Assembly (NCBI GenBank): GCA_963820825.1
Contig: CAWGBN010000006.1
Span: 384,001 to 448,000 of the forward strand
Length of the DNA stretch: 64,000 bases
Reading direction: 5' to 3'
From: Vulcanimicrobiota bacterium
Lineage (GTDB): Bacteria; Vulcanimicrobiota; Vulcanimicrobiia; Vulcanimicrobiales; Vulcanimicrobiaceae
A program made the translations under genes and the position numbers. Below are positions 1 to 64,000 of this stretch, in pieces. The notes under the pieces are model-generated. The model was not told the DNA's origin and did no database searches. It saw nothing but the letters and a program-made list of their open reading frames with translations. The first letter of the stretch is position 1. Each line of letters starts with the position of its first letter.

Positions 1-517
1 CGAGCGCCTCCACGATCTGCAGGGCGTTGCCGCTGGTGACGCAGACGTCGGACTCGGCCTTGACCTCCGCCGACGTGTTCACGTAGGTGACGATCGGCGT
101 CCCGGGATACCGCTGCCGAAGCAGGCGGACGTCATCGGCGGCGATCGACTCGGCAAGCGAACACCCGGCCCGCAGGTCGGGGACCAGGACGGTCTTGGAT
201 GGGTTGACGAGCTTCGCGGTTTCGGCCATGAAGTGCACGCCGCAGAGCACGATAACGTCGGCGTCGGTCTGTGCCGCCTGCATCGCCAAAGCGAGCGAGT
301 CCCCGACGATATCGGCGACCGTGTAGAAGATCTCGGGTACCTGGTAGTTATGCGCCAGGATGACGGCGTTTCGCTCGCGTTTGAGGCGGTTGATCGCCGC
401 CACGTAGGGAGCGTGCAGCGGCCACTCGACCCGGGGAATCACGTGGCCGACGCGGTTGAAGATCGGTTCGGTCTCAGCCGCGACGCTCTCGGTGTAGGGT
501 AATTCGATGACGCCCAT
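1..517 (-). CDS. nadA: Quinolinate synthase NadA (3' part lies outside the window)
   Basis: Manual minus-strand translation from ATG at 517: [11 protein letters not shown]...[13 protein letters not shown]...VGDSLALA...[34 protein letters not shown]...[22 protein letters not shown]. These are the hallmark NadA motifs. It is absent from the ORF track because it runs off the edge. Confidence 0.95.
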
Positions 518-697
518 GTGCCTGAAGGGGATTGCGGGCCTCGGCGCCGCTTCTCCCCTTTATTAATACCCGTTGCGCCGGCACGCGTTTGCGCCAAAGA
601 CCCCGGAGCCCGGGCGGGGCCGAGCGTTTAGGGGCGGCGACCGCGCGGGTACGAGGCGCTTAGGAGCAGAGTCCCAACGAAGGAGGAACCCATTTCA

Positions 698-856
698 ATG
701 AATCGATGGTTTATTGGCGTCGTTCTCGCCGGAGCGTGCATCGCGGGCGCGGCGACGACCCTCGCTGCGAATGCGCAACCGGTCATGACGCCCTCGCCGA
801 TGATGTCGCCGATGTCGTCGCCGTCCCCGACGCCTGCCTCGACGATGCGGCCATAA
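698..856 (+). CDS. Small secreted Met/Pro/Ser/Thr-rich protein (52 aa)
   Basis: Strong RBS AAGGAGG (680-686) and ATG at 698. Translation MNRWFIGVVLAGACIAGAATTLAANA|QPVMTPSPMMSPMSSPSPTPASTMRP*, with a Sec-type signal peptide and A-x-A cleavage site. Confidence 0.7.
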   Translation: MNRWFIGVVLAGACIAGAATTLAANAQPVMTPSPMMSPMSSPSPTPASTMRP

Positions 857-947
857 GGTTGCGCGCGGCTTGCGGCACGTCGTGTCGATAAGCCTGTGAG
901 TAACCAAAATTTCTTGTGGAGGCGTTGTGGACTCGAGGTTAAGCGTA

Positions 948-977
948 TTGAAAACCGATTATCGGTTTTGTTAGCAT
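948..977 (+). promoter_or_regulatory. Putative sigma70-type promoter overlapped by two palindromes
   Basis: TTGAAA (948-953), 18-nt spacer, extended -10 TG-n-TAGCAT (969-977) in an AT-rich patch. Palindromes AAAACCGAT-T-ATCGGTTTT (951-969) and TGTTAGCATGCTAACA (969-984). Confidence 0.55.
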
Positions 978-983
978 GCTAAC

Positions 984-1188
984 ACTTCGCCCAATGACGG
1001 AGTGCGGAACGTATCGAACCGCGGACGGCAGCACGTAGACGATCTGTCGCCACAAGCGACAAAATCCGAGTGAGGTCGTTCTAACACCGGATCGAAACGT
1101 CGGTGGGAGGCTGCAACGGCTTCAAACAGGCGAGAATGAACCGGCGGTACACCAAAGCCCGCAGCGTAGGTGCTGCGGGCTTTGTATG
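984..1188 (+). ncRNA. Candidate structured cis-regulatory leader RNA (riboswitch-like) or sRNA, family unrecognised
   Basis: Nested stems found by eye: 986-991/1129-1134, 1004-1007/1019-1022, 1028-1032/1110-1114, 1036-1045/1073-1083, 1045-1050/1056-1061, 1085-1089/1101-1105. Bounded by a promoter and a terminator, with no convincing ORF. Confidence 0.55.
1153..1188 (+). terminator. Intrinsic terminator-like hairpin immediately upstream of the OPT gene
   Basis: 13-bp perfect stem CAAAGCCCGCAGC (1153-1165) / GCTGCGGGCTTTG (1172-1184), 6-nt loop, ending in a T-rich stretch (TTTGTATGT). Confidence 0.7.
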
Positions 1189-1202
1189 TAAGAAACCGCT
1201 CT

Positions 1203-3161
1203 ATGGAAAGCCGAGCGGAGCTTACCCTTCGCGGGTTCGTTCTCGGTGCCGCGATCACGCTCGTCTTTACCGCGGCGAACGTCTACCTCGGGCTCAAGGT
1301 TGGGCTGACCTTCGCGTCGTCTATTCCGGCGGCGGTCATCTCCATGGCCGTCCTGCGGGCGTTCCGCAACGCGACGATCTACGAGAACAACATCGTGCAG
1401 ACCATCGCCTCGGCGGCCGGGACTCTTTCGGCAATCATCTTCGTTCTGCCGGGGCTGGTGATGATCGGCTGGTGGAGCGGATTTCCGTTCCTGCAGTCCT
1501 TCGCGATCTGTGCGATCGGCGGAACGCTCGGCGTGATGTATAGCGTGCCGCTGCGGCGCGCGCTCGTGACGGGCTCCGACCTTCCCTATCCCGAGGGCGT
1601 CGCGGCCGCCGAAGTGCTGAAGGTCGGCACCGGCGCGGGTTCGTCGACGGAGCGCAATCGAGCCGGGCTCCTGGCGTTGCTGGCCGGCACGATCGCCTCG
1701 GCCGCGTTTGCCGCAATCGTCGCAACGCGCCTCTTCATCGGCGAGCTCGCCGGCTATTTTCGAGCCGGCGCGGCGACGACCGGCGCCGGCTTCTCGCTAT
1801 CGCTCGCGCTCGTCGGCGCGGGACAACTCATCGGCATCACGGTCGGCACGGCGATCTTCGTCGGTCTCGTCATCGCATGGGGCATCGCAACGCCGCTTCT
1901 AACCGCGCTCCATCCGATGGCGGGCGACGCCGCCGGCGTTGCAACCGCGGTCTGGTCGCATCAGGTGCGCTTCATCGGCGCCGGCGCGATCGGCGTCGCG
2001 GCGCTCTGGTCGCTCGGACGGCTCGTGCGTCCGGTCGTGATGGGTGTCGCCTCGGCGCTCGCCGCGTCGCGCCGCCGTCGTGAATCTGCGGTAGAGCTGC
2101 CGCGAACGGAGCGCGATCTGCCGATCGGCATCGTCGCGCTCATCAGCATCGCCTGCCTCGTTCCGCTCGCGGTGCTCTTCTGGCTGTTCCTCGCAGGCGG
2201 ACGGCTCGCGCCGATCGCGGGAGCGTTGACCGTGGCGGGCGTTGCGTACGTCGTAGTCGCCGGTTTCTTCGTCGCGGCCGCGTGCGGATATATGGCGGGA
2301 CTCATCGGTTCGTCGAACAGCCCCGTCTCGGGCTTGGCGATTCTCTCGGTGATCGGCGCCGCGCTTCTCGTGCTGGCGATCGGAAGCGGACTCACGCACG
2401 TCGCCGCGCTGCCGATGATCGCCTATGCGCTCGTCGTTACCGCGGTGCTGCTCTGCGTCGCGACGATCTCGAACGACAACCTGCAAGATCTCAAGACCGG
2501 ACAGCTCGTCGATGCGACGCCGTGGCGGCAGCAAGTCGCGCTCGTCGCGGGCGTGGCGGTCGGTGCCGTCGTTATTCCGCCGATACTCGATCTCCTCAAC
2601 CGCGCCTACGGCTTCGCCGGCGCGGTCGTCGCCCATAGCGCCGTTGCGCAGCCGCTGCCCGCGCCGCAAGCGACCTTGATTTCCGCACTCGCCAAAGGCG
2701 TGATCGGCGGCGAGCTCGACTGGCGGCTGATCGGGGCCGGTGCGATCGTCGGCGCAATCATCGTCGCGATCGACGAGTTGCTTCGCACGCGCAAGCTGGC
2801 GCTGCCGCCGCTCGCCGTCGGCCTCGGCATCTATCTGCCGATCTCGACGACCGCGCCGGTCGTGCTCGGCGCGGTCCTCGGTTGGTGGTACAACCGCTGG
2901 GCGGCTCGCCAGCGGGATGCCGACCGCGCGAAACAGCTCGGCGTACTCATCGCCTCGGGCTTGATCGTCGGCGAGAGCCTCTTCGGCGTGCTGCTCGCGG
3001 CCTTGATCGTCTTTAGCGGAAAGGCCGAACCGCTCGGTATCGTCGGCGATGCGTTCACGCCGACGGCGACGGTGCTCGGCGCGCTCGCGTTCGTCATCGC
3101 GATCGGCGTGCTCTTTCAAACGGCGCGCTCGCTGATCCGCAAGACGCCGCAGTCCGCCTAG
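1203..3161 (+). CDS. OPT family oligopeptide transporter
   Basis: ELTLRG...FTAANVYLGLKVGLTFASSIPAAVIS, ENNIVQTIASA, LPYPEGVAAAEVL, SNDNLQDLKTG and LPAPQATL motifs; multi-pass hydrophobic. ATG 1203 is preferred over the track's start at 1170, which lies inside the terminator. Confidence 0.93.
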   Translation: MESRAELTLRGFVLGAAITLVFTAANVYLGLKVGLTFASSIPAAVISMAVLRAFRNATIYENNIVQTIASAAGTLSAIIFVLPGLVMIGWWSGFPFLQSFAICAIGGTLGVMYSVPLRRALVTGSDLPYPEGVAAAEVLKVGTGAGSSTERNRAGLLALLAGTIASAAFAAIVATRLFIGELAGYFRAGAATTGAGFSLSLALVGAGQLIGITVGTAIFVGLVIAWGIATPLLTALHPMAGDAAGVATAVWSHQVRFIGAGAIGVAALWSLGRLVRPVVMGVASALAASRRRRESAVELPRTERDLPIGIVALISIACLVPLAVLFWLFLAGGRLAPIAGALTVAGVAYVVVAGFFVAAACGYMAGLIGSSNSPVSGLAILSVIGAALLVLAIGSGLTHVAALPMIAYALVVTAVLLCVATISNDNLQDLKTGQLVDATPWRQQVALVAGVAVGAVVIPPILDLLNRAYGFAGAVVAHSAVAQPLPAPQATLISALAKGVIGGELDWRLIGAGAIVGAIIVAIDELLRTRKLALPPLAVGLGIYLPISTTAPVVLGAVLGWWYNRWAARQRDADRAKQLGVLIASGLIVGESLFGVLLAALIVFSGKAEPLGIVGDAFTPTATVLGALAFVIAIGVLFQTARSLIRKTPQSA

Positions 3162-3179
3162 ACCGCGGCCCGATCGGCG

Positions 3180-4574
3180 TCAATCATCGTCGAGCGGCTC
3201 GTCGGATGGCTTCTGATGCATGAAATACGACTTGCCGTGCTCGGATTGAATCGGTGAAAACGGAATCGGCTGCTGCGAGTAGTTGAAGCAGTCGATGAGG
3301 CTGTTGGCGTGGCGGTCCCCGTTCCCTAAGTAGCCGAGGTTCCAGTTCCGTTCGATATATTTGAGAATGCTGCGGAACTCGTATTGAGTCGACGAGATAT
3401 GTCCGGCTTTCGCGTAGGGCGAGACGATGATTGCCGGCACGCGGAAACCCAAGCTGCCGAATCCGTGCTGGGGTGGGTTGAGATTATCGTAGATGCCTCC
3501 CCAGTCGTCCCACGTGACGACGATCGCCGTTGAGTTCCAGTACGAGCTCTCGCCAATCGCGTTGACGATGCTCGCAACCCAGGACGGCCCGTCGTCCTTG
3601 TCGGCGCCCGGATGGTCCGAATTGTCGGCATCGGGTATGACCCACGAGACCGCGGGCAGCGAGCCGCTCGCAACGTCGTTGAAGATGTTCGTCTCCGGCG
3701 AGGAGATATTCGTCTTCCACTCCGGTCCGTAGCGCACCGGATAGATCATGTCGAAGGCATTAAAGAGCCGGCCGTTGACGCTGCAGCACGACGGCGGAAC
3801 GTAGTACTTCCACGAGAGGCCTTTGGCGTCGAGCAGATCGCGAATCGTCGGATAGTTCAGGGTAAAGTCGTTGGAGCACGGGAACGGTCCCTTGCCGAGC
3901 CGGAGCACGTCGTTCCGAGTAATCACGGCCGTGCGCGTGTTCGGCGGAGCGTCGCATCCCCAGTGGCACTTGTGCCCCGCACATCCCGGGAAGTTCACGA
4001 GCGCTTCGTTTGGCGCGATCGTCGTCCCGCCGGTGATGAGGTCCTGATGGCCGGAGAAGCCGCCGCTGCCCTGCGTGGCAAACATATGCTCGGCTAGTGC
4101 ATACTCCTTGGCCATATCCCAGTACGGCTTGATCTGCACCGGGTCGACGTACTGATACGGATACATGCACGCATGCGTATGGTCCTCGTGTACGATCCTA
4201 TCGAATCCGTCCATCTTTCCGCCGTCGCGCGCGGTTCGGAACGCCGAATAGTAGTGGTTGAAGCGCGTCGGGTCGATCAGTCCGGTCTCTCGCAGCCGTA
4301 CCGTCTCCGTCTTGGCGATGTGACACTTTGCATCTTTGGCCGCCCTGCCCGTCGTTACGCCGTCCGCGCCGGGAAACGTCGCGAAGAGGTTGTTGAACGT
4401 GCGGTTCTCTTGAACGATCAGCACGACGTGAGCAATAGGGGAGCTCGATGCAGTGGAGTCGAGAGCCGGCGTCGCGGGTAGCGAGCCGCGCAGTATGCCG
4501 TTGCCTCCGCAGCCGGTCAGCAATGCAACGGCGATACTCGCAATTGCGCCATGGGTACTGCCGAGGCTCCTCAC
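3180..4574 (-). CDS. Phosphoesterase / phospholipase C family lipoprotein
   Basis: Lipobox LLTGC; HVVLIVQENRTFNNLF, SDHP, VTWDDWGG.YD and GFRVPAIIVSPYAK motifs. Confidence 0.88.
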   Translation of the reverse strand: MRSLGSTHGAIASIAVALLTGCGGNGILRGSLPATPALDSTASSSPIAHVVLIVQENRTFNNLFATFPGADGVTTGRAAKDAKCHIAKTETVRLRETGLIDPTRFNHYYSAFRTARDGGKMDGFDRIVHEDHTHACMYPYQYVDPVQIKPYWDMAKEYALAEHMFATQGSGGFSGHQDLITGGTTIAPNEALVNFPGCAGHKCHWGCDAPPNTRTAVITRNDVLRLGKGPFPCSNDFTLNYPTIRDLLDAKGLSWKYYVPPSCCSVNGRLFNAFDMIYPVRYGPEWKTNISSPETNIFNDVASGSLPAVSWVIPDADNSDHPGADKDDGPSWVASIVNAIGESSYWNSTAIVVTWDDWGGIYDNLNPPQHGFGSLGFRVPAIIVSPYAKAGHISSTQYEFRSILKYIERNWNLGYLGNGDRHANSLIDCFNYSQQPIPFSPIQSEHGKSYFMHQKPSDEPLDDD

Positions 4575-4718
4575 ATCCGTATCCTTTCCGAGAGGTTACA
4601 GGGTCACCACGGTACTCGGCTGCCGTAGCCGGGCTAAGGATTCTGCGGCTCAAGGTTTCGGCGCCAACCGCCCTACTCTTCGCAGTCACAGGCCCCGGCG
4701 AGTAAGCGTTGGGTCTGC

Positions 4719-5459
4719 ATGAAGACGGCGTTGTACGGGCGTTTCGTCTTTGGCGCATCGGCGGTGCTCTTCGGCGTCATCGCGCTCATGTGGCACGACC
4801 CCGACACGTGGCAAAGCGTCAGCAGGCTCTGGCGACTGCCCTTCGGTTCGATCCTCGGCGAATGCCTGATGGTCGCCCTGATCGTGGGCGGAATCGGCGT
4901 GCTCTATCCGCGTACCGCGCGTACGGCGTCGATCGTGCTCGGCGTGGTCTATGCGATCTTCTCGCTTTCCTGCATTCCCGGGGTCGTCGCCGCGCCGACG
5001 ACCTACGTGCAGTATGGGAGCTTCTTCGAGCAGTTCTCCTTATTGTGCGGAGCGATTGCGGTGTACGCCGCGACGGAGCCGAATGCGGCACGAGCGGCAG
5101 CGACCGGGCGGCTGGCGCGCATCGGGCTTGGGCTCTGCGCGGTTTCATTCACGCTCGCGCAGATATTCTATCTGCATTTCACCGCGACGCTGGTTCCGGT
5201 ATGGATCCCGCCGAATCAAACCTTTTGGGCGATCCTGACGACCGTTGCATTTGGGCTGGCCGCGATCGCCATTCTCATCAACCGTCAGGCGCGGCTCGCG
5301 ATTCGTCTGATGACCCTGATGCTCGCGCTCTTCGGCATCATCGTTTGGGTGCCGCTGGTGATCGCGCATCCCGAATCGCACTCGAATTGGTCCGAGTTCG
5401 CGCTAAACTTCCTGATCGCGGGGGCCGCCTGGATGGTGGCCGAGTTGCGGTCCCTCTGA
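4719..5459 (+). CDS. DoxX-like integral membrane protein with an internal duplication
   Basis: About 8 hydrophobic helices in two similar halves (GRFVFGASAVLFG / ARIGLGLCAVSF; LVPVWIPP..FWA). Confidence 0.65.
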   Translation: MKTALYGRFVFGASAVLFGVIALMWHDPDTWQSVSRLWRLPFGSILGECLMVALIVGGIGVLYPRTARTASIVLGVVYAIFSLSCIPGVVAAPTTYVQYGSFFEQFSLLCGAIAVYAATEPNAARAAATGRLARIGLGLCAVSFTLAQIFYLHFTATLVPVWIPPNQTFWAILTTVAFGLAAIAILINRQARLAIRLMTLMLALFGIIVWVPLVIAHPESHSNWSEFALNFLIAGAAWMVAELRSL

Positions 5460-5460
5460 A

Positions 5461-5934
5461 TCAATAAACGAGGCGCAACGATTGCGGCGCCTCGTGCTCG
5501 CTGATCTCCAGCAGCGTTACCGGCGTGCCTTTGTATTGCGTGTGCACGAGGCGCGCGACGAACGCGACGTCGGTTCCGGCAATGCGAAAGCGGGCCCAAC
5601 GAAGTCCATCGCACGGACGCGTGACCTCGTCTTCCTTGACGATGGTCGGCGAATACTTCGCGGCGTGGCCGATCTGAAAGAGACACGTACCGGGCCGAGT
5701 GCCGGGACGATCGTACATCAAGACGCTTCGCAAATCGGATTGCGTATTGCCGTCGGGGAACTTGAGGGCCGACGTCATTCGCACGATCGCCGTCTGGGGT
5801 CCGACGATCGTGGTGAGGCTGCCATCGGGATCGCCGAGCGCGACGGCCTTCTGAAAGTCCTGCGCCGAATGCGGCGCTTCCGTGCTGCACGCCGCCAGCA
5901 CGAGCGCGACGAAGATGGTATGAATGCGACGCAT
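5461..5934 (-). CDS. Hypothetical lipoprotein (157 aa)
   Basis: Real start is ATG 5934: MRRIHTIFVALVLAAC, with a lipobox. The upstream part of the 748-aa track ORF is an off-frame shadow of comEC. Confidence 0.7.
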   Translation of the reverse strand: MRRIHTIFVALVLAACSTEAPHSAQDFQKAVALGDPDGSLTTIVGPQTAIVRMTSALKFPDGNTQSDLRSVLMYDRPGTRPGTCLFQIGHAAKYSPTIVKEDEVTRPCDGLRWARFRIAGTDVAFVARLVHTQYKGTPVTLLEISEHEAPQSLRLVY

Positions 5935-6014
5935 GTCGTCGGACGTACGGTTGCAATCTGGCAATAACCTTGTACGCGAGCTATTGCCCGGGCGCGAAAG
6001 CTGGAGAAGAGTCG

Positions 6015-8324
6015 CTATTGCTGGTACATACTCGATACGGTCTCGCTGCGTCCATCGGAGATAATAGTAACGGCCGCGTTTTCGTCGGTGCGGTAGATCG
6101 TTGCGCCGGCGCGTTCGAGCGTAACGACGGTGGAGGGCGCCGGATGGCCGAACATATTGTGGCGCCCGACCGAGATGACCGCGTATCGCGGCTGCACGGC
6201 AGCGATAAACGCCGGCGTCGACGAGTAAGAAGAACCGTGATGGCCGACTTTGAGCACCGTGCAATGCAGATCGATCCCCTCCGCTAAGAAGCGCTCTTCT
6301 GCTGCGGCTCCGGCATCGCCGGTAAAGAACATGCAGAACGCGCCGTAGCGCAGCGTAAAGGCGAGGGAGTTTTCGTTGATGTCGTTGCGCGAGTTGCTGA
6401 TGAAGGGCAGCGACGGCCCGAGGAAGCGCAGTGCAATGCCGTCGTCCGTCTGCCAACTCGTGCCGGCGCGCGGATAGACGACCGGAACGGTCTCGCTCCG
6501 CGCCGTCGCAAGCGCATCCTGATAGGCATGTCCGGCATACCGTTGGCCGCCGTCGGCGAACGCGGCAACGCGCAGCCGTCGCAGCACCGGCGCGACGCCG
6601 CCCGCATGATCGCCGTGCGGATGGGAGAGAATGACGGCATCGAGCGAATGGATGCCGTGACGCAGCAGAAACGGCACGACGGTGCGCTCGCCGACCGCCT
6701 CGGCGACCGAACCGCCGGACTGAACGTTTCGTTCGAGACGGCCGCCCGCGTCGACGAGCACCGCGTGACCCCGCGGCGTCTGCACGACGATCGCATCGGC
6801 TTGCCCGACGTCGAGCACCGTAATTCGAAGGCGAGCGTCGAACGGTCGCGGCGGCCACAGCACGTACGACGTCGCAAGCGCGATAGCGGTGATCGCGAGC
6901 GTCGAAGCCCCGCGCCGCCAGAGCAGCGGAGCCGCGAGTAGCGCGGCGTCGTAGGCCGCCACGCACCACGGTGGCGGCGGGGTCATCGGAATCGCCGCGC
7001 CGGGCAGCGCGCTTATTGCGCGAACGACGGCGAGCATCCAGGCCAGCAGCCATGAGTTGAGATTGGCAAGGCCGGCGGCGAGCGGAGCGCACCATGCGAG
7101 CGCGAGCTGTGCGGCGCCGAGCGCCATCGTAGCCGCGACGCAGGGCACGACGGCGAAGTTCGCCGCAATCGCATACGGCGTGAACTGCAGAAAGACCGCG
7201 GCTCCCAACGGCCAGACGCCGATCTGCGTCGCGAGCGACAACACCAGCGCCTCGCGAATGCGATCGGGCAGGGCGAGACGCGCTTCGATCCAGCGTTCGA
7301 TCGGCGCGGCGCAGGCAAAGATCGCGCCGACGCACGAGAACGAGAGCGCGAACGAGGCGGTAGCAACGCTCATCGGCCGAGCGAAGCAGAGAACGAGCGC
7401 CGCGATCGCGAGCGCGTTCCACGAAAACGTTGCGCGACCGCACGCGCGCGCGGCAAGTGCCGCGGTCGCCATCGTTGCGGCGCGCATCGCCGGCAACTGC
7501 GCGCCGCTCCACCAAACGAAGAGCCACATCAACGCGACGGCTGCGAGGCAAGTCGCCCAACGCGGCAGCGCAAGCGCGGTGAGCAGCAACGCGCAGAGCG
7601 CGGCAACGGCGCCGAGATGCAGCCCCGCCGTTACCAAGACGTGCACCGTTCCGGTCTCTTGAAACTCCGCACGTAAGTCGGGCGGAAGGGCGGAGCGTTC
7701 GCCCCAAAGCTCACCGGCGAGCACCGACGCGGCCGGTTCGCCAAGTCCGTCGCGAAGCTGCGCCTGCGCCCAGGCGTGTGCGCGTGCGAGCGCGACGCGC
7801 GCGTCCCACGCACTCGTATCGCTCGCGCGTAGGATGCTCGCGGCGTCGAGCCGTCCGTCGAGGCCGCGCTCGCGCTCGATCTCCCGTTCGCTCGGCTCGT
7901 CGGGATTGCGCGCGTCGTCGAAGGGCTCGAGCCGCCCACGTACGACGACGCGCGTTCCGGCGGCTGGCGGCGCCGCGCGCACGCGCGCGAGCACGTGCAG
8001 CCCGTTATCGAGGGCGAGGGTAAGCGTCGCCGATCCGTCGTCCGCGCTCGAAGCGTCGAGCATCGTTGCGTCATACCGCGCGGTGCGCTCTTCGACGACG
8101 TTGCGGTTGAAGCGTTCGTGCAGCGCGGCATTCGCGGCCGCCGCGATCAGGACGACCGTCAAGGTCGGGACGAGCGGTGCGGGTAAGCGGCGCGAGAGGA
8201 CCCCGGCGCAGATCGCGCCGGCGACGAGGGCGGTGACGAGGCGCAGGTCGGGTCCGAGCGGCATTGTGGCCAGCGTTCCGAGTACTGCCGCGACCGCGCA
8301 GAGAAGAAGCGTGAACGAGGGCAT
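6015..8324 (-). CDS. comEC: DNA internalization competence protein ComEC/Rec2
   Basis: Competence domain TGTVHVLVTAGLHLG, followed by a metallo-beta-lactamase domain (VLDVGQADA, SHPHGDHAGG, NENSL, FTGDA, LKVGHHGS, ISVGRHNMFGHP). Confidence 0.93.
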   Translation of the reverse strand: MPSFTLLLCAVAAVLGTLATMPLGPDLRLVTALVAGAICAGVLSRRLPAPLVPTLTVVLIAAAANAALHERFNRNVVEERTARYDATMLDASSADDGSATLTLALDNGLHVLARVRAAPPAAGTRVVVRGRLEPFDDARNPDEPSEREIERERGLDGRLDAASILRASDTSAWDARVALARAHAWAQAQLRDGLGEPAASVLAGELWGERSALPPDLRAEFQETGTVHVLVTAGLHLGAVAALCALLLTALALPRWATCLAAVALMWLFVWWSGAQLPAMRAATMATAALAARACGRATFSWNALAIAALVLCFARPMSVATASFALSFSCVGAIFACAAPIERWIEARLALPDRIREALVLSLATQIGVWPLGAAVFLQFTPYAIAANFAVVPCVAATMALGAAQLALAWCAPLAAGLANLNSWLLAWMLAVVRAISALPGAAIPMTPPPPWCVAAYDAALLAAPLLWRRGASTLAITAIALATSYVLWPPRPFDARLRITVLDVGQADAIVVQTPRGHAVLVDAGGRLERNVQSGGSVAEAVGERTVVPFLLRHGIHSLDAVILSHPHGDHAGGVAPVLRRLRVAAFADGGQRYAGHAYQDALATARSETVPVVYPRAGTSWQTDDGIALRFLGPSLPFISNSRNDINENSLAFTLRYGAFCMFFTGDAGAAAEERFLAEGIDLHCTVLKVGHHGSSYSSTPAFIAAVQPRYAVISVGRHNMFGHPAPSTVVTLERAGATIYRTDENAAVTIISDGRSETVSSMYQQ

Positions 8325-8386
8325 TGCCGTTCTCCTGCGACGAGCCGGCACGCCGTCCAGAGTCGACGTTGCCGGAAAGGATCGCA

Positions 8387-9322
8387 GTGCGCATTATCAT
8401 TACCGGAGGTGCCGGGTTCATCGGATCGCACGTGGCCGACGCATACGCCGCCGCAGGCCACGAGCTGCTCGTAATCGACTCCTTATGGGAGCATGGCGGC
8501 GGGCGGCGCGCGAACGTGCGCAACGGCGTCTCGCTGGTTCATATGGATATCCGCGACGAGGCGATCGGCCGAATCTTCGCCGACTTCAAACCCGAGATTG
8601 TCAGCCATCACGCCGCGCAGCACTCGGTCGCAATCTCCTCGCGCGATCCGATCTACGACGCGCAAGTCAACGTCGTCGGATTGCTCAACGTGCTCGAGCA
8701 CGCGAGCCGCAACGGCGCGCGAAAGATCGTCTTCGCGTCGAGCGGTGCGACGTACGGCACGCCGGAGCGATTTCCGATTACCGAGGCGACGTCGCAGCGC
8801 CCGACCTCGCCATACGGCATCACCAAGATGGTCGCCGAGCACTACCTGCGCTTCTACCGCGAGAATCGGGAGCTCGACTTCACCGCGCTGCGCTACGGTA
8901 ACGTCTATGGGCCGCGCCAGGATCCCAACGGCGAGGCCGGCGTCATCTCGATTTTCATCGGAAAGTTTCTCTCGCGCGAGCCCGTTCGCATCGATTGGGA
9001 CGGCGAGCAAACGCGCGATTACGTCTTCGTCTCGGACGTTGCGAACGCCAACCTCGCCGCGCTCGAACGGGGTTCGGGTGGGGCCTACGTGATCGGCACC
9101 GGCCGCAAGACCAGCGTGAACGAGATCTATCGCGCGCTGGTCGGCATCGCCGGATACGAGGTGCCGGTCGTCCGCGCGCCACAACGCCCCGGCGATGCCC
9201 GCGAGGCGCAATTCGATTCGTCGCTGGCAAAGGCCGAGTTGGGCTGGTCGCCGGCGACGTCGCTGACCGACGGGATCGCCGCAACCTACGAATACTTCGA
9301 GCGGCTTCCGCCCGGGTTCTAA
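8387..9322 (+). CDS. NAD-dependent epimerase/dehydratase (UDP-glucose 4-epimerase-like)
   Basis: GTG start; ITGGAGFIGSH Rossmann motif, YGITK (YxxxK), LRYGNVYGPRQ, GEQTRDYVFV. Confidence 0.9.
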   Translation: MRIIITGGAGFIGSHVADAYAAAGHELLVIDSLWEHGGGRRANVRNGVSLVHMDIRDEAIGRIFADFKPEIVSHHAAQHSVAISSRDPIYDAQVNVVGLLNVLEHASRNGARKIVFASSGATYGTPERFPITEATSQRPTSPYGITKMVAEHYLRFYRENRELDFTALRYGNVYGPRQDPNGEAGVISIFIGKFLSREPVRIDWDGEQTRDYVFVSDVANANLAALERGSGGAYVIGTGRKTSVNEIYRALVGIAGYEVPVVRAPQRPGDAREAQFDSSLAKAELGWSPATSLTDGIAATYEYFERLPPGF

Positions 9323-9331
9323 TCATCCCCG

Positions 9332-11017
9332 ATGGAGCGCTTTGCGGCGACCGCCCAAGCGATCGCGTCGCACTCCGCCAAGCTCGAAAAGATTGCGCGT
9401 GCTCGCCGAGTATCTCCACGGGCTCGACGACGCAGATCTCCTTGCGGCTACGCGCTTCTTCACCGGCACGCCCTTTGCGGCGCGCGATCACCGCACGCTC
9501 TGCGTCGGTGGCAGGACGATCGTCGAGGTCGCGCGCCGCGTCTGGGGATTCGACGACGAGCGGCTCGGCGCGAGCTATCGCGCGACCGGCGACCTCGGCG
9601 CCGCGCTCGGGCACGCTCGCGCGTCTGCCGCGCGACGCGATGCTCTTCGCCGATCGTCTAACGCCGGCGTCGCTGACGCGCTCTTCGGCGAGATCGCCGC
9701 GGCCTCGGGCAAACGCGCGAGCAAACGTCGCGAAGCGGTGCTGCGAACGGATCTTGCGCGCGTGCGACGATCCGCTCGTCGCGACGTACGTGGTGAAGAT
9801 CGTCACCGGCGATCTGCGGGTCGGATTGCGCGAAGGCCTCGTGCTCGATGCGATCGCCAAGGCGTTCGATGCCGGTGCCGGCGCCGTGCGCCGCGGCGTC
9901 GATGGTCGGCCGGCGACGTCGGAGCGGTCGCACTCGCCGCCGCACGGCTCGCTCGACGAGCTTCGCGTCGCCTACGACACGCCGATCGGATTCATGCTCG
10001 CGACGCCGATCGCATACGGCGATGCGTACAAGGAGCTTGCCGGTGCGCGTGGCACTTCGAGGACAAGTACGACGGCATTCGCGCGCAGGCGCACGTGCGC
10101 CGGCGGTACGGTGCGGCTCTTTTCGCGCCGGCTCAACGACGTGACGGACTCGTATCCGGAGATCGTCGCGACGCGCTCGCCGCCGCGCGGGGCGACGCGA
10201 TCTTCGACGGCGAGATCGTCGCCATGCGCGACGGCCGGGCCTTGCCGTTTCGTTCCTTCAAGCGCGGCTCCAACGGAAGGATGCTCGACGAATCGCTGCT
10301 GCAGCGACGTCCCGATCGCATACGTCGTCTTCGACGTGCTCGCCGCCGGCGACGAGCTCTTGCTCGACGAGCCGCTGGCCGTGCGTCGCGAGCGTCTCGC
10401 CGATCTCGTCGTGCCGAGCGCGCACCTCGTGCTCGCGCCGTTTGAAACGCAAGATCGAAAGCGCCGCCGCCGACGTGAACGCGCGCTTCGAGTCGGCGCG
10501 TGCGCGCGGCAACGAAGGCCTCGTGCTCAAGCGCGCCGACGCGCCGTACGCACCGGGGCGGCGCGGCAAGTGGTGGCTCAAGCTCAAACGCGAGCTCTCG
10601 ACGCTCGACGTGGTCGTCGTCGCCGTCGAATGGGGGCACGGCAAGCGTGCCAACGTGCTCTCCGACTATACGTTCGCGGTGCGCGGTGACGACGACCGTT
10701 TGGAGACGATCGGAAAAGCCTACTCGGGCTTAACCGATGCGGAGATCGCGCAGCTGACGCAATGGTTCTTAGCGCACCGATTGCCGGTGAGCGAGCAACG
10801 CGAAAAGGCGCGTGCGTGGGAGCTGCCCGTCGAGCCGAGGATGGTGCTCGAGGTCGCATTCGACGTTATCCAAGAGAGCGATCTGCACGAGAGCGGCTTC
10901 TCACTGCGCTTTCCGCGGATCGTGCGCGTTCGCGACGATAAGCCGCCCGAAGAGATCGATACGACCGATCGCGTCCGGGAGATTTATCGCGAGATGCTCG
11001 AACGCGAAAAGGGATGA
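9332..11017 (+). pseudogene. ATP-dependent DNA ligase, broken by many frameshifts (pseudogene or local sequence errors)
   Basis: Ligase motifs alternate between frames: TGDLG, GDLRVGLREGLV, FMLATP, EDKYDGIRAQAH (KxDG, ~10059), LFSRRL, FDGEIV, YVVFDVL, EGLVLK, YAPGRRGKWWLKLK, TIGKAYSGLTD, SLRFPRIVRVRDDK. Frame switches cluster in ~9395-10450. Confidence 0.88.
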
Positions 11018-11041
11018 GCGGCTACGGCGACCCGTGTACGT

Positions 11042-11455
11042 TTAGCTCGGTTTGATAACGCTGCAGACGAGGACTCGTGCTGCCGTGCTGCGGACGATCA
11101 AGACGTAGGTGCCGCCGGTCAGCGGGGCGATCGGAACGGAGACGTGCGCGCGCGCACCCTTCTTTCCGTCGAAGCTCGCGATCGCGTTCGGATCGCGCGG
11201 TCGAAAGCACGTCCCGTGCGCCAAGAAGAGATCGTAGATCCCCTGGGAAAACGGCCGCTCAATCGAAAGGATGATCTCACTGCCTCCGGTCGGTCGACAG
11301 CGGCCATCGCAGTGGGTCGATTCGAAGACGTCGGCGCGTGCGACGACCGTCGTGCCGGCTTTAAGGACAACCTCGGTCCGCTGCGCCCAGGGTCCCGCGC
11401 ATCCGGAGACCAGCGCGACGACGACGAGCGCAATACGGATTCGCGCTACTTCCAA
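11042..11455 (-). CDS. Hypothetical lipoprotein
   Basis: Signal peptide with lipobox (ALVVVALVSGC); overlaps the end of the upstream Gly-rich gene. Confidence 0.6.
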   Translation of the reverse strand: MEVARIRIALVVVALVSGCAGPWAQRTEVVLKAGTTVVARADVFESTHCDGRCRPTGGSEIILSIERPFSQGIYDLFLAHGTCFRPRDPNAIASFDGKKGARAHVSVPIAPLTGGTYVLIVRSTAARVLVCSVIKPS

Positions 11456-12411
11456 CTAATGACGATCAGACCGTCGCCGGTAGCGTTCTTCCACCCGCTC
11501 CAAGTACGCGACTTGGTCGCGCTCGGCTCGACGTACGAGGATCCGCCGCCGCCGCCGGCGGCACTGAGCCCCTGCGAGGGCCAGCCGCCGGAACCGCCGC
11601 CGCCGCCCCCGCCGAAGAATCCGCCGCCACCGCCGCCGCCGCCGCCGTTGCAGCCGCTATAACCGGCGGCCTCGCCTCCGACGCCGCCGTGATGCAGGGC
11701 CCCACGCTTTCCTGGATCGCCGTTGTCGCTTGGGTAAATGCCGGCGCCGCCTTTACCGCCCGCACCTCCAGCGGTCTGCGTGCCGCCGGAACCGCCGCCG
11801 CCCGAAGCGCTGCCGCCGGTGCCGCCGGCGTCTCCGCCGCCTTTGCCTCCGGCACCGGGCGAGAAACCGCTGCCGCTATCGGAGCCGATGCCTCCCGACC
11901 CCCCGCCGCCGGCCGCGACGAGGATGCGATCGTTGAGCCGGTCTCCGCCGACCCGCAGATCGGACGATCCGCCGCCGCCGCGTCCGTCGCTTCTGCGGCA
12001 ATACCCCGAGTCTGGAGCTACTCCGCCGCCGCCGTTCGCACCGCCGTTGAAGCCGCCCATCGAACCCGAGCCGGCGCCTCCGACGAAGACCAAGACTTTT
12101 TCGCCCGCAGCTACCGGCAGAATCGCGTAGACGCGGCCGCCGTTGCCGCCGTCGGCACCGCGGACGTAGAGCCGTTTCGAACTCGCCCCCGCGCCGCCGC
12201 GCGCCACGACCGTGATGCTCGTCACGCCGGCCGGCACTTTGAACGTCTGCTCTTTGCCGGTGTAAGAGAACGTGTGGGCTCCGGAGGTCGAGCTAGGCGC
12301 GCCGACTGTCGGTATGTCGCCCTGAGCCTGTCGAAGGGCGCCGCATCCCGCGAGCATCGCGACGGCGGTGAAAAAACCGAGGTGATAGCGTCCAAGAGTT
12401 GCAACGTTCAT
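11446..12411 (-). CDS. Glycine-rich domain lipoprotein (ALK/LTK-type Gly-rich domain)
   Basis: Lipobox MLAGC; FSYTGKEQTFKVPAGVTSITVVARGGAG, GGFNGG, GGGGSSDLR, RILVAAGGGG, GGGGSSY, GDGLIVISW. Confidence 0.8.
   Translation of the reverse strand: MNVATLGRYHLGFFTAVAMLAGCGALRQAQGDIPTVGAPSSTSGAHTFSYTGKEQTFKVPAGVTSITVVARGGAGASSKRLYVRGADGGNGGRVYAILPVAAGEKVLVFVGGAGSGSMGGFNGGANGGGGVAPDSGYCRRSDGRGGGGSSDLRVGGDRLNDRILVAAGGGGSGGIGSDSGSGFSPGAGGKGGGDAGGTGGSASGGGGSGGTQTAGGAGGKGGAGIYPSDNGDPGKRGALHHGGVGGEAAGYSGCNGGGGGGGGGFFGGGGGGGSGGWPSQGLSAAGGGGGSSYVEPSATKSRTWSGWKNATGDGLIVISWK
12315..12340. repeat. REP-like palindromic repeat copy inside the lipoprotein CDS
   Basis: TGTCGCCCTGAGCCTGTCGAAGGGCG, arms CGCCCT/AGGGCG. 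It reads ALRQAQGD in the protein and matches the leuS copies. Confidence 0.7.
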
Positions 12412-12444
12412 TTTTGCTCCAATCTCGTTGCGAACGCGATTGCT

Positions 12445-13680
12445 CTACTTAGTATACACGTCCGGGGTGTGGACGTGCTCGGGGCGGACGCCCATGCCGA
12501 TGAGTCGCGCGGGAAGTCGGCGCAGCCTTGGAAACTCGTCAAGCAGGCGCAGCAGTAGCGGCGGAGCGTTAACTTGGGCGCCGTGCAGCACCGGATCGAT
12601 CGCTTTGTCCTGGATAAAGACCTGGAACGCCTGCGTGACCTTCGTCGGAAACATCCGGCGATCTTGAACGCGCTGCAAGTCCGACTCCTTGGGGATCTTA
12701 CCATCGCGTAGCGGTTGCGCTAAAATGTTTGCAGTCGCGACCGCATCTTGAATCGCCAGATTGATGCCGATGCCGCCGATCGGCGACATCGCGTGGGCGG
12801 AGTCGCCGATGCAGAGCAGACCTGGCCGATGCCAGCGTTCGAGCCGGTCGACGCGCACTTCGAGCATCGAGATCTTCGACCAATCGTCGAGCAGTGCGAC
12901 GCGGTCGGCGAGCACCGGCACCATTTCGACGAGTGCGCGTTGCAGTACGCCGATTCCGGCGGCCTTCAGATCCTCGAAGCCGCCCTTGCGGATAATGTAG
13001 GCGCATTGCCAGTAATCGCCGCGATCGAGCATGACGAGTAAGTGACCGGTGGCGACGGTCCCCAACTGCCGAACGGGATCGTCGGCATGTTTGGGGAGGC
13101 GCATCCAGAGCACGTCCATCGGTGCACCGAGGTCGTCGATGGCCAACCCCGCCAAGTCTCGAATCGTCGAATGACGGCCGTCGGCGCCGACAACGAGCTT
13201 CGCAGCGATTGCGATTTCGCCGTTCGGTGTCTTTGCGCGCACGCCGGTGACGCGCCCATCGCTTTCGATCAAGCCGTCGCCGTCCGTTTCCATCATGAGA
13301 TGAAAGGACGGATAACGACGGCCGCGTTCGACAAGGAAGTTCAAGAAGTCCCACTGCGGCATGAGCGCGACGAACTTGCAATGCGTCGGGAGATGGCTCA
13401 GATCGGCGACCTGCACCGTCTCGCCGGCGATGTTCGCGCTGACGGTGCGAATCTCGTTATGCGCAAGGGCGAGGAAATCGTCGAGCCAACCCAGCTCGTA
13501 GAGCAATTGCAGCGTCGAGGGATGGACCGTATCGCCGCGGAAGTCGCGGAAGAAATCTCGATGCTTCTCCAGCACGGTGACGTCGACACCGGCGCGCGCG
13601 AGCAGGACGCCGAGCATCACGCCGCAGGGTCCGCCGCCGACGATGCAGACGCCGGTGGTAACGTTTGGTGCGGCGTTCAT
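12445..13680 (-). CDS. FAD-dependent oxidoreductase (UbiH/aromatic hydroxylase-like)
   Basis: IVGGGPCG, DFRGDTVHP, VGADGRHS, IGDSAHAMSPIGGIGINLAIQDA. Confidence 0.88.
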   Translation of the reverse strand: MNAAPNVTTGVCIVGGGPCGVMLGVLLARAGVDVTVLEKHRDFFRDFRGDTVHPSTLQLLYELGWLDDFLALAHNEIRTVSANIAGETVQVADLSHLPTHCKFVALMPQWDFLNFLVERGRRYPSFHLMMETDGDGLIESDGRVTGVRAKTPNGEIAIAAKLVVGADGRHSTIRDLAGLAIDDLGAPMDVLWMRLPKHADDPVRQLGTVATGHLLVMLDRGDYWQCAYIIRKGGFEDLKAAGIGVLQRALVEMVPVLADRVALLDDWSKISMLEVRVDRLERWHRPGLLCIGDSAHAMSPIGGIGINLAIQDAVATANILAQPLRDGKIPKESDLQRVQDRRMFPTKVTQAFQVFIQDKAIDPVLHGAQVNAPPLLLRLLDEFPRLRRLPARLIGMGVRPEHVHTPDVYTK

Positions 13681-16187
13681 GCCGCCACCACGTTGAGCAG
13701 CTTATCGGCCACGAAGATTCGCTTCCGAATCTCCTTGCCGTCGAGATGCGCGCGCACGTTCGGGTCGGCCATCGCCAGTTCCATCGCCGCTTCCTCGCCG
13801 ATTCCGGCCGGAGCCGCGATCCGCGCTCGCACCTTGCCGTTGACTTGCACCACTAAGGTAATCTCCTCGACCGCAAGCGCACGTTCGTCCGGCTCCGGAT
13901 ATCGTTCGAGATGAACCGACGTCGCGTGGCCGTATCTTTCCCAAAGTTCCTCTGCGATATGCGGAGCGAACGGAGCGATGAGGACCGGCAGCACGCTTGC
14001 GGCATAGATGAGTGCCGGCGACGGGGGCGCTGCGGCCGCCGCAGTCATCAGATTCACCAACTCGTCGAGCTTTGCGATCGTGGTGTTGTAGTGGAAGCGG
14101 CGTGAGAGCGTTTCGTCCGTTGCCGATTTGGCAACCACATGCACGGCGCGCAGCAGCGCTTTCTCTTCCGCGGTGCCGGCGTCGGGCAGCGTCCTTTCGC
14201 CCTTCGACTCCGCGCCCTTCGACGAGCTCAGGGCGCTTCGCTCAGGACGACACAAAGCTAACGGTTCGCAGGCGCGCCAGATGCGGTTGAGCAGTCGCAC
14301 GCGTCCGCTGATCCCGTCGTCGGTCCAGTTACTCGTCTCTTCGGGCGGCGTTACGTAGAGCAGGAAGAGGCGCATCGCGTCGACGCCGTTGCGCTCGGCC
14401 GTCTCGTCGATGCCGACGACGTTGCCGCGCGATTTCGACATCTTCTCGCCGTCGCGCAGCAGCAGACCCTGATGGAAGAGCCGTTGGAACGGCTCGTCGG
14501 GTCCGCTCACCCAGCCCTGGTCGTGAAAGAACTTGTAGAAGAAGCGCGAGTAGAGCAGATGGAGCACGGCGTGCTCGGCGCCGCCGATATACTGATCGAC
14601 ATTCATCCAATGCGCCGCGCGCTGCGGATCCCACGGGGCCGCGTCGTTGTGCGGATCGAGATAGCGCAAGAAGTACCACGAAGATTCGAAGAAGGTGTCC
14701 ATCGTATCGGTCTCGCGTCGCGCGGGGCCGCCGCATTTGGGACAAGTGGTCTCGACGAACTCCGCAATCGCGGCGAGCGAGGAGCTCTGACCCGCGACGT
14801 GCTCGCGCGGCGGGAGCATAATCGGCAGCTCTTGCTCGGGCACGGCGACTTCGCCGCAGGCGGAGCAGTGCACGATCGGAATCGGCGTGCCCCAATAACG
14901 CTGACGCGAGATCAGCCAATCGCGCAGCTTGTAGTTCACGCTCTTCGCGCCGATTCCGAGCGCGACGAGACGATCGGCGATCGCATCGCGCGCCCGCGCG
15001 CTCGACATTTCGCTGTACTCTTCGCTCGCAATCAATCGGCCGTCCTCGACGTATGGCGATCCGAGCGGCACGACGACGGCTTCGTTCGGCGGGACGATGA
15101 CCTGCGCGACCGCAAGCCCGTGGCGCTTCGCGAAATCGAAATCGCGCTCGTCGTGTGCCGGAACCCCCATGACCGCACCGCCGCCGTACTCGGCGAGCAC
15201 GTAGTTCGTCAGCCAGATCGGGACGCGCTCGCGCGTCAGCGGATGGATCGCGTGCGCGCCGGTAAAGATTCCCGTCTTCTCCATCAAGCTCGTTCGCTCG
15301 AGCTCCGATTTCGACTTCAAACTCGCCGCGAACGCGTCGATCGCTGCGGAATGCTCGGCCGAAACGGTGCCCTTGATGGCGTCGACGATTCGGTGCTCGG
15401 GCGCAACGGCGAGAAAGGTGACGCCGTAGAGCGTATCGAGGCGCGTCGTAAAGACCTCGATCGACGCCTCGAGTCCTTCGACCGCGAAAGCGACGGTTGC
15501 GCCATCGCTGCGCCCGATCCAATTGCGCTGCATCGTTCGCGTGCGCTCCGGCCAGCCGCCGAGCTTTTCGAGGTCGGCCAACAAGCGATCGGCGTAATCG
15601 GTGATGCGTAAGAACCACTGCGAGAGGTTGCGCCGCTCCACGAAGTGCGCGCAGCGCCAGCAGCGCCCGTCGACGACTTGCTCGTTTGCAAGCACGGTTC
15701 GATCGTGCGGGCACCAGTTGACCGGCGCCTCGCGTTTGTACGCGAGTCCGTGACGGAAGAGCGTAAGAAAGAGCCATTGATTCCAGCGGTAGTACTCCGG
15801 CTCGCACGTAGCGATCTCGCGCGACCAGTCGTAACTGGTGCCCATCAGACGAATCTGCCGGCGCATGTTGAGGATGTTCTCGGCGGTCCACGCGGCCGGA
15901 TCGATACCCCGATCGATTGCCGCGTTCTCAGCCGGCAGGCCGAACGCGTCCCAGCCCATCGGATGGAGGACGTTGTAGCCGAGCATTCGCATCATCCGCG
16001 CGACCGCGTCGCCGAGGGTGTAGTTCTTCGCATGGCCGACGTGCAGATCGCCCGACGGATACGGAAGCATCTCCATGGCATAGTACTTGGGCTCGTCGCT
16101 CTCGTCGGGCGCGCGATAGAGGCGCTCGCTCTCCCAGCGGCGTTGCCATTTCTGCTCGATCGGCGCGAACTCGTACATGACGAGCAT
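13677..16187 (-). CDS. leuS: Leucine--tRNA ligase
   Basis: MLPYPSGDLHVGH (HIGH), GWDAFGLPAENAA, FTTR, DWLISRQRYWGTPIP, DTMDTF, YIGGAEHA, KMSKS, VVQVNGKVR. Start is ATG 16187 or 16178. Confidence 0.97.
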   Translation of the reverse strand: MLVMYEFAPIEQKWQRRWESERLYRAPDESDEPKYYAMEMLPYPSGDLHVGHAKNYTLGDAVARMMRMLGYNVLHPMGWDAFGLPAENAAIDRGIDPAAWTAENILNMRRQIRLMGTSYDWSREIATCEPEYYRWNQWLFLTLFRHGLAYKREAPVNWCPHDRTVLANEQVVDGRCWRCAHFVERRNLSQWFLRITDYADRLLADLEKLGGWPERTRTMQRNWIGRSDGATVAFAVEGLEASIEVFTTRLDTLYGVTFLAVAPEHRIVDAIKGTVSAEHSAAIDAFAASLKSKSELERTSLMEKTGIFTGAHAIHPLTRERVPIWLTNYVLAEYGGGAVMGVPAHDERDFDFAKRHGLAVAQVIVPPNEAVVVPLGSPYVEDGRLIASEEYSEMSSARARDAIADRLVALGIGAKSVNYKLRDWLISRQRYWGTPIPIVHCSACGEVAVPEQELPIMLPPREHVAGQSSSLAAIAEFVETTCPKCGGPARRETDTMDTFFESSWYFLRYLDPHNDAAPWDPQRAAHWMNVDQYIGGAEHAVLHLLYSRFFYKFFHDQGWVSGPDEPFQRLFHQGLLLRDGEKMSKSRGNVVGIDETAERNGVDAMRLFLLYVTPPEETSNWTDDGISGRVRLLNRIWRACEPLALCRPERSALSSSKGAESKGERTLPDAGTAEEKALLRAVHVVAKSATDETLSRRFHYNTTIAKLDELVNLMTAAAAAPPSPALIYAASVLPVLIAPFAPHIAEELWERYGHATSVHLERYPEPDERALAVEEITLVVQVNGKVRARIAAPAGIGEEAAMELAMADPNVRAHLDGKEIRKRIFVADKLLNVVAA
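14198..14252. repeat. Nested REP-like palindromic repeat inserted in frame in leuS
   Basis: Minus strand: TGTCGTCCTGAGCGAAG-[CGCCCTGAGCTCGTCGAAGGGCG]-CGGAGTCGAAGGGCG, encoding CRPERSALSSSKGAESKG. Confidence 0.78.
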
Positions 16188-16252
16188 CGTACACGCTCGG
16201 CGCATCTCGCCGCTACCCTTTCGGCCGGCACCCCCGCGCGTGATAGAACCGC

Positions 16253-16879
16253 ATGCTCCAGAGATATGTGCTCGTTGCGGCCGCCGCGGGGCTCGCCGCC
16301 TTTCTCCTCTGGCATCCCGCGCGCCGGCCGATCGTCGAGCAGGCCGCCGCGAGCGCATCCCCGCTGCCCGCTCTCTCCGATCTCTCCGCGCCGGGCTCGC
16401 ACCGCCGGCACGGGTGGCGCGATGCGGGCGGCGACGACGTGGTCGTCTACGTCGCCGGGGCGGTGAAGCGGCCCGGGCTCTACCACCTCCGTTCGGGCGA
16501 CCGCAACGATCGGGCGGTCGCGCTCGCCGGCGGCTTCGGCACCGCGGCCGACGCGACCGCGGTCAATCTCGCGCAGCGCGCAAACGACGGCGATGAGGTC
16601 TACGTCCCCGCAATCGGCGAAGCGCCGCGATCGCATTCGAGCGCCCGGCGTACGCGCCGCCACTCGGCACGTCCGCCGCCGGCCGAGGCCGTTGACGTCA
16701 ATCGTTCCGATGCGCAGATGCTTGCAGCGGTCCCCGGAATCGGTCGCGCCATCGCGCAGCGAATCGTCGAGTTGCGCGAACGGGAAGGGAGCTTTGCGTC
16801 GCTCGACGAGCTGCTCGACGTCGCCGGAATGACGCAGACGCGGCTCGAACGCGCTCGCCCCTACCTCCGCCAACCGTAA
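16253..16879 (+). CDS. comEA: Competence protein ComEA (SLBB + helix-hairpin-helix)
   Basis: N-terminal TM; VVVYVAGAVKRPGLY, AVNLAQRANDGDEVYVP, VDVNR...LAAVPGIGRAIAQRIVELRE..GSFASLDELLDVAG. Confidence 0.92.
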   Translation: MLQRYVLVAAAAGLAAFLLWHPARRPIVEQAAASASPLPALSDLSAPGSHRRHGWRDAGGDDVVVYVAGAVKRPGLYHLRSGDRNDRAVALAGGFGTAADATAVNLAQRANDGDEVYVPAIGEAPRSHSSARRTRRHSARPPPAEAVDVNRSDAQMLAAVPGIGRAIAQRIVELREREGSFASLDELLDVAGMTQTRLERARPYLRQP

Positions 16880-16889
16880 GCGACGACAG

Positions 16890-18734
16890 GTGAGCCCAGC
16901 GCTCAAAGCGCATTGGGCTAAGCCTGTGTATTCAACGGCGCTTCCGGCGAAGGAGACGCTGCCGAGCTTAATTCGGCGGGCGCTCGCAGAGCCGTGCGAT
17001 GAAGTGCTCCTCGAGCGCGTCAACCGGACGTGGACGCCGATTTCGAACGGCCGATTGCTGGAGCGCGTCGAGAACGTTGCCTGTGCGATTCGCGATGCGG
17101 GTTTGAGCGCGGGCGACCGCGTTGCGCTGATCGCGCATAACTGCGTCGATTGGATCGTCTGCGATTTTGCGACGTTCTTTGCCGGTTGCGTCGTCGTTCC
17201 GATCTATCCGACGCAAGCGCTCGATCACACCAGATACATCCTCGAACACTCCGGTGCCCGACTGCTCTTCGTCGATACCGCTGCCACTGCGGCGCGCGTT
17301 GCCGAATCGGGTGCGACGCTGCCGCGTATCGTCGTCTTCGAATCGGCAGCCTCCGACGGATTCGCGGCATTCGAAACGCGCGGTGCAGAGATCCGCGCGG
17401 CGCATCCGGAGCTCCCCGGCGCCTACGAAGCGACGCTTCTGCCCGACGACTTGGCGGTGCTGATCTACACGTCGGGAACGACGGGATCGCCCAAGGGTGT
17501 GATGCTCTCGCACGACAACCTCGGCTTCGACGCCCAGGTATCGCTCACGTGCGGATTCGAGGGAATCGAATCCGGTCGCGACGTCCTCTCGGTGCTGCCG
17601 TACTCGCACATCTACGAGCACACGATCATCTACATCTACCTCGTCGCTCGCGTGCGATATTTTATCTGCCACGATCCCGCGGAGCTGCTCGACGATTTAC
17701 GCGACGTACGGCCGACCGAGATGACCTCGGTGCCGCGCATCTTCGATCGCGTTCTGAGCGGCATTCGCGGTCAAGCGCAGGCGGCCGGCGGCCTCAAGGC
17801 ACGGCTCGTTCCTTGGGCGCTCGGAGTAGCGCGAGACTACGCCGCGGCGAAGACCTTCGGCGGCAAGGTTCCGCTCGGGCTGCGCGTGCGCTACCGAATC
17901 GCCGGCGCGCTCGTCCTCTCGAAGATCCGCCACATGCTCGGTCTCGACCGCGTGCGATTCCTCACCAGCGGTAGCGCACCGCTCCATATCGACACCGCGA
18001 TGACCTTCCTTGGACTCGGGGTCCCGATCATGCAGGGGTACGGTCTCACCGAGACCTCGCCGGTGGTTTCGGTCAGCCGTCTCTCCGACAATGAGTACGG
18101 CGCGGTCGGGCGCCCGATCGACGGCGTCGACGTGCACATCGCCCAGGATGGCGAGGTCTTGGTTCGCGGACGCAACGTGATGCAGGGATACTACCGCGAC
18201 CCGCAAGCGACGGCCGCGGCGATCGTCGACGGCTGGCTCCATACCGGCGACGTCGGCGAGATCGATGCATCGGGCTTCCTGCGCATTACCGATCGAAAGA
18301 ACGAGATTTTCAAGACCGGGACGGGTAAATGGGTCTCGCCGGCGCGGATCGAGGCGAACGTCAAGCGCTCGATGTTCGTCACCAATGCGATGGTGCTGGG
18401 CAGCGGCCGCCCGTTTCCGATTGCGCTGATTTCGCCGAACTGGCCGCTCGTGCGCCTCGAGCTGCCGGCGCTGCCCAAGGAGGCGACGGCCGATCAACTC
18501 GCCGGCCGGGAGGACGTTCATGCATTTCTCTCGCGCGAGGTTCACCGCCAGACGCACGGGCTGGCAACCTACGAGCAGATCCGGCGGGTGATCGTCGTTC
18601 CTGCGGATTTCACCGTCGATGGTGGGGAGCTCTCGCCGTCCATGAAGGTTAAGCGCCGCGTCGTAGAAGCGCGGTACGCTCCTCAAATAGAAGAAGCGTA
18701 CGGGGGCGAAGCGCCGGTGCACGCCGCGCTCTAG
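16890..18734 (+). CDS. Long-chain fatty acid--CoA ligase (AMP-dependent synthetase)
   Basis: IYTSGTTGSPKGVMLSH, QGYGLTETSP, WLHTGDVG, ITDRKNEIFK, GELSPSMKVKR. Confidence 0.92.
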   Translation: MSPALKAHWAKPVYSTALPAKETLPSLIRRALAEPCDEVLLERVNRTWTPISNGRLLERVENVACAIRDAGLSAGDRVALIAHNCVDWIVCDFATFFAGCVVVPIYPTQALDHTRYILEHSGARLLFVDTAATAARVAESGATLPRIVVFESAASDGFAAFETRGAEIRAAHPELPGAYEATLLPDDLAVLIYTSGTTGSPKGVMLSHDNLGFDAQVSLTCGFEGIESGRDVLSVLPYSHIYEHTIIYIYLVARVRYFICHDPAELLDDLRDVRPTEMTSVPRIFDRVLSGIRGQAQAAGGLKARLVPWALGVARDYAAAKTFGGKVPLGLRVRYRIAGALVLSKIRHMLGLDRVRFLTSGSAPLHIDTAMTFLGLGVPIMQGYGLTETSPVVSVSRLSDNEYGAVGRPIDGVDVHIAQDGEVLVRGRNVMQGYYRDPQATAAAIVDGWLHTGDVGEIDASGFLRITDRKNEIFKTGTGKWVSPARIEANVKRSMFVTNAMVLGSGRPFPIALISPNWPLVRLELPALPKEATADQLAGREDVHAFLSREVHRQTHGLATYEQIRRVIVVPADFTVDGGELSPSMKVKRRVVEARYAPQIEEAYGGEAPVHAAL

Positions 18735-18742
18735 ACTCCGAG

Positions 18743-19111
18743 ATGCGTCGTATCGATGAGTTCGTCCGCGGCCCGGTCAAGAGTAAGACGCTCTTCCCGG
18801 CATTGATCCTCCACTTCATCGAGCGCCACCCCGACCACGGCTACGGCTTGATGCAGCGCATTGCGGACGTTTGCGGCGACCTGGTGGCCGTGAACACCAA
18901 CAAGATCTATCCGCTGCTGCGACGCCTCGAGGAGCGCGGCTTCCTCACCGCGACCTGGGAACATCCGAGCAAGCGTTCGCGGCGCGTCTACGCAATCACC
19001 GACCAGGGGCGCGAGCGTCTCGAACGGATCAAAGGGCTGATGCTGCCGTATCTCGATTCGATCTCCGGCGCGATCGAACGGCTGAAGTCGGAGCTCTACG
19101 GGCAGCTTTGA
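18743..19111 (+). CDS. PadR family transcriptional regulator
   Basis: HGYGLMQRI...IYPLLRRLEERGFL...W....KRSRRVYAITDQGRE. Confidence 0.9.
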   Translation: MRRIDEFVRGPVKSKTLFPALILHFIERHPDHGYGLMQRIADVCGDLVAVNTNKIYPLLRRLEERGFLTATWEHPSKRSRRVYAITDQGRERLERIKGLMLPYLDSISGAIERLKSELYGQL

Positions 19112-19196
19112 CGAAACTTTGATGACGCCGGTTCGCGCCGAGAGCAGGAGCGGCGCGCCGGGCCGCAATAATCGCGTCGCGTCGGAGGTTTATCTA

Positions 19197-20717
19197 TTGC
19201 CGTTGAAAGCGTTGCGCCTTCTGCTGGCCGCCGTGCTCGTACTGGGGATCCCCAACCGAGTCGCTGCGAAGCCTCCGGCAATTCCGGCGCTCACGCCCGA
19301 TGCCGTTACTCACCACACGATCGTTCTCGGCGGCCGAACGCTGGCGTACACGGCGCGGGCCGGAACGATCACCCTGCGTAACGGTCAAGACCAACCGACC
19401 GCGCGGGTCTTCTATACGGCCTATACGCTCGACCGCGCGGATCCGTCGAAGCGCGCGGTGACCTTCCTGTATAACGGCGGTCCGGGAAGCTCGACGATGT
19501 GGCTGCGCATGGGTTCGTTCGGCCCGGTGCGCGTCGCCACGCGCGACGGCGGAATCAGCGGTCCTCCGCCGTATCGGATCGTCTCGAATCAGTACTCGCT
19601 GCTCGACCGCACCGATCTCGTCTTCATCGATATGCCGGGAAGCGGCTACGGGCGACTCATCGGCGCCGGAACGCGCAAGGATTTTTGGGGCGTCGACGAG
19701 GACGTCGCCGCCTTCGCACAGTTCATCCAGCGCTACATCACCAACTTCAACCGCTGGAACTCGCCCCGTTTTCTCTTCGGCGAGTCGTACGGAACGACGC
19801 GCTCGTCGGTGCTGACGAAGTATCTCCAAGACGAAGGCATCTCGCTCAACGGCGTCGTGCTGCTCTCGTCGTTCTTGAACTCGAATATCGACTACAACGA
19901 CGGTGCGCCGATCGGCGGCGGCGATTGGGCCTACGTGCTCTACCTGCCGACCGAAACGGCGACCGCGTGGTATCACGGCGCGCTGCGCGGAGGTCCGCCG
20001 CTCTCCTCGCTCTTACCCGAAGTCGAGAACTTCGCGCTCAACGAGTACGTCGATGCCCTGGCGCAGGGGGCGCGGCTCGCGCCCGACCGCTACAACGACG
20101 TCGTTGCGAAGCTGCACCGCTACACGGGGCTATCCGAGCAGTATATCCGCAACTCGAACCTGCGCATCCAGTACGACCGGTTCGAGAACGAGTTGCTGCG
20201 CCAGCGCGGGATCACCGTCGGCCGAATCGATGCACGTTTTTCGACCTACGTGCTCGACCGGCCCGAGGTCTCGCCCGATTGGGACGCGACCGACGCCGCG
20301 ATCGATTCGGCCTTCGTCTCGACCTCCAACTACTATCTGCGGCAGATGCTCAAATACAATACGCCGCTGCTCTATCGCGGCGAGATTTACGATCTCATCT
20401 ACGCCGACGGCGAGACCTGGGATTTCAAGCATGGGAACAACGTCCAGATCCTCAACGTAACGCCCGACCTCGCGCAGGCAATGACCTATAATCCGCGGCT
20501 CAAGATCTTCTCGGCGGGCGGATACTTCGATTTTGCGACGCCGTTCTTCGCGACGGTCTACGCGCTCGACCACCTCTACCTCGCGCCCGCAGTACAGCGC
20601 AACATCACGTGGGGGCTCTATCAATCCGGACACATGGTCTATCTCCATCCGGCGGCGCTGGCCCAGTTCCACGCCGACCTCGAGCGTTGGTACGTACGGG
20701 TGCTTTCAAATGCGTGA
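19197..20717 (+). CDS. Secreted S10 family serine carboxypeptidase
   Basis: SD GGAGGT (19184-19189) plus TTG 19197; signal peptide; FLYNGGPGSS, FLFGESYG, GYFDFATP, YQSGHMVY. Confidence 0.9.
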   Translation: MPLKALRLLLAAVLVLGIPNRVAAKPPAIPALTPDAVTHHTIVLGGRTLAYTARAGTITLRNGQDQPTARVFYTAYTLDRADPSKRAVTFLYNGGPGSSTMWLRMGSFGPVRVATRDGGISGPPPYRIVSNQYSLLDRTDLVFIDMPGSGYGRLIGAGTRKDFWGVDEDVAAFAQFIQRYITNFNRWNSPRFLFGESYGTTRSSVLTKYLQDEGISLNGVVLLSSFLNSNIDYNDGAPIGGGDWAYVLYLPTETATAWYHGALRGGPPLSSLLPEVENFALNEYVDALAQGARLAPDRYNDVVAKLHRYTGLSEQYIRNSNLRIQYDRFENELLRQRGITVGRIDARFSTYVLDRPEVSPDWDATDAAIDSAFVSTSNYYLRQMLKYNTPLLYRGEIYDLIYADGETWDFKHGNNVQILNVTPDLAQAMTYNPRLKIFSAGGYFDFATPFFATVYALDHLYLAPAVQRNITWGLYQSGHMVYLHPAALAQFHADLERWYVRVLSNA

Positions 20718-22215
20718 GCTGATCTGTGCGTTTGCCGCCGCCATGCTCCTCGCCGCGGCGCCGGCGCCCGCGCCGAAAGCGACGCCGGGACCGATGGCCG
20801 CCGACGCGGTCACCGAGCACTCGATCACCTTGGGCGGCAAACCCTATCCGTACGCCGCGCGAGCCGGAACGATTGCGCTCGAAAACAATAAGGGTGACGC
20901 GACGTGCCGGATGTTCTACACGGCCTTCACCGTCGAGGGTGCCGATCCGCGTACGCGCCCGGTGACGTTTCTCTACAACGGCGGTCCGGGAAGCTCGACG
21001 ATTTGGCTGCGCATGGGCTCGTTCGGTCCGATGCGCGTTGAGGTCGGCGACGGCGTGCCGACGGCGAATGCGCCCTTCAATCTCGTTCCGAACCAGTACT
21101 CGCTGCTCGATCGCACCGATCTCGTCTTCGTCGATGCGCCCGACACCGGTTTCAGCCGGATTACCCCCGACGGCAAGCCCGACGAATTCTTCGGCGCCGA
21201 CGCCGACGTCAAAGCGTTCGCGCAGTTCGTCTCGCGCTATATCACGACGTTCGGCCGGTGGAACTCACCGAAGTTCCTCTTCGGCGAATCGTACGGGACG
21301 CCGCGCTCGGCGATGCTCGTCAATACGCTGGAGCACCAGGGCATCGGCATCAACGGCGTCGTCTTACTCTCGTCGGTCCTCGATTTCTCACTCGATTGGG
21401 ACGTGAACTTCACGCCGACCGCGATCGGCGGCGGCGACTGGGCCTTCCCGCTCTACCTGCCCACCGAAGCGGCGTCGGCGTGGTACCATCACGCACTTCC
21501 CGGGCCGCAGACGACGCTTTCGGCGTTGCTGCCGCAAGTGGAAGACTTCGCGATGCACGAGTATCTCAACGCACTTGCGCAAGGTGCGAAGCTCCCCCCG
21601 AGTACCTACGACGACGTCGTCTCCAAGCTGCACCAGTACACCGGACTCTCGACGAACTACATCAGGCTCTCGAACCTGCGGATTCCCTACGGGCGCTATA
21701 CCACCGAGCTATTCCGCGACAGCGGCGTCATGCTCGGCCGCTACGACGCGCGCTTTACGTCGTACAATCTCGACCGGATCAACGATCAATCGGACTTCGA
21801 CCCGGTCGACTCGGCGATCGACGCGGCCTTCGTCGGCAGCGGCAACTTCTATCTGCGACAGATGTTGGGATATCAGACGACGCTGATCTACCGCCCGACC
21901 GTCAACGTCTTTCGCCAGTGGGATTGGAAACACAATGGCAACTTGCCGACCAATACCGCGCAGGATCTCGCGGGCGCGATGGCCTTCAATCCTCACCTGC
22001 AAGTCTTTTCAGGGAACGGATACTACGATTTCGCGACGCCGTTTTGGGCGACGGTCTACACGCTCAACCACCTGAATCTCCCGCCCGAGCTGCAGAAGAA
22101 CATCTCCTACGGCTTCTACGAATCCGGGCACATGGTCTATCTGCACCCGCCGGCGCTCGCGCAGTTCCACGACGATCTCGAGAACTGGTACGCGCGGACG
22201 CTCGGCGAGCGCTAG
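20710..22215 (+). CDS. Secreted S10 family serine carboxypeptidase (tandem paralog)
   Basis: ATG 20710 (MRELICAFAAAMLLAAAP); FLYNGGPGSS, FLFGESYG, GYYDFATP, YESGHMVY. Confidence 0.9.
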   Translation: MRELICAFAAAMLLAAAPAPAPKATPGPMAADAVTEHSITLGGKPYPYAARAGTIALENNKGDATCRMFYTAFTVEGADPRTRPVTFLYNGGPGSSTIWLRMGSFGPMRVEVGDGVPTANAPFNLVPNQYSLLDRTDLVFVDAPDTGFSRITPDGKPDEFFGADADVKAFAQFVSRYITTFGRWNSPKFLFGESYGTPRSAMLVNTLEHQGIGINGVVLLSSVLDFSLDWDVNFTPTAIGGGDWAFPLYLPTEAASAWYHHALPGPQTTLSALLPQVEDFAMHEYLNALAQGAKLPPSTYDDVVSKLHQYTGLSTNYIRLSNLRIPYGRYTTELFRDSGVMLGRYDARFTSYNLDRINDQSDFDPVDSAIDAAFVGSGNFYLRQMLGYQTTLIYRPTVNVFRQWDWKHNGNLPTNTAQDLAGAMAFNPHLQVFSGNGYYDFATPFWATVYTLNHLNLPPELQKNISYGFYESGHMVYLHPPALAQFHDDLENWYARTLGER

Positions 22216-22218
22216 GCC

Positions 22219-25200
22219 TTACTTCGCCGGTATCTCCGACTTCGCGGCCGTCTGCCGGTAGATCGCCTCGAGCTTGGTGTACGCCGTGCGCATGTCCGGA
22301 GTCGGGGCGGCGTCCGCGCTCTCTACGGCACTCTCGAGGTAATCGAGCGACGTCTCCAGATAGAGAAAGCTGGTGAAGTCGCGCGAGTACGCGCCGACGG
22401 AATCGTCGGGATTATCGGGCGGCTCTTCGCCGATTACGTCGCGGCGATAGGCTTGTGCGCGGCCGGCCGGGAGGCGTTTGACGAACTGCTGGGCCTTCGT
22501 ACGCGCGGCCGCGACCTCGTCGCGGAGCGCCTGGACGAGTCGCGCGAGCTGGTACTGAGCGAGTAAATCGGCGTTCGAAGCGGCGATGCGCGGGTCTTTC
22601 ATCACGCGCGCCGTGCGCGTCAGGCTCTTGCCGTTGACGCTCAGGCGTACGGTGTAGACTCCGGGCGGCACGAGCACGCCGGCGGCGTTCTTTTCGTGGA
22701 AATCCCAGATGAAACGATGCGCGCCGGCCTCCGCGACCGGCACGGGGTGCTGCTCGATCCAGTGCGTCGTGAACGGAACGTTCTTCGGATCGGCCGTCTT
22801 CAACGGGTGTGCGCTCGACCATCTGCGCACCACGAGGCCGTCACCGGCAAGAATGTCAATGGCGACGGGCGTGTTCGGCGCGTCGGGCAGATAGTAGTCG
22901 ATATATAAGCCCTCCGGCGCGTTATCGACTTGCGGCTCGTCGAGCGGAAGCGGCGTCCCTTCTTGATTGCCGGGGCGCACGCGATAGGCGGTCGCCGGGG
23001 CGAAGAGATACGCGCCCCCCGAAGCCGCGGCTTCGGGCATCTGTCGCAGCGGCGTCACGTCGTCCAGCACCCAAAACGCGCGGCCGTGCGTCGCGACGAC
23101 GAGGTCGTTACCGTGCACCGCGATATCGCGTATCGACGTAACCGGTAAATTTAGCTGCAGCGGCTGCCAGTCGGCCCCGTCGTCGAAGGAGACGTAAACC
23201 CCGCGCTCGGTTCCTGCGTAGAGCAGGCCGCGCCGTTTAGGATCTTCACGCACGACGTTGACGAACGATCCGTTGGGAATGCCGCTCGCGATCGCCGTCC
23301 AACTCGCGCCGCCGTCGGTAGTGCGGTAGATATAGGGTGCGTAATCGTCGAGCCGGTGGCGATCGATCGCCGCGTACGCCGTTGCCGTATCGAAGTGCGA
23401 GGCTTCAATCGTCCCGACTTTGCTCCACGACGTCAACGTCGCCGGCGTAACGTTATGCCAGGTACGGCAATCGTCACGGGTCACCCAGACGTAGCCATCG
23501 TCGGTTCCGGCCCAAATAAGATTCGCTCGCAGCGGCGACGGAGCGATCGTATAGACGACGCCGTGCCGAGCGATCCCGTTGTTGTCGCGCAGCGTCGGCG
23601 AATCGAGGTTCGAGGGCGTACCTTCGTGTGCGCGCGAGAGATCGGGACTGACGATCTTCCACGTCTCGCCCCCGTCACGCGAGCGAAAGACGCTTTGGTG
23701 ACCGAAGTAGAGCGAGGTGCGATCGACCGGCGAGAATGCCAACGGCAACGTCCACGTGTTGCGCCAGATGGTGCCGGGGTGGGTGATGATCGGGTCGACG
23801 TTCTGTTCCCATCCGGTTACGGGGATTTCGCGGGTTACGGTCGGTCCGCCCTGACCGCTGGAGTCCCCGTAGACCAAACCCGGATGTCGCGGGTCGGGCG
23901 CGAGGTTCCCATTCTCGCCGCCGACGTCTACGGGGCGAAAATCCTGTTGTGAAATCGTTCCGTACTTACTTTGGGTGGTTGCGATCGCGGCGCCCGAGTC
24001 TTGCTGCGCGCCGTATGCGGAGAACGGGAATGCGTCGTCGGTCGCGACGTGATAGAACTGCGCCGTCGGCTGGTTGTACCAGGAACTCCACGTCCTCGCC
24101 GCGTCGACGGTGACGATCACCCCTTGGTCGCTGCCGAGAATCATGCGATTCGAATCGCCGGGGTCGATCCAGAGCGTGTGGAAATCGTCGCCCGTCGGAT
24201 CGCCGAGAGCTGCATCGAAGCTCTTACCGGCGTTCGCCGACCGGTACGTCGCCGTGTTCATCACGTAGACGACGTCGGGATTATGCGGATCGGCGGTGAT
24301 GCCGCTGAAGTACCAACCGCGCTGCCAGATCCGCTCTTCGGAATCGGTGTGGGTCCAGGTCGCTCCCGCATCGTCGGAACGATAGACGCCGCCGAGTCCC
24401 ACGGTGCTGTCGACCTGCGCGTAGATCCGATGCGGCGCCGCGGCTGAGATCGAGAGGCCGATTCGTCCGACGTGCGCCGGCAAGCCGTTCGTGAGCTGCG
24501 TCCATGTTGCGCCGCCGTCGGTCGATTTGTAGAGACCGCTACCCGGCCCGTTTGACGGCGGATAGACGTTCCACGGCGGGCGGCGCGTCTGCCAGAGCGC
24601 GGCATAGATGACGTTGGGATCGTCGGGTGCCATCGCGAGCGAGATCGCCCCGGTGTTCGCGTCTTTGTAGAGCACTTTTTTCCAGGTTACGCCGCCGTCG
24701 ATCGACTTGAAGACGCCGCGTTCGGCGTTCGGTCCGTATGGATGTCCGAGCGCGGCAACGTAGACGATGCCGGCGTTATGCGGATCGACGACGATCGCGC
24801 CGATTTGCTTACTGTCGTTCAATCCGAGATGCGTCCAGCTTCTGCCGCCGTTGGTCGATTTATACACTCCGTTGCCGTAGGCGATGTCGGAACGCATGTC
24901 CGCCTCGCCGGTTCCGAGGTAAATCGTCTGCGGGCTGCTCGGAGCGATCGCGATCGCGCCGATCGATCCGATATCTTGATCGTCGAAGATCGGGTTCCAG
25001 GTGCGTCCGGCATTGAGCGTCTCCCAGACGCCGCCGTCTACCGCGCCGAAATAAAAGTGGTTCGGTTCACCCGGTACGCCGGTGACCGCGAGCGCACGGC
25101 CGCCGCGAAAGGGCCCGATTAGCCGCCAGTGGAGCGAGGTGAAGTATGCTGAGGGAATTCGCCCAGCGGTACTCGCGCTCGCGGTGAGCGCCGGGCTTGT

Positions 25201-25239
25201 AAGAATGACCGCGATGCAGAAGGCAGAGAGGCGTCGCAT
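22219..25239 (-). CDS. Secreted VPS10/sortilin-like BNR (Asp-box) repeat beta-propeller protein
   Basis: Signal peptide; WRLIGPFRGGR; many S-x-D-G-G-x-T-W Asp-boxes (STNGGRSW, SIDGGVTW, STDGGATW, SRDGGETW); DLVVATHGRAFW. Confidence 0.85.
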   Translation of the reverse strand: MRRLSAFCIAVILTSPALTASASTAGRIPSAYFTSLHWRLIGPFRGGRALAVTGVPGEPNHFYFGAVDGGVWETLNAGRTWNPIFDDQDIGSIGAIAIAPSSPQTIYLGTGEADMRSDIAYGNGVYKSTNGGRSWTHLGLNDSKQIGAIVVDPHNAGIVYVAALGHPYGPNAERGVFKSIDGGVTWKKVLYKDANTGAISLAMAPDDPNVIYAALWQTRRPPWNVYPPSNGPGSGLYKSTDGGATWTQLTNGLPAHVGRIGLSISAAAPHRIYAQVDSTVGLGGVYRSDDAGATWTHTDSEERIWQRGWYFSGITADPHNPDVVYVMNTATYRSANAGKSFDAALGDPTGDDFHTLWIDPGDSNRMILGSDQGVIVTVDAARTWSSWYNQPTAQFYHVATDDAFPFSAYGAQQDSGAAIATTQSKYGTISQQDFRPVDVGGENGNLAPDPRHPGLVYGDSSGQGGPTVTREIPVTGWEQNVDPIITHPGTIWRNTWTLPLAFSPVDRTSLYFGHQSVFRSRDGGETWKIVSPDLSRAHEGTPSNLDSPTLRDNNGIARHGVVYTIAPSPLRANLIWAGTDDGYVWVTRDDCRTWHNVTPATLTSWSKVGTIEASHFDTATAYAAIDRHRLDDYAPYIYRTTDGGASWTAIASGIPNGSFVNVVREDPKRRGLLYAGTERGVYVSFDDGADWQPLQLNLPVTSIRDIAVHGNDLVVATHGRAFWVLDDVTPLRQMPEAAASGGAYLFAPATAYRVRPGNQEGTPLPLDEPQVDNAPEGLYIDYYLPDAPNTPVAIDILAGDGLVVRRWSSAHPLKTADPKNVPFTTHWIEQHPVPVAEAGAHRFIWDFHEKNAAGVLVPPGVYTVRLSVNGKSLTRTARVMKDPRIAASNADLLAQYQLARLVQALRDEVAAARTKAQQFVKRLPAGRAQAYRRDVIGEEPPDNPDDSVGAYSRDFTSFLYLETSLDYLESAVESADAAPTPDMRTAYTKLEAIYRQTAAKSEIPAK

Positions 25240-25245
25240 AGACGC

Positions 25246-26262
25246 CTACCATCCGCCGCCGCTGTCGCCGCCTCCCCCGCCGAGGTCTCCGCCGCCGGCG
25301 TCACCGCCGAAGCCGCCGCCACTCCAGCCGCCGCCGCTCGCGCCCCCGAGGTCGGCTTGACCGGCGTCGCTCTGCCAGCCGCCGGAATCGGTGGGCGCAC
25401 CCCAGCCGCCGCCGGTGTCGCCCGGAATCTGTCCCGCTTGCGTGGGCGCGATCCCGCCGCCACCGCCGCGAAAGAGTTCGTTGCCTAGCCACGCGCCGCC
25501 GAGTCCGCCGAGCAATCCGCTCCAAAAACTTCCTCCGCCGCCGTAGCCGTAACCGTAGCCGGGGCCGCCGTACCCCGGTCCGTATCCGCCGCCGGGTGGG
25601 GCTCCGGGCGGCGGCGCGCCGGGCGCACCGCCGTAGTAGCGCGGCGCCGCAAGCGCGCGTAGGATCGAGCGGATGATTAAGAACGCGACGACCGCAATGA
25701 TAACCCACCAAAACATCGAGATGTGAACTCCTCCGGAGGATGGTCGCGCCGGCGCAAGCGCCGCGCCGGCCGGCGCGCGCTGCGGTGACGCGCCGAGGTG
25801 CGCGCGGTAAATGTTCAGTATGGCGTCGACCGCGCCGGTAATGCCGGCATCGTAATTTTCGCTGCGGAACTGGCTCTCCATCGCCGTGCGAATCGAGCGA
25901 AGCACGTCGGGCGTGAACCAGCCGGCCTGCGCCCCCGCGCGATCGGGGACGATGATGTCGCGCCGGTCGTCGCGAGCGATGAAGACTAGGACCCCGTTCA
26001 CACTCTGCTGCGAGAAGGCCGAGCCCGCGGCGCTCTGCAACGTGGCGCCGCCCAGCGATGGCGTCGTGAGCACCACGATCTCCTTGCCGGTCTGCGCGTT
26101 GAAGTTGGAGATGCGTGTGTTGAGCTGCGCGACCGTCGTCGCCGAAAACATCCCGGCTTGGTCCTGCACGAAGTCGCGCGCCTCGGCCGGTAGGGCCGCT
26201 GCGCCGAGCAACGCGGCCAGGACTCCCCCGGCGGCTGCGGTCCGCGCCGAAATAGCCTTCAT
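25246..26262 (-). CDS. TPM domain protein with TM helix and Gly-rich C-terminal tail
   Basis: ATG 26262 (or 26277); signal peptide; FVQDQAGMFS...GKEIVVLT...NGVLVFIARDDR...FRSENYDAGI; TM helix; tail ending GGGDSGGGW. Confidence 0.82.
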   Translation of the reverse strand: MKAISARTAAAGGVLAALLGAAALPAEARDFVQDQAGMFSATTVAQLNTRISNFNAQTGKEIVVLTTPSLGGATLQSAAGSAFSQQSVNGVLVFIARDDRRDIIVPDRAGAQAGWFTPDVLRSIRTAMESQFRSENYDAGITGAVDAILNIYRAHLGASPQRAPAGAALAPARPSSGGVHISMFWWVIIAVVAFLIIRSILRALAAPRYYGGAPGAPPPGAPPGGGYGPGYGGPGYGYGYGGGGSFWSGLLGGLGGAWLGNELFRGGGGGIAPTQAGQIPGDTGGGWGAPTDSGGWQSDAGQADLGGASGGGWSGGGFGGDAGGGDLGGGGGDSGGGW

Positions 26263-26301
26263 GCCGGGTCTTACCATAGCACGAAGGCGAAGTTTCGGCT
26301 T

Positions 26302-27624
26302 ATGAAAGCGGGATCGTTGAGCTTTATCGAGGTCCTGGCGACCTCGATTGCGTTGATCGGGCCGAGCATGACGCCGATTTTGATCGCACCGTACATGTAT
26401 GCGCTCGCCGGAAACGGCACGTGGCTGGCCTATGTCTTCGGCAGCATCATGCTGATTTTCGTCGCCGTCTGCATCAACCAGTTCGCGCGCCGCTCGAGCG
26501 CGGCCGGTTCGATGTACGGCTACGTGGCCGACCATCTCGGGCCCGTGGCCGGAGCGGTCGGCGGCTGGACGCTGCTCTGGGCGTACGGATTCGTCGCCAC
26601 GGCGGTGCTCGGCGCGATGGCACTCTTCGTGCAAGGGCTGCTCTCGGATGCGGGAATGCACGCGCCGGCGCTCCTCATCGTGGTGGTGCTTGCGGCAATC
26701 GCGTGGCAGGCGGCGTATCGCGGCGTGCAAGTCTCGGCGATCCTCATGCTGGTGCTCGAGCTGGTATCGGTCAGCGTTATCTGCGTTCTCGTTGCAATCG
26801 TTCTGCATACGCACGGTCCGTCGCTCGACCTCAATCAACTTCACGTTAGAGGCGGTTTTCCGGGCGGCATCGGCTTCGCCGTCGCGTTTGCGGTCTTCAG
26901 CTTCGTCGGCTTCGAAAGCGCAACGGCCTTCGGCGCCGAGGCCAAGCGCCCGCTGGTGACGATCCCGCGGGCCGTGATCGGGAGCGTCATCTTCGCCGCG
27001 GCGTTTTTCGTGATTGCGACCTATGCGGAGATCGTCGGCCTTTCGCATCTCGGCAAGCCGCTCGACAAAGAACAGTTTCCGCTACAGACGCTGGTGCAAG
27101 GGTACGGGCTCGGCTATCTCGCGATCCCGATCACCATCGGTGCGATCTGCAGTGCATTCTCGGTCTGCCTCGCGTGCATTACGACGGCCGGCCGCATCGT
27201 CTACGCCATGGCCGGTGCGGGGCTCTTTCCCGCAACCTTCGCGCGGATCGAACCGAAGCACGACACGCCCAACGTCGCAGTGACCGTCGTCACCGCGACG
27301 TCGCTCGCGATTGCATCCGTCGCGCTCGCCTGCGGCGTCGCACCGATCGACGTCTTCAACGACTGCGGCACGCTCAGCACCTTCGGGTTCTTGGTCATCT
27401 ACATGCTGATCGCGATCGGGGTCGTTGCGTTCTGCAGAGAGCTGGGCGAGCTGCGTCCGATCGATATCGCGGTCTCGAGCGTCGCGGCGCTCCTGCTCCT
27501 GCTCGCGGCCGTCACGCTCTACTACCCGGTTCCGGCACCGCCGCAACGCTGGTTCGGCTACGTCTTCGTGCTCTTTCTCTGCGCCGGCTGGGGCTGGTTC
27601 CGTTTCAGGAGGGCCAGCGGCTGA
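26302..27624 (+). CDS. APC family amino acid/polyamine permease
   Basis: About 12 TM helices; FARRSSAAGSMYGY, FSFVGFESATAFGAEAKRP..TIPRA, GRIVYAMA. Confidence 0.9.
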   Translation: MKAGSLSFIEVLATSIALIGPSMTPILIAPYMYALAGNGTWLAYVFGSIMLIFVAVCINQFARRSSAAGSMYGYVADHLGPVAGAVGGWTLLWAYGFVATAVLGAMALFVQGLLSDAGMHAPALLIVVVLAAIAWQAAYRGVQVSAILMLVLELVSVSVICVLVAIVLHTHGPSLDLNQLHVRGGFPGGIGFAVAFAVFSFVGFESATAFGAEAKRPLVTIPRAVIGSVIFAAAFFVIATYAEIVGLSHLGKPLDKEQFPLQTLVQGYGLGYLAIPITIGAICSAFSVCLACITTAGRIVYAMAGAGLFPATFARIEPKHDTPNVAVTVVTATSLAIASVALACGVAPIDVFNDCGTLSTFGFLVIYMLIAIGVVAFCRELGELRPIDIAVSSVAALLLLLAAVTLYYPVPAPPQRWFGYVFVLFLCAGWGWFRFRRASG

Positions 27625-28990
27625 TCGCGACGCGCTGCTGCGTATAGAACGCGACGGCATCTTTGCCGTGGCAGCGCAGATCGCCGAAGATCGAGTCCTT
27701 CACCCCGCCGAACGGAAAGAACGCCATCGGCGCCGCGATGCCGACGTTGATGCCGACCATTCCGACCTCGATCCGCGATGCAAAGGTGCGCGCACTGCCG
27801 CCGTCGCGAGTGAAGATCGACGACGCATTGCCGTAACGCGAGCGATTGGCGACGCCGATCGCCTCGTCGAGCGACGTAACGCGAACGATCGCCAAGACCG
27901 GACCGAAGATCTCCTCGCGCGCGAGCTCGCTCTCCGGATCGACGCGATCGAAGATAATCGGCGCCGCGAACGAGCCGCTCTCGGGAACCGGGCGCGAATC
28001 GAGCAAGACCTCGACGCCCGACTCTCGCGCGCGCTTCACGTAACCGTCGATGCGCGCGAGCGCTTCGTCGCTCACCACCGGACCCATCTCGACCCCCTCC
28101 TCGGCACCGCGTCCGAGGCGTAGCTTCGTAGCGGCATCGACGAGCATCGGTGCGAACTTGTCGCCCGCCTCACCGACGGCGACGACCACCGAGCCGGCTA
28201 AACAGCGCTGTCCCGCGCCGCCGAACGCGGCACCGATCACCGCGTCGCACGTGAAGGCGTCGACTGCATCCGGCATCACGACGATATAATTCTTGGCGCC
28301 GCCGAGGGCTTGAACGCGTTTGTGATGCGCGACCGCGCGCGCCTGGACGAGTCGCGCGGCTTGCGAAGATCCGACGAACGAGACCGCAGCGACGTCGGGG
28401 TGCTCGATCAGCGCCTCTGCGGTTTCATTCGCGCCGTGCACGACGGCGAAGATCCCGTCGGGAAACTTGCACTCCTGCGCAACCGTGAAGAGCAGTTCGG
28501 AAGTAAGAGGCGTCTGCGGCGAGGGTTTGAGGACGAACGTATTGCCCGCGGCGATTGCAATCGGAAACATCCAGAGCGGGATCATCGCCGGAAAGTTAAA
28601 GGGCGTGATTCCCACGCAAACGCCCAGCGGATACCGCACCGAGACCGAGTCGATCCCCCGCGCGATGCCGGGGAGCGAATCGCCCATCATCAGCGAGGGC
28701 ATCCCGCAGGCGAACTCGACCGCCTCGATCCCGCGCCGAACCTCGGCCCGCGCGTCGGAGAGAATCTTACCGTTCTCGCGCGAGACGGAGAGTGCGAGAT
28801 CGTCGCGCCGCCGTTCGAGCGCGTCGGCGTAGCGGAAGAGGAGCCGCGCGCGTTCGACGACCGGAATCTCACGCCACGCGGTAAAGGCCTCGCGGGCACG
28901 GCTGACGGCGCGGTTCGCTTCGCCGCGGCTCGCGACGGGAAGCTCGCCGAGGAGCTCGCGCGTCGCCTTATCGTGGACTTGCAGCCGCAT
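27605..28990 (-). CDS. mmsA: CoA-acylating (methyl)malonate-semialdehyde dehydrogenase
   Basis: ATG 28990; EFACGMPSLMMG, GITPFNFPAMIPLWMFP, VQALGGAKN, AFGGAGQRCLA, EEIFGPV, FPFGGVKDS.FGD. Confidence 0.88.
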   Translation of the reverse strand: MRLQVHDKATRELLGELPVASRGEANRAVSRAREAFTAWREIPVVERARLLFRYADALERRRDDLALSVSRENGKILSDARAEVRRGIEAVEFACGMPSLMMGDSLPGIARGIDSVSVRYPLGVCVGITPFNFPAMIPLWMFPIAIAAGNTFVLKPSPQTPLTSELLFTVAQECKFPDGIFAVVHGANETAEALIEHPDVAAVSFVGSSQAARLVQARAVAHHKRVQALGGAKNYIVVMPDAVDAFTCDAVIGAAFGGAGQRCLAGSVVVAVGEAGDKFAPMLVDAATKLRLGRGAEEGVEMGPVVSDEALARIDGYVKRARESGVEVLLDSRPVPESGSFAAPIIFDRVDPESELAREEIFGPVLAIVRVTSLDEAIGVANRSRYGNASSIFTRDGGSARTFASRIEVGMVGINVGIAAPMAFFPFGGVKDSIFGDLRCHGKDAVAFYTQQRVAISRWPS

Positions 28991-30324
28991 CAGCGCTCGC
29001 TTTCGAGACGCCGCAGCGCTTGGTCGAGGATTTCGAAGGCTTCGTCGAGTTCGCCGGGCGTTACCACGAGCGGCGGCGCGACGATCGCGACGTTGTAGCG
29101 TCCGAGAACGTAGAGTCCGTGCTCGAGCAGATCGTTGAAGAAGCGCTGCAGCGAGGCCGAGCCCTGCCACGGAACCAAGGGCGCACGCGTCTGCCGGTCG
29201 CTCACGAGCTCGAGGCCGAAGAATGCGCCGACGCCGCGCACCTCGCCGACGATCTGATGACGCCGCTGCAGATCGTCGAAGCGCGTGCGCAGCTCGTCCT
29301 CGAGTTCGGCGGCGCGTTCGAAGAGATGCTCGTCGCGATAGGCGCGCAGCGCCGCGACGCCGGCGGCCATCGCGAGCGGGTGACCGCTGAAGGTGTGGCC
29401 GCTTGGGAGCGCGTGGTCGTCGAAGTGCGCCGCGAGCGATTCGCGCACCGCGACGCCGCCGAGCGGAACGTACGCCGACGTGACGCCTTTGGCAAAGGTG
29501 ATGATGTCGGGCGTAACGCCGAAGCGTTGCGCCGCGAAGGCCGCGCCGGTGCGGCCGAATCCGGTCATCACCTCGTCGAAGATCAGCAGAATGCCGTGGC
29601 GGTCGCAGAGCTCGGCAACGCGCTCGAGGTATCCCTGCGGATAGAGAATGACGCCGTTTGAGCCGACGACCGGTTCGATCAGCAGCGCCGCGACGTTTGC
29701 GCCGCCCTCGTAGTTGACGATCGTCTCGAGATGATCGATCGCGCGCTCGACCTCTTCGTGCGGATCGCGCGTATGAAAGGGACTGCGGTACGGAAACGGC
29801 GCGAAGAAGCGGACGATGCCGGGAATGCCCGGTTCGTTCGGCCAGCGGCGGTTCTCGCCGGTGAGCGTTCCGGCACCGGGTGCGGAGCCGTGGAAGGAAC
29901 GATACGCGGTGAGTACTTTATGCCGTCCGCGCAGCGCGCGCGCAAACTTGATCGCATCCTCGTTCGCCTCGCCGCCGCCGGTGGTGAAGAAGACGCGCCC
30001 GCCTTCCGCCCACGGAGCGATCGCAATAATCGCCGCGGCCAGCTCGGCGCGCCGGTCGTTCGCGAAGGTCGGAGCTACGTAGGCAATCCGGTGAGCCTGC
30101 TCGGCAATCGCCGAAGCGACCGCCGGATGGCCGTGGCCGAGATTCACTGCGACGAGGCCGGCCGAGAAGTCGAGGTAGCGCTTGCCGTTATCGTCGTAGA
30201 GCGAGGAACCCTCGCCGCGGACGATCACGGGCGGATTCCGTCCGCCCTGGCTCACCCACGGCGTCAGGACGTAGCGCGAATGCGCCGCGCTCGTCGGGCC
30301 CTCAATCGTCTTCATCACGCTCAT
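28990..30324 (-). CDS. Class III PLP-dependent aminotransferase (omega-amino acid / beta-alanine / taurine type)
   Basis: YLDFSAGLVAVNLGH, YRSFHG, LIFDEVMTGFGRTG, DIITFAKG (PLP Lys), GHTFSGHP. Confidence 0.88.
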   Translation of the reverse strand: MSVMKTIEGPTSAAHSRYVLTPWVSQGGRNPPVIVRGEGSSLYDDNGKRYLDFSAGLVAVNLGHGHPAVASAIAEQAHRIAYVAPTFANDRRAELAAAIIAIAPWAEGGRVFFTTGGGEANEDAIKFARALRGRHKVLTAYRSFHGSAPGAGTLTGENRRWPNEPGIPGIVRFFAPFPYRSPFHTRDPHEEVERAIDHLETIVNYEGGANVAALLIEPVVGSNGVILYPQGYLERVAELCDRHGILLIFDEVMTGFGRTGAAFAAQRFGVTPDIITFAKGVTSAYVPLGGVAVRESLAAHFDDHALPSGHTFSGHPLAMAAGVAALRAYRDEHLFERAAELEDELRTRFDDLQRRHQIVGEVRGVGAFFGLELVSDRQTRAPLVPWQGSASLQRFFNDLLEHGLYVLGRYNVAIVAPPLVVTPGELDEAFEILDQALRRLESER

Positions 30325-30330
30325 CGAAAC

Positions 30331-30471
30331 TCAGAGTTTGCCAAAGACCACGATTAAACCGCCTGCTACGCTTAATGCGAAGAAGACGATGAAGATCCAG
30401 ACCGCGAGGCGCTTCCAAAAGTCGCGCCGCGCGCGCGAAGCTCGCGTTTGATGCGATGGCCGCCGCTTCAT
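30331..30471 (-). CDS. Small basic single-TM protein (46 aa)
   Basis: ATG overlaps the rsfS stop (ATGA, 30468-30471). MKRRPSHQTRASRARRDFWKRLAVWIFIVFFALSVAGGLIVVFGKL. It fills the gap to the next gene. Confidence 0.7.
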   Translation of the reverse strand: MKRRPSHQTRASRARRDFWKRLAVWIFIVFFALSVAGGLIVVFGKL

Positions 30472-30821
30472 GCGCCTTGCTCCTTCGACTCGGCGCGAAG
30501 CGCCTCGCTCACGACGACGGACGACCAGAGCCGCTCGAGATTGTAGAACGTGCGCTGTTCGGGCGTGAAGACGTGGACGATCACGTTTCCGAGGTCGATC
30601 AGAATCCACGAACCGTCGGCATACCCCTCGACGCGCGAGGGGGTGTAGCCGTTGGCTCGCACCGCCTCGACGATCGCATCGGCGATCGCGCGCGTCTGAA
30701 TCTTCGAGCGTCCGGTGACGATTGCGAAAAAATCGGCAAGAATCGTCTTCTCGCCGACGTCGAGCGCAGTGAATGCTTCGCCTTTTTTATCGAGCGCGCT
30801 CTCGCGCACGATGTCGATCAA
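30468..30821 (-). CDS. rsfS: Ribosome silencing factor RsfS
   Basis: TTG 30821 overlapping the yqeK stop; ALDKKGE...LADFFAIVTGRS..Q..AIAD...EG....WILIDLGNVIVHVF....R.FYNLERLW. Confidence 0.93.
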   Translation of the reverse strand: MIDIVRESALDKKGEAFTALDVGEKTILADFFAIVTGRSKIQTRAIADAIVEAVRANGYTPSRVEGYADGSWILIDLGNVIVHVFTPEQRTFYNLERLWSSVVVSEALRAESKEQGA

Positions 30822-31360
30822 CTCGCCGATGCTCGTGCCTCCGCTGCGACGCGCTTGCGCGCGTGATGTTCCGCCGCTAGGCGCATCGTCTCTCGGGTCG
30901 CGCCGGCGAGATCGTGCAACGCAAGCTCCCACAGCTCGCTCCGTTCGGCAAAGCGGCGATTCGGTTCGAGCGAATCGGCAAGATAGACGACGCAGTCGAG
31001 CGGCGACATCACCGGTGCGCCCGTCGTATGCTTCTCGATCGCGGAGAGCACTTCACCGTCGTCTACCCCAAAGTGCTCGCTCGCAAGCGCCGCCCCCAGC
31101 CGGGCATGCAGCATCATCGGGTGTTCGAGTTCGGCCTCGCCGATCGCAAAACCGCGCGCCGAGCTCTCGGCGAGAAGCCGTTCCGGTGAGTAGAGCCGGG
31201 CGAGATCGTGGAGCATCCCCGCGAGGCGTGCTTTGCGCGTGTCGAGGCCGTGACGGCGGGCGAGGGTCTCGGCGCATCGCGCAACGCGAACGCTGTGGGC
31301 GTACCGATGCTGCTGTCCGATGCGTTCGCGAACGCGGCGCTTGAGTTCCGTAAAGGTCAC
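30818..31360 (-). CDS. yqeK: HD-domain bis(5'-nucleosyl)-tetraphosphatase YqeK
   Basis: GTG 31360; RYAHSVRVA, AGMLHDLAR, LHARLGA, AIEKHTTG, VYLADSLEPNR; located next to rsfS. Confidence 0.88.
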   Translation of the reverse strand: MTFTELKRRVRERIGQQHRYAHSVRVARCAETLARRHGLDTRKARLAGMLHDLARLYSPERLLAESSARGFAIGEAELEHPMMLHARLGAALASEHFGVDDGEVLSAIEKHTTGAPVMSPLDCVVYLADSLEPNRRFAERSELWELALHDLAGATRETMRLAAEHHARKRVAAEARASAS

Positions 31361-31908
31361 TCGCGAGCCGCGCCGTCTTCTATGCGGGCGCGCAGCACCC
31401 GAAGCCGGTTGCGGTAGAGCTCGCTGCGCAGGCTTCCGGCCCACATGATGAGCGCGCTCTCGTTGTCGTCGCTATAGTATCCGGTTCGCATCGTTACCGT
31501 GGTAAAACCATACTTGCGATAGAGCCGTTGCGCGACCGTGTTGCTCTCCCGCACCTCGAGGGTCATCCATGCCGCCCCGCGTTCGATCGCCTCGTCGATC
31601 AGCGCGAGCAGCAGCACTTCGCCGAAGCGGCGGGTGCGAAACTCCGGGTCGATCGCGAGCGTCGTCACGTGCGAGTCCTCGAGAATTACCCAAATGCCGC
31701 CGTACCCGACGATCTTGTCGTCGAGGCTTCCGACGAAATAATGGGCGAGCTTGTTCGTGTTGAGCTCGTTGTAGAACGCGTCCGAAGGCCAGACGGTCGA
31801 GAACGAGGCGCGTTCGATCCGCGTTACCGCTGGTATATCCGGCGTCGCCATCGGGCGAATCGAGAACCGGCTGGGGTGTCGCGCCGGCCGGTCGAGTTCC
31901 ATCTTCAT
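31357..31908 (-). CDS. rimI: Ribosomal protein S18 alanine N-acetyltransferase
   Basis: IERASF..W, HVTTLAIDP, LEVRESN..AQRLYRKYGF....RTGYYSD..E.ALIM; follows tsaB. Confidence 0.9.
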   Translation of the reverse strand: MKMELDRPARHPSRFSIRPMATPDIPAVTRIERASFSTVWPSDAFYNELNTNKLAHYFVGSLDDKIVGYGGIWVILEDSHVTTLAIDPEFRTRRFGEVLLLALIDEAIERGAAWMTLEVRESNTVAQRLYRKYGFTTVTMRTGYYSDDNESALIMWAGSLRSELYRNRLRVLRARIEDGAARE

Positions 31909-31917
31909 GCGCGAACG

Positions 31918-32568
31918 TTACAATTTCGGCGGTTTGGCGGCGGGAAGCTCGCCGTAATCGGCGCGCACCGCGTGCGGACTCGCCGGCGGCGTGCGCGAGA
32001 TCGCCGCCAGCGCGGCGACCGCGGCGGCGGGTGTGACGAGCGGGTCGACGGAGCGCACGACTATCCCGCGTTCGGCGAGTGCGTGGAGCACGTCCTTCGG
32101 CGCCCCAACGACGTCGAGCGTAGGCGTTTCCAGGGCGCCCAGCACCCGATCGAGGACGTCGCCGATTCGTCCGGAGGCGCGCCGAATCTGCGATTTGCTG
32201 CGATAACGCGCCGAGATGACGCCGGGCCGGCCGACGACGACGCCGAGCACGCGCTCGAAGTCCGCGCCGAACTCGAGAATATCGAAGGAATCGACCGGTA
32301 CGAGCGGACGCTCCCAGGCTGCCGCGAGCGCCTTCGCGTAGGCGACGGCGATGCGCAAACCGGTGAATCCCCCGGGGCCCGTTCCCACCGCCAAGCGGTC
32401 GATTTGCTGCGGCGCCACGCGCGCATCTGCGAGCACCTCGGAGACCAAAAGGAGGCCGCGTTCGAGCGCAATGGCGCCGGCTTCGTCGCGCGACGCCGCG
32501 ATCTGCCCGTCGCGTGCGACGGCGGTCGAAAACGTGCCGAGCGCCCCGTCCAGGGCAAGAACGATCAC
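31918..32568 (-). CDS. tsaB: tRNA threonylcarbamoyladenosine biosynthesis protein TsaB
   Basis: VLALD, LAVGTGPGGFTGLRIAVAYAKALA; lies between tsaE and rimI. Confidence 0.9.
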   Translation of the reverse strand: MIVLALDGALGTFSTAVARDGQIAASRDEAGAIALERGLLLVSEVLADARVAPQQIDRLAVGTGPGGFTGLRIAVAYAKALAAAWERPLVPVDSFDILEFGADFERVLGVVVGRPGVISARYRSKSQIRRASGRIGDVLDRVLGALETPTLDVVGAPKDVLHALAERGIVVRSVDPLVTPAAAVAALAAISRTPPASPHAVRADYGELPAAKPPKL

Positions 32569-32993
32569 CGCTTTTGCCGAAGATACAGCACACGTGGTTC
32601 GTCTCCGGCGCCTTCAATTTCGATTTCGTATCGCCGAGGCGGAATAGCCTCCGGCGCGTTGCGCCACCACTCGATCAGCGCGATCGACCGTCCGTCGAGG
32701 GCCTCCTCGAGGCCCAACTCGGTCAATTCGCGCGGATCGTCGATGCGATAGAAGTCGATGTGCTCGATCGGCGGATCGCCGTCGTACCGGTGCCGAAACG
32801 TGAAGCTGGGGCTGCAGCTTTGGTCGCTGCCGTGCAGCGCGCGCACGACCGCGCGAACGAAGGCGGTCTTGCCCGCGCCGAGCGGACCGCCGAGCGCGAC
32901 GACGTCGCCGGGGCGGAGACGGCGCGCGAACTCGGCCGCGAATTTACCGAGGTCTTCTTCGGTGGGACAGTAGAGTCGAAGAGTGTCCTCCAT
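32565..32993 (-). CDS. tsaE: tRNA threonylcarbamoyladenosine biosynthesis ATPase TsaE
   Basis: LGGPLGAGKT, SPSF, HIDFYRI, LIEW. Confidence 0.93.
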   Translation of the reverse strand: MEDTLRLYCPTEEDLGKFAAEFARRLRPGDVVALGGPLGAGKTAFVRAVVRALHGSDQSCSPSFTFRHRYDGDPPIEHIDFYRIDDPRELTELGLEEALDGRSIALIEWWRNAPEAIPPRRYEIEIEGAGDEPRVLYLRQKR

Positions 32994-33008
32994 GAGTGCA
33001 GGTGATTA

Positions 33009-35513
33009 TTGAACAACGATATCGTAGCGCAGGTCAACGTCGAAGATGAAATGCGGGAGAGCTATCTCTCCTACGCAATGTCGGTCATTGCGTCGCGGGC
33101 GCTCCCCGATGTCCGCGACGGACTCAAGCCGGTACAGCGGCGGATCCTGTATGCGATGCGCGAGATGGGCATGGACCCGAGCAAGCAGCATCGCAAGTGC
33201 GCCGGTATCATCGGCGAGGTGCTCAAGAGCTACCATCCTCACGGCGATACCTCCGTCTACGATGCGCTGGTGCGCATGGCCCAAGATTTCACCCTGCGCT
33301 ATCCGCTGGTCGACGGCCACGGCAACTTCGGATCGATCGACCCCGATCCGCCGGCGGCCTACCGTTACACCGAGGCGCGGCTGGCGCGTACCGCGCTCGA
33401 CGTCTTGGCCGATATCGATAAAGAGACGGTTCCGTTCGTTGCGAACTTCGACAATCAGGGCGTCGAGCCAAGCGTGCTGCCGGGGCGTCTTCCGCAACTG
33501 CTGGTCAACGGATCGAGCGGCATCGCGGTGGGAATGGCTACGAACATTCCGCCGCACAACCTCAACGAGATCTCCGACGCGATCGTTGCGCTGATCGACG
33601 AACCGAATACCGACGACGACGCGCTCTGCGCGATCGTGCAAGGCCCCGATTTTCCGACCGGCGGAACGATCTTGGGTCACGAGGCGATTCGCGAAGCCTA
33701 TAAGACCGGGCGCGGTTCGATCACGATTCGCGGTAAGGCGGAGATCGTCGAAGAACGCGGCAAGCACAAGATCATCATCACCGAGATCCCCTACCAGGTG
33801 TACAAGGGACGAATCATCGAGGCGATCTCGGAAGCGTACGCCGAGAAGCGAATCGTCGGCATAGCGCGCATGGACGACGAGTCGAATCGCAAGGGAATGC
33901 GCGTCGTCATCGAGCTGCAACGCAGCGCGACGCCGAAGATCGTGCTCAATCAGCTCTTCAAGCACACGCCGCTGCAGGCAACCTTCGGCTTCAACATGCT
34001 CGCGCTCGTCCCGGTAGGTCCGCCGCGTTCCAACGGAACCGTCGCGATCGAACCGCAGGTCCTTACGCTCAAGCAGCTCCTCGAGCATTTCATCGCGCAT
34101 CGCAAGGACGTCGTTACGCGGCGTACCGCGTACGATCTGCGCAAGGCCGAGGAGCGCGCACATCTGCTCGAAGGCTATCGGATCGCGCTCGACAACATCG
34201 ACGAGGTCATCGAGATCGTTCGCGGCAGTCAAACGACCGACGAAGCGAAAGAACGCCTCTCGAAACGGTTCGGCTTGAGCGAGGTTCAGGCGCAGGCGAT
34301 CGTCGACATGCGGCTGCGAACGCTCGTCGGCCTCGAACGCAAGAAGATCGAAGACGAGTACGCCGAGCTGATCAGGACGATCGCGGAGCTGCAAGACATC
34401 CTGCGCAGCCCGCGGCGCATCGCCGGGATCGTCAAGACCGAGACGCTCGAGGTCAAGAAGCGTTTCGGCGACGAGCGCCGCACCAGCGTCGAGCCGGCCG
34501 AAGACGAGATTTCGATCGAATCGATCACGCCGAATATCGACGTCGTGGTCACCTATACCGTCGGCGGCTACATCAAGCGCGTCACGGTCGACACCTTCCG
34601 CACCCAGAGCCGGGGCGGGCGTGGAGTGACTGGAATTTCGAACCTCAAGCGCGAGGACGTCGTGCGTAACTTTTTCATGACCAAGACGCACGACCACGTG
34701 CTCTTCTTTACGAACAAGGGCCGGGTCTACCGTCTGCGCGGCTACGAGATTCCCGATACGACGCGTCAAGCGCGCGGAACCGCGCTCGTCAATCTGCTCA
34801 CCCTGCCGCCGGGCGAAGAGGTCACGGCCGTCTTCCCGATCGATCGCTTCGAGGGGGAACGCTATCTGGTGATGGTCACCAAACGCGGAATCATCAAGAA
34901 ATCGAAGCTCGAAGATTTCGCCAACGTTCGCCGCAACGGGCTGATCGCGATCAATCTCGACGAGGGCGACGAGTTGCTCGCCGTCGATCTCTCCGATGGC
35001 TCGCGCGACATCATTCTCGGATCGACGCAAGGCATGGCCGTGCATTTCAACGAGAAGGACGTGCGACCGATGGGGCGCGCCGCGCGCGGCGTCAAAGCGA
35101 TGACGCTCGAAAAAGGCGATACGATCATCGCCATGGACGTGGTCGAGGATGAGCGGCGCGAGGTGCTGCTCGTCACGTCGCTTGCCTTCGGCAAACGCAC
35201 CCCGATCGAGGATTACCGTCACACCGCGCGCGGCGGCAAGGGCGTCAAGGCCTTCGCGCGCCAGCGCGACGATATCGGCCAGGTCGTCGATCAGATCCTC
35301 GTCGCACCCGACGATCAGGTCCTAATGATCACCTCGGGCAACCAAGTCATCCGCCTCCAAGTCCGCGAGATTCGCAAGACGGGACGCGACGCCAAGGGCG
35401 TCCGGCTCCAGCGCTTAGGAGAAGGAGACGAGGTTATCGCCATAACGAATCTGGGCAAGCAGGCCAAGCAGATCACCGAGATCACTGGCGAGCCGCAACA
35501 AACCGAGCTCTAG
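33009..35513 (+). CDS. gyrA: DNA gyrase subunit A
   Basis: [40 protein letters not shown], catalytic [21 protein letters not shown], GyrA-box QSRGGRG, C-terminal pinwheel repeats. Confidence 0.97.
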
Positions 35514-35529
35514 GAGTGTTAGAAAAACC

Positions 35530-35856
35530 ATGAGTGCATTACCCGACGTTACGCAGACGAACTTCGAAACCGAGGTGCTTCAGAACGCCCAGCCGGTGCT
35601 CGTCGATTTTTGGGCACCGTGGTGCGGCCCGTGCCGCATGCTTTCGCCGATCGTCGAAAAGGTCGCCGCGGCGCATGCCGGCAAAGCCAAGTTCGTCAAG
35701 CTGAACACCGACGAGAATCCAACTCTTGCCGGCCAATATCAGGTCTCGGGTATTCCGTGCTTGATTCTCTTTAAGGGCGGGCAGCCGGTCGACCGAATCG
35801 TCGGATACGTTCCCGAAAACACCGTGACGTCGATGCTCTCCAAACACGTGGCGTGA
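35530..35856 (+). CDS. trxA: Thioredoxin
   Basis: VLVDFWAPWCGPC; cis-Pro loop SGIP. Confidence 0.96.
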   Translation: MSALPDVTQTNFETEVLQNAQPVLVDFWAPWCGPCRMLSPIVEKVAAAHAGKAKFVKLNTDENPTLAGQYQVSGIPCLILFKGGQPVDRIVGYVPENTVTSMLSKHVA

Positions 35857-37187
35857 AATCGATCCCGGCCATGCATACGGTGCTGGCCGATGACCGAATC
35901 GTGCCATATGAGGCCCTACTGGGAAGGAACGTAGTACGGCGCGCGGCCGACGAAGTATTCGGCCGCGTGCGTGCTTCCGATGCGGGCGAAACGTACGACG
36001 GAATCGTCGGCAAGCTCGAGTGCCGCTTGGAGGCGCTCCGCCGCGAGACGCTGCTCCCGGTCATCAACGCAACCGGCATCATACTCCATACGAATCTCGG
36101 GCGCGCGCCGTTGGCAACCGAAGCGCTCGCGGCGGTCGTGGAATTGGCCCGCGGTTATTCGAATCTCGAATACGATCTGCAGCGCGGCGAGCGCGGCTCG
36201 CGATACGCCCGCGCTTCGACGGCGATTGCAGAGATCGCCGGCGCGCAAGACGCACTCGTCGTCAACAACTGCGCCGCCGCCGTGCTGCTCGTTCTCGATA
36301 CCTTCGCCAAGGGACGCGAAGTCGTCGTCGCGCGCAACCAGCTCGTCGAGATCGGCGGCGGCTTTCGCATTCCCGAAGTGCTCGAGCGAAGCGGCGCGAC
36401 GCTCGTCGAAGTCGGGACGACTAATCGCGTTTACGTCGAAGATTTTGAACGAGCCCTCTCGCCGCGCACGGCGTTGCTGCTGCGAACGCATCCGTCAAAC
36501 TATCGCATGGAAGGCTTCATCCACGACGCTTCGGCGCGCGAGCTCGTCGAGCTCGGACGCCGAGCCGGCGTGCCGGTCGTCGAGGATCTCGGCAGCGGCG
36601 CGCTCGTCGATCTCGGGCGCTACGGCATCGCGCACGAGCGCACCGCGCAAGAGGTGCTCGCCGACGGAATCGGGCTCGTTACGTTCTCCGGCGATAAGCT
36701 GCTCGGTGGGCCGCAGGCGGGCATCATCGCCGGTACGTCGCAGCTCGTGGCACCCGTCAAGAACAACCCGCTGCTGCGCGCACTGCGCGTCGGAAAGATG
36801 ACGCTCGCCGCTCTCGCGGCGACGCTGGAACTCTACCGCAACGGCACGGAGGCGGAACGCCTGCCCATCTATCGCATGCTCGCCGCCACAACCCAGGAGT
36901 TGCGCGATCGCGCACGCGCCTATCTCGATGCGATCCCGACCGCATCGATCGTCGAGAGCGTCGCGTACGTCGGCGGTGGGGCGCTGGCGCAAGAGCGCTT
37001 GGACTCGATTGCCGTCGCGGTCGAAGCGGAGTATCCGGACGAGCTCGCCGCGCGCCTGCGCGAACAGGTTCTGCCGGTCATCGCCCGCATCGAGGAGTCG
37101 CGCTTACTGCTCGATCTGCGCACGATCGCGCCCGAAGAGGACCCCGTCGCGATCGCCGCGCTCGAAAGAGTCGTGTCGTCCGCGTAA
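35853..37187 (+). CDS. selA: L-seryl-tRNA(Sec) selenium transferase
   Basis: VINATGIILHTNLGRAP, YSNLEYDL..G.RGSR, VVNNCAAAVLL, LVEIGGGFRIP, EVGTTNR, HPSNY, DLGSG, FSGDKLLGGPQAG. Confidence 0.96.
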   Translation: MKSIPAMHTVLADDRIVPYEALLGRNVVRRAADEVFGRVRASDAGETYDGIVGKLECRLEALRRETLLPVINATGIILHTNLGRAPLATEALAAVVELARGYSNLEYDLQRGERGSRYARASTAIAEIAGAQDALVVNNCAAAVLLVLDTFAKGREVVVARNQLVEIGGGFRIPEVLERSGATLVEVGTTNRVYVEDFERALSPRTALLLRTHPSNYRMEGFIHDASARELVELGRRAGVPVVEDLGSGALVDLGRYGIAHERTAQEVLADGIGLVTFSGDKLLGGPQAGIIAGTSQLVAPVKNNPLLRALRVGKMTLAALAATLELYRNGTEAERLPIYRMLAATTQELRDRARAYLDAIPTASIVESVAYVGGGALAQERLDSIAVAVEAEYPDELAARLREQVLPVIARIEESRLLLDLRTIAPEEDPVAIAALERVVSSA

Positions 37188-37191
37188 CGCG

Positions 37192-38076
37192 ATGCCCGAG
37201 CTCCCCGACATCGCGGCGTATATCGCCGCGCTCGAACCGCGCATCGTTGGCAAGCCGTTGCAGCGCGCCCGCTTTAACGGAATCGCGCTGCTGCGCACGG
37301 CGACCCCGCCGGCCTCAGCGGCCGAAGGACGCACGGTGCGCGAGATTCGGCGGATCGGAAAGCGGATCGCAATCGGCCTCGAGGGCGACATCTGGCTCGT
37401 GCTGCATCTGATGATCGCCGGACGTCTGCATTGGCGTCCGCCCGGCGCGAAGCTCGGCGGCCGCAATATGCTCGCCGCGTTCGATTTCCCCGACGGGTCG
37501 CTCGTGCTCACCGAGGCCGGCAGCAAACGGCGGGCTTCGCTGCACCTCGTCGCGGCAGAAGCCGCTCTCGACGAGATCGATCGCGGCGGCATCGACGTCT
37601 TCGAGTGCGATCTCGATGCGTTCGTGCGCGCGATGAGCGCGGAGAATCATACGCTGAAACGCGCGTTGACCGATCCGCGCATCGTCGACGGCATCGGCAA
37701 CGCTTACTCCGACGAGATCCTTCACGCCGCCCGGCTCTCGCCGATCGCAATGACGTCGAAGCTGACTCCCGACGAATGGGAGCGGCTCTTCGACGCAACT
37801 CGCGCGACGCTGCGCGAGTGGATCGACCGGCTCGTCGCACAGACGGCCAAGGATTTTCCCGAAGGCGTTACCGCCTTCCGCGACGGCATGGCCGTCCACG
37901 GTCGTTACGGGAAGTTGTGTCCGGTCTGCGGCGATACGGTGCGGCGCATCCGGTATGCCGATAACGAGACGAACTACTGCCCGCGCTGCCAGACCGGCGG
38001 CAGAGTGCTCGCCGACCGTGCTCTATCCCGTCTGGGCATCAATCCGCTGCGAAGCAAACCGGCCGCCCCGCAATGA
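37192..38076 (+). CDS. Fpg/Nei family DNA glycosylase
   Basis: ATG 37192; N-terminal PELPD, RIGKR, LHLMIAGR, H2TH GIGNAYSDEIL, zinc finger CPVC...CPRCQ. Confidence 0.9.
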   Translation: MPELPDIAAYIAALEPRIVGKPLQRARFNGIALLRTATPPASAAEGRTVREIRRIGKRIAIGLEGDIWLVLHLMIAGRLHWRPPGAKLGGRNMLAAFDFPDGSLVLTEAGSKRRASLHLVAAEAALDEIDRGGIDVFECDLDAFVRAMSAENHTLKRALTDPRIVDGIGNAYSDEILHAARLSPIAMTSKLTPDEWERLFDATRATLREWIDRLVAQTAKDFPEGVTAFRDGMAVHGRYGKLCPVCGDTVRRIRYADNETNYCPRCQTGGRVLADRALSRLGINPLRSKPAAPQ

Positions 38077-38212
38077 GTGTCGCCGGCGAGGGACGCCGCA
38101 TCGTTGCTTCGACGATCGGCGACTCGAGGAGTAATCACAACCATCTCCGCCTGACGCGTATCATGCGTTCGCTCGAACGTTCCACTTTTGGAAGGATGCC
38201 GTAGAATCGTAG
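38073..38212 (+). pseudogene. Collapsed remnant of an OGFr (opioid growth factor receptor conserved region) family gene
   Basis: ATG overlaps the fpg stop. The 43-aa ORF 38073-38204 contains NHNHLRLTRIMRSL; a shifted frame gives TFHFWKDAVES* (38177-38212). Confidence 0.6.
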
Positions 38213-38237
38213 CGATCCCCGTTGCGACGATCCCGGA

Positions 38238-38648
38238 CTAGCCCTTACGGCAGAGCGGCTCCATCGGTGACGGCGATGCCATCGGCAGGGTAACTTCCCA
38301 CGTCTTGCCCTTAGACTCGACCTCGAACTTGTGCGGGATCGGGAGTTGGAAGGTTGGGCTTACGACGGCGCACTTGTAGGCCGTTTTCCCGGTGCAGGGC
38401 GAAGACGGCGGAAGCTGCTCGACGATAAAAGACCGGTGTAACTGCGAGTTCATCGCCAGCGTCCGGATACGGGCCGCGTCGCATTGTTGCGGAAGCGTTA
38501 CGTAGGCCTGGATGACGAAGGTCGACTTGCTGGTAATGCCGGCGTTGACGCTCGTCGCAGTCGCGGGTTGCCACGACGGCGTGGCGGCGGCGGCGAGCGC
38601 GGGCGGAAGAACGAATAGCGCGAGCGCTGCTAGACGAAGATAACGCAT
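38238..38648 (-). CDS. Hypothetical secreted protein
   Basis: SD GGAGG upstream; signal peptide MRYLRLAALALFVLPPALAAA; four Cys in the mature part. Confidence 0.7.
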   Translation of the reverse strand: MRYLRLAALALFVLPPALAAAATPSWQPATATSVNAGITSKSTFVIQAYVTLPQQCDAARIRTLAMNSQLHRSFIVEQLPPSSPCTGKTAYKCAVVSPTFQLPIPHKFEVESKGKTWEVTLPMASPSPMEPLCRKG

Positions 38649-38698
38649 AGTTCAGGTACCTCCTATTGCCGGGATGGATTCGCCATGGGCCCGCTCGG

Positions 38699-40231
38699 TT
38701 ACTCGCGGAACCACCCCGAGGGTTCGACGTCGAGATTGACGTTGATCTGCTTGACTTCGGTGTAGGCGTCGTAACCGTACGTTCCGAGCTCGCGGCCGAT
38801 GCCCGATTGCTTGTACCCGCCCCACGGCGCTTCGTTGTAGGTTGGATGGTAGGTGTTGATCCACGTGATTCCGGCGCGCATCTTGCGAATGACGCGATGC
38901 GCTTTGGCGATGTTGGTGGTAAAGACTGCGCCGGCCAGACCGTAGATCGTGTCGTTTGCCAACGCGACCGCCTCGGCTTCGTCTTCGAACGTTTGCACGA
39001 CCAGGACCGGCCCAAAAATCTCTTCCTGAACGATGCGCATGTCGCGTGAAGTCTGGTCGAAAATCGTAGGAGCGATGAAGTTTCCCTCGGCGAGCGCGCC
39101 GCCGAGCCGATTGCCGCCGCAGAGCAGCTTTGCGCCTTCCTCGCGTCCGGTTTCGATATAGGCCTCGACGCGCTCGCGGTGGACCGGCGAGATGATCGGT
39201 CCCATCTCGCTTGCCGGATCGAACCCGTCACCGACGCGAATCTTCTTCGCGCGCTCGACGAGCCGTTCGACGAACCGATCGTGCAGCGGGCGCTCGAGAA
39301 TGAGCCGCGACCCGGCCGAGCAGACCTGTCCCGCGTTGGCGAAGATCCCGAAGAGCGCGTAGTCGACGGCCGTCTCGAAGTCGGCGTCGGCAAAGACGAC
39401 GTTCGGCGACTTACCGCCGAGCTCGAGCGAGATTTTCTTCAGGTTGGTCGTCGCATCGCGCATGATGCTGCGTCCGGTCTTGGTACCGCCGGTGAAGGCG
39501 ATCTTGTCGACGAGCTCGCTCGCCGCGATCGCGTGACCGACGACCGCGCCCGCGCCGAGCACGATGTTGACGACGCCGGGCGGAAACTCCAGCTCTTGGA
39601 AGATCGTCGCTAAGCGAATCACCGAGAGCGGCGTGAGCTCCGCGGGCTTGAGAATGCAGACGTTGCCGGCGGCCAGCGCCGGAGCGAGCTTCCACGTCGC
39701 CATCAGCAGCGGATAGTTCCACGGAACGATCTGTCCGCAGACGCCGATCGGCTCGCGCACGGTGAAGGTCTGCGAGGGCGCCGGCACGTCGAAGGTCTGT
39801 CCGTGCGGCTTGGTCGCGAGGCCGGCGTAATAGCGAAAGCAATTGGCCGCGTCGACCGCGTCGTACTCGGTTTCGCGCAGCGGTTTGCCGTTGTTGAGCG
39901 TGTCGATCCGCATGAACTCGTCGCGGTGCGCGTCGATTGCGTCGGCGACTTTAAAGAGCAGCGCCGCGCGGTCGGCGGCCGAGAGCGAGGTCCACGGTCC
40001 GCCGTCAAAGGCTCGACGCGCCGCGGCAATCGCCGCTTCGGCGTCGGCCGCCGTTCCCTCAGCGACGGTCGCGACCGGCCGGCCGTTGGCCGGATTGAGC
40101 AGCTCGCGCGTTCCATGGTCGCCGGCAAGGCGCCAATCGCCGCCGACGTACATCGGGATCACGCCGTTGATGCGCGGCAGATTGCGAAGGACTTCTTCGG
40201 CGTTCACGTCGGGATGCGTCGTCGTTTGCAT
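38699..40231 (-). CDS. Aldehyde dehydrogenase (aminoaldehyde/betaine-aldehyde type; likely 4-aminobutyraldehyde dehydrogenase by context)
   Basis: ATG 40231 with SD AGGAG; IVPWNYP, LKPAE, FTGG, LELGGKSP, GQVCSAG, EEIFGPV, PWGGYKQSGIGRELG. Confidence 0.9.
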   Translation of the reverse strand: MQTTTHPDVNAEEVLRNLPRINGVIPMYVGGDWRLAGDHGTRELLNPANGRPVATVAEGTAADAEAAIAAARRAFDGGPWTSLSAADRAALLFKVADAIDAHRDEFMRIDTLNNGKPLRETEYDAVDAANCFRYYAGLATKPHGQTFDVPAPSQTFTVREPIGVCGQIVPWNYPLLMATWKLAPALAAGNVCILKPAELTPLSVIRLATIFQELEFPPGVVNIVLGAGAVVGHAIAASELVDKIAFTGGTKTGRSIMRDATTNLKKISLELGGKSPNVVFADADFETAVDYALFGIFANAGQVCSAGSRLILERPLHDRFVERLVERAKKIRVGDGFDPASEMGPIISPVHRERVEAYIETGREEGAKLLCGGNRLGGALAEGNFIAPTIFDQTSRDMRIVQEEIFGPVLVVQTFEDEAEAVALANDTIYGLAGAVFTTNIAKAHRVIRKMRAGITWINTYHPTYNEAPWGGYKQSGIGRELGTYGYDAYTEVKQINVNLDVEPSGWFRE

Positions 40232-40232
40232 T

Positions 40233-41621
<1,389 letters not shown>

Positions 41622-42896
41622 TCACCTCGTAAAAACGTCGTGCAGACTCTTTTGAAGAATGGCGAGCCCCTCTGAGAGCTCCTCGTCGGTGGCGACGAGC
41701 GGGACGAGAATGCGAATCACGTTGCGCTTGCCGGCCATCAGCAGCAGCAATCCGCGCTCGCGGGCGGCCTCGACGATCTCCGGCGCACCCGAGGATAGCT
41801 CGATCGCAAGCATCGCGCCGAGTCCGCGCACGTCCTCGATCTGCGGAAACTCGCGCTGCATGGCGCGTAGTGCCGAGCCGATGCGCTCTCCCATCGCGCG
41901 GGCGCGCGCCAAGAACGCATCGTCGATCGTCTCGAAGACCTTCAGCGCCGCGGCGCAGGCGACCGGATTTCCGGCGAACGTTCCGCCCAGGCCGCCGGGC
42001 TCCGGCGCGTCCATAATCTCGGATTTTCCGACCACGCCCGCGAGCGGCAGGCCGCCGCCGATCGATTTCGCGACCGCGACGAGATCGGGTTCGATGCCGT
42101 ACTGCTCCGACGCGAAGAACGTGCCGGTGCGGCCGAATCCCGTCTGAATCTCGTCGGCGATCAACAGGATGCCGCGTTCCTCGGTGATGCGCCGCAGCTC
42201 GGGCAAGAAATCGCGCGGCGCCGGTACGAAGCCGCCTTCACCGAGAACCGGCTCGACGATTACGGCGGCGACGCGATCGGGAGCGACCACCGCCGAAAAG
42301 AGCTCGTCCAGGGCCTCGAGCGCGCGAGCCGTCGTCATGCCGTGATGCTCGTACGGAAACGGCGTATGGTAAATCTCGCTGCAGAAGGGTCCGAAGTGCT
42401 GCTTGTACGGCTCGTTCTTCCCCGTCATCGAGAGCGCGAGCAGCGTGCGGCCGTGGTAGCCGTGGGTAAAGGCGACGATTGCGGGACGGCGCGTGTATTC
42501 GCGTGCGATCTTGACCGCGTTCTCGGTCGCTTCGGCTCCGGTCGAGAGCAGCAGCGTCTTTTTCGGCGACGGCCCCGGGGCCCGGCGGTTCAGCTCTTCG
42601 GCGACCCGGACGTACGGTTCGTACATGGCCACTTGAAAGCAGAGGTGCGTGAACCGCGCCGCCTGTTCGGCGATCGCCGCGACAATCTCGGGGTGCGCGT
42701 GTCCGGTATTGAGCGTGCCGATGCCCCCGATAAAGTCCAAGTAGCGGCGGCCGTCCTCGTCCCAAAGGGTCGCGCCGCTCGCGCGCTCGACCCAGATCGG
42801 ATGCGCGGTCGCGACGCCACGCGCGACGCTCTCGCGGCGGCGTTGCGCCAGGGAGCTGTCGGCGACGGGAATTGAGGGTTTTTCGCGTACGGTCAT
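41622..42896 (-). CDS. gabT: 4-aminobutyrate aminotransferase
   Basis: LAQRRRESVARGV, YLDFIGGIG.LNTGH, FTHLCFQV, TGAEATENAVKIAR, YHGRT, EPVLGEGGF, ADEIQTGFGRTG, AKSIGGGLP, PGGLGGTFAGNP. Confidence 0.9.
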   Translation of the reverse strand: MTVREKPSIPVADSSLAQRRRESVARGVATAHPIWVERASGATLWDEDGRRYLDFIGGIGTLNTGHAHPEIVAAIAEQAARFTHLCFQVAMYEPYVRVAEELNRRAPGPSPKKTLLLSTGAEATENAVKIAREYTRRPAIVAFTHGYHGRTLLALSMTGKNEPYKQHFGPFCSEIYHTPFPYEHHGMTTARALEALDELFSAVVAPDRVAAVIVEPVLGEGGFVPAPRDFLPELRRITEERGILLIADEIQTGFGRTGTFFASEQYGIEPDLVAVAKSIGGGLPLAGVVGKSEIMDAPEPGGLGGTFAGNPVACAAALKVFETIDDAFLARARAMGERIGSALRAMQREFPQIEDVRGLGAMLAIELSSGAPEIVEAARERGLLLLMAGKRNVIRILVPLVATDEELSEGLAILQKSLHDVFTR

Positions 42897-42944
42897 GGTG
42901 GGGCGAGGAAAGCCTATTCGGCGAGTTTAACGCCCCTCTTCTTT

Positions 42945-45900
42945 ATGACTACACGCTTCGCCGCCGCCAAGCCGATTGCCGCGCTCGTCGCGATTGCGCT
43001 CCTTGCCGCGCCCTGGGGGGCGAGAGCCGGCACCACCGGCACGCTGCGCGGCCGCGTGGTCGACGCCGCGACCCGCGCGCCGATCGCCGGCGCGCAAGTC
43101 GTCGCGGTCTCTCCCTCGCAGACCGCGCAGAGCACCTCCGACGCCTCAGGCACCTTCACGTTCATCTCGTTGGCACCGGACACGTATACGGTGAGCGCGA
43201 GCAAGGCGGGCTACGATCCGCAATCGCAGCCCGGCATCTCGATCGTTGCCGATCAATCGGCGAACGTTACGATCGAGTTGCAGAAAACGATCAAGACGAT
43301 CGCGCACACGACGTCTCGCTCGACGCAATCGCTGGTGCACTCCGGGGTGACGAGCGACGTCTACTCGGTCAACGCTGCCGGACAGAAGGCGGCGTCGACG
43401 CTCGGCGGTTCCGGATCGATGACGCAAGCGTACGGCGCAATTGCGAGCGCGCCGGGCGTCAACATTCCCTCGAACCAACAGGGCTGGTATCAGAGCGTCT
43501 ACATCCGCGGCGGCGACGTCGATCAAGTTGCGTACGAGTTCGACGGCATTCAAATGACGCGGCAGTCCGACCTCGCGCCGATCGGAACGCTCACCTCACT
43601 TGGGAATCAAGAGGTGCAGGTCTACACCGGCGGGACGCCCGCGACCTCGAACTCGTCCGGCCTCGCCGGCTACATCAATCAAGTCATCAAGTCGGGAACC
43701 TTCCCCGGTTACGCCTCCGCCGATTTGGGCATCGGCGGACCGGCCTTCTACCATCAAGCGACGCTGGAGACCGGCGGCGCCACGCCCGACCGGCTCTTCT
43801 CGTACTACGTCGGCCTCTCGGGAACGAATCAAACGTATCGTTTCGGCGACCAGTACGGCGGCGTCAGCGATCCGCTCTACTTCTATCCGCTCAACGTTCC
43901 GTCGAACAACAACGTCTACAATATTCTCGACGGCTCTGCGGCAAGACAACCGAACTACGGCTTTCTCTACTCTCCCGGCTTCGCCTACGCGCAAGGCACC
44001 AACTTCGATCGCGAAAACGTCGTCAATCTCCATATCGGCATTCCGCACCACGACTCGGCGCTGCGCGACGACGTTCAGCTGCTCTACGTGACCGGCGGCA
44101 TTGCCGACCAGTTCTACAGCTCCGCCAACGACGTTTGGTACACGCCGTACGCCGGCAAGAAGACCGGCATCGGTTATCCGATGCCGTATCTCGATTCGCT
44201 CTACTACGGCGGCCCGCTCATGCAGTCGCCGCGACCGCAAGACCTCCTCGTCGGATTCTTCCCCAGCAGCCCCTCCGGCCGCGCACCCGGCTCTCCGGTC
44301 GGCGTTACCGACCGCGACGGAAACTGGAACGGCTACTCGATCGAAAAACTGCAGTATCAAAAGAATCTCGACCCGCATTCGTATTTGCGCGCGCTCGTCT
44401 GGGGCGCGTACTCGAATTGGTTCATCAACGGACCACAGAGCGCGCAGCTCGTCTTCGGATCGGATCCTGCCGATTACGAAGTCCTCGAGCACGGCTACGG
44501 CGGCACGCTCATCTACGCCAATCAGCTTGCTACCCAGAACCTCCTCACAGTCGAGGCGTCGTACATGACGCAGCGCCTGCAGACGTATAACGCCGCCTTC
44601 AGCTCGACCGATCCTTCGACGTCGAGTCTCGCACCGACGGGTCTGGGCACGATTCTCTCCAACTACGGAACGCCGAACGGCAAGTGTTACAACTACCAGA
44701 CGGGTCAACCGTGGAGCTGTTTCGACACGGGAAGCCAGGGAGGGTGTCTCACCTCGTTCGGATGCTATCCCGGCGAGGGCAAGTACAATTTCAATTTGAC
44801 GCCAGGTAATGCCCCCAAGGGTTCTCCGGCGGCAAGAGCCGGTGCGCGCTGGATGATGACCGAGAACGGAGAAAGCGCTCAGGTCGACGACGTAATGCCG
44901 CATTTCGGATCGGCGGCGATCACCGATTTGTATCAGCCCAACGATCGGCTCGTCATCAATCTCGGCGCTCGCATCGATCGCTTCGAGTATACGACCAACA
45001 ACCTCGAGGCAGGGTATCCGGCACGGCAGTTTTGGTTCAACGCCTACAACAACGAGTTTTGCGGCGCGCCGGGTAAGGCGACGCAGTGGAGCTGGGATTC
45101 GAACAGCAATTCCTTCGGCTCGTGTGCGCCGGGTCTGCAGCCGCTGAGCAATCCCGGCAATGGGTTGTACAACACGACGGGCTCGGACTTCGCCTCCTAC
45201 GTTTTTCAACCACGCGTCTCGTTCACGTATACGATCAATCCCGATACGGTGATCCGAGGCTCGGCGGGCAAATACGCCCGGGCCGAAGGCTCGTCGTACT
45301 ACCAATACAACACGTTCCAGCAGAATCTCGCCTCGTTCATCGCGCAGTTCTATCCCCTCGGCTACCATACGCCCGACCACGACATCTCACCCGATACCTC
45401 CGACAACTTCGATCTCTCGCTCGAGAAGCACGTGAAAGGCACGCAGCTCTCCTACAAGATCACGCCGTTCTATCGGTACACGACCAATCAGCTCCAGTTC
45501 CAGGCGATCAACCCGGTTCAAGGAACGCTCGCCGGGCTCAACGTCGGAACGCAGGAGTCGTACGGCGTCGAGCTCTCGCTGCAGTACGGCGATTTCAGCC
45601 GCAACGGCCTCTCGGGACTCTTCTCGTATACGCATACCGGGAATCGGGTCCGTTTCAGTCCGATCAACGGCGTCAGCGTGATCGACTCGCTCAACACGCA
45701 GATCGAGCTCTATAACTCCTATTCTGCGGCGTGCGCCGGCGTCACGAAGAGCTCGGCAAACTGGCGGGCCTGCGGCAGCGGCGCCTATGCGAACAATGCG
45801 ATGCCCGTGCTGCCGAACGATCAATCGGGAACCCGGAATCAGGGCAAACTCAAGATCCCCAATCCGTATTATCACGACGGGCTCCAGCCGCTCTTCGATA

Positions 45901-46523
45901 CGTCGGCGTGGTACGCACCATACGACGTGATCCCCAGTCCGTTCAATGCGGCCAACGGTTATTCGGTTCCCGACGTTGCGTCGCTCATTCTGAATTACCG
46001 GCACAACCGCTTTACGGTGACCCCGTCGGTGCATTACGCGAACGGGTCGAATTACGGATCGCCGCTGGTCTGGCCGGGATACGTTCCGCAGTCGTGCTCG
46101 AAGCAACCGGCTTCGACGCCCTTGACCCCGGGTGCGAGTTGCCCGGGCGGATCGATCGGCGCGGTCTTCCTGCCCGATCCCTACAGCGGCAAGTTCGACA
46201 ATCTCGGCGCCTTCATGGAGCCGGCCGAACTCTCCGCGAACCTGCAGGCGAGCTACGATCTCACGCCGCGCATGACGGTAACGGTGCAGGCCGTCAACCT
46301 CTACAATCAGTGCTTCCAGCGCGGGTATGCCTGGGATAACTCGGTGACCTGCGTATACTCGACGCTTCCCTCGAACATTCTCGCGCCGTCGGGTAACTTC
46401 GTAAAGAATCCGCCGCCTCAACTGCGCTATCCGTACGGAACGTTCTTCAACGTAACCGAAGTCGGGGTCTCGTCGGTACGTCAACCCTTCAGCTTCTTCG
46501 CCGACATCAGCATCAAGCTCTGA
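42945..46523 (+). CDS. TonB-dependent receptor-like outer-membrane protein with N-terminal carboxypeptidase-regulatory-like domain
   Basis: Signal peptide; GTTGTLRGRVVDAAT..PIAGAQV...F.F.SL.PDTY; plug motifs SAPGV, VYIRGG, YEFDG, AGYINQVIK; barrel strands INLGARIDRF, FQPRVSFTY; C-terminal ADISIKL. Confidence 0.8.
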   Translation: MTTRFAAAKPIAALVAIALLAAPWGARAGTTGTLRGRVVDAATRAPIAGAQVVAVSPSQTAQSTSDASGTFTFISLAPDTYTVSASKAGYDPQSQPGISIVADQSANVTIELQKTIKTIAHTTSRSTQSLVHSGVTSDVYSVNAAGQKAASTLGGSGSMTQAYGAIASAPGVNIPSNQQGWYQSVYIRGGDVDQVAYEFDGIQMTRQSDLAPIGTLTSLGNQEVQVYTGGTPATSNSSGLAGYINQVIKSGTFPGYASADLGIGGPAFYHQATLETGGATPDRLFSYYVGLSGTNQTYRFGDQYGGVSDPLYFYPLNVPSNNNVYNILDGSAARQPNYGFLYSPGFAYAQGTNFDRENVVNLHIGIPHHDSALRDDVQLLYVTGGIADQFYSSANDVWYTPYAGKKTGIGYPMPYLDSLYYGGPLMQSPRPQDLLVGFFPSSPSGRAPGSPVGVTDRDGNWNGYSIEKLQYQKNLDPHSYLRALVWGAYSNWFINGPQSAQLVFGSDPADYEVLEHGYGGTLIYANQLATQNLLTVEASYMTQRLQTYNAAFSSTDPSTSSLAPTGLGTILSNYGTPNGKCYNYQTGQPWSCFDTGSQGGCLTSFGCYPGEGKYNFNLTPGNAPKGSPAARAGARWMMTENGESAQVDDVMPHFGSAAITDLYQPNDRLVINLGARIDRFEYTTNNLEAGYPARQFWFNAYNNEFCGAPGKATQWSWDSNSNSFGSCAPGLQPLSNPGNGLYNTTGSDFASYVFQPRVSFTYTINPDTVIRGSAGKYARAEGSSYYQYNTFQQNLASFIAQFYPLGYHTPDHDISPDTSDNFDLSLEKHVKGTQLSYKITPFYRYTTNQLQFQAINPVQGTLAGLNVGTQESYGVELSLQYGDFSRNGLSGLFSYTHTGNRVRFSPINGVSVIDSLNTQIELYNSYSAACAGVTKSSANWRACGSGAYANNAMPVLPNDQSGTRNQGKLKIPNPYYHDGLQPLFDTSAWYAPYDVIPSPFNAANGYSVPDVASLILNYRHNRFTVTPSVHYANGSNYGSPLVWPGYVPQSCSKQPASTPLTPGASCPGGSIGAVFLPDPYSGKFDNLGAFMEPAELSANLQASYDLTPRMTVTVQAVNLYNQCFQRGYAWDNSVTCVYSTLPSNILAPSGNFVKNPPPQLRYPYGTFFNVTEVGVSSVRQPFSFFADISIKL

Positions 46524-48073
46524 TGAATCGCCGCGACTTCGTGCGTGCGGCCGGCTCGGCCGCGCTCGGCCTTGCGGCCGTGCCGGGGTTCGTGGCGGCC
46601 GCAAGCTCGGCGGCGCGCGGACGCGAGCGGATCGCGATCGTCGGCGCGGGAATCGCCGGACTGGTGACGGCGATGCGCCTGCGCGATGCCGGCATCGGGT
46701 CGGTGATCTACGAATCGTCGTCGCGCGTCGGTGGACGCATGCACTCCGAGCGTAACTACTGGGATGCCGGGCAGCACACCGAGTGGTGCGGCGCGATGGT
46801 CGATTCGACCCACGTCAACATCCATCAACTCGCCCACCGCTTCCACCAAGGACTCCTCGATACGTACGCTGCCCGGCCGCCGCAAGCGCGCGACACCTGC
46901 TATCTCGACGGCCGTTACTACACGATGATCCAAGCCGATCGCGACTTCGCGCACGTCTATCAGATCATGCAAGAGCAGCTCGCGCACGTCGACCCGGCGA
47001 CGACCTACGCGACCGCGACGCCGGAGGCGCGCCGGCTCGACGCGATGAGCATGGCGGATTGGATCGTGCGTTACGTTCCCGGCGGGCTCGAATCGCAGCT
47101 GGGCAGGCTCATCGCGCAATCCTACCGGAACGAATACGGACGCGAGATCGAGCAGCTTAGCGCGCTCAATCTCGTCATGCAGCTCGGCGTGCAGAAGCAC
47201 TACGCGCAGAACCACGAGATGAACGTACTGGGATACTCCGATCAGCGCTACATCTTGGCAAACGGAAGCCAATCGCTTCCCGAAGCGATTGCGGCCTGGC
47301 TTCCCGCGGGCACCGTGCGCTTCGACCGGCGTCTGCTCTCGATTCGCCGTCTCGCCGGCGGTGCGTACGAGTTGCGCTTCGATCACGCGGGGAGGCTCGA
47401 AACGGTTCTCGCCGACCGCGTCGTGCTCGCTCTCCCTTTCATTGCGCTGCGGGCGCTGGATTATTCGGGCGCGGGATTCGATGCGGCGAAGATCAACGCG
47501 ATCGAGAACCTCGGCTACGGATACCACACCAAGCTGCACCTGCAGTTCGACCGCCGCGCCTGGATGCGTGCCGATCATCCGTGGCCCGAACCGACGACCG
47601 GACAGATTTGGACGACGCTCACCGTGCAGAGCTCGCTCGACTTCTCGCTCGGACAGCGCGGCGAACAGGGGCTCCTCGAAGTCTTTACCGCGGCCGGGCC
47701 GGCGATGCTCGATACGCCGCCGATGCCGTACGCGCGTGTCGGCGAGGCCGGCGCCGTCGATTGGCACGTGCGCGACTTCTTCGAAGAGCTCGATCGTATT
47801 TGGCCCGGCGTTGCGTCGACGTGGAACGGCAAGGCGACGTTCGGCAACGCGCAGGCCGACCCGAACATCCTCGCGAGTTACTCCTGCTGGCTGGTCGGAC
47901 AGTACACGACGATCGCCGGACACGAGGCGGAAGCGCAGGGACGCGTGCATTTTGCCGGCGAGCATACGTCGGTTGAGTATCAGGGCTTTATGGAAGGCGG
48001 AGCCGAATCGGGATTCCGGGCGGCGGATGAGATCCTTGCGGATTACCGGATTCGTCTAAAACCAACCGGCTAG
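46523..48073 (+). CDS. Tat-exported flavin monoamine/polyamine oxidase family protein
   Basis: Twin-arginine signal MNRRDFV; IVGAGIAGL, YESSSRVGGR, VHFAGEHTS, GFMEGGAESG; TGATG overlap with the receptor gene. Confidence 0.88.
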   Translation: MNRRDFVRAAGSAALGLAAVPGFVAAASSAARGRERIAIVGAGIAGLVTAMRLRDAGIGSVIYESSSRVGGRMHSERNYWDAGQHTEWCGAMVDSTHVNIHQLAHRFHQGLLDTYAARPPQARDTCYLDGRYYTMIQADRDFAHVYQIMQEQLAHVDPATTYATATPEARRLDAMSMADWIVRYVPGGLESQLGRLIAQSYRNEYGREIEQLSALNLVMQLGVQKHYAQNHEMNVLGYSDQRYILANGSQSLPEAIAAWLPAGTVRFDRRLLSIRRLAGGAYELRFDHAGRLETVLADRVVLALPFIALRALDYSGAGFDAAKINAIENLGYGYHTKLHLQFDRRAWMRADHPWPEPTTGQIWTTLTVQSSLDFSLGQRGEQGLLEVFTAAGPAMLDTPPMPYARVGEAGAVDWHVRDFFEELDRIWPGVASTWNGKATFGNAQADPNILASYSCWLVGQYTTIAGHEAEAQGRVHFAGEHTSVEYQGFMEGGAESGFRAADEILADYRIRLKPTG

Positions 48074-48081
48074 CAGACGCC

Positions 48082-49944
48082 GTGCACATCGTCGGAACCG
48101 CCGGTCACGTCGACCACGGAAAGTCGGCGCTCATCGCCGCGCTCACCGGGACGAATCCCGACCGCTGGATCGAGGAGCAGATGCGGGGCATGACGCTCGA
48201 CCTTGGGTTCGCGCACCTTCGCTTCGACGACGGCATCGAAGGCGGCATCGTCGACGTGCCGGGACACGAGCGCTTCCTGCACAACATGCTTGCCGGCGCC
48301 GCCGGTATGGAACTGCTGCTGCTCGTAATCGACGCGAACGAAGGCGTGATGCCGCAGACGCTCGAGCACCTGCAGATCTTGCAGTTTCTCAACGTGCGGC
48401 GCGTGCTCGTCGCCGCGACGAAGATCGACCTGATCGCGCCGGCCGAGCGCGACGCGGCCTACGAGCGAATTCGCGAGCAGCTGCGCGAGACGATCGCAGC
48501 CGAAGCGCCGATCGTCGCCGTCTCCGCAGTGACCGGCGAGAATCTCGAGGCTCTTAAAGTCGCGCTGCATGACGAGCTGGCAGCCTTACCGCCGCGCAAC
48601 GTCAACGCGCCGGCCTACCTGCCGATCGATCGCGCGTTCGCGTTGCCCGGGCTCGGAACGATCGTCACCGGAACGCTGATGCAGGGCAGCGTCGCCGCCG
48701 GCGAGACGCTCGTCCTCGAACCGGGAGGCGCGCCGGCGCACGTTCGCAGCATCGGCGTCTTTGAATCGACTCGCAAACGAGTCGAGGCTGGGGCGCGGGT
48801 CGCGCTCAACCTGCCCGGAATCGATCGTGCCCAGCTCGTGCGCGGCCGAGCGATCGTCGGACGCGAGCTAAGTGCGATGCAGCATTTCGGCGTCCGTTTT
48901 ACGCCGCTGGAGAGCGCGCTTGGGTTCTTGCGGCGGCGCACGCCAGTGCGCGCCTACATCGGGTCGGCCGAGATTCTCGGCACGCTCGTCTTGCGCGAAG
49001 CGCTCGCCGGTGCGCGCGAGGTGCGCGCCGAGCTCTTGCTGCGCGAACCGGTCGTAGCCTTTCCGAATCTGCGCTTCGTGCTGCGTCGTCCGTCGCCGAT
49101 GACGCTGCTCGGCGGCGGCTACGTCGAGGGCGTCGAGCTCGCCGCAACGGCGGCCGGCCGTGATGCCGACGAAGAAGCGGTGCTGGCGGTTCTTCGCGAA
49201 AGAGGCCTCGAAGCGATCGAGCTTAGCACGATCGCGTTTGCTGCCAACCTCCGCGAACAAGCAGCGCGCGATGCCGCCGGCCGGCTCGTCGAGCAAGGAG
49301 AAGTGATTCGCGTGGCGCGGCCGACGGCATACGTCGACGCCGCCGCGGGAGCGGCGATGTTTTCACGCATGCTCGCACAACTCGAGGAGGCGCATCGCAG
49401 CGAACCGTGGGCGCTTGGAATGACCTCGATCGCGCTCGCGCGCGCGCTCGACGTGCCCGAGCCGACGCTCGTTCGCGTCGCCGAGCACTTCGTCGAGAGC
49501 GGCCGCCTCTCCAACCGGGGCGGATACTACGCGGCGATCGATCACCAACCGTCCTTCACGCCGGAGCAGGGGGTCTTCTTCGAGTATCTCGTTGCGGTCG
49601 ACGAGGCGCGCCCGTTTGCGCCGATTCCCTTTGCCGGCGCCGCTTCGGCGGTCAAGCTCTCGCAGGTGACCGGACTCGCGAAGGCTTTCGATACGATGCT
49701 CGCCCACGGCGCGTTCGTAAAGGTCGGCGACGATCTCTACCGTGGCACGCAGATCGCCCGGATTCGCGCCCGCGTCGAAGCGCATTTTCGGCTGCGCGAT
49801 CGCATGACGGCCTCGGAGTTTCGCGATATGCTCAAGACGTCGCGAAAGTACGCCGTGCCGCTGCTCGAGTGGCTCGACTCGCGCGGCGTGACGATCCGCG
49901 ACGGCGACTACCGGACGCTCAGACGGAAGGAGAACAACCGATGA
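48082..49944 (+). CDS. selB: Selenocysteine-specific elongation factor SelB
   Basis: GTAGHVDHGKS, RGMTLDLGFA, DVPGHERF, ATKID, IDRAF...GLGTIVTGT, C-terminal winged-helix SRKYAVPLLEWLD..GVT.RDGDYR. Confidence 0.95.
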   Translation: MHIVGTAGHVDHGKSALIAALTGTNPDRWIEEQMRGMTLDLGFAHLRFDDGIEGGIVDVPGHERFLHNMLAGAAGMELLLLVIDANEGVMPQTLEHLQILQFLNVRRVLVAATKIDLIAPAERDAAYERIREQLRETIAAEAPIVAVSAVTGENLEALKVALHDELAALPPRNVNAPAYLPIDRAFALPGLGTIVTGTLMQGSVAAGETLVLEPGGAPAHVRSIGVFESTRKRVEAGARVALNLPGIDRAQLVRGRAIVGRELSAMQHFGVRFTPLESALGFLRRRTPVRAYIGSAEILGTLVLREALAGAREVRAELLLREPVVAFPNLRFVLRRPSPMTLLGGGYVEGVELAATAAGRDADEEAVLAVLRERGLEAIELSTIAFAANLREQAARDAAGRLVEQGEVIRVARPTAYVDAAAGAAMFSRMLAQLEEAHRSEPWALGMTSIALARALDVPEPTLVRVAEHFVESGRLSNRGGYYAAIDHQPSFTPEQGVFFEYLVAVDEARPFAPIPFAGAASAVKLSQVTGLAKAFDTMLAHGAFVKVGDDLYRGTQIARIRARVEAHFRLRDRMTASEFRDMLKTSRKYAVPLLEWLDSRGVTIRDGDYRTLRRKENNR

Positions 49945-50912
49945 AGTCTCTGCAATCGGCATTAGGGGCGCTCGCGGCCTGTACGCTCGCGGCGTGCGGT
50001 GCGCCGAGCCTCGCTCCCGCGAATCCGCCCGCGACGATTTCGGCGCCCGGTTTTGCGCCGCTCTTCGTCACCGCGGGCGATGAGGCGAGCGCGCGAAACG
50101 CGCGCATCCTCTCCTACCACGTCATGCATCTGCGCACGCGCGGACGAGCGACGCTTCACTCCGGCGTACGGAAGAAGTACCCGGCCGACTTGGTTCGCAA
50201 GAGGGGCCCGATCATGCGCAGCGCCGCTTCGTTCAACATCTACGTGAACTGCAGGCAGAGCGGCGAAGCCTGTTGGGGCGACCCCGAAGGCTTCCAGAAG
50301 GCCCTGGCCGGCAGCACCTTTGCGGCACTGCTGACGCAATATACCAAGTCGCCGCCGAGCGCGTACACGTTCGGAGGCGCCTTCTCCGTGAAGTACCACA
50401 CGTACACGAAGCTCTTCTACCAGAACGATCTGCTCTCGGTCGTCCATGCGGCGCTTACGAAGAATGGAATGCAGGCGGGATACGCGACGATCTACCACGT
50501 CTTTCTGCCCAAGGGCACGGACACGTGCTTCGACCGTTCGCGCTCCTGCTACTCACCCGATCATCGGCGCACCTTCGATTTCTGCGCCTATCACGAGAGC
50601 GTCGCATTCAAGGACGTTTCCAAAGCGGTAATCGTCTCGATCGAGCCGTATCAAAAGGTCCCGGGCTGCGAATCGCGCGCCTCCGCGGGAGCGAGCGCGC
50701 TCACCAATTCGACCGCATCGACGCTCGGGCACGAGACCTTCGAATCGATCACCGATCCGGGCCCGGCGTTCGCGTGGTTCAACTTCACCTTCTTCGAGGA
50801 AGTCGCCGACCTCTGCGAGACGTTCGAATGGAAGATCTCGGTCAACGGAACGGCCTATAGCCTGCAGCCGATGTACTCGAACGAATACCACGCGTGCGCC
50901 GACGGGCCCTAA
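49941..50912 (+). CDS. Hypothetical lipoprotein with HExxExxTDP motif (Phi-1/EXORDIUM-like)
   Basis: SD AAGGAG, ATG 49941 overlapping the selB stop; lipobox LAAC; IYHVFLP, FCAYH, HETFESITDP, EVADLC, LQPMYSN..HAC. Confidence 0.7.
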   Translation: MKSLQSALGALAACTLAACGAPSLAPANPPATISAPGFAPLFVTAGDEASARNARILSYHVMHLRTRGRATLHSGVRKKYPADLVRKRGPIMRSAASFNIYVNCRQSGEACWGDPEGFQKALAGSTFAALLTQYTKSPPSAYTFGGAFSVKYHTYTKLFYQNDLLSVVHAALTKNGMQAGYATIYHVFLPKGTDTCFDRSRSCYSPDHRRTFDFCAYHESVAFKDVSKAVIVSIEPYQKVPGCESRASAGASALTNSTASTLGHETFESITDPGPAFAWFNFTFFEEVADLCETFEWKISVNGTAYSLQPMYSNEYHACADGP

Positions 50913-52012
50913 CGGCATTCGCGCTGCTTGCCGGTTGCGGGCCTGCCCCTGCCCTGGTCGCGCCCGTGCCGCCACCTGCCGTGACCGCTCGCGGGCCGAT
51001 GGTTATTCGAAACGAACATCACCGTTCGTACGCCGGATTGAAACTCTCGACGCAGACGGGTGATTGTCTGCAGATCGTGGATTCGAGCGAGATCACGATC
51101 GCGAACTCGCAGATCGGGCCCTGCGGCGGCAACGGCATCGCCGTCAGCGGCGGAGGTTCGATCGGAATCTACGACAGCTACGTCCACCCGGAGAGGCGCG
51201 CCGCGCGATGCTGCGATACCAACGACGGGATTCTCGTCGAGCGGACGCACGATGTGACGATTCAGGGAGACGTCGTCGCCTACGGCGAGTCGAACGTCGA
51301 AGCGCCGCAGCGCGTCGACGGCTTGGCCGTCGTCGGGAACTTTCTGCTCAATCCGCGCGGTCCGTACCCCCGCGGCCAGAACGTGCAGGCGTGGAACGCA
51401 ACCGGCGTCGTCGTCCGCGACAACTATACGCTGAGCAGCCGCGACGCGCGCCGTTTCCGCTTTCCCGGCGAGCAGCAAGACTCGATCAACTTCGGCCGCG
51501 GCTCGAAGTTCGCCGCGGAGCGAAACTACGTCTCCGGCGGCGATTCCAAGTCGGGCTGCGGCCTCATCGCGGACGATGCCGCGAACGGAGTTCGCATCGT
51601 TTCGAACAGCTTGCTCGACTCGGGCCAGTGCGGGATCGGCATTGCGAGTGGGAGCGCGCAGCTGGTCGACGGGAATCGCGTTCTCAACCGTACGCCGGTG
51701 CCTGGCGCAGGCAACACGGCGATCTACGTCTGGAACCAATACCACGGCGTGCCTTGCGGGCCGGTCACCATAACGCACAATGTGGCGACGGAGATCCGCA
51801 AGGACGGTTCGCAGTCGGGATTCTGGAACGGCGGCGGTTGCAATCCGGTCCACATGCATCACAACGTTTGGAATGAAGCCGCGGAAAAGCGACTCACGCC
51901 ACCCGGTAAGAGAATGCCGCCGCCGCAGATTCCGCCGCAACCGAAATCCTGCGTCGCGCGCTCGCCGTACTCCACGCAGCAGCATTGGCCGGCGTGCGGT
52001 CCAAACGCTTGA
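50894..52012 (+). CDS. Right-handed parallel beta-helix repeat lipoprotein
   Basis: Lipobox LLAGC; repeated beta-helix rungs (ITIANSQIG, VVVRDNY, VRIVSNSL, LVDGNRV, VTITHNV). Confidence 0.7.
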   Translation: MRRRALTAFALLAGCGPAPALVAPVPPPAVTARGPMVIRNEHHRSYAGLKLSTQTGDCLQIVDSSEITIANSQIGPCGGNGIAVSGGGSIGIYDSYVHPERRAARCCDTNDGILVERTHDVTIQGDVVAYGESNVEAPQRVDGLAVVGNFLLNPRGPYPRGQNVQAWNATGVVVRDNYTLSSRDARRFRFPGEQQDSINFGRGSKFAAERNYVSGGDSKSGCGLIADDAANGVRIVSNSLLDSGQCGIGIASGSAQLVDGNRVLNRTPVPGAGNTAIYVWNQYHGVPCGPVTITHNVATEIRKDGSQSGFWNGGGCNPVHMHHNVWNEAAEKRLTPPGKRMPPPQIPPQPKSCVARSPYSTQQHWPACGPNA

Positions 52013-52066
52013 ACTAGCCTCCCGGCAGGCGTATACTTGACCACCCCATCCGAAAGGAGGTTCTCT

Positions 52067-52489
52067 ATGCGACTTGCCGGTTTGGCGACGTTCGCTCTCG
52101 TTGTCGTCGGCGCGTTCGCGCTCGGCCGAACGACGGTCTCTGCGCCCGCGGCGGCCGCGATGCAGCCGGCGGTGGTCTTCTCGCACTTCGAGTGTTATCA
52201 GGCGGCGTTCAAAGGCAAATATAGCGGCGCGAACGTCGAACTGACCGATCAGTTTCAGCAGTACCAGACGGGGATCGGTCAACCGGAGCTCTTCTGCACG
52301 CCGGTAACAAAGAAGGTCATTTCGGGGCCGAACCTGCACGTACCGCGCCCCGCGGATCACCTGACCTGTTACTCGATGCAGGGGCCGAATCCCAATCAGA
52401 GCCGTCCGTTCGTAAATCAGTTCGAACGCGGAACGGTGACGGTCGGTCAACCGATCATGCTCTGCCTGCCGACGAACAAAACGGGATAG
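52067..52489 (+). CDS. Small secreted protein with two Cys-containing tandem repeats
   Basis: SD AAAGGAGG, ATG 52067; signal peptide; repeats HFECY...DQF...GQPELFCTPVTK and HLTCY...NQF...GQPIMLCLPTNK. Confidence 0.75.
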   Translation: MRLAGLATFALVVVGAFALGRTTVSAPAAAAMQPAVVFSHFECYQAAFKGKYSGANVELTDQFQQYQTGIGQPELFCTPVTKKVISGPNLHVPRPADHLTCYSMQGPNPNQSRPFVNQFERGTVTVGQPIMLCLPTNKTG

Positions 52490-52490
52490 C

Positions 52491-53579
52491 CTATAGATGG
52501 AATAGCGTCAGGATGCCGATCACCACTTCGAAGGCGACGAGCACGACGATCAGCACTTCGAGAAACTCATCGCGGCGGCTTCGTGCCTCGTCGCTGAAGA
52601 ATCGGTACATCTCGCCGACGCTGGCGAGTTTCGTATCGATCTGACGCTGCCAATCGGCAAGGCCGAGACGCGCCGCCGCGGCGCGGTAGATGCGAGCGTA
52701 GTAGGCGTCGCCCACGATCTTTAGCGCGTTGGTCGAGCGGTCCGTCAGCTCGAGCACGTCGACGATCAAGTAGCGAACGGTCGCCGCCTGCTCCGCCTCG
52801 CGGCGCCCGCGCAGCGACCGAAGCGGCGCTCGCGGCTGCATCTTGTAGATCGTATCGAGCTCGCGATCGAGCAGCGCGTCGTAGGTGCGAAGCTCGAGCA
52901 GCTGCGAGTTGGCAAACTCCAGAATCTCTTCGATCGCTCGAGCGCTCTCGCCGCGGTCGTAGACGATCGCGGTATCCCACTGCACGATCGTCAAGTCGTC
53001 CTGATGATACGAGAACCGCGTTCGCAGCGCTTCGGCGGTCTCGGTCGCCGAAAGCGTCCGGCGCTCGCCGAGCAAGAGGCTCGCGATCTCGGCGGAGCGA
53101 TCGCGCAGAAGCCGTTCGGCCTCGATGGGTTCGGAGAATCTCTCGAGCTCGACGATCAGGTAATCCTCGACGAGCGGGGTATGGCGCTCGTCGAGCGCGT
53201 CGGCGCAGGTCTCGCAAATGCGCGCTACTTCCGACTCGGCGAAGCGGAGAATCCGTTCGTCGCTGCGAGCGCGCTCCGCCAGCGCGTCGAGCGCGTTCCA
53301 CGTTCCGGTGAATGGAAAGGTAAAACAGACCGAGATGACGCCGTAATCGTAGAACTTCGCCCGAACGCTCGACCGAATGCCGTCAAAATCGGCATCGGGA
53401 AGGTTGGCGACGACCGGTGGAACCGGAAACTGCAAGTACGGCGGCGCTTGGCGCCGTAACGGGAGCGCCGCCGGCGCGCGCGTCTCGCCGCCGAGTGCGT
53501 CGACTTTGATCAGATCGATCGTGTCGGCGACGTCGAAGAGATAGTAGGCGCGTATGGCACCGCCGGCAACATCGAGCAT
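52491..53579 (-). CDS. RMD1/DUF155-like membrane-anchored protein
   Basis: FDVADTIDL, YDYGVIS, LEFANSQLLELRTYD, GDAYYARIY, C-terminal TM LEVLIVVLVAFEVVIG. Confidence 0.65.
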   Translation of the reverse strand: MLDVAGGAIRAYYLFDVADTIDLIKVDALGGETRAPAALPLRRQAPPYLQFPVPPVVANLPDADFDGIRSSVRAKFYDYGVISVCFTFPFTGTWNALDALAERARSDERILRFAESEVARICETCADALDERHTPLVEDYLIVELERFSEPIEAERLLRDRSAEIASLLLGERRTLSATETAEALRTRFSYHQDDLTIVQWDTAIVYDRGESARAIEEILEFANSQLLELRTYDALLDRELDTIYKMQPRAPLRSLRGRREAEQAATVRYLIVDVLELTDRSTNALKIVGDAYYARIYRAAAARLGLADWQRQIDTKLASVGEMYRFFSDEARSRRDEFLEVLIVVLVAFEVVIGILTLFHL

Positions 53580-53585
53580 TGAACG

Positions 53586-53625
53586 CGCCCTTCCGACCGC
53601 GCAAGACGGGCTCCTTCGACAGGCT
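53586..53625. repeat. Degenerate intergenic copy of the REP-like repeat
   Basis: CCTTCGACAGGCT (53613-53625) is the exact reverse complement of the core of the 12315 copy; CGCCCTTCCGAC (53586-53597) resembles the arm. Confidence 0.45.
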
Positions 53626-53654
53626 GCGCCACGGAATGAGGCAAAGAAGTCGCG

Positions 53655-56577
53655 ATGCTCGCATCAGTGCTTCTCCTTACGAGTCTCTTTGCCGGCTTGG
53701 AGTATCGAGAGATCGGCCCGGCGATCAGCGGCGGACGCAGCCCCGCAGTAGCCGGCAGCAATCGCGATCCGTTCCTCTACTTTGCCGGCGGTGCGGGCGG
53801 CGGCGTCTTCAAAACGACCGACGGCGGTGCATCGTGGGTTCCGGTCTTCGACACGCAGCCCGCCGCGCCGATCGGCGCGATTACGATCGCGCCGCAAGAC
53901 GATCTCGACGTCTGGGTGGGAACGGGTGAGTCGAATCCGCGCAATACCGTAGAATCGGGCGACGGAATCTATCACACGACCGATGGCGGACGCCACTGGC
54001 AGCGCGCCGGACTCGAGCGCTCCGCGCAGTATCTCGCGCATCAGCATCGATCCGCGCGATCGGCAAGTCGTTGCCGTCGGCGTGCTCGGCCGCGTCTCGT
54101 CCGACGATTCCGATCGCGGCGTCTGTCTCACGCGCGACGGCGGAGCGCATTGGACGCGCACGCTCTACGTCGGACCGTCGAGCGGCGTCTCGTCGCTGGT
54201 GCGCGTTCCCGATCGCCCGGCGACGCTCTTCGCCGGCATCTGGCAGGTTCGCCGCGCGCCGTGGCGCCTCGATAGCGGCGGACCCCGTGGCGGAATCTAC
54301 CGGTCCGACGACGACGGCCGCACCTGGCACAAGCTCGAAGGGCGAGGCTTGCCGGCCGCGCCGACCGGTCGCATCGGCCTAGCCGCCGGAACGCGCGGCC
54401 GCATCTACGCGATCGTCGAATCGCGCGAAGGCGAGCTGTGGCGTTCCGATGACGGCGGCGCGACCTGGAAGAAGATGCCGCACAGCCCGCTTTTGGGCGC
54501 GCGCTCGTTCTATTTCAGCAGCATCTTCGTCGATCCGGCGAATCGCGATCGTCTCATCAACGTGTCATTGATCCTCTCGATGAGCACCGACGGCGGCTGT
54601 TCGTTCCACGCGATCGCAAACGGTTCCGGGTGGGATTATCACGACGTCTGGTGGTCGGCCGACGGCCGGCGAATCATCAACGGAAACGACGAGGGCGTCA
54701 TTCTCTCCGCCGACGGCGGTGAAGACTTCTGGCAGCCCTACGACCTGCCGTTCGCGCAGCCGTATCACGCCGGCTTCGATCGCGCCGTTCCATACTATCG
54801 CGTCTGCATCGGATTGCAGGACGACAATACTTGGTGCGGACCGTCGACGAGCGGCAACAACGTAGGCGTGCTCAATCGAGACTGGTATCAGGCCGGTCCC
54901 GGCGATGGGATGTGGGCGCTCTTCGATCCGAAGGATCCGAATCTCGTCTGGTCGACCTCGACGAACTCCGATACCGGCCAAGTCTTTCTCTTCGACGAAC
55001 GCACGAAGCAGGTCGATGAGGTCTCGCCCGATGCCGAATCGAACGGCGAGCTCGCCGCGGGCGCGCTGCGCTACCGTTTCAACTGGGAGACGCCGATCGC
55101 GTTTACCAACGACGGCAAGGCGCTCGTCGGCGGCAACGTCGTCTTCGAAAGTGCCGATCGCGGACAGACCTGGAGCGTCATCAGCCCCGATCTAACCCGT
55201 CACGACGCGAGCAAGGAACGTGAGAGCGGCGGTCCGATCGCCAACGACGAGTCGGGTGCGGAGATCTACGACACGATCCTCTATCTGGCGACGACGAAGC
55301 TCGACGATGCGATGATTTGGGCCACCACCGACGACGGGGTCGTTCAGTTGACGCGCGATGGCGGAAAAGACTGGCGCGACGTCTCGCCGCCGGCATCGCT
55401 CGTGCCGGCGTGGGGACGCATCGCGTGCATCGATCCCGGACGTTTCTCCTCGGGCACCGCATTCATCGCCGTCGAGCGCCATCTGCTCGGCGACGAGCGC
55501 CCCTATATCTTGCGTACCGACGATTTCGGCGCGACGTGGCGATCGATTTCCGGGAATCTGCCGGCGAATCAATTCGTTCGCGCGGTTCGGCAGGATCCGG
55601 TCGACGGAAATCTGCTCTATGCCGGAACGAATCGCGGCGTCTGGGCGAGCTTCGACGGCGGTGCGCGCTGGGAGCCGCTGCGGCTCAATATGCCGGCATC
55701 CGCAATCTACGACCTCGAGATTCAGCCCGATGCCGACGATCTCGTCGTCGCGTCGCACGGTCGCGGCGTTTGGATTCTCGACGACCTGACCGCACTCCAA
55801 GCGTGGCCGCAGGCGGCATCCTCGACGACGACGCTCTTCGCTCCGCGTACGACCTATCGCATGTGGCAGTGGTCGCCGCTCAACACCTTTACCGACCCCA
55901 AAATTCCCCCGAACGAATACGTCGGGGAGAATCCCGATGACGGCGCGCTGCTCACCTACTATCTTGCGAACGAGCCGAAGCGCGCGACGATCGAAATTCT
56001 CGACCCGCAAGGGACCGTCGTCCGCCGGTTGAGCGGCGACGACGTTCCAAAACGAGCCGGCATCAATCGCACGTCGTGGGATCTCGATGAAGAGGGTCCG
56101 GTTAAGTGGACCGGCACCTACAAGGAGAATCAGGGTCCCGAGACGGGTGCCGAGGTGGTGCCGGGCTCGTACGAGGTGCGTCTCGACGCCGACGGGGTCA
56201 GCAAGACGCAGCCGCTCGTCGTCAAGCCCGATCCCCGCGATCCGGACCTCGCGAAGGCGCGCAGCCGGCACGATTTTCTGATCGCGCTCTTCGCACAGCT
56301 CGGAACGATCGATACGATGCTCAACGCGATCGACGCGCGACTCAAGCGCGCGTCGGGCGCGCAGGCCGCGTCGTTGCGCGCATTCAAGCACCGGCTGACC
56401 TACGATCCGCGCAACATCGAGGATCTCAGCGGTCCGGCCGAGATTCGCGAGCAGGTACTCGACTTGATCTCACGTGCGAGCTCGTCGTTCCAAGCGCCGA
56501 CTGCCGCGCAGCAGGCGCAAGCCGCCGCCGACAAGTCTGCGCTCGACGCGCTCTCCTCCGTCTATGCCAAGTTATAA
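53655..56577 (+). CDS. VPS10/sortilin-like BNR repeat protein with a single frameshift near 54027-54030
   Basis: The N-terminus (YREIGPAISGGR, TTDGGASW, TTDGGRHW) is in the frame of 53655. After GLERSA the homologous sequence ISRISIDP... continues in the frame ending at 56577. Paralog of 22219-25239. Confidence 0.82.
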
Positions 56578-56627
56578 AGGGCGTTCCTGCAACCAATCGC
56601 GCAGCTGCACTGTATTATGAGTGAGCG

Positions 56628-59255
<2,628 letters not shown>

Positions 59256-59264
59256 CCGGCGTAG

Positions 59265-61313
59265 ATGCTTGCTGCATTTACGCTCGCTCAGATTCTCAAC
59301 TACCCGTTTCCGGAGGCGCTCGTCGGCGACCAGCGGGGAACCGCGATCGCCTATACCCTCGTCCAGCAGGGAGTCCGAACGCTCTGGTTCGCGCGCTCGC
59401 CGCAGTGGGCACCGGTGCAGCTCTTTTCGTCGGGCGGCGACGACGGCCAAGAGATCAGCAACCTGGTCATCTCCAACGACGACGCCCACGTCGTCTACGT
59501 GCGCGGCGGCGACCACGACGCGAATTGGCCGCAGCCGTTGCAGCCCGGCCCGGCGGCGATGCCGCAGCAGCCCGAGATGCAGGTCTGGTCGATCGCGACG
59601 AACGGCGGCGCGCCCAAGCTGATCGGCGACGGCGACGCGCCCGCGATCTCGCCCGATGCAACGCGCGTCGCGTTTACCGCCGACGGCGCCGTGATGATCG
59701 CGCCGATCGATGGAAGCGTTGCCGCGAAGCGGCTCTTCTTCGATCGAGGGCAGGATTCGGATCTGCACTGGTCGCCGGACGGATCGGCCCTGGCGTTCGT
59801 ATCGGCGCGCACCGACCATAGCTTCATCGCGATCTATCGCAACGATCCAACCCCGCTCGACTTCATCGCGCCCACGACCTCGCAGGATTTCATGCCGCGC
59901 TGGTCGCCCGACGGCACGCGCGTTGCCTTCATTCGAATCCACGGCGACGGCGGAGCGCCGCAGAACCCGCTCGACTGGAATCCGACCCCGTGGGAGATTT
60001 GGGTCGGCGACGCGCGGGGCGCAGCGCAACGCGTTTGGTCGAGCGGCGATACGCCGCGTGCGTCTTTGCCGCAGAGCGCCGGCGGTCCGTTCTTGGAGTG
60101 GGCCGCGGGTGACCGGCTCGTCTTCAAGAGCGAACGAGACAACTGGCTGCATCTGTACGCCGTCGCAGCGAGCGGCGGAAGCGCGCGATTACTGACGCCC
60201 GGCGATTTCATGGTCGAAGACGTCTCGGTCGCGCCGGATCGAAACTCGATCGTCTACTCGGCGAATACCGGATCGACGGTTGGCGACGACGATCGGCGCC
60301 ACGTCTTCCGCGTCGACGTCGAGAGCGCAACGAACACGCCGCTGGCGATCGGTGCGAGCAGCGAGACGAATCCCGTCGCTTTAGCCGGCGGTGACGTCGC
60401 ATTCAATCGTGCGACGGCGCAGCAGCCGCTGCTCGTGACGTTGCTTTCGGGCGGCTCGCAGCGTGCGCTCGACGCAAATCTGCTTGCAAGCGACTTTCCC
60501 TCGTCGCAGCTCGTGACGCCGCAAGAGGTCTCGTTTCGCGCCGCGGACGGAACGTTGGTACACGGTCAGATCTTCGCGCCAAGCGGCGGCGGCAAACATC
60601 CGGGCATCGTCTTCGTGCACGGTGGTCCGGTGCGTCAGATGCTGCTGACCTGGCATTACATGGATTACTACTCGAACGCATACGCCGTGAATCAGTACCT
60701 GGCGAGCCGCGGATTCGTCGTGCTCGCGGTCAACTACCGGCTCGGAATCGGCTACGGCCACGACTTCAACTATCCGCCGCAGTGGGGGCCGACGGGTGCC
60801 TCGGAGTATCAAGACGTCGTCGCCGGCGCGCGCTTTCTCCAACGCGATTCCCGCGTCGATCCGAAACGCATCGGCATCTGGGGCGGTTCCTATGGCGGAT
60901 ACCTCACCGCGCTCGCCCTCGCGCGAAACTCCGACATCTTCAAGACCGGAGTAGACTACCACGGCGTTCACGACTGGTCGCTCGATATCGACAATCCGGT
61001 TTGGGGCTTCCAGCAGCTCAAGCGGTACCAGCAATACGACGCCAAAGCGATGATGAGGCTCGCTTGGGAATCGTCGCCCGATTCGGCGATCGCCACGTGG
61101 AAATCGCCGGTTTTGCTGATTCAAGGCGACGACGACCGCAACGTCGAGTTCCATCAAATGGTCGATCTCGTCGAGCGGCTGCGCGCCGCACATGTTCCCT
61201 TCGAGCAGATCGTGATCCCCAACGAAATTCACGGTTTTCTGCGGTACGAAGCGTGGCTGGAGGCCGATACGGCGACCGCCGAGTATCTCGCTCGCGAGTT
61301 CTCGGCCCGGTAA
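59265..61313 (+). CDS. S9 family peptidase (dipeptidyl peptidase/acylaminoacyl peptidase-like) with PD40 propeller
   Basis: WSPDG repeats; VHGGP, GIWGGSYGG (Ser), QGDDDRNV (Asp), EIHGF (His). Confidence 0.9.
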   Translation: MLAAFTLAQILNYPFPEALVGDQRGTAIAYTLVQQGVRTLWFARSPQWAPVQLFSSGGDDGQEISNLVISNDDAHVVYVRGGDHDANWPQPLQPGPAAMPQQPEMQVWSIATNGGAPKLIGDGDAPAISPDATRVAFTADGAVMIAPIDGSVAAKRLFFDRGQDSDLHWSPDGSALAFVSARTDHSFIAIYRNDPTPLDFIAPTTSQDFMPRWSPDGTRVAFIRIHGDGGAPQNPLDWNPTPWEIWVGDARGAAQRVWSSGDTPRASLPQSAGGPFLEWAAGDRLVFKSERDNWLHLYAVAASGGSARLLTPGDFMVEDVSVAPDRNSIVYSANTGSTVGDDDRRHVFRVDVESATNTPLAIGASSETNPVALAGGDVAFNRATAQQPLLVTLLSGGSQRALDANLLASDFPSSQLVTPQEVSFRAADGTLVHGQIFAPSGGGKHPGIVFVHGGPVRQMLLTWHYMDYYSNAYAVNQYLASRGFVVLAVNYRLGIGYGHDFNYPPQWGPTGASEYQDVVAGARFLQRDSRVDPKRIGIWGGSYGGYLTALALARNSDIFKTGVDYHGVHDWSLDIDNPVWGFQQLKRYQQYDAKAMMRLAWESSPDSAIATWKSPVLLIQGDDDRNVEFHQMVDLVERLRAAHVPFEQIVIPNEIHGFLRYEAWLEADTATAEYLAREFSAR

Positions 61314-61385
61314 CTCACCGAGGGAATGCCGGGCGGGGGTCGCCTTCCACCCCGCGTTGAATCCAAATGCATGGCTGCGTATGGC

Positions 61386-62813
61386 ATGCGACGCATCGCC
61401 GTTGTCGCCGCCGCAACGGTCTGGTGCGTCTTGCGCACGGCGAACGCCGGCTCGGCACAACCGCTGACGCTGCAACAGACCGTCTCTTACGCAATGGGAC
61501 ACAATGCGACGATCGCGGCGAAGCACGCGGCGCTCGCGCAAGCGGAATCGAACTACACCCGCCAGCGCGCGACCGAATACCCGCCGGTCGTAGCGAGTCT
61601 GCAGAACCTTCTCGCCAAGCAGAATAACTACGCCGGTCCGTTAGCGCAATACGGAGTCGTCCCGGTTACGAACTTCTCGCAGAACACCGCGCAGGTCGGG
61701 ACGCAGTGGACGCTCTACAACGGATCGCTCAACCAGATCCTCACGCAACAGAACTACCGGCAAGTCGAAGCCGCGCGCGCCGACCTGCGGCAGACCCAGA
61801 TGGAGACGACCTCCAAGCTCGTAGCGATGTTCTTTGCGATTGCGAACTGGCAGCATCTGTACGATCTCGCGCAAGCAAATCTCGTCTATCAGCAGGCGTT
61901 GCTCGCCGTCGCGCAAGCGAAGGAGAAGGCCGGTCTGGTCGCCGGCGTCGACGTGCTGCGCGCCGAGGTCGGCGTCGACCAGACCCAGGTAGCCCTGCTC
62001 AACACGCAATCGGATCGCGAGACCGCGACCGAATCGCTCGCGCAGACAATCGGCGCCGGTCTCGAGACGACCTTCGCCGTCCCGTCGGTGCTGCCGCAGC
62101 CGCCGCTGCCGCCCGGAACGAATTCGGCGCTAGTCGAGATTGCCGAACGAAACCGCCCCGAGGTTGCCGCCGCGACCGCGAGCTTGGCGATCGCACAGCT
62201 TTCGCGCGCGAGCATCGATACCGATCTGCTGCCGCAGGTCAACGTCTACGCTTCCTTCGGCAACCAAACGTCGCCGACGAGCTACGTCGACGAGCAGACG
62301 CAGATCAATGCGCTCAACCAGGCCTGTGCGCCATATCCGAATCAGATCCAATGCATCGGCTTCCCGTTCGCGAACGTAACGCGCGGCACGCCGGGCTTCT
62401 GGAACATCGGTGCGACCTCGACCCTCTCGCTGCCGATCGTCGACTACGGCACGCGTGCCGCCGCGCACCGTTCGGCGAATCAATCGATTGAATCGGCGCA
62501 GCTCGCACTGGACTCGGCAAAGACGGCGACCCAAGAGGACGTCCTGCAATCGCTTCGGCAAGCGCAGACCGCGCGCGAGTCGCTCTCGTATCAGCAAGCG
62601 GCGGCGAAGCTGGGTGCCGAAGCGGCGCGGATTGCCCAGCTTCAGTACGACAGCGGGCTCATCTCGCTCACCGATACCAAGGCGGCGCAGGCGACCTCGC
62701 TCCAGGCGCAGGCCGATTCGTTCGGCGCGCAGATCGAATACATCAACGCCGTGGTCAAACTTCGCGCTGCGCTCGGAGCCTTCGATCCCATGGCGGCGGT
62801 TGCGGATCTCTGA
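61386..62813 (+). CDS. TolC family outer membrane efflux protein
   Basis: Signal peptide; LTLQQTVSYAMGHN, WTLYNG, AGLVAGVDVLRAE, NRPEV, LSLPIVDYG, QYDSGLISLTD. Start could also be 61371. Confidence 0.85.
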   Translation: MRRIAVVAAATVWCVLRTANAGSAQPLTLQQTVSYAMGHNATIAAKHAALAQAESNYTRQRATEYPPVVASLQNLLAKQNNYAGPLAQYGVVPVTNFSQNTAQVGTQWTLYNGSLNQILTQQNYRQVEAARADLRQTQMETTSKLVAMFFAIANWQHLYDLAQANLVYQQALLAVAQAKEKAGLVAGVDVLRAEVGVDQTQVALLNTQSDRETATESLAQTIGAGLETTFAVPSVLPQPPLPPGTNSALVEIAERNRPEVAAATASLAIAQLSRASIDTDLLPQVNVYASFGNQTSPTSYVDEQTQINALNQACAPYPNQIQCIGFPFANVTRGTPGFWNIGATSTLSLPIVDYGTRAAAHRSANQSIESAQLALDSAKTATQEDVLQSLRQAQTARESLSYQQAAAKLGAEAARIAQLQYDSGLISLTDTKAAQATSLQAQADSFGAQIEYINAVVKLRAALGAFDPMAAVADL

Positions 62814-64000
62814 TGGATAATCGGCGCAAGGCAGCGATTGCAATCGGCGCGGTGCTTGCGCTCGCACTCGTCGTCGCGTTCTTCAATTTGCGCCGAGCGG
62901 CGCGCAGCGTGCCCGTTCTGACGGTCGGCTACGCGCCCTTCACCATCGGCTTGCCGGAGAGCGGCGTCATTCAATACCCTCAGATCCAGACGATATCGAG
63001 CCAGATCGCGGGCAACGTCGGGCGGATCTACGTTCGCATGGGCGACCGCGTCGTCGCCGGCCAGCTGCTCGCGACGCTTGAGAATCCGCAAGCGCTCGCC
63101 AACGCGCAGAGCACTGCGGCGGCGTACCGCTCCGCCGTCGCCAAAGCGGAGAGCGCTACCGTGACCGGTGGCTCGAACGTAGTGCAGGCGCAAGCGAATC
63201 TCGCGACGGCGCGAGCGCGGCTCGTCCAGGCGCAGCAAGACCTCGCCAACGGCGTGCAGTCCGGACTCGGCTACGGCGAGACGACCGCCGCGAATGAGAT
63301 CGCCGCGGCCGACGCGAACCTGCTCACCGCCTCGACGAATCTCCGCGAAGCGCGCCGCATCTATTTCGCCTACCGCGGTCTCTACGCCAACAAAGCCGTC
63401 TCGCACGATCAGCTCGATCAAACCGAGGCGAAGTACGAAGAGGCGCAGGCGCAGTACGATCAAGCGCGTTCCGCGCGCGCGGCGCTCGGCTCGCAGTTGA
63501 CGGGTTCGAAGGCGGTGCTTGAGGGAAACCTCCGCTCCGCACGCGAGGGCTACGCGCAGGCGCAGGCGCAACTGGCGGCCGCGCAGGTGGAGTCGGGCAG
63601 CGGCGACGTCGCGGCAGCGCGCGCTGAGGCGGAGCGCGCCGGCTCGGAGTATGCGCTCGCGCGCGAGCAGGCCGATGCGATGCACATTCACGCACCGTAC
63701 GATGCGACCGTCTTGAGCGTTGCATCGGAGAAGAACGATCCGCTTCGGCCGCTGCAGTCCGGCGACGCGGTCGAAGCGGGGCAGCCGCTCTTGACGCTCG
63801 CTGGCCAGCGCGGATTCGTGGTGCGCACGCGCGTCGACGAGCAGGATATCGTCGGCGTTGCACTCGGGCAGCGCGTGCAGATTAGCGGCGACGACTTTCC
63901 GGGACGCTCGCTGACCGGCCGCGTCGTCGAGATCTCCCCGATCGCTCAGCGCTCGGGCGATGCGGCGGCCTCGGCGCGTACCGTCGCGACGACGATCGCG
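62813..64000 (+). CDS. Efflux RND/ABC transporter periplasmic adaptor (HlyD/MFP family), runs off the window end
   Basis: Manual translation from ATG 62813 (TGATG overlap): MDNRRKAAIAIGAVLALALVVAFF...ISSQIAGNVGRIYVRMGDRVVAGQLLATLEN, long Ala/Gln helical hairpin, IHAPYDATV, GDAVEAGQPL, VDEQDIVGVALGQRV. Confidence 0.88.
   Translation, partial: MDNRRKAAIAIGAVLALALVVAFFNLRRAARSVPVLTVGYAPFTIGLPESGVIQYPQIQTISSQIAGNVGRIYVRMGDRVVAGQLLATLENPQALANAQSTAAAYRSAVAKAESATVTGGSNVVQAQANLATARARLVQAQQDLANGVQSGLGYGETTAANEIAAADANLLTASTNLREARRIYFAYRGLYANKAVSHDQLDQTEAKYEEAQAQYDQARSARAALGSQLTGSKAVLEGNLRSAREGYAQAQAQLAAAQVESGSGDVAAARAEAERAGSEYALAREQADAMHIHAPYDATVLSVASEKNDPLRPLQSGDAVEAGQPLLTLAGQRGFVVRTRVDEQDIVGVALGQRVQISGDDFPGRSLTGRVVEISPIAQRSGDAAASARTVATTIA

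Follow-up and report, generated by a model that had tools for sequence, protein, structure and literature searches.

In enterobacteria, the small RNA gene for GcvB lies beside gcvA and is tied to peptide and amino-acid uptake. The RNA gene that we describe here was found in a stretch of 64,000 nucleotides of Candidatus Eremiobacterota DNA, hereafter called the window. It is similar to GcvB in its length of about 200 nt, in the possession of its own promoter and terminator, in the adjacent regulator gene and in the nearby peptide and amino-acid genes. This is a likeness by description, and not by comparison of sequence or structure, in which no resemblance is to be expected. Unlike GcvB, the new RNA is conserved over a compact pseudoknotted fold rather than in a single-stranded seed, and it is convergent with the regulator gene, not divergent from it.

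A second group of related systems is formed by the riboswitches that terminate transcription. The new RNA resembles these in that a conserved structured domain directly precedes an intrinsic terminator, that a transporter gene is located directly downstream at the window locus, and that there are several copies per genome. However, it differs from them in that no competing antiterminator is predicted, many copies face a convergent gene, and every copy has its own conserved, apparently regulated promoter. The protein encoded next to the RNA resembles the PafBC/DriD-type WYL transcription factors in having WYL and WCX domains. We know of no small-RNA partner that has been described for these regulators, and a literature search for such a partner returned none among the matches listed. 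A literature search on regulatory RNAs of Candidatus Eremiobacterota, riboswitches included, yielded no such paper among those listed.

A further described RNA with which the new family can be compared is the raiA motif RNA, which has about 200 nt, many paired regions, pseudoknots and many invariant nucleotides. It is reported to be a stand-alone gene that was once considered riboswitch-like and for which the authors argue against a cis-regulatory role; it is single-copy, occurs in Bacillota and Actinomycetota, and usually lacks a terminator stem (PMC10861870). The new RNA shares the length, the many paired regions, a pseudoknot, the many invariant nucleotides and the riboswitch-like appearance at first sight, but it has one to three copies per genome and a terminator, and is confined to one Eremiobacterota family.

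Results

A conserved RNA gene upstream of an OPT transporter gene

An earlier note, made from the sequence alone, had described a non-coding stretch with a promoter-like site and a 13-bp terminator 18 nt before the start of a gene for an OPT oligopeptide transporter. All of these features were found as described (Table 1), the distance of 18 nt being that between the end of the terminator stem and the ATG of the OPT gene. The sequence from 975 to 1205 is predicted to fold with −89.4 kcal/mol compared to −71.9 kcal/mol in dinucleotide shuffles (z = −3.97), and none of 200 shuffles was as good. In BLASTN comparisons, 32 of 36 genomes of the same genus contained the RNA region, with an identity of 77-90% along some 220 nt. 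The sequence on either side could not be aligned among these relatives, the RNA being far better conserved than its flanks, and the conservation ends at the promoter on one side and at the terminator on the other. The conserved folded core has a length of about 170 nt and the whole RNA one of about 205 nt; the transcript probably starts near 984, as judged only from the position of the −10 element.

Table 1. Coordinates of the RNA gene and neighbouring features, counted from the first nucleotide of the window. Pairing values refer to the 82 aligned copies.
Feature	Position	Strand	Description
nadA	2-517	-	Upstream edge of the non-coding stretch
TGTG box 1	895-904 (box proper 895-900)	+	TGTGAG then TAAC; 20 nt before box 2
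TGTG boxes 2 and 3	915-920 and 926-931	+	TGTGGA; direct repeat with 11-nt period
Promoter	948-977	+	-35 TTGAAA (948-953), 18-nt spacer, extended -10 TG-n-TAGCAT (972-977)
Conserved RNA core	982-1149	+	Covariance-model match G000:C6:384982-385149; 168.5 bits (R1), 142.5 bits (R2)
P1 hairpin	985-1002 (985-989 with 998-1002)	+	97.3% paired; 2 of 5 pairs compensatory
P2 hairpin	1003-1023 (1003-1007 with 1019-1023)	+	94.1% paired
P3 domain	1032-1072	+	Outer pairs 1032-1034 with 1070-1072, 93-97% paired
P3 inner hairpin	1046-1050 with 1056-1060	+	95.5% paired; 5 of 5 pairs compensatory
P6	1098-1101 and 1103-1104 with 1126-1127 and 1129-1132	+	97-99% paired; 5 of 6 pairs compensatory
P5 hairpin	1107-1112 with 1118-1123	+	Inside P6 (3' domain 1098-1132); 97.1% paired; 5 of 6 pairs compensatory
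Pseudoknot	1011-1015 with 1146-1150	+	P2 loop (5' strand) with tail (3' strand); duplex energies and covariation
Intrinsic terminator	1153-1189	+	13-bp stem 1153-1165/1172-1184, loop 1166-1171, U-rich tail
OPT oligopeptide transporter gene	1203-3161	+	PF03169, E 4.7e-100; TIGR00733 equivalog

A coding region on either strand was considered and rejected, because the indels in the alignment of the RNA region have sizes of 1-8 nt that are not multiples of three. As to the open reading frames at the locus, a 95-aa ORF on the minus strand (971-1258) overlaps the RNA region, and a 52-aa ORF (698-856, plus strand) lies between nadA and the promoter boxes. The latter has a hydrophobic, signal-peptide-like N-terminus and a Pro/Ser/Met-rich tail, and gave no match in a Pfam search. 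A gene of a phosphoesterase family (PF04185; 3180-4574, minus strand) converges on the end of the OPT gene.

Searches with the covariance models of Rfam 15 returned no match at the gathering scores in the whole window. When E-values up to 10 were admitted for positions 850-1300, only the terminator hairpin was matched, and weakly so (Thr_leader, 22.3 bits; ar14, 19.8 bits); in 13 relatives nothing fell on the RNA. The earlier note is borne out in that the RNA matches no Rfam family. The raiA motif RNA (RF03072) was rejected, since its best match in the genome lies elsewhere with 10.6 bits compared to a gathering score of 101.3, and the locus remained unmatched at E-values up to 10. 6S RNA (RF00013) was also rejected, the RNA locus being unmatched and the best 6S candidate of the genome lying elsewhere. 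This candidate is full-length (G000:C6:255454-255638, plus strand, locus L031), scores 34.5 bits compared to a cut-off of 46.4, and is located on the same contig, about 130 kb ahead of the first position of the window.

With regard to transcript data, two sequencing runs shared 0.05 of the words of the stretch. In one RNA library, short contigs from relatives with a likeness of about 88% covered positions 972-1007 and 1062-1137, and none extended over the terminator or its junction with the OPT gene; contigs of this kind give information neither on transcript ends nor on read-through.

Distribution of the RNA family

Outside the genus, BLASTN did not detect the RNA in any of 24 genomes. With a covariance model built on the core (R1), 93 of 145 genomes from the same family were matched, and none of five from the sister family. 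A second model (R2), built from 82 diverse copies, matched 78 of 150 genomes of the family that were drawn evenly over its genera, corresponding to 37 of 78 genera; this tally includes five unpublished genomes, all of which were matched (G320, G261, G266, G263 and G312). Across the phylum, R2 found the RNA in 49 of 71 genomes of this family and gave one marginal match (23 bits) among 79 genomes of the other 20 families. The RNA family is thus confined to one family of uncultured Candidatus Eremiobacterota soil bacteria. As all RNA-bearing genomes counted here belong to a single bacterial family, the counts do not represent independent events. Matches to a sequence pattern were obtained in records titled Candidatus Eremiobacterota (Vulcanimicrobiota), Ca. 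Baltobacteraceae, Ca. Cybelea, Ca. Tumulicola and Ca. Rubrimentiphilum. Exact pattern matches also occur in records with titles naming Verrucomicrobiia, Gammaproteobacteria, Planctomycetales, Acidiferrales and Babeliales (L137, L143, L152, L177, L190 and L201), which may be mislabelled or mis-binned contigs or may reflect a real spread.

The number of copies per genome ranges from one to three, and most genomes of the same genus have two. The second copy in the genome of the window (G000:C2:228801-228962, plus strand; locus L239, 4001-4162; 90.9 bits) shares the promoter boxes, has a terminator of its own, and is located between hutH and a convergent WYL gene (C2:229055-230050). Tandem arrays of two to three copies, 320-450 nt apart and each with its own promoter and terminator, were found in loci L077, L088, L079, L099 and L074; such arrays are present in many genera, and also in genomes G259 and G269. 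Within the window itself, R2 gave a weak match at 36081-36234 on the minus strand (G000:C6:420081-420234; 15.9 bits, E 0.07), which is probably noise.

A covarying fold closed by a pseudoknot

Pairing was counted in 82 homologous copies (alignment A4), with 500 shuffles and slid controls for comparison. In the curated structure of 30 pairs, 96.3% of the cells are paired, and 21 of the 30 pairs show compensatory changes. None of the 500 shuffles was as good and the slid controls reached at most 50% pairing. The covariation by which the earlier note proposed to judge its candidate RNA is accordingly present, and it supports six helices and one pseudoknot. The closing pair of P2 is G-C in 43 copies and A-U in 31. 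For the pseudoknot, duplexes between cognate loops and tails had a mean energy of −5.65 kcal/mol compared to −4.75 kcal/mol for non-cognate ones, and none of 2000 permutations was as good. The flanks of its invariant GUA/UAC core were paired in 60% of the cases compared to 49% after shuffling (none of 1000 shuffles as high), this test excluding 15 of 81 copies in which the anchor is absent. The invariant nucleotides are concentrated in junctions and internal loops, and the pseudoknot closes the fold.

It should be noted here that these tests rest on alignments that are partly model-fitted. Model R1, to which alignment A4 was fitted, lacked P1 and included P2, P5 and a portion of P6, and P1 is therefore the most independent of the structural results. 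Moreover, kinship among the sequences inflates the shuffle tests, and the occurrence of several independent compensatory variants is the better argument. Taken with these limits, the RNA is a real, previously undescribed structured family. There are also hints, from the sequence, of an alternative pairing of 986-989 with either 998-1001 or 1131-1134: G989 can pair with 998 or with 1131, and where it is changed (L091 and L100) both partners change too.

The helices that had been drawn by eye in the earlier note fared unequally in this alignment. Its UGUCGC/GCGACA hairpin corresponds to the inner hairpin of P3, with 95.5% pairing and compensatory changes in all five pairs. Of its UUCGCC/GGCGAG closing stem (83% paired overall), the inner four base pairs are well kept (92-98%) and the outer two are poor; this stem competes with two covarying helices, P1 and P6. 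The AUCCG/CGGAU helix is intermediate (77%). Three others are not conserved, namely the GCAGC/GCUGC helix (47%), the UAGACGAUCU/AGGUCGUUCUA helix (47%) and the CACCG/CGGUG hairpin (62%), the last of which was equalled by 390 of 500 shuffles.

A fixed promoter layout with TGTG boxes

A predicted promoter directly upstream, which is a feature of stand-alone small RNA genes, is present in all 82 copies. Its full layout is always the same: TGYGNN, 5 nt, TGTGNN, 16 or 17 nt, TTGNNN, 17 or 18 nt, and TANNNT. The spacer between box 3 and the −35 element is 16 nt in 74 copies and 17 nt in 8, and the end of the −10 element is separated by 4 nt from the first position of the model in 79 of the 82 copies. 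A word like box 1 is found at most 30 nt upstream of box 2, about two helical turns away, in 72 copies. Where RNA copies occur in tandem, each has one such promoter. Boxes 2 and 3 are presumed, from their sequence and placement, to be the site of an activator. A scan of the genome of the window for the double TGTG box alone returned 10 sites compared to about 16 expected by chance, and the full promoter layout was found only at the two RNA genes. The double TGTG box was also looked for at the own promoter of the WYL gene, and was not found there.

No predicted competition between the terminator and the upstream fold

In 81 of the 82 copies, the core is directly followed by a terminator that consists of a hairpin with −16 to −34 kcal/mol and a U-rich tail, and the remaining copy has the hairpin with fewer U residues in the tail. 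An own intrinsic terminator directly after the conserved part, another feature of stand-alone small RNA genes, is thus almost invariably present. The earlier note had proposed that the 5' arm of the terminator can alternatively pair with upstream sequence, resulting in a terminator/antiterminator switch. To assess this, each RNA was folded to the end of the terminator 5' arm and the gain in energy was compared with that of 30 shuffled arms, a thermodynamic and crude test that depends on energy models only. Over 81 copies the complementarity of the arm to the upstream RNA did not exceed that of shuffled arms (mean z = +0.3; z below −2 in 2 of 81). In the copy of the window, the gain was −1.1 kcal/mol compared to −1.8 kcal/mol for shuffled arms, and no pairing with 1110-1122 was predicted. 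The proposed switch therefore performs no better than chance, and these energy models give no sign of the competition between terminator and sensor-domain pairing that is a feature of riboswitches.

Between the 3' strand of the pseudoknot and the terminator stem there is a median gap of 2 nt, with values of 0-6 nt in 60 of 66 copies, and no overlap. Since the two abut without overlap, both can form together, and they probably stack. The terminators of copies followed by an OPT gene were similar to those of other copies, with 5.2 compared to 5.3 U residues in 10 nt and energies of −21.8 compared to −23.9 kcal/mol.

OPT and WYL genes as neighbours

An OPT gene is located downstream of the RNA in 30 of 30 loci of the same genus. 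The spacer between terminator and OPT gene is about 18-20 nt in the same-genus loci L001, L002, L004 and L011 and longer in others of this genus. In two further genera the OPT gene also follows directly (L063, L064, L066, L083 and L100). A gap of 18-30 nt between terminator and start codon is present in the window and in L002, L004 and L011, and, by eye, also in L064, L083 and L100. The link between RNA and OPT is real and conserved in three genera. This short gap and the conserved arrangement imply that the RNA at the OPT paralogue is also a leader. In the window, 18 nt leave no room for a promoter of the OPT gene itself, which is for this reason probably expressed by read-through.

At many other loci the RNA does not precede a gene that it could lead. 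Among 80 loci from the pattern scan, 47 were of the OPT type, 30 had hutH as a neighbour, 29 of these lying between this gene and a convergent WYL gene, and 3 were neither. For 66 matches outside the set of first copies, the next ORF was on the opposite strand in 36. A Pfam-confirmed convergent gene for a protein with WYL and WCX domains was present in 23 of 60 loci checked. Further neighbours include a divergent gene for histidine ammonia-lyase or proline dehydrogenase, HIT with YqeY, a tannase-like protein, CHAD-CYTH and a peptide-binding protein; the picking of neighbouring ORFs was crude, and only Pfam-confirmed neighbours are named here. Counted by hand from the match coordinates, 65 of 79 RNA-bearing genomes have an RNA copy within 0.7 kb of the WYL gene in convergent, tail-to-tail orientation, and in most of the remaining 14 a contig end or an inserted gene intervenes; when the unpublished genomes are excluded, the count is 62 of 74. 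In the tail-to-tail arrangement there is no gene for the RNA to lead, and a position in the 5' leader of a controlled gene, as is usual for riboswitches, is a property of the OPT-type copies and not of most copies.

Among solved structures, the WYL neighbour is distantly similar to those of PafC, PafB and a DeoR-family WYL regulator (E 1e-8 to 1e-6), and no NCBIfam model matches it. Its orthologue is single-copy in 144 of 150 genomes of the family, a tally that includes 11 unpublished genomes (G165, G266, G261, G312, G182, G272, G298, G276, G258, G320 and G306). Given this near-universal presence, the presence or absence of the WYL gene is uninformative, and only the adjacency is informative. 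We also examined the WYL gene and about 1.5 kb past its 3' end in 16 genomes in which the model had not found the RNA. A TGTG-box promoter was present in four of these (L240, 2745-2806, minus strand; L242, 1496-1715, minus strand; L243, 1275-1459, plus strand; L246, 1235-1451, plus strand), and weak, divergent RNA copies were detected in three of the four (L246, 25.5 bits; L242, 25.3 bits; L243, 17.9 bits). Downstream of the promoter, all four loci contain an RNA that has diverged strongly and shows 5' hairpins where P1 and P2 would be located. These divergent copies beside WYL genes suggest that the association of the RNA with the WYL gene is older and more widespread than the model is able to detect.

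Discussion

We consider it probable, on the strength of the comparative sequence evidence, that the RNA represents a family of free-standing, tightly regulated small RNAs. The fixed and elaborate promoter, the constant and non-competing terminator, the separate promoters of tandem copies and the many copies that do not lead a gene all fit free-standing small RNA genes that are subject to a single dedicated regulator. An elaborate promoter shared by every copy is what one would expect of an RNA that is itself the regulated product, and would be unusual for operons controlled by a riboswitch. Positions 982-1189 of the window would then constitute one gene of a new structured small RNA family, with a product of about 205 nt. 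Its transcription would start from a sigma-70-type promoter, with the three phased TGTG boxes ahead of it serving as the putative site of a dedicated activator. Starting with hairpin P1, the RNA would fold into P2 and the P3 and P5/P6 domains, and pairing of the P2 loop with the 3' tail would close the fold. The strong intrinsic terminator that abuts this pseudoknot would form alongside it and end the RNA, and the finished RNA may act alone, either in trans or in a complex with a protein or ligand. The ancestral location of the family appears to be tail-to-tail with the gene for a PafBC/DriD-type WYL regulator, the copy in the window being a paralogue before OPT. The OPT gene would be expressed by polymerases that read through the terminator, and would hence be co-induced with the RNA. 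Such an effect in cis is likely for the paralogue in the window because the arrangement of RNA and OPT gene is conserved in three genera. Three observations go against a free-standing small RNA: this same conserved arrangement, the hint of an alternative pairing at G989, and the combination of invariant junctions with a pseudoknot, which is more typical of RNAs that bind a ligand or protein than of small RNAs that pair through a seed. Indeed, the compact pseudoknotted fold with its invariant junctions suggests that the RNA binds a protein or small ligand and does not act by a linear seed alone.

A competing explanation is a new class of riboswitch or attenuator, in which the core would sense a metabolite related to peptides or amino acids and set the read-through of the terminator, into the OPT gene here and elsewhere antisense into the convergent WYL gene. 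The complex covarying fold, its invariant junction nucleotides and the pseudoknot immediately next to the terminator would fit such a sensor, as would the presence of several copies per genome in different contexts, which is reminiscent of riboswitch regulons. It is mainly the conserved OPT arrangement (18-30 nt downstream in three genera), the neighbour theme of OPT, histidine ammonia-lyase, proline dehydrogenase and peptide-binding protein, and the possible alternative pairing of the 5' end that keep some weight on this explanation. Nevertheless, we judge it unlikely, since the antiterminator complementarity does not exceed chance, pseudoknot and terminator do not overlap, the terminators are equally strong in OPT-type and other contexts, the same elaborate promoter precedes all copies including those in tandem, and many copies have no downstream gene on the same strand. 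The earlier note had arrived at a ligand-dependent OFF riboswitch for OPT. Its recognition of an unannotated, structured and conserved RNA with a promoter and a terminator stands, whereas the OFF riboswitch is not supported: the antiterminator fails its test, the pseudoknot leaves the terminator free to form, and most of the helices that had been noted are not conserved. A further point against a transporter-linked riboswitch is the many homologues that are not linked to transporters (30 of 80 by hutH, and adjacency to WYL in 65 of 79 genomes). The alternative given in the same note, a stand-alone small RNA, agrees with the free-standing small RNA preferred here on the basis of the promoter in 82 of 82 and the terminator in 81 of 82 copies.

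The RNA may also be a working partner of the WYL regulator, such that the WYL protein activates the RNA promoter via the TGTG boxes, or the RNA attaches to the WYL domain and thereby tunes the regulator, or both in a feedback arrangement. This would refine a free-standing small RNA rather than exclude it. WYL domains can bind nucleic acids, and this property speaks for a partnership, together with the convergent adjacency in most RNA-bearing genomes, the TGTG-box promoter near the WYL gene in four model-negative genomes and the nature of the WYL protein as a single-copy regulator of the PafC/PafB/DeoR type. On the other hand, adjacency within one family may be a single inherited arrangement, and the double TGTG box is missing from the own promoter of the WYL gene; we regard the partnership, as suggested by sequence and gene order, as very doubtful for the time being. 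A further possibility is a two-part sensor for which there would be no described precedent: the pseudoknotted RNA, alone or loaded with a metabolite, would be bound by the Sm-like WYL domain, the WYL factor would drive the TGTG-box promoter, and the OPT paralogue would couple peptide uptake to the same signal via read-through. We consider this combination quite unlikely. Finally, the region might not be an RNA gene at all, and instead represent a chance fold, a coding stretch such as the minus-strand ORF at 971-1258, or a DNA regulatory region for OPT only. The 95-aa ORF does overlap the region, and the promoter boxes are DNA signals. However, the compensatory changes in 21 of 30 pairs contradict this idea, as do the indel sizes, the abrupt end of conservation at promoter and terminator and the recurrence of the RNA unit in unrelated gene contexts, and it has hardly any probability left.

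Candidatus Eremiobacterota is a widespread phylum of soil and peat in which there is almost no experimental genetics. To this phylum, the present analysis adds a well-supported new structured RNA family together with a covariance model that is able to find it, a highly conserved promoter motif as the mark of a small regulon, and a conserved pairing of the RNA with a WYL regulator of the PafBC/DriD type. A cooperation of WYL regulators with RNAs thereby becomes testable, and the RNA, the promoter motif and the WYL pairing provide a handle on the regulation of peptide and amino-acid metabolism in Candidatus Eremiobacterota.
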